A stretch of DNA of 63,552 bases, filler included, from Globobulimina sp. (Eukaryota): the NCBI GenBank assembly GCA_003354225.1. It is 50 parts of 50 records of this genome, joined end to end, with 100 filler letters (N's around TTAATTAATTAA, not from the genome) between each part and the next. Parts side by side here need not be neighbours in the genome. Positions count along the whole stretch, not along the records: positions 35,662 to 36,834 come from PIVH01021703.1; 49 more parts are not named here. The stretch is one strand, 5' to 3'. Made by a program: the position numbers and the translations under genes. This document shows positions 1 through 63,552 of this stretch, one piece after another (position 1 is the stretch's first letter; each line of letters opens with the position of its first letter). The notes beneath the pieces are model-generated. The model worked only from the letters and a program-made list of their open reading frames with translations, had not been told where the DNA came from and did no database searches.

Positions 1-611
1 GACATTGGGCATTTAATGTCGGGCATTTAATGTTACCATACAGACAGTTTTGCGGAAAAGTTTTTAGACTGCCGCAAATCTGTTTCACAACTACAAAAGC
101 TCCACACTTATGTTCCGCAAAAAATGTGCCAACAAATGTGCACCTTTGGATTGTCGCAAATTATATAGGTTGATATCAGGGTATATAAGAATTGATAAAA
201 TGTCTTTTTGTTTTGCAATAATTTTTGATTTTTTGTGTTTATTAATTGGTTTAAAAAGCAAATATATGGATATTCTGATTAGTAAAGAAGTTCATTCATA
301 TTTAGGAATACTAATTGATAGATTTTAGGGAACGCCAAGTCGTGTTGCAAATTGTTGGGGATTTGATTTAAAATCAAAATGGTATTTCAATGCTAATGAG
401 TGCCTAAAATGTGGAGAGAAAAATGGCCTTAAATTTGTGTCCCGGTATCTCAATGATCCACAAACACTTCTTATGAGTGGTTATGCTCAGGGCCGCGATA
501 TAAAAAATAGAAAAGGAAAAATAAATACATATTACAACGATTGCAATGAATATAAATGTCGTTTTTGTAAATATTATATAGCACACAACATAATCTTTTG
601 GTAGCAATGAT

Positions 612-929
612 ATGAAGCTTTTGGTAGCAATGATATTATATAGCAAATATCTGGAATATGAATCTTTTGGTAGCAATGATCATAATTATTCCGATCGATT
701 TATACGAATTGGGCCAGTGTCCAAACCGCAAGAAAAAGAAAATGTAAATGATGTGCGTGTCATCAGAAACATGAGGATTAAATGCATAGAATGTCGGACA
801 GTAATGGAAATTACGGAAACTGGTCTTAAATATATAAATGGGGAAACTTTGTCCGGCCGTTTAGGTCGCCTCAAATTATATTGCAAAGACTGTGAATTGG
901 AAAGATTTCATTTCCATATTAATTACTGA
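612..929 (+). CDS. Hypothetical protein with two CxxC pairs (possible zinc ribbon); may be part of a degraded gene
   Basis: CIEC...CKDC; an upstream open stretch 329-603 has CLKC...CRFC. Confidence 0.3.
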   Translation: MKLLVAMILYSKYLEYESFGSNDHNYSDRFIRIGPVSKPQEKENVNDVRVIRNMRIKCIECRTVMEITETGLKYINGETLSGRLGRLKLYCKDCELERFHFHINY

Positions 930-1697
930 TCGATTTGACTTTTTAGGCTTAAACTTCTAAACACTTCTTTTGTGAGGGCGACTACAGGAGAGTGATTCCC
1001 CCACAACTGGCGACAAGTCGTGCACCAGGTGAAACCGTAGCATCTATTGACATTCATATAAATGTAAAGACTGGTATATATTTATTTATTAAAAGTCTTT
1101 GTTACAACTCATATATAACATGTGAATTTTAAAGCAAAAAGACTTATGGGATAGCAAAGCGTTTCTGGTTCATTNNNNNNNNNNNNNNNNNNNNNNNNNN
1201 NNNNNNNNNNNNNNNNNNTTAATTAATTAANNNNNNNNNNNNNNNNNNNNNNNNNNNNNNNNNNNNNNNNNNNNGGAACTGTTCGGAACTGCATTATTTA
1301 TTTTGGTCAACCCATACCTTAACGATATATTCACAAAGATAACCCCACCCGGCCCTGGTCGATAATTTGTATACATTTTTTTCAATTATCTGAGAAACGG
1401 TTTGTCTATAGATTTGTCTTGAATTTTCCGATGGGTTATCCAAAAAATATAAATCAACACTTTTTAATCGGTTGTGTGGCTTCGCACATCTGCAGCTCTG
1501 AATGAAGGGTTCATAATTTCATAATTGTATTACTTCAAATAATTAACAACAAAAATAGGAATAACACCTTGCTCTAAAACGCATTCAAGTTTTAAACTTT
1601 ACTCAAACCAATCCAAACCATTCCAAAGGTCTTTTTGAGAATTAGTAACGCAACGTAACACAAGCTATACTTCCGTAAACATGGGATTTCAAAATAG

Positions 1698-2215
1698 GTT
1701 ACCTTGATGGGGTTACAAATTTATTACTTTCATTATTTGGTGTAAAAGCGGAAAAATTTCCATTTTTAATTTTATTCTGTTCAATTTTATTATGGCAAAT
1801 ATCGTTTCTAGTCTCACAATTTAGTGCTGCATTAAAAAGAGAGAAAAGATGGGATAACCGCACACCAAGAAATATAGCAGAAAAAAAGAAAGGTTTACCA
1901 CACCGCGCTCAATCAGCACATTGTAATGAGATGGAACAATTTTCATTGACATTTATGTGTTTAATGGCATCATTATATTTAGGAAATGACATTGAATTTA
2001 TTAATTTTTGTCTTTCCGGATGGATATTGCATCGTATTCCATTTCATTTATGTTATTGGTTTAATGTGGATGCATTAAGGTCTTTTTCTTATGTTTGCTC
2101 ATTTCATTGTACGTTATTATTAATATTATCATGTGTTTATGATGTGGACACTGTTGATAATAATATCAAACAAATCTCATCGAGAATATTTGATAATATA
2201 TTAGCTGCATTTTAA
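1698..2215 (+). CDS. MAPEG-family membrane protein (3' exon)
   Basis: Frame open from a likely acceptor AG at 1696-97: WDNRTPR...RAQSAHCNEMEQF...HRIPFHLCYW...LRSFSY, the MAPEG pattern (DN..PR, RA..AH.N..E, R..Y..Y, RS). Confidence 0.7.
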
Positions 2216-2548
2216 TTAAACTCTATTTTTCAGAGATTTCTCTTTGTTAATTCGTGACTTCGTGCTATAAATTTGAGTTATTCGACAAACTTCAGTCTTC
2301 AGTATCAAAATCTTGCAATGTTTTCTTTATTATTTTCAGACTTCAGTCTTCATGTTTTTCTTGCAATGTTTTCTTTATTATTTTTAGAACTCGTAAATGT
2401 TGTGTGATCCAGTTATGTTCATGGCGGAGGAACAATAGCTGTGGGAGTNNNNNNNNNNNNNNNNNNNNNNNNNNNNNNNNNNNNNNNNNNNNTTAATTAA
2501 TTAANNNNNNNNNNNNNNNNNNNNNNNNNNNNNNNNNNNNNNNNNNNN

Positions 2549-3543
2549 CAATTATAGGTTTTATTGATAAATTCGACGATTTTATTCGCATTTAATATCT
2601 CTGCGGGCGCAGACTGTAAAGTTAATGTTGCGATGGATAAAATAAATAAAAAATCATAATTATTATTCTCCGGCGCATTATTGTTGGAGATATATGATAA
2701 TAATTGGGCAGTGCTGTCATATTTGGCTGATTTTAATAAATATTGAAATATAAACAATGGGTTATGTGATAAGATTGAGTTAATTAAATGAAATGTATTA
2801 TGATTTATATTACATAGTAATTGATTTAACAAAGTCTCATTGTTTATAATTCTTTTCATTGTCGAAATGTTGAATATTTCTAAACATTTTTCAATATCAA
2901 AGGAGTCAAAATGTTGTAAGAATTCTTGTGTGGATAAGGTATGTTTTATTTTGTGGTAAATACAATTTATATTTGTGTTTGTTTCAATATTTGAATGATA
3001 TTTATTTATTTCTAACAATGATAAGTATTCAAACATTTCTTTTAAAAATATCGGATTTGATTGAAATAAAAAATTTGTCATTACAAATTCAGATAAAATA
3101 CGACCATTTTTACGCGCGATTATCTCAATGAAATGTTTGCGATTTGGTGAGAATTCAAACAGTGATATGAATGGATGGAATAATATGGAATTATTATTAT
3201 TGTCTAAATCAAATATATTTACTCTACGAAGTGGATAATGTCTATGTGCTGAATTAGCAGAAATATGATGATTATTACAGTTATTTGAAATAATTCCATG
3301 ATATTCATTCATTAATTTTTCAAAATCTAAATGTTTATAATGGACATCAGTCAATGCAAGTAATAACGGGGAATAATCCTTTTTACGATTTGCAAATGAT
3401 TCAATAAGCACATATTGACTGCATTCAATTGGAAGTGGATAAAAAAATGTTAAATCTTTTATCATATGAGATAATTCTTGGTGCCATCTAGTTACTGTCC
3501 ATTTTTCGGTTGTCGACATTCTTTTTTTATCAAAGGTTAGCAA
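2549..3543 (-). CDS. Hypothetical protein, partial
   Basis: Over 330 open codons in AT-rich DNA; no family recognised. Confidence 0.55.
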
Positions 3544-5097
3544 ACCATGGCTGAGGATGTTAAGTATGGAAGTGTTTACTGTTTAGAAGGTACTAATATC
3601 AAACAAAAAAATGCAGCATTTATGCGCACATATGCAGAAGAATTTAATTAAACTAGTTTTAAAAATCATTGTCGCACCAAATTTTTTAACAATCATTGTC
3701 GCAGAATTAAACTTTAATGATTNNNNNNNNNNNNNNNNNNNNNNNNNNNNNNNNNNNNNNNNNNNNTTAATTAATTAANNNNNNNNNNNNNNNNNNNNNN
3801 NNNNNNNNNNNNNNNNNNNNNNGAACATTTAAGGGGTATACCCCTATTTCAAAATTTTTTTAAAATTTTAAATTTTTTTAAAAAAATTCAAATTTCCCGC
3901 CAAAATTGACAATGTACTAGCTTAGCTTTAGGACACTGTCTTACATATACTGTATTATATTGTATTAATTATTGTTTGTTTTAGCCACTTGGAAACGTTC
4001 AATGTTGTTTGGAATGGGAGAAGAGGAGCAGTATTAAATTATTGTTTGTTTTAGCTGCAAATAACATTATAAATATAACTATAATTAGTTTTATATTTAA
4101 TACAAAACCAAAAATACTGCATATTAATGCATATTATTTGAAATAATAGTGATATTTTCCAGTATTTTTTATATCAGATACAAAAGCTAAATACTGTGTA
4201 TTAATGCAGTTACATGAAACAATAGTGAAATAATATAGTAAAAAGAGAAATTTTAAGCAGGTTTTGTTCTGAGCTGTCAAATTTGATTGATGAGTAACAG
4301 GTCCCTGTCGAGAGGGTTCGATTTTAATCGTTTTCCAGTCGGCTAATATCACTGCCGTTGTGAGTAGTAATTTGTTCTTGTAGATTGCACGTTTTTGTTG
4401 TCTGGCCGATTGTTTCGGCTATATCAAATGTGTGCTGATCCTATCGCGGTTATTGGTCTGCATCAACTTAACTGGGATTAGATCAATATCCTGTTAAGTA
4501 TTTTCAGACCGCAACTTCGATAGGTTTACACATCGCAACTGTTATGTAAGTATATATTAGTTTGTTTTGTCTTAATAATCGATTAAGTAAGAAAACAGAT
4601 ACAAAAACAGTTTATTTTTAGTTTAGTTTTCTTCGCAAATCACTTTAAATAGGTATGTTGATTGGCAATGCACAGGAGGTCCCACCCACTCATTGCGTAG
4701 TTATCGATTTTTCAGCAGTTTAAATATGTTGCTTGGCATTGCACAAGAGGCCGCCGCGCACTCATGTCATGACTAGACAGTGTGAATGAATGAGTCATCA
4801 CTGGCTCGTATTAAATCCTTGGCTATTCTTATTATTGCTCCTTGGATCTTGTCACATTCGTCGAGACTTTGTCATTATCTGAAAGAGTTAACGAACGATG
4901 GAGGCAGACGAAATGAGTAGAAATGCGCAAAACAAATACATAAACGTTTTGGGAAACAGATTTCCAATTCACTCCAAATATGTAAGTGTTTTATTTNNNN
5001 NNNNNNNNNNNNNNNNNNNNNNNNNNNNNNNNNNNNNNNNTTAATTAATTAANNNNNNNNNNNNNNNNNNNNNNNNNNNNNNNNNNNNNNNNNNNNG

Positions 5098-5445
5098 ATA
5101 ACAATACAAATGGAACAAATGAACAAAACACATGTTATTGAACAAGTTAATATCGATTGCAATGCAAACACTAAGGACTTGGATTCCAATGGATTGCCAG
5201 CAATGGATGAAGAAGACAACAGTCACAGCCACAGTGTGGAATATATGTATACAAATATTGATAATGTGACTGTGGGGCAACATGCAACAAAGCAAGACGA
5301 TGGGAATAGTAGTACCGATGAAATGTATAACAATGTCAATACAAAAACACATACAGCATCAGCAGGGATTATAGAAGATGAACATGCTCAGCACAATACT
5401 GCAAAAGAGGGATATACTCAACGCAATACTCTTGGTTCAGTTTGA
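5098..5445 (+). CDS. Acidic low-complexity C-terminal fragment of a hypothetical protein
   Basis: Open from contig edge to stop; D/E/N/T-rich. Confidence 0.4.
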   Translation: MTIQMEQMNKTHVIEQVNIDCNANTKDLDSNGLPAMDEEDNSHSHSVEYMYTNIDNVTVGQHATKQDDGNSSTDEMYNNVNTKTHTASAGIIEDEHAQHNTAKEGYTQRNTLGSV

Positions 5446-5652
5446 CAAAAATATATGTTTTTCAGTATGGATATATTGGGAGCAATTTCAATCTGTATAT
5501 AGTATTTGACATTATTTATTAAGGGTGTTGATCCGTTATTTTTTTGATGTTTTTAACCACTTTTTGTTTCTGATGTTTTCTATCATTTACAAACGAATAA
5601 ATTTTGTGTGTGCAAGGAGAAAATAAATGCTGTTCTAAAGTATTATGTCATA

Positions 5653-5985
5653 TTATGCAATGGCTTCTATTCTTACTCGCTCTGAGGGCGCCTCTACTGA
5701 GTTTGCAGAGTGTACCTGTACTTTGAAAAAGTTTTGGTGGACTTTGTCAGGAACGATGGACAATCCATGTTTATCAATTTTGCACCAATCAATGAATAAG
5801 CAGCCATTGGTACCTTCGTGTATTGGCTTAGAATACAGCTTAATATCAACAATAAACTGTTGCACACAAAATAAAAACGTATCTCCATCTCGTTTTGCAA
5901 TCCAATCCATTGATGTAGCGGATGTGTTGATTTTTATTTTATTTGCAACAGTTTGCGAGGGGAGGAAGGAAATCGGTGGTCCCAC
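5653..5985 (-). CDS. Hypothetical protein fragment
   Basis: 110-aa ORF with protein-like composition. Confidence 0.3.
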   Translation of the reverse strand: MGPPISFLPSQTVANKIKINTSATSMDWIAKRDGDTFLFCVQQFIVDIKLYSKPIHEGTNGCLFIDWCKIDKHGLSIVPDKVHQNFFKVQVHSANSVEAPSERVRIEAIA

Positions 5986-6370
5986 CCATCGCTATTATAA
6001 TCTATAATTATTATCCGATCATATAAATCCATTCTTTTCTGCAGTATATTTTCTATGCCATGCAAAGATTTCTTATATTTTGATCTTCTAAACAATGGAA
6101 TAACAAATTCAAACTTAAAAAATAGCTCGTGATGACGCTCTGCGCTCAAAAGTGGATCCAGAGTCAGCAGATAGTACCAATTGAAATACATTTCAATCAA
6201 AATTATATTAAAAAATGAAACATAAGAATTACTGCCAACAAATACAATGGAATCAAAGTGATTGTCTTCANNNNNNNNNNNNNNNNNNNNNNNNNNNNNN
6301 NNNNNNNNNNNNNNTTAATTAATTAANNNNNNNNNNNNNNNNNNNNNNNNNNNNNNNNNNNNNNNNNNNN

Positions 6371-6491
6371 TTCTTTTGTGATTGGCAAGGTTTTCAACCT
6401 AGTATTCGAAGTTGACCTAGTATTCGAATCCTAGTATTCAAAGTTGAAAACCACTTTAGCTAACCCAAAAACCTTGCCAAACACAAAAGAA
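6371..6491. mobile_element. MITE-like element: 24-bp terminal inverted repeats around three CCTAGTATTC repeats
   Basis: ttcttttgtgattggcaaggtttt (6371-6394) vs aaaaccttgccaaacacaaaagaa (6468-6491), 23/24 complementary. Confidence 0.55.
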
Positions 6492-6551
6492 GTATTTAGA
6501 AGTGTGAACATAAAAAGTCAATTGTATCAATCAAAACAATTTGTCTCACAT

Positions 6552-7133
6552 TTAACGTATTTTCTTCTCCATCTCTTTTTTTATAATAGTTGGAATGTTT
6601 ACATTCCAAACGTTTGCTCCTAAGACATAATAGAATATTGGCAATGTCATATTCACAGTTTCTTCATATTTACATTTTTTCCTCGATTTCCCGTTTACAT
6701 CAACAATTTTTAATTTTGCTGCAAACTTTACTCCATAAAGAATGGGTATGTATGCATCCAATATAATTGCTTTTGTTGTTGAATTTGTTTTTATATTTAA
6801 ATCAAATCTGGTTGGAAATCCAGCGATTTCTTCATAAACCTCCAATGTTAGTTTCTTTTTACTTTGTTTAGTGACTGTGGCTGAACTAATCTTTGGATGC
6901 ATGCCGGCCCAAAATAATCCAGTATCTGTCTGTTGAGTGATATAATTATAAACCTGTGTTGATGATTTATTTATTGTTATATCTTTTTTCTTTGTGATTG
7001 ATATTGGCAATAAACTGACAACTAAGACCGCACCAATTGACCCAGCTACAATCGCTACCTTTGTCCAAAGTTGTGCCTTTGTTGGCTGCTGTTTTTCCAC
7101 TGCAAACAACGACAAAAATTGTTTCAAAGCCAT
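6552..7133 (-). CDS. Membrane-anchored protein, possible SRPBCC/START-like domain
   Basis: Complete 193-aa ORF; N-terminal TM helix, then ITINKSSTQVYNYIT...WAGMHPKI. Confidence 0.5.
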   Translation of the reverse strand: MALKQFLSLFAVEKQQPTKAQLWTKVAIVAGSIGAVLVVSLLPISITKKKDITINKSSTQVYNYITQQTDTGLFWAGMHPKISSATVTKQSKKKLTLEVYEEIAGFPTRFDLNIKTNSTTKAIILDAYIPILYGVKFAAKLKIVDVNGKSRKKCKYEETVNMTLPIFYYVLGANVWNVNIPTIIKKEMEKKIR

Positions 7134-7230
7134 TGTTAAACTATAGTTAAGAAAAAAAAAACTTTAAATCAAACCCAAAATTATTTATCTACACTATATC
7201 AATACACTGTCATTATCCAAACTATCAGTT

Positions 7231-7544
7231 TTGTTGTATACCTGGACCAGATATAAAGTGGTCTTCGGTATCTTCTTTATCATCACTGCATTTTTCAACT
7301 CTATCAGTTTGTGGTACCGTTTCAACATAAATACTATTCCGGTTTCTCCTGATACATTTAAAACATTTCAGATCGTCTTTTGTGGACTCAATGCTGCTCT
7401 ATATAGTGTGTATACAATTCATTTTTCTTTTTTTTATCAAGAAAATGCAATGTATCATTTATTAACTGTTGTTTTATTAATTTCAGAAACATTTTTCCGA
7501 TTAAAATTTGATTCACAATCAGTCACTGATCCTTTTTCTGCGCT
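7231..7544 (+). CDS. Multi-pass membrane protein fragment
   Basis: Three hydrophobic segments; open to contig end. Confidence 0.35.
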
Positions 7545-7644
7545 NNNNNNNNNNNNNNNNNNNNNNNNNNNNNNNNNNNNNNNNNNNNTTAATTAATTAA
7601 NNNNNNNNNNNNNNNNNNNNNNNNNNNNNNNNNNNNNNNNNNNN

Positions 7645-8553
7645 CAATCTCTTGTTCTTCTTCACCAGAAAACATGATTCACAAAATTTAAAACTTTTGC
7701 GACTTTGTTTTATAATACTTTAGTCACATTTAATCCGTCTGACAGATTGGGAGTGAATGAGAAGATGTATTACAGTGATTTAAATAGTTATGATTGGTTT
7801 GAGAACAGATATTTATTTCGCATTTTATTCACATTAACAATTATAGTGATGATTAATAGTGAAACAAGTTCGAATTCGTTTAAAAGATCTATAAAATATA
7901 TGATGTGTTCAACATTATTTGGAGAAATTGTATCATTTTTATGTATTATATTTAAATTTCATTCTTCAGAAAAAACAGAACATGCAAGATCTGATACAAT
8001 TATTCATAAATTATTTGTTGATTTAGTATTTATGACATTTAATTGTTCTGTATGCTATGCAATGGCAACGTATTTACAATTGAATAAAAACATATTATTA
8101 AGAATGTGGTACGCGGCAATTGGAATAACTTTGATATTTTTGATATTTCATACATTGTTGGTAAATAATTTTGGTCGTTTGAATTATGTCATTTATGCAG
8201 CAATCTCCATTTATTCGTTGAAATTATTGTTTCAAATAAGACGTAAACATAAGGTGTTATTTAAACACAATGCTCCGTCATTTATTGCCAGATTGATTAA
8301 ATTGGAATGTTTTATATTATGTTTTAGCTGTATTGTGTATCCAATATCAATTTATAAACAACGTTACCAAATAACACCTGCTGAAGATAACAAATTCAAA
8401 TATGATTTGATGTTATATATTATGGATCAATGTCGAATTTCCATTTCATGTTCATTTTTATTGAAAATGTATACATTTGTTATCGAATGGGGTGGAAAAG
8501 CGTCGCAAAAGGTTTATGATGATAGTGACAGTGATATCGCTCCTGAAGAATAA
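7645..8553 (+). CDS. Multi-pass membrane protein, 5'-partial
   Basis: About 300 open codons, 6-7 hydrophobic helices, acidic tail. Confidence 0.55.
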
Positions 8554-8920
8554 ATATATAACGTACACTTTTTGTAAACAATTAATTAATTCATGCTTGC
8601 TTCTCATAAGATATTAATTATGATCGATGACTAGCTTTATAATACTCAGTACGTGATAAGTTGTCACGGAGTAAGCTATTGGAGTTTTCACGGAGTGAGC
8701 TAGTCACCGACATATATACCGTGCTAATGTCCATCAAACGGCACTGGAAACGACTAATTATTGGATTCGGATTCACACTCATTGTGAATTTTGTGATGTT
8801 GATGTTGACTCAAAATGCNNNNNNNNNNNNNNNNNNNNNNNNNNNNNNNNNNNNNNNNNNNNTTAATTAATTAANNNNNNNNNNNNNNNNNNNNNNNNNN
8901 NNNNNNNNNNNNNNNNNNCC

Positions 8921-10092
8921 TCTAACCTTTATCTCTCCTCCCATGATCCTTACAAACTTCCGCCATTCCCGGATTTTTCTAGTAATTCCTCGTTACAACT
9001 GCCCGTTGTACCGCTGCAGGACCAAATATCGGCTCAATTATATGAAAGAAAAGACAGATTTGGTACCTATATTAATTATGGTTTTGGCGTTCCATTTTCA
9101 TACTGGGAAGATTGGGATATTTATCCATTTGTAGAAGCAAAATACAACAACCTGAAAGATGAAATATTGCACAATACCATATATCCACTGCCAATCAATA
9201 GATTTACTGACATATATACAAAAGGACAAGAATTGCATGTCAAAATTGACACTATTTTAGGTAACGGAGACAAAAATACCCCCTTTGCGCGTAACAGAAC
9301 CCACTGGAATAATTATTGTCAAATTGCAGCAAATACTCCCATATCATTGCAACATTTGCTATCCATATTATTCTATACCGATTTATCGGCGCTCCCAATG
9401 AAAATGAAGATTGTTTGCAGGAAAAAAGGCAGCCATGAAACAGTGGAAGATGTCAAAAAAAGGCATGTTGAGTTTGTACATTGGCTCAAATCTTTAACTG
9501 AGACCTTAATATTTTATGGCAATCGGTTATCACATTCCGACTCTCCAATTTACCACGGTCTGAGCGCCAGATTCTTGTTTGATCAGTTTAAGGTATTTTA
9601 TTTCCAACAAAACTCTTTGCAACGTGCAAATTAATATTACTATTATAATTAGGCGCGATTTCATATTCCAACGTCGACGACCACTGATCGAGGACAAGCG
9701 GCGTGTTTTGCAGGCGATGATGGCATAGTTTTGGAGTTTGGAGGCTTGGAAAGTGCCGGCGATCCCTACTTTGACGTTGCATCGATTTCTGCCTATCCGC
9801 ACGAGAAAGAATACTTATTTTTTCGCGCAGAGTTGAACATTGTCAGTGTGCGCATTGCGGCGAACCTGTTTTCTATGGCTCCTTTGTCATTGTACCAATC
9901 CATCATTAATGGCTCCATTATCATCGATAAAGTGTTGGCTCCCAAAGATAAGAAAGATAAGAAAAAGAAAAAGAAAAAAAGCAAAACGCCTTACGAGAAA
10001 ACGCAGCGTGCTTTGGATAAGTTATTGGCAGAAATTGACCAAAGAAAAAGTAGAAACAGCGACGATGAGCAGGATGAGGACAAAAATGATGA
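8921..10092 (+). CDS. ADP-ribosyltransferase-fold protein (cholera-toxin-like S-T-T and E-x-E motifs, His in place of Arg); intron 9593-9652
   Basis: Spliced: LFYTD...IYHGL...FK|ARFHIPTSTTTD...ACFAGDDGIVLEF...SAYPHEKEYLFF; 60-nt GT-AG phase-0 intron removes the stop. Confidence 0.7.
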
Positions 10093-10193
10093 NNNNNNNN
10101 NNNNNNNNNNNNNNNNNNNNNNNNNNNNNNNNNNNNTTAATTAATTAANNNNNNNNNNNNNNNNNNNNNNNNNNNNNNNNNNNNNNNNNNNNG

Positions 10194-11161
10194 CAGTGTA
10201 TAGATTTGATTAAAAATATCAAAAACGATGTCGATGGTTATAACTACAGCAAACCTGTGATTATTGTGGTGACAAAATGCGATTTAAGTCCTCAGAAACA
10301 CCAATTAACGGAAGGGGATATTGCTGAGTTTGCAGTGGATATTTGTTCGCCATTTCTGCTCACTTCGCCCGGTTTGTTTTATCTTGCTGGATTTGCGACG
10401 ATTTGCAAAGTGTTTCTGTGTACTTTTCAGATGATTTTAAGACGCCATTTAACAGAGCCATTGCAGCCATACGCGGCTATTGCACACCGTTGGCATTTAT
10501 GTGTATGAATGACGCGGCGCAGCAATGCCATGCAATGGCGCAGAGTTTGAATGGCAAATATTTATATTGCGGCTATTGGAATGGCAGCATACGTATTTGG
10601 GATATCGAGACTTGTATTTGTATCGCGATTGTGGCGTATCACAGTGAGCGTATTTACAAAATCAAGGAGCATTGGATTACGCTGAGGAGGCAATGGTGGA
10701 AGCCATGCAAATATCTGATCACTTGCGCAGGCGACCTGTGCTGTGCGTGGTTGTTATTTGGCAAAGCAGCGACAGATGATTTCTATGGCATTGTCAATGC
10801 GGAGAATGTGGTGAATAATCATAACAAACCATTGTACATTAACTGTCCACGCTTTGTATTCAAACACGAAGCGCGCATTCGATCGTTTTGTATTTGTAAT
10901 AGCAACACACTGTGCACGGTTGGGGACGATAAGAAAATGAAACTGTGGTCGTTGATTGATGGGAAGTTGCTGTATGATTCCGGGCAGCAACAATTGGACG
11001 TGTTAAATCAAGTGGTGTACGTCAAGGAATATGATAAGTTATTTGTTGCAGCAAGCAACAATTGTGTATACTCATGGGAAATGCGCAAAGCTCTTGGTTT
11101 GTTGTTGAACATCTTTTTTTCAGTGGAAAAATGGGCGAAATCTCCAGAACTAATTATTTGA
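10194..11161 (+). CDS. Ras-like small GTPase C-terminal half fused to WD40 repeats; intron 10372-10430
   Basis: G4-like IIVVTKCDL and G5-like FLLTSP; 59-nt intron joins to the frame with GSIRIWD and DDKKMKLWS. Confidence 0.6.
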
Positions 11162-11466
11162 ACACAAATGAGAGAATAAATGCCGTCGTACATTAAGGCG
11201 GTGATAATGAAAAACAACTTATTATTTGAATATCAATGGGCGAAATCCCAAGAACTAATTATTATGAGACGGCATACGGAGCGCCGCAGACAAAAACCAA
11301 GCGTGGCCATAGCACCGTGGACAGTGGCAACATACAAATCTATTCTTGTGATGATAGCTCAAAGAGNNNNNNNNNNNNNNNNNNNNNNNNNNNNNNNNNN
11401 NNNNNNNNNNTTAATTAATTAANNNNNNNNNNNNNNNNNNNNNNNNNNNNNNNNNNNNNNNNNNNN

Positions 11467-12350
11467 TAAACAAAACATCTGAATTCTAAATCATTTCGAA
11501 GTCTTTTTTCCCATTTCCTGATCGCAATCGATACATTGCAAATTTCCCATTTTTCTCCGTTCCATTCCAAAGAGCTTTCATCCTCTTTAATATCATTCTT
11601 TTTTTCGTCATAATCACAAAGTGTTTCTGATTGTAAACTAAATTGATTGTAAAACAAATATTTATACGGATATTTATGCGCATTTATGACTGCGGACATA
11701 TCTGAAAATATTCTCTCCGAAGACAGTAACAATTCCATTGCATCATTCCCGTTATCTACAAATAAATCCTTTGCTGAATGTCTACAAAATTCAATAAATC
11801 GGACATTTGCATCTTTTGCTGACTTTTCTTCCTTATGTTTATGTTCATACTTATCGTCATTTTTATGTGTATGTATTTTATGTCCATCCTTTGGACTTCG
11901 ATTTGAAAATCGAATAAAAACGCCTTTATCTTGAGGTTTATCGTTATTATCATACCATTCTTTAATACAAAATGAAATTTGTTTGTCGAGGATTTGATGT
12001 AATTCACGTAAAGTATTAACAATATTTGTATTTAGTGTTTCAATGTTTGCATTGGAATACTTATACTGATAAAATGACATTATTGATTGGGCATATTTTG
12101 GAGGAATTGATATAAATTTGGTATCAAATGTTAATTCAGAAACATATGGATACCATACATCAATATTAAAGTCAATGTGTTTTAGTGTTGATTCAAACTT
12201 ATTTCTGCTGTAATACTCTTTGTTTTGATCTTTGAAATAATGCTTAATTTGCTTTGGATAAAATTTAACTGTGTCAGAGTACATATATCCTCCATAAACA
12301 CCTGAACTCAATGATGGTTTATATGCATCCAACCACAACTTCGAAGACAT
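11467..12350 (-). CDS. Cdc123/D123-like ATP-grasp protein, 3'-partial
   Basis: FIRFSNRSPKD, LLLSSERIFSD, IRKW...EFRCFV motifs. Confidence 0.8.
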
Positions 12351-13084
12351 AAGCTAAAGTTTTTTTTGTTGTGGTAAAAACATTTAAATCTTTACATCTT
12401 TACATCTGAAAAGCATGGCAAATAAGCAGGTTCCCCTGATGTCTGTCATCAAAAAAGTAAAACAAATGGCAAATTACAGTTAACAAACCTACATTTTCAC
12501 CATCTCTCATTAATTGAATAATAGCAACCATGAAAAACAAATAAAACAACAGACAGTGAAGCAAAGAAATATGCAGCAAAACACAATTTAGATATTGTGA
12601 GTATATCATGGGAAGACAACGCGCGTTTTAAAAACTCTATNNNNNNNNNNNNNNNNNNNNNNNNNNNNNNNNNNNNNNNNNNNNTTAATTAATTAANNNN
12701 NNNNNNNNNNNNNNNNNNNNNNNNNNNNNNNNNNNNNNNNACTTTGCTCGATTTTACACCAAATTCATGTTATAATATCTTCGGCATATTAGTTATGATA
12801 TTTTGTGGCATTAATTCACATTCTTCGCTGTTTTCCAATTTCAATAATGAATCCATACTCAATTTCTCTCGTTTTGCAGTGGGCTGTATACGACAATATC
12901 TTTGGCATTCCATTGATTATATTCATAGGCATACGACGTAATTTCGTCAATGTATCCATGCCGAATTTCGCTCTGTTTGCGTGTGAATTTGGTAGCGACT
13001 GAAGACCTGTTCGACAGGATTCTTAAAAAAAATGAAAAACTCTGTCAAACTGAATGACAATTCAGTACATATCGGAGACCCCTA

Positions 13085-13897
13085 ATGGCCGGAGTCATAG
13101 AACATAAAACAATCATTGACAAATGTATTGTATCAAAGGATCAAGAACATTTAGATATTATTCATTTGTCATTCTCTCAATATGTTGGCGACAGAACAGT
13201 GTATTTAATGGATTTACAACAATTTGGAAACTCAAACATGGAAAATCCCGCATTAGGAATGGCCAAAGTAGCAAAATCATTAAGTGCTGCAAGTTCTGCA
13301 ATGAATACGTGCAGTGTTGTTGGTGTCAGTTGTAATACATTTCATGCACCAATAATATTTGATGAATTTAAGAATGAAATCAATAAACATAATGAGGAGA
13401 TATGCGCAATACATAATATTAAATATGATACTAGTTTGGATAAAATTAATTTGTTAATCCCAGGATATTTATATATAAATCATATGATTGAATTGACATT
13501 AAAATATATTTTAAATGATTTACATTTGAGGAGTGTTGGTCTAATGAGTACCACTGGAACAAGACAAACAAATTTATATTCTGATATTGCAAACAAAGAT
13601 GAATTTAATATGAAAATTGTCGAAGTGGATGAAAATAAGCAAGATGAGCTGCATGACGCAATTTATAATCAAGAGGATGGCATTAAAAAATTATCTGCAG
13701 CTTCGGTGAGAGTGAGGAATAATTTTGAAGGATATGTAAAAGATTTGAAAAGTAAAGGAGTTGAAGCAGTGATATTGGGATGTACGGAAATTCCAATTGT
13801 TTTACCAGAACACGAATTATATGGAATAAAATTAGTCGATCCTATGACTGTCTTAGCTCACAAATTAATTCAACAAGTGACTAACAATACGATTTAA
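13085..13897 (+). CDS. PLP-independent aspartate/glutamate racemase family protein (extreme N-terminus missing)
   Basis: Two catalytic Cys motifs SCNTFH and LGCTEIP; GLMSTTGT. Confidence 0.85.
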   Translation: MAGVIEHKTIIDKCIVSKDQEHLDIIHLSFSQYVGDRTVYLMDLQQFGNSNMENPALGMAKVAKSLSAASSAMNTCSVVGVSCNTFHAPIIFDEFKNEINKHNEEICAIHNIKYDTSLDKINLLIPGYLYINHMIELTLKYILNDLHLRSVGLMSTTGTRQTNLYSDIANKDEFNMKIVEVDENKQDELHDAIYNQEDGIKKLSAASVRVRNNFEGYVKDLKSKGVEAVILGCTEIPIVLPEHELYGIKLVDPMTVLAHKLIQQVTNNTI

Positions 13898-14043
13898 TTT
13901 ACTTGCATTAAAATNNNNNNNNNNNNNNNNNNNNNNNNNNNNNNNNNNNNNNNNNNNNTTAATTAATTAANNNNNNNNNNNNNNNNNNNNNNNNNNNNNN
14001 NNNNNNNNNNNNNNTGAAAAACTTTTAATCGACAGTTGTACTT

Positions 14044-15188
14044 TTAATCGACAGTTATATCACACAATAAAGCACTTATTGAACTATTTGGATGCGTCAA
14101 ATCAAATCGTTGATCCATATGATTGTAAACAATTCGCGTCAATTCAAAATCATTATGTTTTCGACATCCACTCAACAGCGCAGTCCACATAACTTCATTT
14201 TTGCTGCAAGAATGTTGTTCATATTCCATGACAAGTTGCAACGCCTCTGCTAACCAGCCACATCTTGAAAAACAATCAATCAGCGACGTGATAACATAGG
14301 CATCGTATTTAACCTCCACATCCATAATTTCGTATCTCCAAATGTTCTCCGCTCCCTTTGCATCTCCTGAATGACTAAACGCATTCAACAAAGCTATAAA
14401 AATATATTTATCTGCTACCAATCCAACCGCTTTCATCTCATCGAACAACATCTTTGCTTTGACACATTCCCCATTCCTACTCAACGCATTACTCATTGCG
14501 TGCCATATATTAATTGTACTGCAATATTCTTCATATTGGCTCTGTTGAATCGCTTCGAATATCTCCTCGCAAACCTCTACCATCCCATACTTGCCGTACA
14601 TATTAATCAACGCCACCCGAACCGACATATCCTGCAACATCCATTTGTTGCCATTCATATCCTGTTGCAATTCACCATATAGTTTCTGCCCAAATTCAAA
14701 CAGCTGAAACGAGCCATCACCAACACAACTTTTGAAAACAACAGCATACGATACAACATCTGCTGTCATACTTGCATTGATATCGCACATAGTTTTAAAC
14801 AAATCAACACATTCCGCATACATTGCACAATTATAATATGCATCCATGGTCGCATTGACAGTGACCACGCTTTTCAATCCATCACCAATTGAATTATACA
14901 CCTCCAGCGCTGCTGTAATATCTTGAGATTTGCCATAAAAATCGATCAAAGTGTTGCTTAATTGCAACGAATGCGTTTCATGTCTAATGCTGTCATGAAT
15001 GTTTCTGCCACGTGCAAAATCTCCGACATTTATACAACATTTCAGAGCCAATATATGCGAAACAGTATCGTGGATACACGCATATTGCTCATACACTTTT
15101 AAAACCCGCTCTTGTCGACTTTATCGAGTTGGCTACACAAAGCAGAAATCTCGGACTGCAAATAGACGAAATCAACGTAAAAGAGAAT
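14044..15188 (-). CDS. Pentatricopeptide repeat (PPR) protein with E-domain-like C-terminus, 5'-partial
   Basis: NTLIDFYGK, ALINMYGK, IALLNAFSHSG, SLIDCFSRCG repeats; WTALLSGCRKH. Confidence 0.9.
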
Positions 15189-15288
15189 NNNNNNNNNNNN
15201 NNNNNNNNNNNNNNNNNNNNNNNNNNNNNNNNTTAATTAATTAANNNNNNNNNNNNNNNNNNNNNNNNNNNNNNNNNNNNNNNNNNNN

Positions 15289-16025
15289 ACATTTTATGAT
15301 TTGAATAAATATCAAAAAATATGGTTTTGCATAGTATTTGCAAGTAATTATTATCCCAAATAAGTGTACAAGACATTGAATTGATATCTGATGTCCATTT
15401 AATTACATTTTTTATATTTGATGTTGGTGTATAAAGATTTTGAGCGCATTTTATTAACATCAGTATAAATTGACAGATTTGCTTAAAAACAGAAGTCTGA
15501 TCAGTGATATTGCGATATTTACTTAGTTGAAATGTGGCAAATTCTGAACAAACAATCCAAACGTTATCGGTGTGATTGCATAGATACTGAATTATTTTCA
15601 TTGCTATTTTGAACAAAGTGTCATTATTTTTTAAGTCGGTTGCAATAATTACCAAACAAATATCATTTAACAATGTTTCCAATCCTTTAACTTCTTGTTT
15701 TCTATCAATGGCTATTTTTAATGCTGATAATAATGCATTTAAATAGATTTCTAATTTAATAACATCGATGTTAGTCTCAAATAATAATTTTGATTCTGAT
15801 AATAGCCATGCAAAGATTTTATTGATATTATGATCAATTTGATGAATCTTGGAAAAAAAACATCAAATTATTAATTTCGATCCAATTGGAACAATAATAC
15901 AATCCACAAACCTCACTAAATAATTCTAATATTATTTTAATCCAAATATCCTTGCATTCGTCTTTATTGACCTTACTTAAACTGATCTTTTTAAACACAC
16001 TCTTTAGCACTGAGAACATTATCAA
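15289..16025 (-). CDS. Hypothetical alpha-helical protein with an apparent frameshift at the A8 run 15863-15870
   Basis: Two long open frames meet at the homopolymer. Confidence 0.45.
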
Positions 16026-16124
16026 CTGAGTCAGTGGGTAAAAACCGTTATTTAATAAAAAACATTAATTAATTAACATAAATGAAAAACGCATTCTATA
16101 TAATATATTACAAATATTGCTGTA

Positions 16125-16462
16125 TTACTTCAATTCAGCATATCTATTTCCAATAAGTTTTGGATTGGATGCATACACCGATGATGACGAAGTTTGATTC
16201 GAATTCGATTTATCCTCAATTGAGTTATTTGTATTTAATTGTGTTTGTGTTTGAGAGTGTGTGGGTGATAGCAATTGTGCTTTGTTTACTTGTTTAAATT
16301 TCATATAATATTTTTTTCTATATTTGTTAGGAACACATAATAGACAGAAACAGCACAATCGTTCATAATACACATGGTCCGGATAATAAGCAGTCATTAA
16401 CAAAACACAAATACAATTAACGACCACATCAACGCCACAAATAAATCCTAAATATCCACGTG
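16125..16462 (-). CDS. C-terminal fragment of a membrane (7TM-like) protein
   Basis: Last TM helix, YERLCCFC, Ser/Asn-rich tail. Confidence 0.4.
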
Positions 16463-16603
16463 NNNNNNNNNNNNNNNNNNNNNNNNNNNNNNNNNNNNNN
16501 NNNNNNTTAATTAATTAANNNNNNNNNNNNNNNNNNNNNNNNNNNNNNNNNNNNNNNNNNNNTTTTCAACCTGATACCGATTTTTAACCAGTACCCGCTA
16601 AAA

Positions 16604-16820
16604 GACATCAATTATTGTGCTATACAAGCCATAAATAGCATTGCGGAACAATATAAAAAAATCGATAAAACCGTACATTTAAGACATATTAATGTCCAGG
16701 TACTAGTACATAATATATTGTCTTTGTACCAAAACAGATTTATTCATAATGAAATACATTATGTATACAGTCACATAAATTAATAGCCAAAGCAGATAAT
16801 TTAGTGAAACATTTTACATA
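16604..16820 (+). pseudogene. Possible degenerate Ty1/copia RNase H-like remnant
   Basis: CAIQAIN...LRHINVQ...IHYVYSHIN then, after a frameshift, KADNLVKHF; resembles KHI and AD.LTK motifs. Confidence 0.25.
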
Positions 16821-17095
16821 CGAAGATGTTATAGAAACCAAAGAAGAGGGCACTGTTGTTTTAGAAGAAGTGGATCGCCTTCATGTCACTGCATGGGGTG
16901 CCGCTCCAACTGCCAGTATTTTCTGCAAAACAGAAACTTAAATTTAATAAATGCAAATATAACATAATGTGACAAATTCTGTATTATTTATTTATTTTCA
17001 CAAAAAACAAAAGACTTTTGTCGTAATGTGCATAATGAAAGAAAAAATAAGAAAAAACTTGTTAAACAATGATCATAGCAATAATAAAATATCAA

Positions 17096-17736
17096 TTATT
17101 CTGAATTCTCATTTGTTTCATCAAATAATTTTTCAATTTCGTTAGTTTCCAATCCGCCCGCTTTATCCTCTTTGATATTGCCATACATATTCGTATTTTT
17201 TACATTATCAATATCTCCCTTTTGTTTCTCTTTATTAATGTTCCAAATCCTTTCCTCAATCGAATGCTTCATAATCAATGTATGAATAAATACTTCTTTC
17301 TCTTGACCCAATCGATAAACTCTATTAATGGCTTGTCGATGGAGCGCGGGATTGAAGGTGGGCTCCATCATAAAAACATGATTTGCGGCGGTCAACGTCA
17401 ATCCGACTGCGCCCGTTCGGACTGTCAATACAAACACTTTGATCTCCGGATCGGTTGCAAATAATCTTAAATTTTTGGCGCGTTTATTCATTGGCATTGA
17501 ACCACTTAATGTGCAATATTTAATTCCATTGGCATCCAATTCCGAACAAATCCAATCCAAACTCTTTGAAAAAGATGTAAAAACCAATGATTTATCACAA
17601 GGTTTCTCCCCACTCAATACATTCAATTCCGACACTAAAACTTTTAACTTTGCATCAAATCTTATGATTCCATCCTCATTTTCTTCTTCTTCCTCGTCCT
17701 CCGCCTCTTCCTCACTATGGTTATGATTATGATTAT
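17096..17736 (-). CDS. SNF2-family (RAD5/RAD16-like) helicase C-terminal domain
   Basis: KSLVFTSF, GAVGLTLTAANHVFMMEP, QAINRVYRLGQ, SIEERI. Confidence 0.92.
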
Positions 17737-18354
17737 NNNNNNNNNNNNNNNNNNNNNNNNNNNNNNNNNNNNNNNNNNNNTTAATTAATTAANNNNNNNN
17801 NNNNNNNNNNNNNNNNNNNNNNNNNNNNNNNNNNNNTGTTATATTTATATGGGTTTACATATGATATTAATGCATTTACTGATTGACAATGATGGCAATG
17901 GGTTATATATTAATATCGAATTTCTTTTTTGTTTTTTTTCTTCGTTAATGTCTCCTTTATTTTTTGTGTTGTTTATTTATTTTCACAATAACGATATATA
18001 TGCACCCACTGACTGTGTACCATTTAAGCTCAAGTTTTATATATATACTAGTATGTGATGTGTTGATCCTATCAGATTATACACGTCCATCGCACTTATA
18101 AGAAACACGACTGTATAAGGAAAACGCTTTTAAGTGTGGTGATAGTAAAAACAGTTTGTTCAGTAATGCACAGCCAGTGGGTGAAACGACGTAACTCGAA
18201 AATATTTGACACAACGATAGGAAATTCAAACAAAGAAAAATCAACATCATCAATAAAAATTCAATGCAAATAATACTCTATTTTTTGTATCAATGGATGG
18301 CCGTTTGACGATCTTAAATTGTTTTTATTTTTGATGCGATTTACTTTTTATTTG

Positions 18355-19010
18355 TCACTGTTTTTTCTTATTTTTGAGTGTGGATCGCATATATTTCTTC
18401 CTGGACGCAAACATTCCATAATACACAAAACATCCACCAACCGGTGTCAATAAAAATGTTGCCATTGCCCAGCCTCTTAACGATATCTCGACATTCCACA
18501 GATTTGGCATTGTGTATTGGTAATTTATCAATGCATTATTAATGTTATTGTTTAAACTCAAAAATGTTATCAATCCGTACCAACATCGCATTTCTGCTGC
18601 AAAACCTAACGGATATAAAATAATAAATGCATTATATCTTAACCACTCAACAAATGATGATTTTTTATTCAATAATTTAAAAATATAAAATGGATATCTT
18701 ATGACATCGGCTAAGCTCCAAATTAATAACAAACTCACATATCCCAATGGTAGGTAATTATTAAAATACGAGCTCTCCGATATGGCATTAGCTGCATTCA
18801 AACGGGCAACTAAATATAGTGTTTTTTATATATGCTTTAAATGAAAAACATTAAACCCAATTCATGCAAAAATACCGACATAATAAGCAAAGCATCAATA
18901 TACTGCATCTTCCGAGTTCTTGTAAAATTTGAACCATTAAATTTGATTTTGTTAATTTTAATAATGTATGAACGAGTTCTATTGCTTGACTTAATTGAAT
19001 AAACGTTAAA
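18355..19010 (-). CDS. 3-hydroxyacyl-CoA dehydratase (HACD/PHS1/PTPLA family), one intron near 18810-18880
   Basis: QAIELVH, WSLADVIRYPFY, WLRYNAFIILYPLG..E; C-terminal KKKQ ER-retention-like signal. Confidence 0.9.
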
Positions 19011-19110
19011 NNNNNNNNNNNNNNNNNNNNNNNNNNNNNNNNNNNNNNNNNNNNTTAATTAATTAANNNNNNNNNNNNNNNNNNNNNNNNNNNNNNNNNN
19101 NNNNNNNNNN

Positions 19111-20284
19111 TATGCTGTTTATCAATATCTTTGTTGAGAAATTCAAATATGAATGCAAATAAAATACAAATGCAGCAGACGGTGATTCAACGAGCTTTAT
19201 TGATTGGTATACTTCAGACTCATTACTTAATAATATAGGAATCAGAGCATTTTTTTGTGTGACAATCGATGCAAATCCAATCCCAAATATTGTGGCAAAC
19301 ACTACAAATATAATATTGTTTTGTTTGTCGTATATTGTATCTTTATAAAAATACAACGAAATCCATGCAATTTGATGTAAAACGAATAACATTAATATAA
19401 TATATAATCGATGTATTTTATCAGATATTTTCCCGATAATAAACGAAGCAATCACTGATATCAAACCATAATATCCTAAAATATAAAATTTTGCCGAATT
19501 GTCAGTAATTAACACTGGAAAATCGGCGCTGTCAAAGGCCATTTCGAGCCCGCTGTACATTGACAGAGGTACTAAACACCAAAAATTAAATTCTTTCAGC
19601 ACAGAAATAATTTTTTTACCACTCCCAATCAGTTCGCTTTTGATTGATATGTCTTTTGTATCCATCATACGCATTATATCAACCTCTGTATTCTCAACAT
19701 CATCCATCGGAATATTATCGTTTGTTTCTTTTGTGTTTATCATTGGAATGGATTGAATGCTTTGAATATTTTGATTTAAATTCATTGGTTTTATGCAACA
19801 AAAAGTAAATACGCCAATGACACAAACAAAGGTGAATAAAATATATAAAAATACAATGGATCCATTGAATGAAAATAATAAAGCACCAATAATACTGCCT
19901 AAACATGCCGAAAATTGAAATATTCCCCAAAAAATGCCATTGAATGCTCCTAATTTAGAATTTAATGCTTGTTCATGAAATATCTCATTGTGATTGGAAC
20001 ATTGTGTAATAAATACATTTCTTGCGATCCATAAACAAGGAGCTGAATATATTGTGAATTAATGTAGCAAATGAAATACTGTATATGTTCTATGATAAAA
20101 ATACAAAATACCTGCTACACCAACTAAAACACTGCAGAAATATAATGCAAATGCAATGACTTTAATATTTGCTGCAATATATAAAACATAGCAGGAAGTA
20201 GCTGCGAAAAATACTTTGTGTGCCGATATGCGTTTAATTATAGGTCCAACCAATAAAGTGGCAAAAGGAATAACTGTATAGATT
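19111..20284 (-). CDS. UNC-93-like MFS membrane protein, partial; intron 20043-20111
   Basis: YIAANI...GVAAPCLWIARNVFIT...FNGIFWGIFQ...YSGLEMAFDSADF. Confidence 0.85.
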
Positions 20285-21101
20285 NNNNNNNNNNNNNNNN
20301 NNNNNNNNNNNNNNNNNNNNNNNNNNNNTTAATTAATTAANNNNNNNNNNNNNNNNNNNNNNNNNNNNNNNNNNNNNNNNNNNNTCACCTCCACCAAAAA
20401 CAAGAAGTTTAGTGGCGAGAAAATAATATTAGTATTGAAATAATGAGCACATTTGGAAAAATAACCAAAAACAAGGAATTGGACCAAAATAATTCGACGA
20501 CTTGCAGCCAGTTCTGGGCAAATCCGTCTCCTGTAGTCGCCCTTTATCTTAAGATTTGTCATCATACTCACAGCAAAACCCCGAATAGGTGCGGAGTGTG
20601 GATATATTTTTTCTGTAGTTTAATAAATATTCCCCTCTACCTTCAACATGAATCCATAACATTCCAAATCAGATTGTAATCCATGCAATTCCACTAATAA
20701 TTATCATAACTTGTTCCATAATCGCCTAAAACATTCCTGTTATAATCACAGTTGTTATATTTTATCACGATGACATGCTATTACTTGTTCTGAACCATAT
20801 TTATTTGCTTGATTTGTTGTGAGTGGGCGTGTTACTAAGGTCAAAGATACCAGAATTCGAAAACTGTATTAATTCAACATGAAACTCTCAGTCTTACTCA
20901 GTTAAACAAATTTATCTAAATTGTGATGCAGATAGATCCACTAATCAATGCACAAAATAAACAGCCATTACATCAGTTTATACACTCATATTGATTAGCA
21001 ACGGTATTATACACTCATATCCATTAAATAAACAATCTTCGTAATTTTCCAAAATTCTAAAACACTAAAAACAATGAAACAAAAAACAAATACTAATTCA
21101 G

Positions 21102-21558
21102 GTCAATTGTGTGGTGCTGACTGTCGGTTATGTGATCAGCGACCATTTGGCTGCCCGGAAGATAATCATTGCACATACGATTGGGACAGACGCTATTGCG
21201 TCGTAGATGCATTAAATACAACCGCAAATCCAATACCAGATCCAACCGCTGGTACATGTTGTGGCTGCACCCACTCTTTCAACTCAACAGGATGTGATGA
21301 TAAAACATGTGAATATCAAATTTGCTATGATTACCAAGATATCTATTGTTGTACCACTAGTTGGGATCCCCTTTGCGCGGATACAGCACACAATATATGT
21401 TATAACTATACTGCTCCACCATGGACGACATCATTCAATACAACAGCATTCGTGTCAACATTGCCGCCAACACTAGTAAATACCACAGTAAATCCCACCG
21501 CAACACCCAGAGTAAACCCCACAACAAATTCAATATCACATCCAACAACCTCTGCACC
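21102..21558 (+). CDS. Exon of a Cys-rich extracellular protein with Pro/Thr stalk
   Basis: TACTAAT..CAG acceptor at 21091-21101; GCDDKTC..IC..D.YCCTTSWDPLCA module; PT-rich tail. Confidence 0.65.
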
Positions 21559-22186
21559 NNNNNNNNNNNNNNNNNNNNNNNNNNNNNNNNNNNNNNNNNN
21601 NNTTAATTAATTAANNNNNNNNNNNNNNNNNNNNNNNNNNNNNNNNNNNNNNNNNNNNAGGATAAACCTTGACTCTTTCATCGAAGCTTACTGTCAATGG
21701 TTTCCCTTTTTTATTTTTGTTTCTCGTGCAATCGTAAATGGATTATTCTCAGATTTGATAGAGCTATGCATATGTTTTGCTTTTGAAATCGACACATTTT
21801 TTTGGTACTCTTCCTTGCTTTTATCATTTGTTTGTATGGACACATGAGTGACATGATGAGCATTCATGTGATCGCGTTTAGATGTCTGTGACTCCATTAC
21901 TTGAATAAGAACACCATTCATTCCCATTTTGATATTGTTCAACAAGATTTATATAATTTCGCTAGTAGATTATATAAACAGCTTAAGATGAAAAACTGAA
22001 AAATCGTGAAGCTGTTTTCAATCTTAAATCTAAGATTTTGTTCCTTGGATAAATCCGCAAATCCCCTAAAGCAACCAAAAAAACTCTAAGAAATCAATGA
22101 TTGTTTCAAGTGAAGAAACAAAATAAGTGTACAAAGTAACAAAAATAATGTTATAATTTAAAGTGTATATAATTTGGAAGTTATCA

Positions 22187-22744
22187 TCAGAGCGACATCA
22201 GAGCTTCTCGATCAGAAATAGCTTCTTCGCGTTCAACATCATTGACGCCTCCAAATACTGCAAATATTGCTCCCATGCAACAAAACATGCATACAATACA
22301 ACCAAATGCTAAACAAATTAATGAAAATTGAATAATACTCCATGCCAATATCATCATAGCAATAGGTTCTTGTTTACAATCATCAGTCATTTGATTAACA
22401 TACATATAAAGTCCAATACCCGCAAATGATAAATAACAGCACAACAATAAACAATCGGGTCCTCGTACTAAACGTAATAACGATGCTCTATTTGCTTCAG
22501 AACAACTCCTACAACATACTATGCATAAATGAATAGCACCGTATCCAATCTGTATATAACCTACAATATAGAGAAATAATTGCAAATCAATGGTATAATT
22601 TGTTCCACCACATTGTGACTCATCTGCATCATATTGGGATGCTACAACAACTGCGGCTATGGCTGCTGGTAATAATATGCATGCACATCCTCCGCCGATT
22701 TCTTCTTGCCGTCCTTGAATTGTAGTTATTGCTGTTTCACTCAT
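22187..22744 (-). CDS. Cys-rich four-TM membrane protein
   Basis: Complete 185-aa ORF with four hydrophobic helices. Confidence 0.7.
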   Translation of the reverse strand: MSETAITTIQGRQEEIGGGCACILLPAAIAAVVVASQYDADESQCGGTNYTIDLQLFLYIVGYIQIGYGAIHLCIVCCRSCSEANRASLLRLVRGPDCLLLCCYLSFAGIGLYMYVNQMTDDCKQEPIAMMILAWSIIQFSLICLAFGCIVCMFCCMGAIFAVFGGVNDVEREEAISDREALMSL

Positions 22745-23190
22745 ATATGATTTTTAAGTTTAATTCAATGATACGACTTCGTAATAATTCATTCTCTTTG
22801 TGGAGTTTTGCGTTTTCTTCTTTCAACTCATNNNNNNNNNNNNNNNNNNNNNNNNNNNNNNNNNNNNNNNNNNNNTTAATTAATTAANNNNNNNNNNNNN
22901 NNNNNNNNNNNNNNNNNNNNNNNNNNNNNNNTACCAAATTTTTTAAAACCTGCGCTGTCGTCACCATATACAACGACCCCTTATCTTCCTTCACAATAAC
23001 TTTACGATTTGGGTCGCTGTGTTTTTGATTTTCTTCGATACAGTCCATATAAGCCTCCTCTTCCAAGTCTGTTAAATTCAATTTATATTTTATTGATGCC
23101 TGATTATGTATGCATTCGTTATATAATGTTATCTCAAATTCATGTAAGAAAGCTTCTAATTTTATATTTCCTGAGCTCTTACAATGGTAT

Positions 23191-24104
23191 CTACGTTCTT
23201 TGGTGTTTACTAAATACGGTTTCCAATCGCTCCAATCCTTTTCGTCGTATTTTTCTTCTTTTTTTCTCTTCTTTTTTCTCTTCGTTTTTATCTTTGGGCT
23301 TCCATTGATTATAAATGTTATTATACCATGATCTGCAGCTATTTTTTAGTTTCAATATTCCCGTAAAAATGTTGTTGAAATCAAAAAATCGCGGATTTAC
23401 TACGAAATTTCGACTCCTTGCTACTAAATCTTCGAAACCAGGATGAATTTTGATATTTTCGTCTGTTTTTGGTAAGATTTGCTTTGGTGCCAATTTTAGT
23501 GCTTCTTCCTTTAAAATTATTTTGCATTTTTTACGCAAAATCGCACATTTTCGTTTGCGTACTAACTTATTTTTAAATGCATTATATTTACTTCTCCGTT
23601 TTTCAAAATGTCTCTGTTTTGTTTTGCTGCCTTTCTTCCACGCTCTCCTTTTCTTACTTTGCTGAAAGATTTGCTGTAAACGGAATACTTTATGTTCACT
23701 CACAGCGTCTTCGTTTCTTTTTGATTCATCTAAAATACGCAGCGTTGTCTCTACATCGATTGTAAAGCTATCCGTGTACGAACAACATGGTACTCTCTCT
23801 GCGGCGCTTTCATTTTCCGGTAACATGAAATATTTCTCTTCGCTGTCATGGTCCTCGTTATCTGTATCAATGCTCCGCGTTCTATCCCAAATTCCGGCGT
23901 TGTATTCTAACGCATTTACGCTGACTCTCTCAATGCTTCCTCTCTCGCTGTAATTATAACTCGTATTATCGGATCGTTGTTGATTTACGATCCAATTCTT
24001 CCAAAACGTAGCTGGTGTGAACTCAAATAATGTATTCATTCTCTTCTTAACTAAGCGGTCAATGCTTACCAATTCATGGAATAACTGCAATTCCGCTACG
24101 TTTG
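23191..24104 (-). CDS. Hypothetical basic (K/R-rich) protein, partial
   Basis: About 300 open codons. Confidence 0.5.
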
Positions 24105-24587
24105 NNNNNNNNNNNNNNNNNNNNNNNNNNNNNNNNNNNNNNNNNNNNTTAATTAATTAANNNNNNNNNNNNNNNNNNNNNNNNNNNNNNNNNNNNNNNN
24201 NNNNTTCAATATATTGATTTAAACTTAATATATCAAATTGTTTCTTCAAAAGCAATCATTTTTTGTTGTATGGTCCATAGTTTGTGTTTAAAGCAATATA
24301 TGAAAAATCTGTTCTGTTGGAAAGTTTCGTATTTATTGGATGTGTTCACATCTCAAAGGAATTTTATTCAAAGTGAATATTGCGAGCTAATTTGATGCAT
24401 ATATCTATAGACCAATCATTCCAAAAACGTGTAGTGTTTGCCTTTGTTTCTGAATATCATGTACAACAGAAACATAATTTATTTCATGTACAAACATACC
24501 TGATAATCATAGCTATTGTCTGTTGAAAGAATTTTTGAATTCCATTGAGTTCTCTTTGATCTAGCCTTATATTGCTTAGTTCCGGTA

Positions 24588-25286
24588 CTACCTTAATTGC
24601 ACTGCGATTTTGCTCTGTTTGGACGCAGCGACGCTGTTTACGGATATTGACTGCGTATTGTCCTTCTCTTTAAGTGTACCGCCCAATGTATTAATATTTA
24701 CAATTAATTTTAGCAACGAAGATGCCAATAAATAGCCTAATATACCAATCAAAAACGTATCGATTACCAAAAAAGCCCAACACACATTGAGCCATATTCT
24801 TTTCCCTTTGTCTGTGTCTTGGTACCTAATCAATTCGTAACGTAGTAACATATAAACGAGGTACAAGCAACATTGTGCCACCATTGTGATGACAAAGCAA
24901 CCAAACACGAAATATGTCTCCGATTTAGAAACCGCGCTCATCATTGTCGAGGCTTTGAAGATTAAGTAATAGCGGTAAATAAAGAGCAAATATAGACTCA
25001 TTTTAGCGAGACACCAAAACAAATCGTATGCGACGTACAATGAGTTGCATAAATCTGGATCGTAGGCAATAAACCAGGCGTAATATGTGATTGGGTCAAT
25101 CGCATTTTGTCCCAAATGCATTAATGCACAAAATAAGGTTAAACCAATTGTGAGATTGTCAGTGCCTGTCTGTGTCTGACGCATCTTACCTTGTCTGATT
25201 TTGTAACATATCAATACTGTGATTAAGAGAGCTAAGACCGCACAGCATACAGAGACGGCGAATAAAGGAGGCGTAATATAGTCCAT
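24588..25286 (-). CDS. GPCR-like multi-TM protein (first exon; probably spliced further downstream)
   Basis: Five TM helices, YLLFIYRY at the end of TM3; the stop overlaps a possible GT donor. Confidence 0.6.
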   Translation of the reverse strand: MDYITPPLFAVSVCCAVLALLITVLICYKIRQGKMRQTQTGTDNLTIGLTLFCALMHLGQNAIDPITYYAWFIAYDPDLCNSLYVAYDLFWCLAKMSLYLLFIYRYYLIFKASTMMSAVSKSETYFVFGCFVITMVAQCCLYLVYMLLRYELIRYQDTDKGKRIWLNVCWAFLVIDTFLIGILGYLLASSLLKLIVNINTLGGTLKEKDNTQSISVNSVAASKQSKIAVQLR

Positions 25287-25477
25287 GTTGTATGGTGCTA
25301 CATATTGATATTGTGACGGTGGATAAGTTCCGTTGTAGCTGTAATTTGCATAATATGCTGGCCAATAACTATATTCANNNNNNNNNNNNNNNNNNNNNNN
25401 NNNNNNNNNNNNNNNNNNNNNTTAATTAATTAANNNNNNNNNNNNNNNNNNNNNNNNNNNNNNNNNNNNNNNNNNNN

Positions 25478-26650
25478 TCAAGGTAGAAATATTTATTGTA
25501 TACAACATACCCATACATCCCTTTAACTGTAGAATAAATTCCCAGTTGATACTGTTGACCAAACCCAATTCGCGATGCTAGAATGAAACTCAATGAGCCC
25601 TGTAACATCGTTGCTAAATCCTTTAACATTATGCTTACTCCGTCAACTGCAGCTTCCTTACTAACTTCAAAACCTCTCTTTGAAAATGTGTTGCTTTCAG
25701 CAAATCCAAACAAGTCGCGATATTTCTTTCGTCCAAAACACAATAATGTACACAGCAGAAAAAGTATACTTGGGATCAAACTCATTAACCCTGCAGTCGT
25801 AGTATGAGCTACGTGTTCATCGTCGATAAATGTCCAAAATACAGCGATTGCTGCCACAACACTGGCAACCTGTAATCAAACAATTTATAAAGAATTTAAT
25901 ATTCAAATGGTAACAAAAAAAACATACATTTGAAAGTACATAGAATTTAATCTCTCCCTCCCCAAGAAAAAAACCTGTGGTTGAACTGTTCATAAAATCA
26001 AAGATCCATGACAATGATCTTAAAATCCAATATGGTTTTGTCAGAGCGGGTGAATGTGTAATTGCTCTAAAAACGGGATGTATGAACGAGAGGGGGATTG
26101 CAAGTGCCGCACCAGCCGAACCCAGAACAAATCCGCCCATCATAGCCCATTTAAATAATAGCCCAGCTGTGATGTAATCATTTGCACCAATGGCCTGCCC
26201 AATTCTCACTGTCATTCCATCTTCGAAAAATTGAAAAATGTTGGCAACGAGCTGTACATTGTTTATGTAGTGTGTAAATAGTTGTTGTTGTGTGGATAGA
26301 TAGAGATTGAGAGATATAACTAAACTGAGAGGTAGTTGTCAGCATCGTTCATTGCATTGAAGTCCTGGATGGTGAATTTATGAGCCGACCATGTCGCCAT
26401 AAATATTCCCAACACCACAGTAATAGCGATGGAACCACCCATAAGTATCGTCGATGATAGACTCATTGGACTCTGAGCTGGACTCTGACCTGTGGAGCTT
26501 GTGTCGGAGCTTGTGTCGGGGCTTTTTTCATGTGTGTTATTTTCATCTTTGCTTTGTGTGTTATTTTCATCTTTGCTTTGTGTGTTATTTACATGCGCAG
26601 ATTTCTTGAACATCATCACATAGCTAATGTATGCTACCATTATTATCACT
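25478..26650 (-). CDS. MATE-like multi-pass transporter, partial, with introns (e.g. 26252-26325)
   Basis: Spliced DNYLS|LVANIFQFFEDGMTVRIGQAIGAND; PYWILRSLS. Confidence 0.6.
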
Positions 26651-26760
26651 NNNNNNNNNNNNNNNNNNNNNNNNNNNNNNNNNNNNNNNNNNNNTTAATT
26701 AATTAANNNNNNNNNNNNNNNNNNNNNNNNNNNNNNNNNNNNNNNNNNNNAAAGACATAT

Positions 26761-27918
26761 GGCGCCACATTGTGCGATATTGGGAATTTTGGTTAAAAAC
26801 ATCAACATTTCGCAATCACTTTGAACAAACTAACAAGCACACTGTCACGTAATTGATCAGTGTTGTTCAGTGCAGGTTCATTTGTAAAACGCTCAATGGC
26901 GCGCTGAAGCCATGATGGCATATGGCGCCAGATGATCAATTTGAATGTACAGAACAATTTTCCCTAAACAACTCAATGGAGCATTGCCGCCTTGAAGTTA
27001 CAAGGTGCCAGATTTGCACTAAGTCGGAAATTTTCGCAGAAAACCAAATACAAGAACATTTAAATGACGAATTTAATTAATTAATTTATTAAACACCCCT
27101 AAAATGCCAAATCAGCCAAATGGCAAAAGTGGGGAGCACTTGACCCCCACTCCGGACAAATTTTAGTGAAAAATAGGTACATCTTTCGAATAATTTGGCG
27201 AAAATATCCAATTTTTTGAGATTTTCCCGAAAATGTTTAATTTCGCGCCAAAAATTTAGTATTTGCCGCCACAAAAATCGACCTCTCCCACCCGAAAGAA
27301 GGTCAACCCTTCCTCAGGCTAGCGACCCGTGTCCATGTATGCGTTGGATCTTCAACAAAAATCATATATTTTTCTGCAAAATAACTAGCCATCACATCCT
27401 ATCACATGGTATGTCAGGTCTCACTAATTGCAACATTTTCCCTACCAATGCGATGTTAAATAATTCTCTTTAAAAACTTTGGAAAATTCTCTATTGAGTT
27501 TAATGAAGATGGTTAATAGTCCACTTTGCATAAAAAATCTGGTTTCTACTGAAGATACGCAAAAATTGTATTATTTTTCCAAAAATTTGCAATTAGTGAA
27601 ACTCGATATGCCGTGTAGCTGACACTATTTGATGTGACGGCCAGTTCTTTTGCAGAAAAAACATTATTATTGTTGAACCTACATAACTCGTGATTTAAAT
27701 GTTCTTGTATTTGTTTTTTTTGCGAAAATTTTGCAACTTAGACCAATATGGCGCCTTGTAGATTCAACGTGGCAGTGCTCCATTGAGTGGTTTAGGAGGG
27801 AAACTATACTGTACATTCAAATTGATCAAAATCATGACAGCTTTTGTTAGTTTGTCCAAATTGATTGCGAACTGTTGATGTTTTAGCCAAAATTCGCAAT
27901 TTTGTGCAATCTGGCGCC
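26761..27918. mobile_element. Foldback-type palindromic element with long diverged inverted arms and a ~270-bp insertion in the left arm
   Basis: Nested inverted blocks: ~26761-26836/27843-27918, ~26934-27070/27688-27828, ~27351-27437/27583-27677. Confidence 0.75.
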
Positions 27919-28023
27919 TTGGGNNNNNNNNNNNNNNNNNNNNNNNNNNNNNNNNNNNNNNNNNNNNTTAATTAATTAANNNNNNNNNNNNNNNNNNNNN
28001 NNNNNNNNNNNNNNNNNNNNNNN

Positions 28024-28320
28024 GGTTATTAGCTTAATAGAAGGAAGCATCCTGAGCCGTTGAGCCATAAGGGCTTCTTGTATGTGTCCGTCCTGTACAT
28101 TTCTATGGCCTTGTGCGTCAAATACGTTCGGCGCTGCTTTTCTATATGAATAGAAAAGTTTGCGCCAGCACTCTTCACCTATTGCCGACATGCCGAGATA
28201 CAACCGCTCGTGATTCTTTTCTATTAAGCCTGTCTTGAAGATGAACGCGTCGGCGTTTTCGAGCGCCCTGTCAACTTTTGCCAGTGTTTTGTCATATACG
28301 GTGTGCGTCAATTTAGCCAT
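28024..28320 (-). CDS. Phage PD-(D/E)XK (Cas4-like) exonuclease, N-terminal part
   Basis: RLYLGMSAIGEECWRKLFYSYR...GHIQEALMAQRLR. Confidence 0.8.
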
Positions 28321-28522
28321 GTGTGTGTATCATCCTATAAAATTTATTTGAATTAAATTCAATTTGCACCCAAACCCTGTCCACAACTGATTCAATTATT
28401 TCATAATCATCTATATCGTATTTTATAAAAATATTTTTTAACTTGCATGTTGCTATATTTATATTTTGCGCTACGTTCTTCCGCTTTTTATAATTATTTA
28501 TATAAACAAATACCGGTTTCAT
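28313..28522 (-). CDS. Small phage hypothetical protein
   Basis: AAGGAG Shine-Dalgarno just upstream of ATG 28522; stop overlaps the next start. Confidence 0.6.
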   Translation of the reverse strand: MKPVFVYINNYKKRKNVAQNINIATCKLKNIFIKYDIDDYEIIESVVDRVWVQIEFNSNKFYRMIHTHG

Positions 28523-28535
28523 GATAACTCCTTTT

Positions 28536-28591
28536 AAAAAAATCACGGCGACGGAATCTTTACGGTAGTTAATCGGAGGCCCGCCGCCGTG
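28536..28591 (-). terminator. GC-rich 12-bp stem followed by a U7 tract in the 5' leader (terminator/attenuator-like)
   Basis: CACGGCGGCGGG pairs with UCCGUCGCCGUG, then AUUUUUUU, directly before the SD. Confidence 0.5.
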
Positions 28592-28628
28592 TTCCATACA
28601 TAAAGGTTTTGCATTTACTGATAACCAG

Positions 28629-28657
28629 AATATAGTGTATGCGTTAAACTATGTCAA
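28629..28657 (-). promoter_or_regulatory. Sigma70-type promoter (leftward)
   Basis: TTGACA-N17-TATATT on minus strand. Confidence 0.7.
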
Positions 28658-28709
28658 CAACTTTTCTTAAATTATTAAAGTATTTTTCTCTTTTTTTCTT
28701 AAATTCTTA

Positions 28710-28737
28710 TTGACAATAATGATTGTATCTATATATT
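28710..28737 (+). promoter_or_regulatory. Sigma70-type promoter (rightward)
   Basis: TTGACA-N16-TATATT followed by AAGGAGGTG SD. Confidence 0.7.
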
Positions 28738-28768
28738 GTATTATATCAATAAAGGAGGTGTGGAAAAT

Positions 28769-28948
28769 ATGTCAGACGATGAAGTCAGAATAACTATTGT
28801 AACTGATAAAAACTTTGTAAGAGAAGTAAAGAAGTCTCTGCTTGATCATAATGTCGATGCTCTAAACGAAGGCTACTTGTGGATTATGCAGGTAGGCCTT
28901 GACCATGTTAAAAAGTTGGGGGTCAAAAAGAATGACGACAAGAAGTGA
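28769..28948 (+). CDS. 59-aa phage protein, possible ribbon-helix-helix regulator
   Basis: Strong SD; alternating beta strand VRITIVTD then two predicted helices. Confidence 0.55.
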   Translation: MSDDEVRITIVTDKNFVREVKKSLLDHNVDALNEGYLWIMQVGLDHVKKLGVKKNDDKK

Positions 28949-29196
28949 TCTCTTTAAAGAGTGGCTAAAGCATAAAAAAGCAGAGGATAAAAACAAGAAA
29001 GCACGTCAGGCAATTGAGGCACAAATCGAAATGTTGTACGACCTTGGAAAAGCAAAGTCGAAGAGCTTCAATGATGAGGGATTTAAAATCAACATAAAAA
29101 AGAATATGTCTATTAAATTCAATCAAGACGAATGGTCAGAAATCAGACAGGATATCCCCGGATCGTTACGCCCGGAGAAAGTCAAATATGATGTTG
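28932..29196 (+). CDS. Phage hypothetical protein (replication/recombination module type), partial
   Basis: LFKEWLKHKKAE..ARQAIEAQI; overlaps upstream gene. Confidence 0.6.
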
Positions 29197-29298
29197 NNNN
29201 NNNNNNNNNNNNNNNNNNNNNNNNNNNNNNNNNNNNNNNNTTAATTAATTAANNNNNNNNNNNNNNNNNNNNNNNNNNNNNNNNNNNNNNNNNNNNTT

Positions 29299-30283
29299 TG
29301 GTGGGAAGGAATGAGCAAAGAACCACCCAATGAGGGCTTAATTGGTTGGAATCGCCACGAATACGGCCCAGCTTCGGTCAATACGGCGGCTCATCCAAAT
29401 GCTCGATTTTGTGTTGGCATCGATCAATGTCCCGTATTAGACCCAGATTTTAGTAATCCAAACGGTGTCCCAATATCTGGCATTTTATTCGGCGGCAGAA
29501 GGTCGACCACTGTACCACTTATTTACCAATGTTTCGATTGGAAGCATGGAGTATTTACAGGTATGTTACATATTTTTGTCAGAATATATTTTCAGTGTGA
29601 CCATGATTGGTGGAGCAATATCGACATTCAATCCGTTTCAAACTGAAAATCTGATTGTTTCTGGCTAAATGCTTGAAGTAGGCCATGATGTAAAATACTT
29701 ACTTACTTACTTCAAAAAACTTTGCCAAGGCTCGACAATGTCGTCTGAAACCACAGCGGCCGCGGCTGGTTTACGCGGTGTGTTACGCATAGATCCGTTT
29801 AGTATGCGTCCATTCTGTGGATATAACATGGCTGAATACTTTAGCCATTGGTTGACTTTTGGTGAAGATAAAGCCAAATATGACTGCTTGCCGCGGATGT
29901 TTATGGTGAATTGGTTTCGCAAGGAACGGGGTAGGATATTATGGCCTGGTTTTAGTGAGAATTTGCGAGTCTTAAAATGGGTATTTGACCGATGTGATAA
30001 AGCTGAAAACGATGAAACCAATGCAGTGAAAACACCCATTGGTTATGTACCGAATTTAGACTCCTTTGATGTGTCAAACTTATATCAGTCGCATAAACAT
30101 ATGGATGCGCAGTGTATGGAGAAGATATTCAGCATCGATTCGAAAGAGTTTGTAAAAGATCTGAATATGTATCAAGAATTTTATAAATCGTTCTCAGATT
30201 CAAAGCAAATACCGAAAGTATTGCAGGCCGAATTGGATAGTTTGAGGAATCGATTAAACGACGAAATTAATCAAATACATTAA
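29299..30283 (+). CDS. PCK: Phosphoenolpyruvate carboxykinase (GTP), C-terminal part; intron 29561-29729
   Basis: WWEGM, AAHPNARF, GVPISGILFGGRR, DPFSMRPFCGYN, VNWFRK, WPGFSENLRVL. Confidence 0.95.
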
Positions 30284-30569
30284 ACCGTATCAGCGTAACT
30301 ATCAATTATATAAAATGCGTTTTGTTGTTTTAATTTATTTTGATATATATATAATGAGCATACTCTGACTCTGCTTTCTTATAAATTTGTGTGTTGTCTT
30401 TTTTTTTTTTTTTTATTTTTGAATTTTTTGATTTTTAATATTAAATAAATTAAATTAATTATTTTGTTTNNNNNNNNNNNNNNNNNNNNNNNNNNNNNNN
30501 NNNNNNNNNNNNNTTAATTAATTAANNNNNNNNNNNNNNNNNNNNNNNNNNNNNNNNNNNNNNNNNNNN

Positions 30570-31546
30570 ACACATAAATAATCCAATCATAATAATTTCC
30601 AAGACTCGTATAAACGCCGGGATATCCCCACTTACAGCCATATCCAAAGGAAACGACACCAATTATTTCTGGACCAGCACCACCGGCATTCTCTCGAAAC
30701 AAAGGCCCACCGGAATCTCCTTGACATGTATCCGAATTAGCTCCCATTGCACACAATTTACTTTCATCAGACGCGCTTAGAACGAGACTCTCAGTGACAT
30801 TGCCATACACATTTGATACTAAATGTACATGTATTATAATTACAATATATACAAAGAGTGTACAGTACGTAACATTGCGTAAAACAACTGGACAAATTGA
30901 CAAATGTTAATGTGGTTCTTTCCAAGGATGGCGTAGCTGGACCACCGCTATGATTTGCTCCATGACCAATTGCAATAAATTCTTCCCCGGCACTGCAACA
31001 TGATATGCCTTCAGCTATTTGTTGAGGTATGCTTGGCATTGGATTTATATCCGGCAATGGATCGATTGTGTCATTATGCCCTGCAAATACAATTAATGCG
31101 ATGTCAGATCCACGAACATCTCCATTCCACGACTCGTGTATATGTATGAAGGAGAAATCAGATACTTCCAATGTGGTAAATGAGTCATTGGCAGCATTTG
31201 CAAAGGTTCTATTAATATCAACATTAATGGTAACGATCAGATTCTTTCCGCTTGTTTCATTTGTTACGAGTCGAATCGTATCATCTGTGTCATTCAAATA
31301 ATAGGGGTCAAGACAATGCGCAGCTGTTAATACTGTTGGTGGGTCTAATTGTATTAAGGACGCGCCACAGAATGCTTGTTGGTAATGCTTGTTACTAACG
31401 ATACTATAATAACCTCTGCGTAACGATACCATCCATGGGTATAATGATGCTGATATTGGCTCTCCATTTACGATACGCTCTTCTGGATTGATCGGAGCTG
31501 GAATAGCAAGTGCAACGAATGAAAGTGTTAATAAAAAGGCGAACAT
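30570..31546 (-). CDS. Secreted trypsin-like (S1) serine protease; intron 30819-30873
   Basis: Signal peptide, [29 protein letters not shown]. Confidence 0.95.
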
Positions 31547-31627
31547 GACCAAACACAGATGTTTTCACTTGCAAGTAAGTTGTTTAAAAAAATAACATCA
31601 TTCTCTTTGCTGAACGTAGGAAATTCA

Positions 31628-31670
31628 GGAAGGAAAATAGGTTAATAATAAAATGTTAAAGGTAACATTT
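31628..31670. repeat. Interspersed repeat, copy 1 (copy 2 at 60794-60837)
   Basis: ggaaggaaaataggtta...aaaatgttaaa..taacattt on two unrelated contigs. Confidence 0.7.
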
Positions 31671-31977
31671 AACTTTTTGCTTTTCAGTTTGAAATTACTG
31701 TTTTTACTGTAAACTCTTTGAATTTACAGTTTTTTACAGATTNNNNNNNNNNNNNNNNNNNNNNNNNNNNNNNNNNNNNNNNNNNNTTAATTAATTAANN
31801 NNNNNNNNNNNNNNNNNNNNNNNNNNNNNNNNNNNNNNNNNNTAATTTTACTGTGTCCCCTATTGTTACCTTCAGGGTAGGCATATTGAGTTGATATATA
31901 TTACAAAGCTGTCATGATCAATACAAGTTCTTTAGTAAAAACTGTTGAGTCACTTGGGTTTAGCCATCAATAAAGCC

Positions 31978-33015
31978 ATGCGTGCGTTGCTTGTTGTATT
32001 GATTATTAATCTGCTGAATATTAAACAATTATTTGGAGAACCAGCCCCAAAATATAATGTGGGGGATTTTGTAAGTAATTTATGTCGCATTAAACATTGA
32101 TTCATTGGTAAAAAACACATCATTGCCGTATGGATCTTACACAGGTTCCAGTCTCAATCAACACAGTCGGACCCTATCGTAATCCAAATGAAAAGTATCC
32201 ATTTTTAAGCAAAGTGCCATTTTGCAAACCTAAAAATGCAAACAAAAAAGACAAAGACACAGGCTCCGTCTTCATGGGCGATCGGGCCACTTTATCCGAT
32301 TATTTATTGCCATTCGACAAAAACATCCATGAGCCACAAATAGTGTGCACCAAAACTTTGGACCAAACCGAAATCAAACGGTACATGGCCATCATCGAAG
32401 AAAATTACATGTTTGAGTTTTTTGTGGACCATAACTTATTAATCACCGGTTTCTTGGGCAAGGAGGAGATCGATGAGACCACAAACCTCAAATATTACTA
32501 TTTATTCACACATTGGAACTTCCATTGCGAGTACAATGAGCATTACGTATGTATAATGCACGCAAAATCGCACATAAACCACACAAATACGCGCCGAAAC
32601 AACACAGGTAATCTCGTGCCGCATTACCACCGATTTGGATAAACAAATAGAGTTAAAATCTGGCGCCGACATCGCCATTAAGTTCACTTACAGCGTGACC
32701 TGGGACAAAGTGGCCGTCTCCGTCCATGATCGCTTAATGTACCACGTCCGTCGCTTAGTACGCAGTCAACCTTTGGAAGTACATTGGTTATCCACTTTGA
32801 ATTCATTCATTTTGGTGATATTGGTGACTGCGTTTATCACCTTAGTGTTCACCACCATATTGCGGCAAGACTGCGCTCGCTATCACGAATTGGTGATAAT
32901 GACACGCGATGACTTAGAGGACGTAGGCGATCCCGGTTGGAAGCAGTTGCAAAGAGACGTATTCCGCTCACCGACGCACATCTTATTGTTTTGTGGCATC
33001 ATCGGAGTGGGTACG
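31978..33015 (+). CDS. Transmembrane 9 superfamily (TM9SF/EMP70) protein, 3'-partial; introns 32071-32144 and 32547-32607
   Basis: Signal peptide, NTVGPYRNPNEKY, PFCKP, VHWLSTLNS, GWKQLQRDVFR. Confidence 0.93.
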
Positions 33016-33115
33016 NNNNNNNNNNNNNNNNNNNNNNNNNNNNNNNNNNNNNNNNNNNNTTAATTAATTAANNNNNNNNNNNNNNNNNNNNNNNNNNNNN
33101 NNNNNNNNNNNNNNN

Positions 33116-34201
33116 TTATTATTTGTTTTTTCATTTGGATATCATGAAATGGTTAACAAATTACAAAATTATGTTGAAACAAACGAAACATTTGCTGTAG
33201 AAATAAATAATACATTTAAAGAAGGTTTGGCACCACACGCCACATATACAGACATGTATCAATTTTTTGATGAATGGATCTCTAAAGCACCACCAGCTGA
33301 CAATAAATCATTCACTGTTATTTTGAGTAGATTTGGTCTTTATACCTCGAGTGGCTCAAAGATATTTTCGTCAAGAATTGCGCAACAATGGTTTCAATCA
33401 TATATGCATCAAGTAATGCTATTTTGCGATTCAGCCGACTCAACCAATGTTATTCCAGGATGGGAAGCACTGCGTACTATTGATATGACGCAGTATATTA
33501 TCCCACAGCATGGATATCAATCATTTAATGACTTTTTTGCCAGAGAAATTAAGCCAGAATATAGACCAATCGATTCAGCACAGAATGATTCAATTATTGT
33601 GTCTCCGTGTGATGGAAGGATAGTTGACATTGAATATGATTTATCATCGGATACAAACATTTGTGTAAAAGGCGTAAATTACAGTTTGGCCACAATGTTA
33701 ATGAATGATTATTACGCAAAGCAATTTATTGGGGGTACATGAATTCACATTTTCTTGAGAGATCATAATTATCATAGATTCCATTGTTCTGTGTCGGGAT
33801 ATACGTCGCAGATCGATGCAATCGGCGGATATCAGTTTTGGATGCCAGCTGACGTCATCCTTTACACTGACAATTATTATAAATGGTTAACATATAATAA
33901 TAGACGCACTGTGTTATATGTGGATACCGGCAAATTTGGAGTTGTGGCGCATAATTATGTTGGAGTATGGTTAGCAAATTCCATTGATATCCATATTGAT
34001 CCAGGTGCCTATGTTAGCAAAGGAGACGAAACTGGTAATTTCAAATATGGCGGATCAACCGTAGTCGTATTATTTCAAAAAGATGCGTTGAAACAAGTTC
34101 TGGTGGAAAAACCACAAATGGTCAACTTTGGCCAAAGAATAGCAATCGCAAACATGAACTTTAAAACTCAGAGAGAAATAAGTCAAATAACTGTTGGTTA
34201 A
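33116..34201 (+). CDS. psd: Phosphatidylserine decarboxylase family proenzyme with one in-frame TGA at 33740-33742
   Basis: SFNDFFAREIKP, SPCDG, YHRFH, GNFKYGGST; the two track ORFs share a frame and are separated only by TGA. Confidence 0.88.
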
Positions 34202-34544
34202 TATGTTTTTATTTTATATTTTATTCCGTTCCGTTTCAATCTGATTTTATTTTATTTTTTAGAGTGTGGTTTTTCAGATTGTGATCTTNNNNNNNNNNNN
34301 NNNNNNNNNNNNNNNNNNNNNNNNNNNNNNNNTTAATTAATTAANNNNNNNNNNNNNNNNNNNNNNNNNNNNNNNNNNNNNNNNNNNNGTAATATTCTCC
34401 GACAAGGTTTGGTCTACATATCGTGTCCCAAAGACCAAGTGAACGACGCAAAGTAGATGTGAGTCTGGAATCGGACTTACATCCTGATTGAATTTTGTAC
34501 CACTACTACTATCAAAACCTTTTTTTACATTTCACATTTCGTCT

Positions 34545-35201
34545 ATGGATAATATAGATCTTAAATCAGACGATAGTGTGCCTCATATTGTTGTCCCTGT
34601 TGCAAATGCTGCATTATCGGTCAGCACAGAAAATAATATACCACCAACAACAAAACATAAAAAAAAATTTCAAAAATTAAATTTCAATGTTATAAATAAA
34701 TTATTATCTTTAATGAAAACCAAAAAATCTACAAAAATACCTAAAAAAGATCCGACAATATCAACTATCACACCGTCATATAATCGTTCGTTTCAGACAT
34801 GGAATATTAATGTGATCGCAGCGCCGGCAACGTCAACACAACAACGTAATATCCCGAGAAATGCATCATTGACAATTGGAATCTATGAAATACCAACAAT
34901 TAGATCATTTAATGTCGAGTATAAATACGCACCATATTATTATTTGGGATATGGATTTTATGGAAACCCATATGACAAAAATGGTAGAGAGTGTAATCAA
35001 AAACCTGTGCTTACATTAAATAAAATGGTGAATATTTATGATAGGATTGCAATCTCATTAAACAAAGAGGAAAGCGAGATTTGTATTTGGTACAATGGTG
35101 TCATTGACGATAGCCAGGAACCCATCAAAATTGAAAGCAACAAAGAGTACCAGTTTATAATTGAGTCTCTTGATAAAAATTATCATATTCAAACCAATTA
35201 A
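34545..35201 (+). CDS. Hypothetical protein with SPRY/B30.2-like C-terminal beta domain
   Basis: WNINV..., IGI, DRIAISLN...ICIWYNG. Confidence 0.5.
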   Translation: MDNIDLKSDDSVPHIVVPVANAALSVSTENNIPPTTKHKKKFQKLNFNVINKLLSLMKTKKSTKIPKKDPTISTITPSYNRSFQTWNINVIAAPATSTQQRNIPRNASLTIGIYEIPTIRSFNVEYKYAPYYYLGYGFYGNPYDKNGRECNQKPVLTLNKMVNIYDRIAISLNKEESEICIWYNGVIDDSQEPIKIESNKEYQFIIESLDKNYHIQTN

Positions 35202-36064
35202 TATTAATTATAAAAAATGATTATGCATGATATGTATACCTTTTTTGTTTTTTGTTTTTGGTTTTTATATAATCATGCATGGCAGTATTAGCCGTATACG
35301 TATATTTATAATTTTAGTCTTAATATAATTGTATTGTGTTATATGAGTATAATTGTATTGTGTTTTAGCATCATACACATTTCGCGTATACGAACAGTTT
35401 GGAGTTTTGGACCCAACAAGTACAGAAAGTTTCATTTAAACTGTTTTTAAAAACATTTTTTATCCAAATTAATCATCGTGTAAACTCAAATTTTAACTTC
35501 AATTTAAATTCAAATAACTCGTGTTTGGACAGTCATACATTGAGAAAATATGGGTCAAACANNNNNNNNNNNNNNNNNNNNNNNNNNNNNNNNNNNNNNN
35601 NNNNNTTAATTAATTAANNNNNNNNNNNNNNNNNNNNNNNNNNNNNNNNNNNNNNNNNNNNATCCGCTTTAACCACATGATCAATTATCTTCAAATTCCA
35701 ACAAATTTCATATAATTTCTTCGTAAATTTGCAGTCAATCGAACACTTGCAGATTTACAAGGTTATTGCGGCGAGGCGAAGAAGGTTTTTCTGTTAGTTG
35801 CTTTTATCAGACTTTGAAAAACTTCTTCCCCTCTCCCCTCTGCTAACCATAAAGCCTTACCAGAGGAAATACATATTATTCAAACCCACCCACCCACACC
35901 TTACAATACTTAGAGCTCACAGCAACATTTCACCAACCAATTAATCTCCTTTCTTCTTTTTCTTTTTCTGATTGGTGGTGAATTATTGCAAACTGTTCTT
36001 AGTTACACACAAACCGTTTTTTTAGGAGACACTCAATACAAACTTCTATGGTGAACACAGTGAT

Positions 36065-36286
36065 TTAGCGTTACATTAAGCGGTCGGACCTAGTCCATAG
36101 AAAATTGAACTGTTCTGCTAGTCGATAGGATCGTGTAGTTCGTCTACGACGGTTGGTCGAAGACTTTGATATTTTTATCCTAAGTTTAGGGAAATTAATA
36201 ATCGGTAATTATAAACTTTTGATAATTATATCTTAGTCTTTGGTTTGGATCCTACCGACATTACCCGCAAACGTGAAGAACGTTAA
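36065..36286 (+). ncRNA. Candidate structured non-coding RNA, family not recognised
   Basis: Nested helices 36065-72/36279-86, 36080-83/36265-68, 36121-32/36248-59, 36155-65/36235-45 with G-U pairs; T-rich tract after. Confidence 0.5.
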
Positions 36287-36669
36287 CAAACTCTATTTTA
36301 TTTATTTTCTGATTTATCTATGTATTAATTAAATTTATTTATTCATAAAAACCTTGAAACCTTGAAGTAGCTATATTGCTCGGATATCATATTGGTCGAA
36401 GTTGAAATGATGATGGCCAAGGAAACAACTCTTGAAATAATATATGATGTTTGCATGGAATTGCAACATAAAATAGAAAAATTTGAATATGTGGAAAGAG
36501 AATTTGTTCATTGTGATTATATACATCGTGGATTTACAATAAAAACGTGAATATATTTTATTTACTGGTGATAGGATATCATTTTTAGGCTTAGATAAAA
36601 TAATCCCAAACAATTAGGCTTATATAATAAATAATGTTCAAACATGATATGTGATCTGAAATATGTTAC

Positions 36670-36756
36670 CGCGCAGAAGGTGGAATCGAACCACTGTGTT
36701 GTTATACACCTACAGATTTGAAGTCTGCACACCACACCAGTGAGGATCATCCGCGC
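36670..36756 (-). tRNA. tRNA-Sec (anticodon UCA), eukaryotic 9/4 type
   Basis: GCGCGGATGATCCTCACTGGTGTGGTGTGCAGACTTCAAATCTGTAGGTGTATAACAACACAGTGGTTCGATTCCACCTTCTGCGCG: 9-bp acceptor, 6-bp D and anticodon stems, long variable arm, 4-bp T stem, G discriminator. Confidence 0.96.
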
Positions 36757-36995
36757 ATAAAGTACTGCTTAGGTGGGATTTAATCCCACATTTATATGCA
36801 TTATTTAACTCAACCTTAATTTTATTATTATCATNNNNNNNNNNNNNNNNNNNNNNNNNNNNNNNNNNNNNNNNNNNNTTAATTAATTAANNNNNNNNNN
36901 NNNNNNNNNNNNNNNNNNNNNNNNNNNNNNNNNNAACCACAAACTATCGCAGATCACAGACATCCGACAGCCAATACAAACACTTTAATACAACC

Positions 36996-38107
36996 ATGGA
37001 AACGATGAATATTGCATTTTCCATTTTATTTTTACTGTCCACCGTTGTCGCAGAGCCTCCATCCAATGATAATGCCTGTGATGCGACACTTATTCATATT
37101 GGTGATTCTGTGGTAGCTAATTTGACCAACGAAGCTACCAAAGAGACCGGCGAAATATCTCCCGGTAATGATGCTACATATTTTGGATTCAGCCAAGATG
37201 GCTGGAACGCGGGCGACACCAATGTTCAAAATTCCATCTGGTACAAAGTAATCGCATTTGAATTACAATTAAAAATGGTCGAATATGCAGATGATGATTG
37301 TCTAGATACACAATTAGCTGTTTACACTGTTTCCGATTGCGCAAATTTTAGCACATTTACATTGATCAAAGCAAATGATTATGAGGGCTGTGCCCATATT
37401 TTCCCTTTTACTGAGTGTGTCACGCAAGAATATTACATTCAGGTTGATTCATTTGGCGGTAAAACAGGTTCCTTCCAAATGGATGTGGCGGGAATGGAAG
37501 ACGGCGAATGTCCGGCAATGACAAATGACAATGTTTGCGAGGCCAGGCAAATTGCAGTGGGCGATGTTGTCATTGATGTATTGACTCAGTACGGCACCAC
37601 TCAAAGCAATGAAATAAGTCCAAATATCGGGCATTGTTACGGTCAAAGTGGATGGTGTGCGGATGACCCAAATGTACAAAATTCACTGTGGTACAAAGTA
37701 ACAGCATTCGAGTTAGAATTAGAAATGGTGTGTTATGCCGGTGTTTGTATCAATACTCAATTGGCTGTTTATACTGCCACCGATTGTGGTGATTTTGGCA
37801 CATTTACGTTGGTGAAAGCAAACGACGACCAAAGTACCGACAGTTGGGCTCCCCATATATGGCCGTTTAATAATAGCAACAACATTACCCAATGTGTGGA
37901 ATATTACATTCAAGTGGATGGATTTGCTGTACCTGGTCGTCCCGAAGGTATCGCCACCGGCGTTTTCCAGATGAATGTAATTGGAGAATGTGAATGTAAT
38001 TCGTGTACAGCTGCGCCTTCCTCGGCGCCTTCCTCTGCGCCTTCCTCTGCGCCTTCCTCTGTGCCTTCCTCTGCGCCTACGACGTCTTCAGAGTCTTCGG
38101 AGTCTTC
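36996..38107 (+). CDS. Secreted protein with two tandem ~155-aa PPC-like beta domains and PSSA repeats, 3'-partial
   Basis: Signal peptide; duplicated ND..C.A...NVQNS.WYKV...TQLAVY..DC..F..FTL.KAND...YYIQVD. Confidence 0.8.
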
Positions 38108-38341
38108 NNNNNNNNNNNNNNNNNNNNNNNNNNNNNNNNNNNNNNNNNNNNTTAATTAATTAANNNNNNNNNNNNNNNNNNNNNNNNNNNNNNNNNNNNN
38201 NNNNNNNTATATATTAGTAAAAAAATGCGTGACATGTGCTCCAGAATATAAATATATTAGTAACTAATATATATATATTAGTACTAATATGCGTACCTCT
38301 TATCGGGAACACTACTGTAATCAATTTACGCGAATATACAG

Positions 38342-39322
38342 TGCAAACCTTGTTGGATTACAGTATTCGGAAAGGGTCAAATAACCGTGACAACTTTGCC
38401 AAATCCAAATATTGGTTCGAAAAGATTGGATCAGACACATTAACCTCAGATTATGATTTTACGTATGTCAAATGGACTGAACCGCGACGAGTGGTCCCCA
38501 ATCTTATCAGTTTTTGCAATAAATTCTTTGAAATCTATAGAGCGTGGCCATTGACAGTGTTTGATTTGAATTTTTATGTTTCATCAACATTTATTGATGC
38601 GAATGGATGGGATGCATTGAGAGATGATAAATTCAGTCAATTAAAATCATTATTTACGGAAATTAAATATGGTTCAACTCCCAAAACAATATATGCATTG
38701 TCTCATGATTTTGGGGCCCATTATCCATCTTTTTTGAAACAGGATAAATGGTTGGCCCATTATATGATTATCAAAAAAATGAAAGCGTTTGAATTAGGAA
38801 CATACGGCGATGGTTTTGGTGAGTTTGAGTTGCCGTATCTGGAATATTCGGAAATATTTTATTATGTTATTCATCAATTAATTAACCCAAAGAATATGTT
38901 TGGTGAAACTGAAGCTCTCATCCAATCCAAAAGACAAATCTTGAAAATATATCTTAAAGTATACAAAAAGCGTTTTTGTTTGGGAATAATACATATTTTA
39001 AATTGCGAATTTGCGATACAAAATACCGATACAAAAACGCTTTCTGTATATTAAGACATTGGCATATTTGATGAAATATTATGCTGACGAAGCGTATATA
39101 AGCAATGAAGCATTGCAACATATGAGAGATCCTGCGATGACCGGATATGATGATGATCATAAATATATTGCTGTTTTGGACAATTTTGCCTTTGTTGTGG
39201 AATATTTTGTGACTGCGTATAATGACGACAATAAAGATAAAGATGAGAAATTATTTTATTTCATTGATCGTATTTTTAGCTATGATTTATATTTGATTGA
39301 TGACATACCAAGGATTCATTGA
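38342..39322 (+). CDS. Putative nucleotidyltransferase-fold protein; intron 38959-39055
   Basis: IGSDTLTSDYDFT, VFDLNFY, ADEAYIS..A..H; a 97-nt GT-AG intron joins the two ORFs in phase 0. Confidence 0.55.
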
Positions 39323-39482
39323 TGAATCATTGATGAAATAAAGATATAAAAAACGTTTTTGTGTTGGTTGATGATTGGGANNNNNNNNNNNNNNNNNNNN
39401 NNNNNNNNNNNNNNNNNNNNNNNNTTAATTAATTAANNNNNNNNNNNNNNNNNNNNNNNNNNNNNNNNNNNNNNNNNNNNAT

Positions 39483-40601
39483 AAAAACGGGGAAAATATA
39501 TACTTATTTTCTTTTGGTGGAAAGAAGTATGAAGTTCGATTGGATGAATTGAAACAGTATAATGTAAAGACAAAATTTGCACGCAAAATAAGACGTGTTC
39601 AAGCTGATAAAGTTCAAAGTGTTGACACTTCGAATATTCGCCGTCCCATAAAAAAACATTTCTCAGTGAAACCAGTGTCTGCTGTTCAGTGTTGGCAATG
39701 GCAGGATGACGACGGATATAAGGATTATTCACAGGTTATATGCAATGAACTTGAAAGTGTTTATATCAATCAAGGTGCCAATGGTTATGGTAAGCTGATA
39801 ACAAAGACATTTGGAACGCAAAGCTATGACATTAAGCCATTCCAAATGGTACAGGTTAACAAAGCAACGCAATATACGCGAGCTATAAGAAGGGTACATA
39901 TTAATGATAAAACTGACGAAAAGTTCGAGAAATTTATGAAATGGCAGTGGTGCGATGATGGCCCCGAATGGAGAGATTATAGTACAAAAATAAGTATTGC
40001 CATAGAAAAAAGTTATGCAAATTCGGAAAACATTCATCAACTTACAATCAAAAGCAAAACATATGAGATCAGATTTGGCAAACTGAAACAACGCAATTTG
40101 TCAAGCAATTTTGAACGAGATGTTCGAAGAGTTGCTGTAAACAATAACGCTAAGAATGATGTGAGGAATAGGAGTGATGATAATTTTGTGCGCAGTGAGT
40201 CGTGGACTGGACCAAAACGGAAAACATTTGGTGATGAAGTGAAGACATTGTATCATGTAACAAATAAAAAAGCAGCTTCTGCCATTGGTAAATCGGGAAG
40301 GATGATTCGAGGCAGTGATGGGATGTTTGGTGGAGGGATATATTTTGCGGAAAATGTGGAGAGTGCAATATATAAATCTGAACACAAAGGTGGATGGGTG
40401 ATAACTGCCAAAGTATTGGTTGGAAAAACATTCGTTGCCAAAGATGCCAGTGCCGGCAAATTTGATTTTAATAAGTTGCAATCGATTGGATGTGACTCGG
40501 TGCACGCACCAATCGGGTCTTGCAAAGGCAAGTCTGAGCGTGTTGTTTTCAATTGGGATCAAGTCTGTGTTGTTAGTGTCAATGCTCACATTCTCCACTG
40601 A
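39483..40601 (+). CDS. WWE-repeat PARP-like ADP-ribosyltransferase, 5'-partial
   Basis: One partial plus two full WWE units (WQWQDDDG, WQWCDDG, RxIRR/VRR); catalytic LYHVT, GMFGGGIYFA, ERVVFNWDQV. Confidence 0.88.
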   Translation, partial: KNGENIYLFSFGGKKYEVRLDELKQYNVKTKFARKIRRVQADKVQSVDTSNIRRPIKKHFSVKPVSAVQCWQWQDDDGYKDYSQVICNELESVYINQGANGYGKLITKTFGTQSYDIKPFQMVQVNKATQYTRAIRRVHINDKTDEKFEKFMKWQWCDDGPEWRDYSTKISIAIEKSYANSENIHQLTIKSKTYEIRFGKLKQRNLSSNFERDVRRVAVNNNAKNDVRNRSDDNFVRSESWTGPKRKTFGDEVKTLYHVTNKKAASAIGKSGRMIRGSDGMFGGGIYFAENVESAIYKSEHKGGWVITAKVLVGKTFVAKDASAGKFDFNKLQSIGCDSVHAPIGSCKGKSERVVFNWDQVCVVSVNAHILH

Positions 40602-40756
40602 ACTGACTGAAGTCATCCTACTCACCATGTTTTCTGCGACAGTCACATTTGATNNNNNNNNNNNNNNNNNNNNNNNNNNNNNNNNNNNNNNNNNNNNTTA
40701 ATTAATTAANNNNNNNNNNNNNNNNNNNNNNNNNNNNNNNNNNNNNNNNNNNNTTA

Positions 40757-41926
40757 TTATTTTGATACCCAATATATCTTCCCATATTTTCGCCAATACG
40801 GGATTGCCGGCATTAAAATTATGCACAAAATCGAGTCAAAACATATAAATATCACATTGCCGATCACTATGCTCCTCAGCGGCTGCTGGTATCGCTTTAA
40901 TTGCACCATTGCCATATTAAATATTCTTTTGATGCGATAAATTTTGGTAAATAACGGCAAAAATATCAAGGAAAAGGATAAATTTAATAAAAACATGCGA
41001 AAATTGCACAAAACACTCCAATTATAGTCCAATTTATTTGCGCTTGGAAACGACTCATCGATGCCGAATAAAATGAGTGCGATATAACATATGACGCAGC
41101 CCGCAGCCATACACAACGATAACTGCCATTGCGAGGCTTTAATTATTTTGCGATCCCTATAATGCCATAACAATGCCACATAAATAAGCACAATAAACAT
41201 CGATAAAAATATGCAAAACCATATAAACCGCGGCAATGCCTCTCCATTCTTGGTAGTAATGCCATTGTATGATTTATATGCGGTTTTGGGCGCATTGTTG
41301 TGATAATGCAGTGGCCAAACTATATCCTCTTGATTGATAATGATATTTCCGCCAAAGCTGAAGCCAATTTGCTGAATAACACCAGTCTGTGGATGGACAT
41401 TGCAAAAAGAGAACAAACCGCCCAATCTATCGCCGCCGCCATTTAATTTATACGACACATTGCCAGATAAGCCAATGAACCAAATCTCGTCCAAAATCTG
41501 CTTAAATTCATCAATGGTCGCCGCCTCTGCGTCGTATAATCGTTCATAAAACTGGGACATGCTCGAAATACTGTATTTCTTTATATATTCATCGATGATT
41601 TTGATGACAGTCAGCATCACATCGTAGGCATAAATGGTAAATCTCCCCGGCGACGAAGTATTGAATGTGATATCATATCTTTCCTCACTTTGCAACCACA
41701 GCCATTCCGAATAAAATTGGTCATACATTTTCAGTGAAATATTGACTGGAAACGGGTACAAATCGTAGAACGAGTCGTTGTTGGACGGGCTCCACGGACA
41801 CGAACCGACCATCCCGCCATAGATTGGCAGATATTCTGACCACGATTTTGTTGAATGGAAAAATGATAATATTGCAGGATATATCAGTTCGAATAAGTCT
41901 TTATCATTTTGTGTCATTTCAAAAAA
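40757..41926 (-). CDS. Class C (GABA-B-like) GPCR fragment
   Basis: YAYD, FIGLSGNVSY..GDR, IIKASQW, LFTKIYRIKRIF. Confidence 0.85.
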   Translation of the reverse strand, partial: FFEMTQNDKDLFELIYPAILSFFHSTKSWSEYLPIYGGMVGSCPWSPSNNDSFYDLYPFPVNISLKMYDQFYSEWLWLQSEERYDITFNTSSPGRFTIYAYDVMLTVIKIIDEYIKKYSISSMSQFYERLYDAEAATIDEFKQILDEIWFIGLSGNVSYKLNGGGDRLGGLFSFCNVHPQTGVIQQIGFSFGGNIIINQEDIVWPLHYHNNAPKTAYKSYNGITTKNGEALPRFIWFCIFLSMFIVLIYVALLWHYRDRKIIKASQWQLSLCMAAGCVICYIALILFGIDESFPSANKLDYNWSVLCNFRMFLLNLSFSLIFLPLFTKIYRIKRIFNMAMVQLKRYQQPLRSIVIGNVIFICFDSILCIILMPAIPYWRKYGKIYWVSK

Positions 41927-42052
41927 NNNNNNNNNNNNNNNNNNNNNNNNNNNNNNNNNNNNNNNNNNNNTTAATTAATTAANNNNNNNNNNNNNNNNNN
42001 NNNNNNNNNNNNNNNNNNNNNNNNNNATCAATCCCATAAACATGGCTCCAAC

Positions 42053-43199
42053 TCAGTCATCAAGGCAAGGCGAGGCATAATCAGATACATTGGCAACAAT
42101 TAATAGTATCTGCCTGAACACCTCGAAACAATGCAGTATCCGGCCAATATAATGGATATTTCGGCCATGGCCACCAAAAGTTTTGTGTGCAGTGTGTCGC
42201 CACCCAGTAACATTTGGTAACGTGGACGAAGTTGCTGAAGCATTTGGATTCCAAAATATTATGCTACCTTTGGGATTACTATGTGCAGTCACAATCAACT
42301 TATACTCAGCTAACCATGATACTTGAACACATGCGGAGTCATTCATGCTTGAGAGCTCGAGTGGAAAGTTTTCTTTCCGTAGAAAATGACCAGACACAAC
42401 ATTCCAAATAGCAATGGAACCATCACTGCCTCCCGTTATAACATAAACTGGTGGATAATGAGTAAGACATAAGATTTCATTCTGCGACGATTGTTTTTTA
42501 TTTGCTGCAGATGGCATAACACTGATTGGATGCTGTATTGCTTTATTTGACGAAGAATCGATCCAAACTCGAATCTTATTATCCCAGCCTGCCGACACAA
42601 TATATCGTGATGCAATGTTGGATTGATATAAACTTGAAATTGAATTTAATATTTTCCTACGAAATATTACATTTTTAATGTCATATTTCTTCAATAAAAT
42701 ATCATGATTTAATTCTAATAATTGTGCACCATTACAAAGTCCGCCATCAATCAATACATTGCCAATGTTTCGTAATTCTTTATCTCGGAATGATTCAAAC
42801 CAATGTTTGACGTCTTTTTTATTCCACGAAGTTACTTCCATCACATAAACAATACCCGTTATCTCTGTCCCTTCTCTACACTTCGCATCGCCATCCATTT
42901 TCCAATGCGCATATTTATTGCTGTCATGATCTCGAAACTCGCATAAACATTGTCCAGAGGAGAAATTCCACATTTTTAAGGAGCCCATATCACTGCCAGT
43001 TATTACCCTTCTTTGTGAGGTATCAAATGCCAATGCGGTTATCTTCTCTTTATAACCTGTGCTGTACCGGAATACGCGCGACGAATCTGCGATATCCCAA
43101 ACATGTATATTTCCCGCAAAATCTGACGATACGCATTGTTCAAAATGTTTATTAAAATATGCTGCAGATACCCCATCGTCGTGGCTCTTTACTGCAGAC
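42053..43199 (-). CDS. WD40-repeat protein with an inserted SAM domain, partial
   Basis: GSLKMWNF, SAGWDNKIRVW, GSIAIWN; SAM-like WNKKDVKHWF...NGAQLLEL...RRKILNSI. Confidence 0.8.
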
Positions 43200-43638
43200 N
43201 NNNNNNNNNNNNNNNNNNNNNNNNNNNNNNNNNNNNNNNNNNNTTAATTAATTAANNNNNNNNNNNNNNNNNNNNNNNNNNNNNNNNNNNNNNNNNNNNT
43301 GTTTTCTGTGGCTGTTTCATTTCAATTTTATGTTTATAGCCATTACCAACTAATACGTACTGCTATTTACGGAGGTGATATGGAGACTGGTTTATGGCGT
43401 TGGTTTGAGATATGTCGTATGACATCTCGATAAATTTGAAGTTCTGAACATTTCCAAAACTTCACAACTGTGTGCAATCAACTTTTCCAAAAAGTGAAAA
43501 TTTGATAATTTCTAACTTTGTCAAATCGAAAAATTGAAGTCTTTCCTTTTAGAACCTATCTGATTGATACAACACACACAATACCAAACGCACAAAGCAA
43601 GCAAAATGACGAAAGAGTTAGTGCAGTAAAGCCTAACT

Positions 43639-44472
43639 TTACTCTAAACTCAACACTTTAATTTGTAATGCACCATATTCCTTAAAATGTCCATTATAAA
43701 CATTATATGCAACAGCAGGATAATATGTATTTGATTTAATTTTAATAGTTTTGCCCATTTTATATGAATTAATAAAAAATGATAACTCCAATTTATTAAA
43801 ATCTACTCTCAGACTCATTGTCTCATCTTTAATCAAAGAAAGCCATGTTCTTTTTTTGGTAACTTTCTCTTCGTATTCTTGTTTCCCATTTTCATAATGC
43901 CAGATTGCAGTGATACTGCCAACAAATAATTGATATGACACTCCACATTCCTTTGCATCAAAGAACCATTCATTACTCTCAATTTTTGCTTTGCCGTTTG
44001 TTACCATACCAATGGATATATTATTTCTTGCACTTTGTAAACATTTTAATTTAAACTCATGAATTCCTCCATTTGTATCTTTTGACCACTGAGTTTCTAA
44101 TATTCCATAGGTTTTTTTCTTAGTATCATATATTCCCTTTGTAGTAAATATTGAATTCTTTAAATCAACAATACAGTGATCATTCCCTTTAAATATAGTT
44201 ATTTCATTTAATATTGATTTTGAACCAAATTCATTTTCTTTCTTTTCTTCTTTTTCTTGATTTATTTCATTCGCTTGTTTTTTCAATTATTTCTTTTAAT
44301 TTTTCAATTTCATTCGCTTGTTTTTTCTGTGCATTAATCGCCGCCTTTTCCTTTGCTGCAAAGTCATTCATTAATTTATTTTTTTCCTCATCGTACATCA
44401 ATCTCATATTAACACTCTCATTCTTCTCCGCTGCTAATTCTTTGCGTAAATCTTCGTTTTCATTGCGGATTT
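43639..44472 (-). CDS. Coiled-coil plus SPRY/B30.2-like domain protein; apparent 1-nt frameshift at a homopolymer near 44278-44283
   Basis: E/K-rich coil; ISIGMV, LRVDFNKLELSFFIN, YYPAV. Confidence 0.65.
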
Positions 44473-44572
44473 NNNNNNNNNNNNNNNNNNNNNNNNNNNN
44501 NNNNNNNNNNNNNNNNTTAATTAATTAANNNNNNNNNNNNNNNNNNNNNNNNNNNNNNNNNNNNNNNNNNNN

Positions 44573-45581
44573 AGACACATCCTTCGTTCTCCCATAACTG
44601 CCCACAATCATCACACAACACCTTTTGTGGTAAACACGCAGCACAATAATAAGTATTACAGTTATTCTGACGACACAAATAATTCCCATCCCAGTTGGCA
44701 CTGACATTTACATTACACCGACTACAATAATGCTGACAGCTGCAATTAAAATTTGGTAAATCTGGAACATCCTCATTGCTGCACATACTACAATACGAAA
44801 TAACCGATTTATCCCCATCATGATAAAAATCTGTGATTGGCACTCGATTTGTTGCCAAACTTTCATGTTCAAACACTGCGTTAAAAAGTTCACCAATGAA
44901 ATTAAATACATTCTCCTTACCGTTCATAAAACTATCTGCACAATTTTTATTTGGAACCGTGGCGCGATATAAACCTTTCACAAAATGTTGACAATTATTA
45001 TGCACTAAATCATATGTGCTCCATTTAGGTTTACCGATATATTGCCATACATCATTTAATGTTGGCCCAATTGCTAAAAGATATACATCTACGCCATGGC
45101 CATAACTATAATCACTGTCAGTAAATACACTGCAATTTGCTTTGTTTCCTGATGAACTTATCCCAATTTTATCCGCTCCCCGTATTAATTGACATACGTT
45201 GTATGATTTGCCAACTTCGTGATTAAATTGAACAATATAAGATTGGCCGTCATGTGTTTCAATCCTAGCCCACCAGTGCGTTATAGATGCACCAAAAAGA
45301 ATACTACTGAATATACTTCCAATTCCTGCTGCCCATGAATTACCAATGAAACACTTACAGCACGTAAATGAAACAATTTTAGAATTTAAGTTGAGAGTTG
45401 CGGGCACTTTCTGGCGTCTAGTTCCTCTGATTATCAATTTGTCTCTGAAGAATAGGCCAACTGTGTATTTCACTGCGAACTTACAAACGGCATGCACTGG
45501 TTTTAGCACAATCTTTGTGACTTTTACAATCGCTTTCCCCACTTTCTTAATTCCTCTCCAAAGACTTCCCCAAAATCCCAT
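44573..45581 (-). CDS. Permuted papain-like (PPPDE/LRAT-type) peptidase with C-terminal Cys-rich zinc region, 3'-partial
   Basis: THWWARIE (catalytic His) and YDLVHNNCQHFV (catalytic Cys); several CxxC pairs. Confidence 0.75.
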
Positions 45582-45844
45582 TTTGTAAAGTGTTAACGAT
45601 GAGTTTTAATAGATGCTCGATATTTTGTATATGATTTTATGCAAAGAAAATTTGCATTGGGTTAGCAAAGTGAGTACAAACTGTACATTTGCAGTTGGTT
45701 TTTTACAAACGCAATGCAAACTTTCTATTCATCGATATGTATACNNNNNNNNNNNNNNNNNNNNNNNNNNNNNNNNNNNNNNNNNNNNTTAATTAATTAA
45801 NNNNNNNNNNNNNNNNNNNNNNNNNNNNNNNNNNNNNNNNNNNN

Positions 45845-46833
45845 GATGTTGATGTTGATGTTGATGTATGAGCAGATTTCCAATGCGTTTTAAGTGTACC
45901 TTTTATACAATATGTGGCTGTACACAGCTTACAATGAAATGCTCTTTGTCCTAAATGTGAGGCAATATGGGCCAAAAAATTAGAATCATTTTGAGATACA
46001 TGTTTATTGCATCCACGGTCGATATCACATTTTCGCCATTCTTTTCCTGGTGACTCATCATAATGTTTCTTAATATCATCCCTATATTCATAGAATGCAT
46101 CGAAATGTTGCTTACAAATATGACAATTTATTGAAAAATAAAAACTATCATCAAATTCTACGGATGTTACTGTTTTAATTAACAATGAAGTCAATACTTT
46201 ATCCACTAATGATTGCGTATCATTTTCTGATTTAATATGGAATTGTAATGCTTTATGAATGTTATTTTTATCAAATCCCATTTCCAATAAATGATTTGTA
46301 ATGTTTTTAATATCACACTCAAGTGTTGGATCTGCGTTTGTTTTCCCGTCATCTTGAAACAATAAACCATGGCCACAGTTTGTATGGCATTTTGTTTGTG
46401 GTTCTGGTGATTTATTATTCGGCGCAGTTTGTTGCGTTGAATCTGGTAATTCTGATTCCTTCTTCTTCTTATTATTATTGTTTGATTTTCTATTTCCGAG
46501 ATTTGCACTGTTATTTATATTATTTATGTTATTATTTATATTCTTTGTATTTTTTAACATTGACGAAAAATTCATAAATTTAGCTTTCCAATAATTCATA
46601 TTTGTTTTATGAAGAACAGTTCCTTCCTTGTAATAATCTCTCTGTTTCTTGTAATAATCTCTCTGTTCAGTTATTCGTTCTTTTTCTTTTTTCAAATCAT
46701 GAATAGTTTCAAATAATGCTGTTATTTTATCAAATACTGCCGTTGAGTTTAAATTTAATTTAATTTTTTTTCTATCAGGCTCTTGATTGTCAGTATTGTC
46801 AACGGTATCATCCAATTTTCTTTTGGAGGCCAT
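45845..46833 (-). CDS. C2H2 zinc-finger protein with coiled coil and UBA-like segment, 3'-partial
   Basis: FHCKLC...LKTHWKSAH; LLEMGFD; N-terminal KRK...RKKIK. Confidence 0.75.
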
Positions 46834-47116
46834 TGATGGAGGTTTATTTTTAATTGTATGACGCCAATTGCAGTATCCGATAAGCTTCGACGAGATTAAT
46901 AAGCTTTGACGTAAATATTGCATAACTGCTAAAGCACGTTTTTCAGAAAGCAGGACATTACGAGATGCTTCACCATTATCGTCTGTATGTCCTTCAACCC
47001 GTATGAGTGCATCTGGNNNNNNNNNNNNNNNNNNNNNNNNNNNNNNNNNNNNNNNNNNNNTTAATTAATTAANNNNNNNNNNNNNNNNNNNNNNNNNNNN
47101 NNNNNNNNNNNNNNNN

Positions 47117-48057
47117 TAATATTTTTTATATATACAGTATATATATTCAGTGGTACTGCATCCAACACGTCAATACAGTTAGTATTTGGTATATTATTCA
47201 TTACTTTGGATATAGGGCCATGTGTGATATTGTTGATATTTTCATTATTTCTCAAAGATTCGATAGGAATAAGAAAAGAAGTAATTAAATTGATAACATT
47301 ATGTTTAGTGGTATTGGTGACATGGTCAGTTATTAATTTATTTATACAATACGATATATATACATATCAACGTTCAGTTTCAAAAGTATTAATATTTATT
47401 CCCAGCATTATAATCGCAGCAATGATAATGGCCAAACCAGAGCCAAATAATATATTTTGTAATGATAATCGTGGCCGTTTAAGATCTGTGTCGACTGCGA
47501 TGATAAATATGAGAAGCTATAGCCATACAACTGATAATAATATGGAACGACAAGTACGACCATTAAATCCATTATATGCTGTATTAAATGATGAACATGG
47601 TTTGGAATATTTTGCTGATTATCTTGTAAAAGAGTTTAGTATCGAAAATCTATTATATCTGATTGAATTTAAACATTTACAAATTGAATTATTGAGGAAT
47701 AATATTGTAAATCAAATGAATTGGAAACAAGCTATTTGGAACTTGGAAATATCAAATCAAACAATGCGACTATTTAATAAAGCACAATATAACAATTGTA
47801 AAGAATGTAGTGAGTATATGGTGGTTATATTTGCACATTATATTAGTCCCTCTGCAATGTCACAAATTAATATTTCTTCTCAAACAAGAATGGACATTCA
47901 AAAGTTAATACAATCAAATAATGAAATAAATGATAAAATATTAGTTCAATTGTATACAAAATTTCAGGATGCTGCTAAACAAATATTTCATTTGCTTTCA
48001 ACGGATAGTTTTTCACGATTTATTAAAACTGCCGAATATATTAATTGGAAGCATTAA
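47117..48057 (+). CDS. Membrane-anchored RGS-domain protein (7TM-RGS-like), 5'-partial
   Basis: TM helices then [31 protein letters not shown]. Confidence 0.85.
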
Positions 48058-48288
48058 ATTCATAGGAACCATTGAAAATTGCAATGTAGCTCCACCTTGT
48101 AGAAATAATACTTCATAATTATCATTGATATTTAATAGTGTCCTTAAATCATTTTGAGCACCTTTAAAAATCGCATCATAATCTTTTGATCTATGACTCA
48201 TTTCCATAACACTCATACCAGCATCTTTGTATGTGTAAAATTGCTCTTGAGCTTCTTTAAGCACTTCTTATGGTAATACTGCTGGACC
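48052..48288 (-). pseudogene. serC: Phosphoserine aminotransferase N-terminal fragment with in-frame TAA (48268-48270), truncated against the RGS gene
   Basis: GPAVLP*EVLKEAQ...[11 protein letters not shown]...[19 protein letters not shown]. Confidence 0.85.
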
Positions 48289-48388
48289 NNNNNNNNNNNN
48301 NNNNNNNNNNNNNNNNNNNNNNNNNNNNNNNNTTAATTAATTAANNNNNNNNNNNNNNNNNNNNNNNNNNNNNNNNNNNNNNNNNNNN

Positions 48389-48646
48389 TTTATCTATTGA
48401 TGGAAGAAATATTTTTGGCATTGTTAAATCCTTATTTATAATATTAAATCCGTTCCAGCTTAACTCTACACCTAGTACCTCAAATTTATTGAGGTTAATT
48501 GCAAAAAAATCTTTTGCTATAGGTTCAAAACCCACTTTTTTAAGCTTAGGATGGTTTTCAAAACAAAACAACACATGGAATCCAGATTCCCATGCACTCA
48601 TCATTGCATCACGAACTAGTAATTCAGCAACATTAGCATATTTCAC
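48389..48646 (-). CDS. Fragment of a possible GNAT/NMT-fold protein
   Basis: LVRDAMMSAWESGFHVLF...LKKVGF. Confidence 0.3.
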
Positions 48647-49560
48647 TTTGGATTTACTTTTAATTTCCGTCGATTATTTGCCACATAATTCCAAAATATC
48701 GTATCGTAGTTTAGCAATGCATGCCTATGGCGATAGTTTAGCATTATTTATACAATTTATATTATTATTGCAGTTCTATGGAGCAGCGGTGTCGTATGTT
48801 GTGGCCTACGCTGGTTTGTTAGATTTAGTATGGAGCATATATTTTAGTCATGGCTCCATATATTCTTATATAGCAATTGCAGTCTATGCAGGCATAGTGT
48901 TACCATTATCATTTTTTCGTAGCATGCATGCCTTGCGATTTACATCATTGTTGGGATTCATTTGCAGCATATATTTATCGCTAGTTTGTGTGATCCAATA
49001 TTTTGTTCTATGCAATACAATGGATATTCGAAGTGGTGGCGATTTTGATAGAAACAATTTAAAATTTTCAACATGTTTTTGGAATTGGAATGGAATTTTA
49101 AATGTATTGAAATTAAAATATTTGTTTTCTGCTTCGTCATTCTCCGACATTTTGATTGGAATTGTGACAACATTCCCGCTCAATATATTTGCATATACGT
49201 GTCATCCATATTGCCTTCCGGTTTATGTTGAGTTACAAAATCGATCCAAACAAAAAATGAGAAAAGTGTTAGGAATATCAGTCGGTATTGCCACCGCCAT
49301 ATATTTGGCAATATCGACATTTGGTTTCTTATTGTTTTTGAATGCGACTTGCGGCAATATCCTAACTAACAACTTTCATCAGGCAATATCAGTGAGCATC
49401 GCAGCAATTGGTATCAGTTGTTCGTGCATTTTAACATTGCCAATCTATTCATTTACTTTTCGTTGTGCATTTGGTGAATTAATACGGGGAATAAAACAAT
49501 TATCCACTTTAAGGCACGTAACAGTCACTGTTTTGTTTGCTGCATTATCGGTTATTGTTG
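48627..49560 (+). CDS. Amino acid transporter (SLC38/Aa_trans family), internal fragment
   Basis: SYRSLAMHAYG, LPLSFFRSMHALRFTS, FAYTCHP, GNILTN. Confidence 0.88.
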
Positions 49561-49660
49561 NNNNNNNNNNNNNNNNNNNNNNNNNNNNNNNNNNNNNNNN
49601 NNNNTTAATTAATTAANNNNNNNNNNNNNNNNNNNNNNNNNNNNNNNNNNNNNNNNNNNN

Positions 49661-50832
49661 CATCATACTTCCAATATGATGTTGAAATCGTTGCTAAATT
49701 CAGTATTATTGGAACCATTAATGATGGAAGTAATTATCGGTAGAGAATCTTGTCGAAATGTAGATATATTTTCAATTGCTGAGCTATATCGATCCACTGT
49801 ACACAGAATACATTTGAATATTGATGGAATTGATATGTATCGAGTCATTAATAACAGTCATATCAGCAATAGTAGTGATACTAACAAGACGGAAATGCTT
49901 TCATTGTTGATTGAAGAATGTATAAATTACGGCGAATTATTTGTGGTTGAAGGGCTGTGTCAGAAACATTTAGGTGTCAATAAAGATGGACAATCAATCA
50001 AATCGTGGATTATATTGAATAGTTTGGGAGGGATTAATAAAACACATATTAATAACGGCAAGTTTGAAATGTTACGCAAATATTATACTGAAGGATTGGT
50101 ATTTGGCTTAGAATGCAAATTAGCACAAATTATATATCAATATATATATCAGTGTTTGGAACAGGCTATTCAGGAAAACACATATTTTTATGTTGCACTC
50201 TTTATACTATGGTATACCAGGTCAAATATATATAATCATTCCTGTTCTATTGGCTGTTGCAGATTAAACGGCCAATTACAAGCATTGCAATCAAAGAGGA
50301 AGAATAAAAGCAAAAATAAAAGCAACTCGTCTGAGGCCACTAATAAAAATATGGAGTCATTGTTGGAGAAATTGTATCAATATTTACCACAGATTTTAGA
50401 CATTGGAAATTGGGAAATGTCTTTCAAACTATCTGAATGTTTTGGTGTCTTTAAGGTTCATTTAGAAGAGTTATTGTTAAATAAATTAAAAGATTCCACA
50501 AATAATAATAATAACAATATGATAAAATATAAAAAAAAGGGAAGAAAGGGAATGGTGCGGGTTCAAAGTACGATGAATGTAGCAACAGCGGCAAATATAC
50601 AGTTAAATGTTGATGATGAATATACACAAAACGTCCTGGGATTAGATTTTGAAAAATTATCGGAAAGTATAAAACAATCAGATATCGATTTATTGCAAGC
50701 GATCATAGAGACACCAGTCGTTACATTAAGTGCTTTCCCGTTACACTCATTTTTTGTAAAACATTTTGAAGCTTTGGATGAGTTAATAACATTATTAAAA
50801 ATGAATTATGGCTATGATAAATATATTTGGTG
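49661..50832 (+). CDS. Internal fragment of a large hypothetical protein
   Basis: Whole contig open in one frame (390 codons). Confidence 0.65.
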
Positions 50833-50933
50833 NNNNNNNNNNNNNNNNNNNNNNNNNNNNNNNNNNNNNNNNNNNNTTAATTAATTAANNNNNNNNNNNN
50901 NNNNNNNNNNNNNNNNNNNNNNNNNNNNNNNNC

Positions 50934-51440
50934 GGCGGGGTTTGGTATTTTGATAAGAGTCCAGATGTATTTGTTTCTGATAAATTTGAGATCCAAGCAA
51001 ATGGATATGTGGTATGTGGAGGTCATCATAGTGATAATTATGTAATTGATGTCAATGTAAATGATAATATCATATTTAATAATAATATCGTAATACATCG
51101 CTTATTGGAATTAGTTAATAATACAAGCAACATTGGTAAAAGATCGCATCTATTATTTTTATTGCCGGAATATAAAATAAAATCTACGTATGATATTATT
51201 CAACATAATAAAATGCCAATCAATCAATATCAAGTCATGGATCATGTGATTAATTATATGATTAGAAATATAAAAAATTTGGGTGTGGAAAAAATTCCAA
51301 ATGAAATAAAACAATTATTGTCCTCGTATTGTCATACAAATTTACCAGAAATGATAGCATTTCGAAATAAATTAAGATTAAAAAGAGTATATGAAAGAAC
51401 ATATGATGGTAATAACATTCTACTTGCCTCTATCAATTAA
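50934..51440 (+). CDS. C-terminal fragment of a hypothetical (possibly Kelch-like) protein
   Basis: YVVCGG; INYMIR...IPNEIKQLLSSY. Confidence 0.45.
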   Translation, partial: GGVWYFDKSPDVFVSDKFEIQANGYVVCGGHHSDNYVIDVNVNDNIIFNNNIVIHRLLELVNNTSNIGKRSHLLFLLPEYKIKSTYDIIQHNKMPINQYQVMDHVINYMIRNIKNLGVEKIPNEIKQLLSSYCHTNLPEMIAFRNKLRLKRVYERTYDGNNILLASIN

Positions 51441-51559
51441 AATAATACTACTAAACTCAAATTATAATTTTACAATCCTCGCACTTTGACATTTTACTGT
51501 ACATTTTTAATTTTGCAATCCGCGCACGCCAAGAAACTCGAGATCTGACAAGCGTAAAA

Positions 51560-52104
51560 ATGCTACCATTCGTTATTGCGTTATTAATATCCCAAACCAC
51601 TGCAACATTCCCTTGGTATACATGCATTTCTCAAAGCCACGAACAAAACACACATTCTGTATACATTAACATATAGTGATGGGGTTCAATATACATATAG
51701 TGATGTATCTGTATTCAGTCCAGCAGGTGTATGCACAACAAGTAGCGATGGAGGTTCCACAATGTATCTTTGTGCAAGCCCAAATATTATGAATGTAGCG
51801 CAATATTATTCAGTAAGTAATTGTTCAGGATCTCCAGACGGTTTAGTACCAGTTACATCTTCATTTGAGCTATTAAATATTACAGAATATACAATCATAT
51901 GTTGCAGTGGTAATCAATGTGATTATGCTTTGGATGCAGAATATGATACAGCCAATTGTAGTGAAGACAAATCTGAGGCTGTGTCATGGGATCAATCTAT
52001 TTGGACTATTGATGCCTGTGTTGGAATATATTATTTTGCAATGTACACATATGCATCATGTCAACCCGGCGTTGCTAACTATGATTTTTATTTCAAAAAC
52101 GGGA
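51560..52104 (+). CDS. Secreted Cys-rich protein, 3'-partial; probable intron 51616-51677
   Basis: Signal peptide MLPFVIALLISQTTA; spliced frame continues into the Cys-rich ORF. Confidence 0.6.
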
Positions 52105-52204
52105 NNNNNNNNNNNNNNNNNNNNNNNNNNNNNNNNNNNNNNNNNNNNTTAATTAATTAANNNNNNNNNNNNNNNNNNNNNNNNNNNNNNNNNNNNNNNN
52201 NNNN

Positions 52205-53197
<993 letters not shown>

Positions 53198-53728
53198 CTA
53201 AAAATCAGTGTAATAAAAGTAAATAAATCAATAAAATAAAAAAATAAATATGAACTCCGTTTAGATGTTATAATGTCCTGACAATAGAAATGAATAAAAT
53301 CATCCGATGAGTATCTATGTATTTGTTATATTCTATATTGACGTGATATTATTTTGGAAGTTAGTCAGCACAAAATNNNNNNNNNNNNNNNNNNNNNNNN
53401 NNNNNNNNNNNNNNNNNNNNTTAATTAATTAANNNNNNNNNNNNNNNNNNNNNNNNNNNNNNNNNNNNNNNNNNNNACGAGTTTGACGATGACGAGTTTA
53501 ATTTAAGTTGTAACTGCCATATTTACTGCCATTAAACATCTAAAATATTACTGAGAACGTGAAAAAAAGAAAAGATAAAAGGTTCGTCTATATTTTCTAT
53601 GTAATTCAATTAATTTGATATATACAGTCAATAGCAAACAATAATATTATTGCTGGATATTTGTGACAAGTTTACACTTTGTTCCCTCAGTGTACAGTCC
53701 ATCATTACATACATTTAAGTTTTGCGGG

Positions 53729-54610
53729 ATGACTCTGAAATTCTTATCTCGCGATCATTTCCGTGTGTTAACCTCCATTGAAATGGGAATGAAAAATCAC
53801 GAAATTGTGCCAACCACATTAATCGAAACCATCGCACAAATGAAACGTGGCAACTGTTTTAAAATAGTAAACGATCTACATAAACATAAATTGGTATCAC
53901 ATAATTCCATCCCTTACGATGGCTATACATTAACTTATCGCGGCTATGATTATTTAGCCATAAATGTATTTGTTAAAAGAGGGATAATCATTGCAATTGG
54001 ACGCCAAATTGGCGTCGGAAAAGAATCAGATGTTTTTGAAGTATTTGGTCCAAAAGATCCAACCACTGACATCTCACCGAAATACGTACTCAAATTGCAT
54101 CGTTTGGGTCGTATTTCATTCCGTGCAGTTAAGAAAAAGAGAGACTATTTACGACATAATAAATCTAAGGGATCGTGGTTATATTTATCGCGTTTATCTG
54201 CCTTGAAAGAATATGGTTTTATGAAGATTTTAAAGGATAAAAACTTCCCTGTTCCGCAACCAATTGATGTCTGTCGCCATGCAATTTTAATGTCATTCAT
54301 TGATGGCTTCCCATTATTCCATGCCAAAAAAATCAAAAAACCGGGCATTTTATGCAATAAATCGTTAGCTTTAATCGTTAAATTGGCGCAATACGGCTTA
54401 ATTCATTGCGATTTTAATGAGTTTAATTTAATGGTGAATGATGATTATGATTTATTTTTGATTGATTTCCCGCAAATGATATCGATAAATCACAAGCAAG
54501 GCATAGAATATTTTGATCGTGATGTGAAATGTATTGTGATTAAAAAATCGTGTTGCAGAATACGTATAATAATAAAGAGAAAACAAAGGAGAATAAAATG
54601 TATACATTGA
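53729..54610 (+). CDS. RIO2: RIO2 atypical kinase; sequence diverges after DRDVKCI (intron or chimeric end)
   Basis: RVLTSIEMGMKNHE, IGVGKESDVF, KLHRLGR, IHCDFNEFN, IDFPQM. Confidence 0.95.
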   Translation: MTLKFLSRDHFRVLTSIEMGMKNHEIVPTTLIETIAQMKRGNCFKIVNDLHKHKLVSHNSIPYDGYTLTYRGYDYLAINVFVKRGIIIAIGRQIGVGKESDVFEVFGPKDPTTDISPKYVLKLHRLGRISFRAVKKKRDYLRHNKSKGSWLYLSRLSALKEYGFMKILKDKNFPVPQPIDVCRHAILMSFIDGFPLFHAKKIKKPGILCNKSLALIVKLAQYGLIHCDFNEFNLMVNDDYDLFLIDFPQMISINHKQGIEYFDRDVKCIVIKKSCCRIRIIIKRKQRRIKCIH

Positions 54611-55303
54611 GTGAAACTGAAATTCGACGGAGATTGAAAAAAAAACAANNNNNNNNNNNNNNNNNNNNNNNNNNNNNNNNNNNNNNNNNNNNTTAATTAA
54701 TTAANNNNNNNNNNNNNNNNNNNNNNNNNNNNNNNNNNNNNNNNNNNNGTTAAAAGCCCGTAACTCAGGTCTAAATTGCAATAAATTGCAATAACCATAT
54801 ACCTAGGTCCTAGGTCCAAATTATATTGCGCAATATAAGAACAACCCCTTATGTGAATCTGAAATCAGAGCAAAGATAATTTATTTACTTCAAAAACATT
54901 TTCAAAAAAAACTCTGTCACGCATTTAAAAGTAAAACCAACAAAATAATGACTAGTTTCACTTCATATACACCAGGTACGTACGTACTGTGTTAATTGCA
55001 ATTTAATGAATCTATGCAAAATAATTCACAAACCACTACACTACGGTAACGGAACCAGAAGGTGAAGGATATGGATCATCGTCATATGATGGTGGAGAAT
55101 TACAATCAGTTACATCCTCATTCGAGCAACAGCAACTTTCCTTTGATTATCCAGCATATGAAATTATTTATAAACGAAAATCAAAATCAAAATCACAATC
55201 AAGAGGCAAAAAAACAAAAACAAAAATATCAGTTAGGCAAACCTCATGTAAACTGTTTCTCCAATTTGTATTTAATTTTTATTGTATACAGATTATTATT
55301 ATT

Positions 55304-55696
55304 GTGTTAATGTTATGCTTAGTATTATTGAGTGGGATATTTTTATATTTCCAAACACAAATTGTAACCAAAGCAGTGAATCAAAGCATGGAGAATATGT
55401 TTAGAGAGTATGCGGAATTATTATTAAATAGCTATACTCCACAAATGGCACATCATGATTGCGTAAATGAAGAATTTATATCAAATATGTTCAATCAAAG
55501 TAATAAATATACTGCTTCTTTATTTGAAAATTTTTATCAATTTACACAATGTATTAATCATAGACCAATTAAAACAAATATTAATACCGAATTCGAATTT
55601 GATATCACAAAAATTATGCAATATATGAAAAATGGAATTTATAATGAAGGGAAACGTAAGATATATGATGAATGTTTGAAGAAATATATGTCGTAA
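55304..55696 (+). CDS. Last exon of a small single-TM hypothetical protein
   Basis: TM helix then helical tail; upstream AG acceptor near 55291. Confidence 0.35.
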   Translation: MLMLCLVLLSGIFLYFQTQIVTKAVNQSMENMFREYAELLLNSYTPQMAHHDCVNEEFISNMFNQSNKYTASLFENFYQFTQCINHRPIKTNINTEFEFDITKIMQYMKNGIYNEGKRKIYDECLKKYMS

Positions 55697-56070
55697 CTTT
55701 TGTGTGTGTGTGTTTTTTTTTATTTAAAATGACCTTTTTATGTGGACGCTTTATCAAAATTTATTTATCCGAAAATCAGAAATTGCAGTCTTTCGGCGGC
55801 TTCCTCAGTCCAGAATGCTAAATGCGGTGTAAACAAACAATAAGTGAATATCTGTAAAAACAGAGGCAAAAAATGAACTAAATTGACAAAAAACATGGAG
55901 AAAAATATTCTGATTTTGTANNNNNNNNNNNNNNNNNNNNNNNNNNNNNNNNNNNNNNNNNNNNTTAATTAATTAANNNNNNNNNNNNNNNNNNNNNNNN
56001 NNNNNNNNNNNNNNNNNNNNAAAAAAAACATTGAAAGGAAAATTAAATAGAAAACATAAAATCACATAAA

Positions 56071-56990
56071 TCAGACAATATTAATATCGTTAACATGCGT
56101 TGTATACTTACTTTCTTTCGTAGCCAATATAAGTTTGTTTATTATATGTTCTTTTGACTCAAAATCACAGTACAAAACCTTATATGGTGGAGTACTTAGA
56201 TTGGATGGGATTGACGGAATCGATGGTGACAAATTCAATGTATCTTCTCTTGAAATTTGTACATTTAATTTATCCAAAAAAACAGCATTTGATTTATCAC
56301 TCATTCGATCGGTACAATCGCCTGAATCCATATCAACACTCTGATGAACAATATCCTTTGTTTTACCTTCCAAATGAGACATTGATCCATGATACTCATT
56401 CTTTGCAGAACACTGTTTATTTAACACAAAAACACTCAAAACCACTGAACTTAACACGCAGACTGCAACCAATATCACCAAAGCAATTGCAAGCAAATCC
56501 ATTGACTTTAAAGCATTTGAATTATTTAAATTTTGTGCTGACAGTGTATGGTGTAATAATGTTGTATTTGCACCATTTGTTTGCGATATCGACGGTAATG
56601 TTGTAGCAATGGTCGGGGCTGCAGTTGGTATCAATGTATTTGTGGGGTTTGGTGTCGGTTGGATGTTGGGAGTATTTGATGGTGATATAGTTGGAGCAAA
56701 TGATGGATTTATTGTTGGATTAGTGGATGGTGATAAAGTTGGTTTATTTGTTGGATGTGTGCTTGGTTTAAATGTTGGTCGTGATGTTGGATTATTTGTT
56801 GGTTGTGTGCTTGGTGCGATGCTTGGTAATTTTGATGGAGTCATTGATGGGTTTGTGGTTGGATAATGTGTGGGATTTTGTGTTGGGATAATGGTCGGTT
56901 TGAGTGTTGTTGGATACTTTGTTGGTGATATAGTTGGATAACGTGTTGGTTGTAACGTAGGCGAGTGAGTGGGGTGAAATGATGGTCTGT
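56071..56990 (-). CDS. Mucin-like type I membrane protein with PT/PS tetrapeptide repeats
   Basis: (PTxx)n stalk, single TM helix, cytoplasmic tail. Confidence 0.7.
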
Positions 56991-57292
56991 TTGTAACGAT
57001 AATTATGTATAAACAGTGTGCAATGTTTCTAGGATTTGTTTGAAGCAGTATGATCAGACACCATTCATCAATAATATATATATGTGTATTGATAGAGATT
57101 AGATTTTAAATATCTGGATTGTATCATTACAGATGCAAATATTTAAAATCTAACCAATACAATTTTTGTTCATATTACGCATCTCAACAGCANNNNNNNN
57201 NNNNNNNNNNNNNNNNNNNNNNNNNNNNNNNNNNNNTTAATTAATTAANNNNNNNNNNNNNNNNNNNNNNNNNNNNNNNNNNNNNNNNNNNN

Positions 57293-57403
57293 AATTATAA
57301 AAAAAGACTCAAGGTGATTAAAGACCTGACAAACATTTGGTCGCAAAGAAACTTGACATTAAAAGGTAAAATCACTGTTATACAGTCATTATTACTACCC
57401 AAA
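57293..57403 (+). mobile_element. Fragment of an L1/Tx1-type non-LTR retrotransposon ORF2
   Basis: IKDLTNIWSQRNLTLKGKITVIQSLLLPK matches the post-RT W..R.L...G+..+.SL motif. Confidence 0.65.
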
Positions 57404-57587
57404 TCGGGTGGTGCCCGAAGGGGGGTATTTAAAGAATATTGCGATTCAATCGGATATACGTTAACTACAATGGATTTGTATAATGTCAGCCAATTCTTAC
57501 CAACATGTTAAGTTACACATATCATTTGTTTGGTGCTGTGGAGCATTGTATGACATATGTTAAGTTATATTTGTTTTCATTTTTTAG

Positions 57588-58464
57588 TGATTGCTGCTGT
57601 GGAGCATGCAGTTCGTATCGTGGCACCACCAAATGAGGAAGAAGTGGCTCCACCAGTTATTAATTTAGAGAAGTTACAAAAAAAGAAAGTTAATTTCCAA
57701 GTGCATTGTGGCATCGATTTCGGGACTGCTGGGAGTGGTTTGTCACTGATCTTTTTCTTTGCATATATTCTATTCTAATTAAATTAATATTGATACTTTT
57801 TACAGGATTCGCATATTCATTGCCAGGCACAAATAAAGTGTATACTGATCAGGATTGGAATAACAGCGGAAAACATGTTGATGTTAAAACAAAAACGAAT
57901 ATTTTATTGGATATAAATGGAAATTGCATCGCATTTGGTGATGATGCAACGGATAAATACACGCATACTGACACAAATGATTTATTTTTTGAGCGATTTA
58001 AAATGGCGTTGTATGAAAAAGAAATGGTTCTTAATGATGATGAGAAACAACAAGAAAATAATTACTTTCAAAGTGATATTCGGCAATATTTAACCGCAGC
58101 AAATGGGAAAGAATTGCCAGCACGAAAAGTGTTAGAAGAAGCCATACGTTTTATGAAAGATCACGCAATGAATAACTTAAGAAACCGTGTGAATAAAAAC
58201 TTAAAAATTGAAAATGTCCAATGGATATTGACAGTATGTACTGCTTTTTAATATATATTTAAATAGTAATCTATTTTTATATTAATTTTAGGTGCCAGCA
58301 ATATGGAGTGACACAGCCAAATCTGTGATGAAAACGGCAGCAATCAATGCGGGAATGGTTAACGAATCAATTGAGGGACAATTAATCATTGCATACGAAC
58401 CCGATTGTGCGAGTTTGAGCATTTTACATGAAATAAATGAGAAAGCCCGAGATATGCATAAACA
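57588..58464 (+). CDS. HSP70-12 (HSPA12)-like protein, partial; introns 57738-57805 and 58234-58291
   Basis: GIDFGTAGSG|FAYS, FFERFKMAL, WILT|VPAIWSD, IAYEPDCAS. Confidence 0.9.
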
Positions 58465-58564
58465 NNNNNNNNNNNNNNNNNNNNNNNNNNNNNNNNNNNN
58501 NNNNNNNNTTAATTAATTAANNNNNNNNNNNNNNNNNNNNNNNNNNNNNNNNNNNNNNNNNNNN

Positions 58565-59026
58565 TTTGACGTGTCCTCTGCGCGCGGCCAAGCCGATGGG
58601 AGTGACATGTCGCGAGGCATAGGGTAATAACACCGAGGATAAATCTAATGTGTCGTTCTCGATGATATTCTTAATAATACGGGCAACCCGCTCAAAATTG
58701 CCAACATAAATGGCATCGCGAAACTTCTTCCTCATCCTTTCTGCATCATTGCGATGTCCATGGGAATGAGAATGGGAATGAGAGTGAGATGTATGTCCAT
58801 GCGATGTACTATGCGATGTATGTGCTGTTGGTCCATTATGATGGTGGTGGTGATGCATATGTTGATGTTGATGTTGATGATGTTTATGATTGTGATGTCT
58901 GGAGGAAGCGGATGATGAGGATTGGTGATTATTGTTTTTGTCTTTGCTTTCTTGTGGTGTATCCACTAATGCATCAATTATTTGGATGGAGTCAATTTGC
59001 CGTGATTGCTTTGCAGAACCACTCAT
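58565..59026 (-). CDS. His-rich N-terminus followed by the start of ankyrin repeats, 3'-partial
   Basis: HHNHKHHQHQHQHMHHHHHH...HSHSHSHSH; TPIGLAARRGH. Confidence 0.7.
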
Positions 59027-59203
59027 TGTTTAATATGTGTCCAGACAGTCCAGTTCTGCGTGTTTGTCTCTTGTGTTATTAATTTTATTTTGAGGTGTCT
59101 TGCTTTCTTTGCAATTGGATGCTTAAATAAAACCTTTGGGTTATTCCGGCAAAGGTACTAAGAAAAACCAACAGCTGAGTAATAACAATTACTAGCTTTA
59201 ATA

Positions 59204-59736
59204 ATGTCCTCTTCGTCACATCATTATCACACAGCATCAGAGCCACATTCATATAATATTCAGGCAAAATTAAGGAATGGAATCCTAAGCATCTATGTGC
59301 ATGACACAATGAGCAATTCACAATGGAGGCAAGAATTTACTCAAATATCATTCCCTGGGCATAAACTCTATGATGTCGCAAAATCATTAATAAACTCTAT
59401 AAAACTAATGATTAATAATAATAATCCTTCGAGCAACAAAGCCATAGCGATATTAGTCTACAACCAATGGTGTTATTTGACAATATATAATTGCAATATT
59501 CCATCATTTGCTTTACGACCGATTCAAATTACTAATACTAACACCAATGTTAGCACAATAAGTACAAATCCAAAACAAAAACAAAAACAAAGCCAAGATG
59601 TCAACAACCCATCAAAACCATCAAATTCGCCCAAACATCAATTTCCAACCCGTCCATTGCCATCATTGCCAATCGCACATAGAATGGCTACAAATATATC
59701 ATCGCCATCTTGTTCCAATTCAGACTTCTTTGATAG
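59204..59736 (+). CDS. Hypothetical protein, 3'-partial
   Basis: Open from ATG to contig end; small beta-rich domain plus P/S-rich linker. Confidence 0.5.
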
Positions 59737-59983
59737 NNNNNNNNNNNNNNNNNNNNNNNNNNNNNNNNNNNNNNNNNNNNTTAATTAATTAANNNNNNNN
59801 NNNNNNNNNNNNNNNNNNNNNNNNNNNNNNNNNNNNGGTCGCTTGGAGCGAACCTTAAAGTGATCAGAATTGGTGTCTTTCTGCGATGGTGAATCCATAT
59901 TTCCTGGTTTCGTTGCTAGCTACAAATCAATAGCAAAATCTGCAGAGACAAACTGACTGCAAGCAGCCAAGCAAATATCAATC

Positions 59984-60457
59984 ACAACGAGTCTAAAAAA
60001 AAAAATCATTAAAAATTCAAGAACAGTTGACCTAATAATTCACATATAATTCAACCAAAATTCACCAATAATTCACCAATTAACTAATAATTCATTGAGA
60101 ATTCAGCAATAATTCACCAACAATTCACGAATAATTCATTGAGAAATAATGCATTGCGACGAATATCTGTCTAGGACAAAAAAAATTGAATTTTCTGGCG
60201 CTGCAAGTATTGAACTACACCGTGGTGCATTTTTTTTTCATTTCATTCATACAACTTTTTTTTATATGCATTTTCATCATTGCATATTTTTCATAATTCT
60301 GAAAATATTTGTGTGAATTTTGACGAATTTTCATTGAATTTTATGTGAATTTTCATTGACTTTTTGAAAAATTTTTTGAATTTTTAATGAATTTGCATGA
60401 ATTCCTGTGTTGAATTTTAGATGAATTTTTAATGAATTTTTATTTTCGACTCGTTGT
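59984..60457. mobile_element. MITE/foldback-like element with ~36-bp terminal inverted repeats and internal AATTCA / TGAATT arrays
   Basis: acaacgagtctaaaaaaaaaaatcattaaaaattca vs tgaatttttaatgaatttttattttcgactcgttgt; the repeat unit flips orientation across the centre. Confidence 0.7.
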
Positions 60458-60793
60458 TTATGGATCATCAACACCAGTCACAACAATACCAATTTCTCAC
60501 GTGATATTTAAATTTATTGTTTTGTATCCGTTGATATTATTCTTGGGCGGACATTTATTATTGTACTTATCAGCAAATATATTATTATATTGTTTAGCAT
60601 ATGCAAATTTTCTTGGTTATGTAATATTGAATGGTTTCTTTTATTATTATTTTATATTGCATTTTTATCATTTATTGTAAATTTGATCGAAGTATTAATT
60701 TTCTAGAAATTTCATTTTGGGGCATATCAATGTGTGCGTATGCACCTATCCCTGTAACCGACATCTTCCTCTTCTTTGCTGTCCGCCATTTCC

Positions 60794-60837
60794 GGAAGGA
60801 AAATAGGTTATAAATAAAATGTTAAAAGATAACATTT
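60794..60837. repeat. Interspersed repeat, copy 2 (copy 1 at 31628-31670)
   Basis: Near-identical ~43-nt block. Confidence 0.7.
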
Positions 60838-61139
60838 TATTAAAAATGTTAAAAAAGTTTTTTTGATGCATGATGAAATATGAAATGTTAAGAGCATCCG
60901 GTCTTCAGCGTCAGATTTTTATTGGGGTAAGGTATAAGCAAACCGTTTCTGGTGACTGATGAAGGTAAAAATAATATAGGTTTGCCTTCGTTTCTCAGAA
61001 ACAATAAANNNNNNNNNNNNNNNNNNNNNNNNNNNNNNNNNNNNNNNNNNNNTTAATTAATTAANNNNNNNNNNNNNNNNNNNNNNNNNNNNNNNNNNNN
61101 NNNNNNNNAGATATTATTAGTATCATTCATGCATTCTAT

Positions 61140-62079
61140 ATGATATATAAAATATTGGAATTATATTCTATTGGTAGAAACAAATATGGACAACAAGGAA
61201 ACGGAGGAAATAAAGATATTAAAAAAATAACAAAAATAAAAACATTTAAAAAACAAATAAAAAACATTGTTACTTGTGGTGGTGGTTTTGGTGTAGCAGC
61301 ATATATTTTATTTGATGATGAAACATATGAATGCTGTGGGTATAATGGAATGGGTGTATTAGGTCTTGGACATAATAATGATATTAATGTATGGCATCAA
61401 ATAAAAGACATGAAAATAAAAAATATATTTTCAGCACCAAATGGATCATATCATTCATTTTGTATTTCAAATAAAAATAAATTATATGTTGTTGGGTTGA
61501 ATGATAATCGAATTATATGCAGTCGGGTTGGTATAAAAACAGGCGAAAAAAAGAACAATAAATGGACACTAATTAATACATCATTATCGATTCAAAAAGT
61601 AGCCACGTCAAGGTATTATACAACATTTTTAAGTGAAAATTCTAAAGTATATGTTGCTGGTTATGATGATGGTTATGGTGGTTTAGGATTAGGTAAAAAT
61701 ATTGAATCATCACCAAATATTCAAGAAATTCAAATAAAAATAAAAGTTATTGATATATGTTGTGGAGACAGTCATACCTTGGCAATTGATGATAATTATG
61801 GTGTTTGGTCGTGGGGACGTGGTAAATATGGCAGATTAGGTCATGGAGATGCAAATAATAGATATTCACCAACAAGAATACAATATTTTATTGAAAACAA
61901 TATTAAAATTGGTAAAATATGTTGTGGTACCTATCATAATATATTATTATCATTAAATAATAAAGTTTTGATCTTCTTGTGTTGCGTTTATTTATTTTTA
62001 TATTGTTTTGTCACATACAAATATATTTTAATAAATAAATAAGATATATTGTTTTGGAGGGAATGGATGGTGTCAATAG
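61140..62079 (+). CDS. RCC1/BLIP-II repeat protein; probable intron 61965-62043
   Basis: GRNKYGQQG, ICCGDSHTLA, VWSWGRGKYGRLGHG. Confidence 0.9.
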
Positions 62080-62380
62080 AGTTAGTGCATTTAAGTGAAA
62101 AGAAAGTAAAGTCACTAATTCAGTGACATTTCATTCGTTCAGCAACGATATCAAGGTTTTCAACTCAATTAAAAACTTAATGTGTTTATTATGTCCTTTT
62201 ACATATAAATACGTTGATATAATTCAGTATTTATTCGTTTAGTCTGTTAAATATTGTTTGTAGACGGATAAAATCAACTGNNNNNNNNNNNNNNNNNNNN
62301 NNNNNNNNNNNNNNNNNNNNNNNNTTAATTAATTAANNNNNNNNNNNNNNNNNNNNNNNNNNNNNNNNNNNNNNNNNNNN

Positions 62381-63552
62381 TCTGGTGAAATAATGCAATG
62401 GAGAAGTTTTTGGGATCAATTTTCATCGGCGGTTCATAATGTTGCAACTGTTCAACCAATAGATAAATTTCATTATCTAAAGTCACAACTTAGTGGTATG
62501 GCTTTGAAAACAATATCAGGGCTACCATTTACTGCTGCAAATTATGATGTTGCTGTTGACCTACTACGAACCCGTTATGGAAAAGATCAAGTGATTATAA
62601 AAGCACACTATGATGCTTTATACCAACTTTCTCCGGCTTCTTGTCAATCAAACAAAATTCGGTCATTTTATGACACATTGGAACAAAATTTACGTTCATT
62701 GGAAGCCTTGGGAGAAGATGTTAATAATCTGGGAATGGTTACCTTGATCCAGTCCAAATTACCAAAGGATGTACGCAGTCAAATTGAGCGCAAAAAAGAA
62801 CATGATCAAGCTTGGACAATGCCTATCTTGCGTCAACTCATTAAGCAAGATATTGAAGTGCGTGAATCACTGGATCAATCGGAATCACAATCTGGTAGTT
62901 TGTTCGACAACAATAATCAATCATCACCATGGAGTTCAGGTCCACGTCCAAAAAGCAGTTCACCCCCCTATAAACCACCACATATGCGATCGTCTGCTGA
63001 AGCTCTAGGTGTTCAAGAAAGATATGATAAACCAAGAGTACAACCAAAGGAAAAAAGATGTATGTTTTGCAACATTTCTGGATCACACTGGTCTGATGAA
63101 TGTCGAAGGTATCCTACATTGGAGGCAAGAAAAGCAACAATTAAGGGAAAATGTTACAACTGTTTTCAAAAAGGACATAATCCATTGAAATGTCAAAGTA
63201 AACGTCGGTGTTTCTATTGTGCTGCAATTCGCAAACATAACAGCGCATTGTGTCCTGAAAAATTTAGCAACCGAAGTGCTAAACCGGATCACAAAGTAGA
63301 AAGTGGAGCACTGGCCGAAGAAGGGACAACTGAATCTAATGTCACCTGTGTTGAAACAGACAAAGACGGACAAGCCTTGCTCGCATCTGATGAATCGGTA
63401 ATTATGCAGACAGCAATGGCAAAATTAGAAAATCTGCAAAATTCAAAAACTTGCTGGATTCGAATTCTCTTTGATTGTGGTAGCAACAGAACTTACATAA
63501 CTTTTGCATTGGCAAAGAAGCTTGGCCTGAAGCTAGGCAAAATCATCGAAAT
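62381..63552 (+). mobile_element. BEL/Pao LTR retrotransposon polyprotein: Gag (DUF1759-like), three zinc knuckles, aspartic protease start
   Basis: Whole contig open (absent from the ORF track): WRSFWDQFSSAVH..IDKFHYLKS..ANYDVAVDLLRTRYG; CMFC..H..C, CYNCFQKGH..C, CFYC..HNSALC; ILFDCGSNRTYIT. Confidence 0.92.

Follow-up and report, generated by a model that had tools for sequence, protein, structure and literature searches.

Retrotransposons that combine split direct repeats with a tyrosine recombinase (YR) gene are an already known class, and so are solo remnants of such elements. For the Ngaro elements (DIRS order) of Cafeteria burkhardae, the available text describes an A1-ORFs-B1-A2-B2 plan, a coding order of gag-like, RT/RNase H and YR, no methyltransferase domain seen, and solo AB repeats (PMC8547959). 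PAT-like elements also carry split direct repeats, YR and RT/RNase H, and in the accessible part of PMC4157794 PAT falls in a methyltransferase-bearing group, with loss of the methyltransferase reported within PAT lineages. Elements of the split-direct-repeat YR plan that are without this domain are Ngaro-type according to the accessible parts of PMC4157794 and PMC9210276. SIRE, which is A2-B2 of VIPER in Trypanosoma cruzi, consists of A (185 bp), a unique internal piece of ~30 bp and B (220 bp), as given in the available portion of PMC6681497. DIRS-1 has inverted repeats, linear single-stranded cDNA and an internal unique sequence complementary to the terminal repeat, and its internal complementary region (ICR), needed after first-strand synthesis, templates the element ends (PMC7192593, in the sections available). 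How elements of the DIRS order prime reverse transcription is stated there to be unknown; DIRS-1 is without a known primer, and a 3' hairpin has been suggested as a candidate.

The sequence described here lies in a window (the whole stretch of Globobulimina sp. DNA that was analyzed, 63,552 nucleotides) composed of ~50 unrelated contigs of 1172-1174 bases each. As these contigs are joined by N44-TTAATTAATTAA-N44 linkers, DNA outside 35662-36834 is no genomic neighbour of the folded stretch under study, which shares one 1173-base contig (L001, window 35662-36834; contigs and loci are labelled L throughout) with a tRNA-Sec gene. The folded stretch is almost certainly the spacer and B2 of a Ngaro-like YR retrotransposon, present here as a solo A-X-B piece (35729-36375). 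As read from the contigs, the plan of the element is A1-[gag-like frames, RT/RNase H, YR]-U-B1-A2-X-B2, where U and X stand for the sequences in front of B1 and B2, respectively (Table 1).

The element resembles the Ngaro of Cafeteria in plan, gene order and solo remnants, the window copy being the counterpart of the solo AB repeats, and it differs from the account available in PMC8547959 by a ~270-bp unique A2-B2 spacer with a covarying fold, by a U that pairs with B1, and by a YR frame behind a splice-acceptor-like site. Beyond its own group of relatives, the closest proteins share just 24-25% identity with its RT, and the label Ngaro-like is one of structure. In VIPER the YR gene comes before RT, unlike in the Globobulimina element. 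VIPER is also confined to kinetoplastids in the available part of PMC9210276, unlike the present element, and while anatomy and sizes are similar to those of SIRE, the internal piece is ~270 bp here (PMC6681497, available portion, for SIRE). Compared with PAT (PMC4157794, accessible part), the Globobulimina frame is without a methyltransferase match. A DIRS-like element in the strict sense (inverted terminal repeats and ICR) was rejected because the repeats are direct; the U of the Globobulimina element is complementary to the inside of B, whereas the DIRS-1 comparison in PMC7192593 (sections available) concerns element ends. A folded domain is not mentioned for SIRE/VIPER in the available portion of PMC6681497, and in a literature search, with the original Ngaro papers outside its coverage, neither a folded tail nor masking of B1 was found described for split-direct-repeat elements.

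Table 1. Features of the window copy and YR frames of related loci. Positions are window coordinates unless a contig label (L) is given.
Feature	Position	Strand	Remarks
Left flank, piece of another multi-copy repeat	35662-35728	-	outside the element
A repeat of the split direct repeats, ~155 bp	35729-35884	+	directly after B1 in L004, L008, L015, L059
Spacer X (A2 to B2)	35885-36153	+	A1 copies diverge at its start
Spacer hairpin D1	36023-36120	+	stem 36023-37 / 36104-20 and 36044-51 / 36095-102
Domain D2	36121-36259	+	12-bp helix 36121-32 / 36248-59, hairpin 36135-47, A+U-rich B hairpin ~36159-36241
B repeat at B2 position, ~220 bp	36154-36375	+	same sequence directly behind the YR frame
B core motif	36261-36275	+	predicted mostly open at B2, buried at B1
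Element right end	36367-36375	+	with left-end TTG forms the B/A junction inside full elements
Right flank, 3' part of a gene family of the host	36376-36535	+	uninterrupted relatives L019, L020, L021
tRNA-Sec	36671-36756	-	RF01852, 73.3 bits
YR frames behind AG	L009:904; L015 764; L045:5123; L048; L051; L052; L059:499	L009 +; L015 -; L045 +	

A DNA search of the genome returned 16 matches on 15 contigs at 71-100% identity (a lower bound), and the matches break at fixed points. The preliminary description had named a high-copy DNA transposon as an outcome against it: a mobile element it is, but the copy number is moderate and the element is a retrotransposon. A precedes coding sequence in L045, L028, L032, and L034, and since these 5' copies comprise only ~120-155 bp of A before running into coding sequence, the segment between A and B is a spacer found at the 3' end only. 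B follows directly 3' of the YR frame in five loci (L004, L009, L015, L045, and the metagenome locus L059), and gap-free B/A junctions occur in four (L004, L008, L015, and L059). The T-rich tract mentioned earlier for the stretch is present and is located inside B. The order in L015 is YR, U, B1, A2, X, and B2, the latter cut by the contig end, with all 87 compared bases identical between B1 and B2. L045 starts in host DNA and continues with A1, two long frames, RT/RNase H, YR, U, and B1. The full A1-ORFs-B1-A2-B2 plan was assembled from separate contigs, none of which spans both element ends.

The frames of L045 matched, in order, PF00078 RT (E 1.7e-5), PF17917 RNase H-like (E 0.008), and PF00589 Phage_integrase (E 1.8e-5), all below curated cut-offs; PF00589 was matched by three of three last-gene frames, likewise below the curated cut-off (E 1.8e-5 to 3e-4). 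The two long 5' frames of L045 had no convincing Pfam match. Neighbouring proteins of the RT frame in a protein atlas carry RVT_1, and the nearest proteins elsewhere are five at 43-54% identity, followed by proteins at 24-25%. The RT/RNase H frame ends ~45 residues past RNase H, and within the four long L045 frames (one element) Pfam gave no methyltransferase match behind RNase H at E <=0.1. The term Ngaro-like is therefore one of structure (direct split repeats, without methyltransferase), not of an RT tree. At its conserved N-terminus the YR frame has no start codon, and it stands directly behind an AG in 7 of the 7 copies in which the N-terminus was found (8 loci examined); this AG is likely a splice acceptor. 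A metagenome scan with the YR alignment yielded a single locus (L059) from 337 candidate stretches, which belongs to the same family and adds little new variation. Two contig sets were also considered: X1 covers the flanks only, and X2 covers the element with variants like those of other copies and was left out of the counts because it may come from the same source sample.

Two further features of the repeats were observed. A C-rich motif, a G-rich purine tract on the opposite strand, opens X right behind A2 (window 35885-35900) in 6 of 7 copies tested, and a similar C-rich motif stands just before B2 in a distant family (L085 ~6655-6672, minus orientation). The A repeat contains a long hairpin (window 35780-35826; counterparts in L032 and L046) with arms that are complementary by eye in three diverged families.

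The window copy is an A-X-B piece with clean ends and without coding frames. Its left flank is matched by six other contigs, of which five diverge from it at the element start, and reads like what we take to be a non-LTR reverse transcriptase frame, while the gene family of the right flank is presumably cation-efflux-like. Because the flanks come from two different targets, the solo copy would stem either from ectopic recombination between two insertions or from an assembly join, and it is probably a passive remnant, or such a join.

All helices listed in the preliminary description were found in place when pairings were counted on the sequence. In the window copy, the closing helix TTAGCGTT (36065-72) with AACGTTAA (36279-86) is paired at 8 of 8 positions, the GCGG/CCGC helix at 4 of 4, the helix 36121-32 / 36248-59 at 11 of 12, and the helix 36155-65 / 36235-45 at 11 of 11 with four G-U pairs. 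Each of the two small local hairpins has 4 of 4 pairs, and the pseudoknot candidate 6 of 6. Stability over shuffles, which had been proposed as a check, was also found: the interval first described (plus strand) folds at -60.9 kcal/mol with a z of -2.80, and 2 of 200 shuffles equal it. The minus strand of the same interval reaches a z of -3.56 with 0 of 200 shuffles as good, so that energy by itself gives no choice of strand. For a longer conserved unit (36009-36290) the z is -1.97 in the window copy, with 9 of 200 shuffles as good, and the whole unit has a z of -3.9 in L002 and -3.3 in L011 (40 shuffles each). In most regions, minus-strand and DNA folds equal or beat the plus-strand RNA when z values against shuffles are compared.

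Part of this first structure is lost in diverged copies: neither the closing nor the GCGG helix is kept there, nor is the pseudoknot. The 5' strand of the closing helix occurs in only 3 of 8 spacer copies, where it lies within a variable hairpin, and the helix was rejected as a conserved one; the pseudoknot, rejected as well, retains 3 of 5, 2 of 6, and 3 of 6 pairs in L011, L015, and L016, respectively. The claim of a structured unit stands, and covariation was found, but the extent first given was wrong, as the real unit starts ~50 nt upstream of 36065. An alternative closing helix (36015-21 / 36276-82) has 7 of 7 pairs in L001, L002, and L011, with a predicted probability of only 0.03-0.16.

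Spacer copies were collected by an exact pattern search, which gave 8 matches against 0 in the control and represents about three families. The decayed or rearranged copies L014 and L010 were excluded from the alignments, and the partly decayed L016 and L012 were retained in A6. The D1 stem closes a nearly invariant internal loop of 10 x 9 nt (36052-61, 36086-94) together with a small hairpin whose length varies. Over the 8 copies, 92.6% of D1 cells are paired and both-sided change affects 13 of its 24 pairs, a level reached by 0 of 500 shuffles and compared with 2-4 both-sided pairs in slid controls. D1 alone does not fold better than shuffles (z 0.03 in the window copy; -1.3 and not clear in L011). 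In D2, the 12-bp helix joins the spacer to B. Comparison of L001/L002 with L011 shows both-sided changes at 3 of these 12 pairs, and in L015 the spacer strand forms a matching duplex with the B sequence of that locus (-17.7 kcal/mol). The A+U-rich hairpin within B is the third part of the fold that is retained. Across the whole X-B2 fold, 17 of 76 pairs show both-sided change in three sequences. This covariation comes from few events, as the independent families number only three or four; relatedness is not taken into account by the shuffle control, and the structures were picked on the same alignments that were scored. The X-B2 fold has very probably been kept by selection in mobile families.

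G-U pairs occur in 13 helix columns and A-C in 6. This excess, together with the splice-acceptor-like AG before YR, favours a plus-strand RNA, in agreement with the strand first proposed from the G-U bias, although minus-strand energies fit equally well.

A model of D1 matched only the window and the decayed L014 among 31 sources, 20 of them contigs picked out of 70 RT hits; in these 20 contigs, which hold distant RT families of the Globobulimina sp. genome, D1 was not found. The tails of the distant families gave no uniform picture. Behind the last frame, look-alike long-hairpin arms were seen in L094:5774-6004, L097:5213-5443, and L099:4297-4527 (z -5.9, -2.9, and -1.1, respectively), and two of these tails carry the 7-mer ACCTAGT, which is also in the invariant loop of D1 and may be there by chance. 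The RT-bearing contigs L089, L094, and L097 (5.6-7.1 kb) have the same 119 bases at start and end and may be collapsed repeats or circles.

The same B repeat is predicted to fold differently in its two contexts. U is unrelated to X, pairs with the same B bases, and then extends over the B core (36261-75). In the U-B1 fold, 96.6% of cells are paired over 35 pairs in 6 copies, and plus-strand z values range from -3.7 to -6.2 (4 copies, 40 shuffles each). Three of these pairs change on both sides and 25 of 35 are invariant, which makes them mostly uninformative on covariation either way; further pair types in U-B1 did not exceed shuffles. For the first five bases of the core (TTACC), the predicted pairing probability is 0.94-1.0 in 5 of 5 U-B1 copies versus 0.09-0.15 in 3 of 3 X-B2 copies, the open core at B2 being the prediction of a pseudoknot-free model. 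At B2, core bases could form 5 bp with the spacer (the D1 loop) in 3 of 3 copies; this pairing, if formed, would still be a state other than that of B1. The B core pattern had 12 exact matches on 11 contigs, every one of them an element copy; with 1-2 mismatches the pattern was at chance level (149 matches versus 180 in the control).

In such elements the genomic RNA starts within A1 and stops within B2, and A2 and B1 serve to restore the ends that it lacks. The RNA of the present element would have to read through B1, with its 3' end and the priming of reverse transcription both placed in B2. As B1 and B2 are identical in sequence, some feature outside B would have to keep B1 from being used as the RNA end or the priming site. 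Behind the YR stop, U would zip B1 into one long hairpin and bury the B core. Before B2, X would pair with only 12 bases beside the core, which would stay open and be set next to the D1 hairpin, with its invariant internal loop as a plausible binding site for the element RT or Gag. U would thus mask B1 and X would display B2, and in its folded form the X-B2 RNA may be the signal for 3'-end formation or priming. A context switch of this kind, with B1 silenced and B2 presented for 3'-end formation or priming, is the best overall explanation, with a little over an even chance. For the mechanism itself (U masks B1, X displays B2), whose function we infer from modelled folds, the chances are about evenly balanced. 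A stronger form, stated for split-direct-repeat retrotransposons as a class, in which an antisense-like U inactivates B1 and X-B2 is a novel RNA domain that makes the 3' end, possibly by self-cleavage, and allows tRNA-free priming, is tentative and would hold in perhaps a minority of outcomes.

Among the other explanations of the fold, it is unlikely but conceivable that X-B2 serves this retrotransposon RNA in cis, for packaging, stability, or export by Gag binding rather than for a choice between B1 and B2, with a separate job for the U-B1 hairpin. An invariant internal loop in a covarying stem is a typical protein-binding site, and X is present once per full-length RNA; a packaging role, however, leaves unexplained why the unrelated U and X pair with the same 12 bases of B to opposite effect on the core. 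A structure that acts instead in minus-strand single-stranded cDNA, where it would help to form circles or to load the recombinase in the manner of the DIRS-1 ICR, is improbable. The linear single-stranded cDNA of DIRS-1 and its need for the ICR after first-strand synthesis (PMC7192593, sections available) provide a precedent, minus-strand and DNA folds lie equally far below shuffles, and A-C columns do occur, but they are outnumbered by G-U columns, and the B/A recombination junction lies ~90 nt beyond the folded part of B.

It is very unlikely that X-B2 belongs to an undescribed class of self-cleaving ribozymes, cutting the element 3' end and active only at B2. Invariant, unpaired-looking segments within a multi-helix covarying scaffold would suit such a molecule, and context-dependent folding would turn it off at B1; against it, no Rfam ribozyme matched at E <=10 in the window region or at E <=1 in five other loci, and no covarying pseudoknot was found. 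The known small self-cleaving ribozymes were rejected in the same way, as no Rfam model matched and the core motifs of the small ribozyme classes, compared by eye, could not be placed. That the pairings have no function and are just what ancient inverted duplications left behind in an A+T-rich repeat is hard to credit: U is close to the reverse complement of part of B and the z of the window copy is modest, but both-sided change in more than half of the D1 pairs with invariant loops, and helices kept in families only 70-79% alike, speak against it.

Rfam scans of the window and of other element loci gave no match on the folded stretch. As the preliminary description had anticipated, no family reached its gathering score in the window except tRNA-Sec, and nothing lay over the folded stretch at E <=10. 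The tRNA-Sec is real, although ARAGORN reported no tRNA and missed it, but it is a chance neighbour of the folded stretch. A tRNA-Sec gene is commonly single-copy; in the Globobulimina sp. genome, over a dozen matches were found for the tRNA-Sec and its flank. No tRNA was found on the other 14 contigs with element matches (DNA scanned; the contigs are short, one scanned in part). The proposal of a Pol III-type gene clustered with the tRNA-Sec did not survive: the stretch is not single-copy but belongs to a retrotransposon terminal repeat unit, matched 16 times on 15 contigs, and the tRNA-Sec is itself multi-copy.

A free-standing ncRNA gene beside the tRNA-Sec, be it a Pol III-type gene or one for a divergent RNase P RNA, can practically be dismissed, for the stretch is a terminal repeat unit 3' of YR genes, without a tRNA beside it on the other 14 contigs, and RNase MRP RNA is located on other contigs. 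In its favour, RF00009 had no match in the genome (15 of 1639 candidates scored; assembly incomplete), and an 8-bp helix with a single bulged U, which we take to be like the P4 pseudoknot of RNase P, is possible in the window copy. This helix has 8 of 8 pairs in L001 and L002 but only 4 of 8 in L011, and it is in competition with the D1 stem, which covaries. Nuclear RNase P RNA was rejected on the missing RF00009 match and this loss of pairs, and RNase MRP RNA because RF00030 matched two other contigs and nowhere on the folded stretch. The two RNase MRP RNA genes lie at L017:130-403 and L018:1501-1793, both on the minus strand (74 and 71.8 bits, respectively).

The outcome removes one candidate "new ncRNA gene" from annotation. 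Split-direct-repeat elements must use B2 yet ignore an identical B1, and with U-B1 and X-B2 as two defined RNAs of <300 nt, both questions, that of priming and that of the choice between the B repeats, are testable in vitro.
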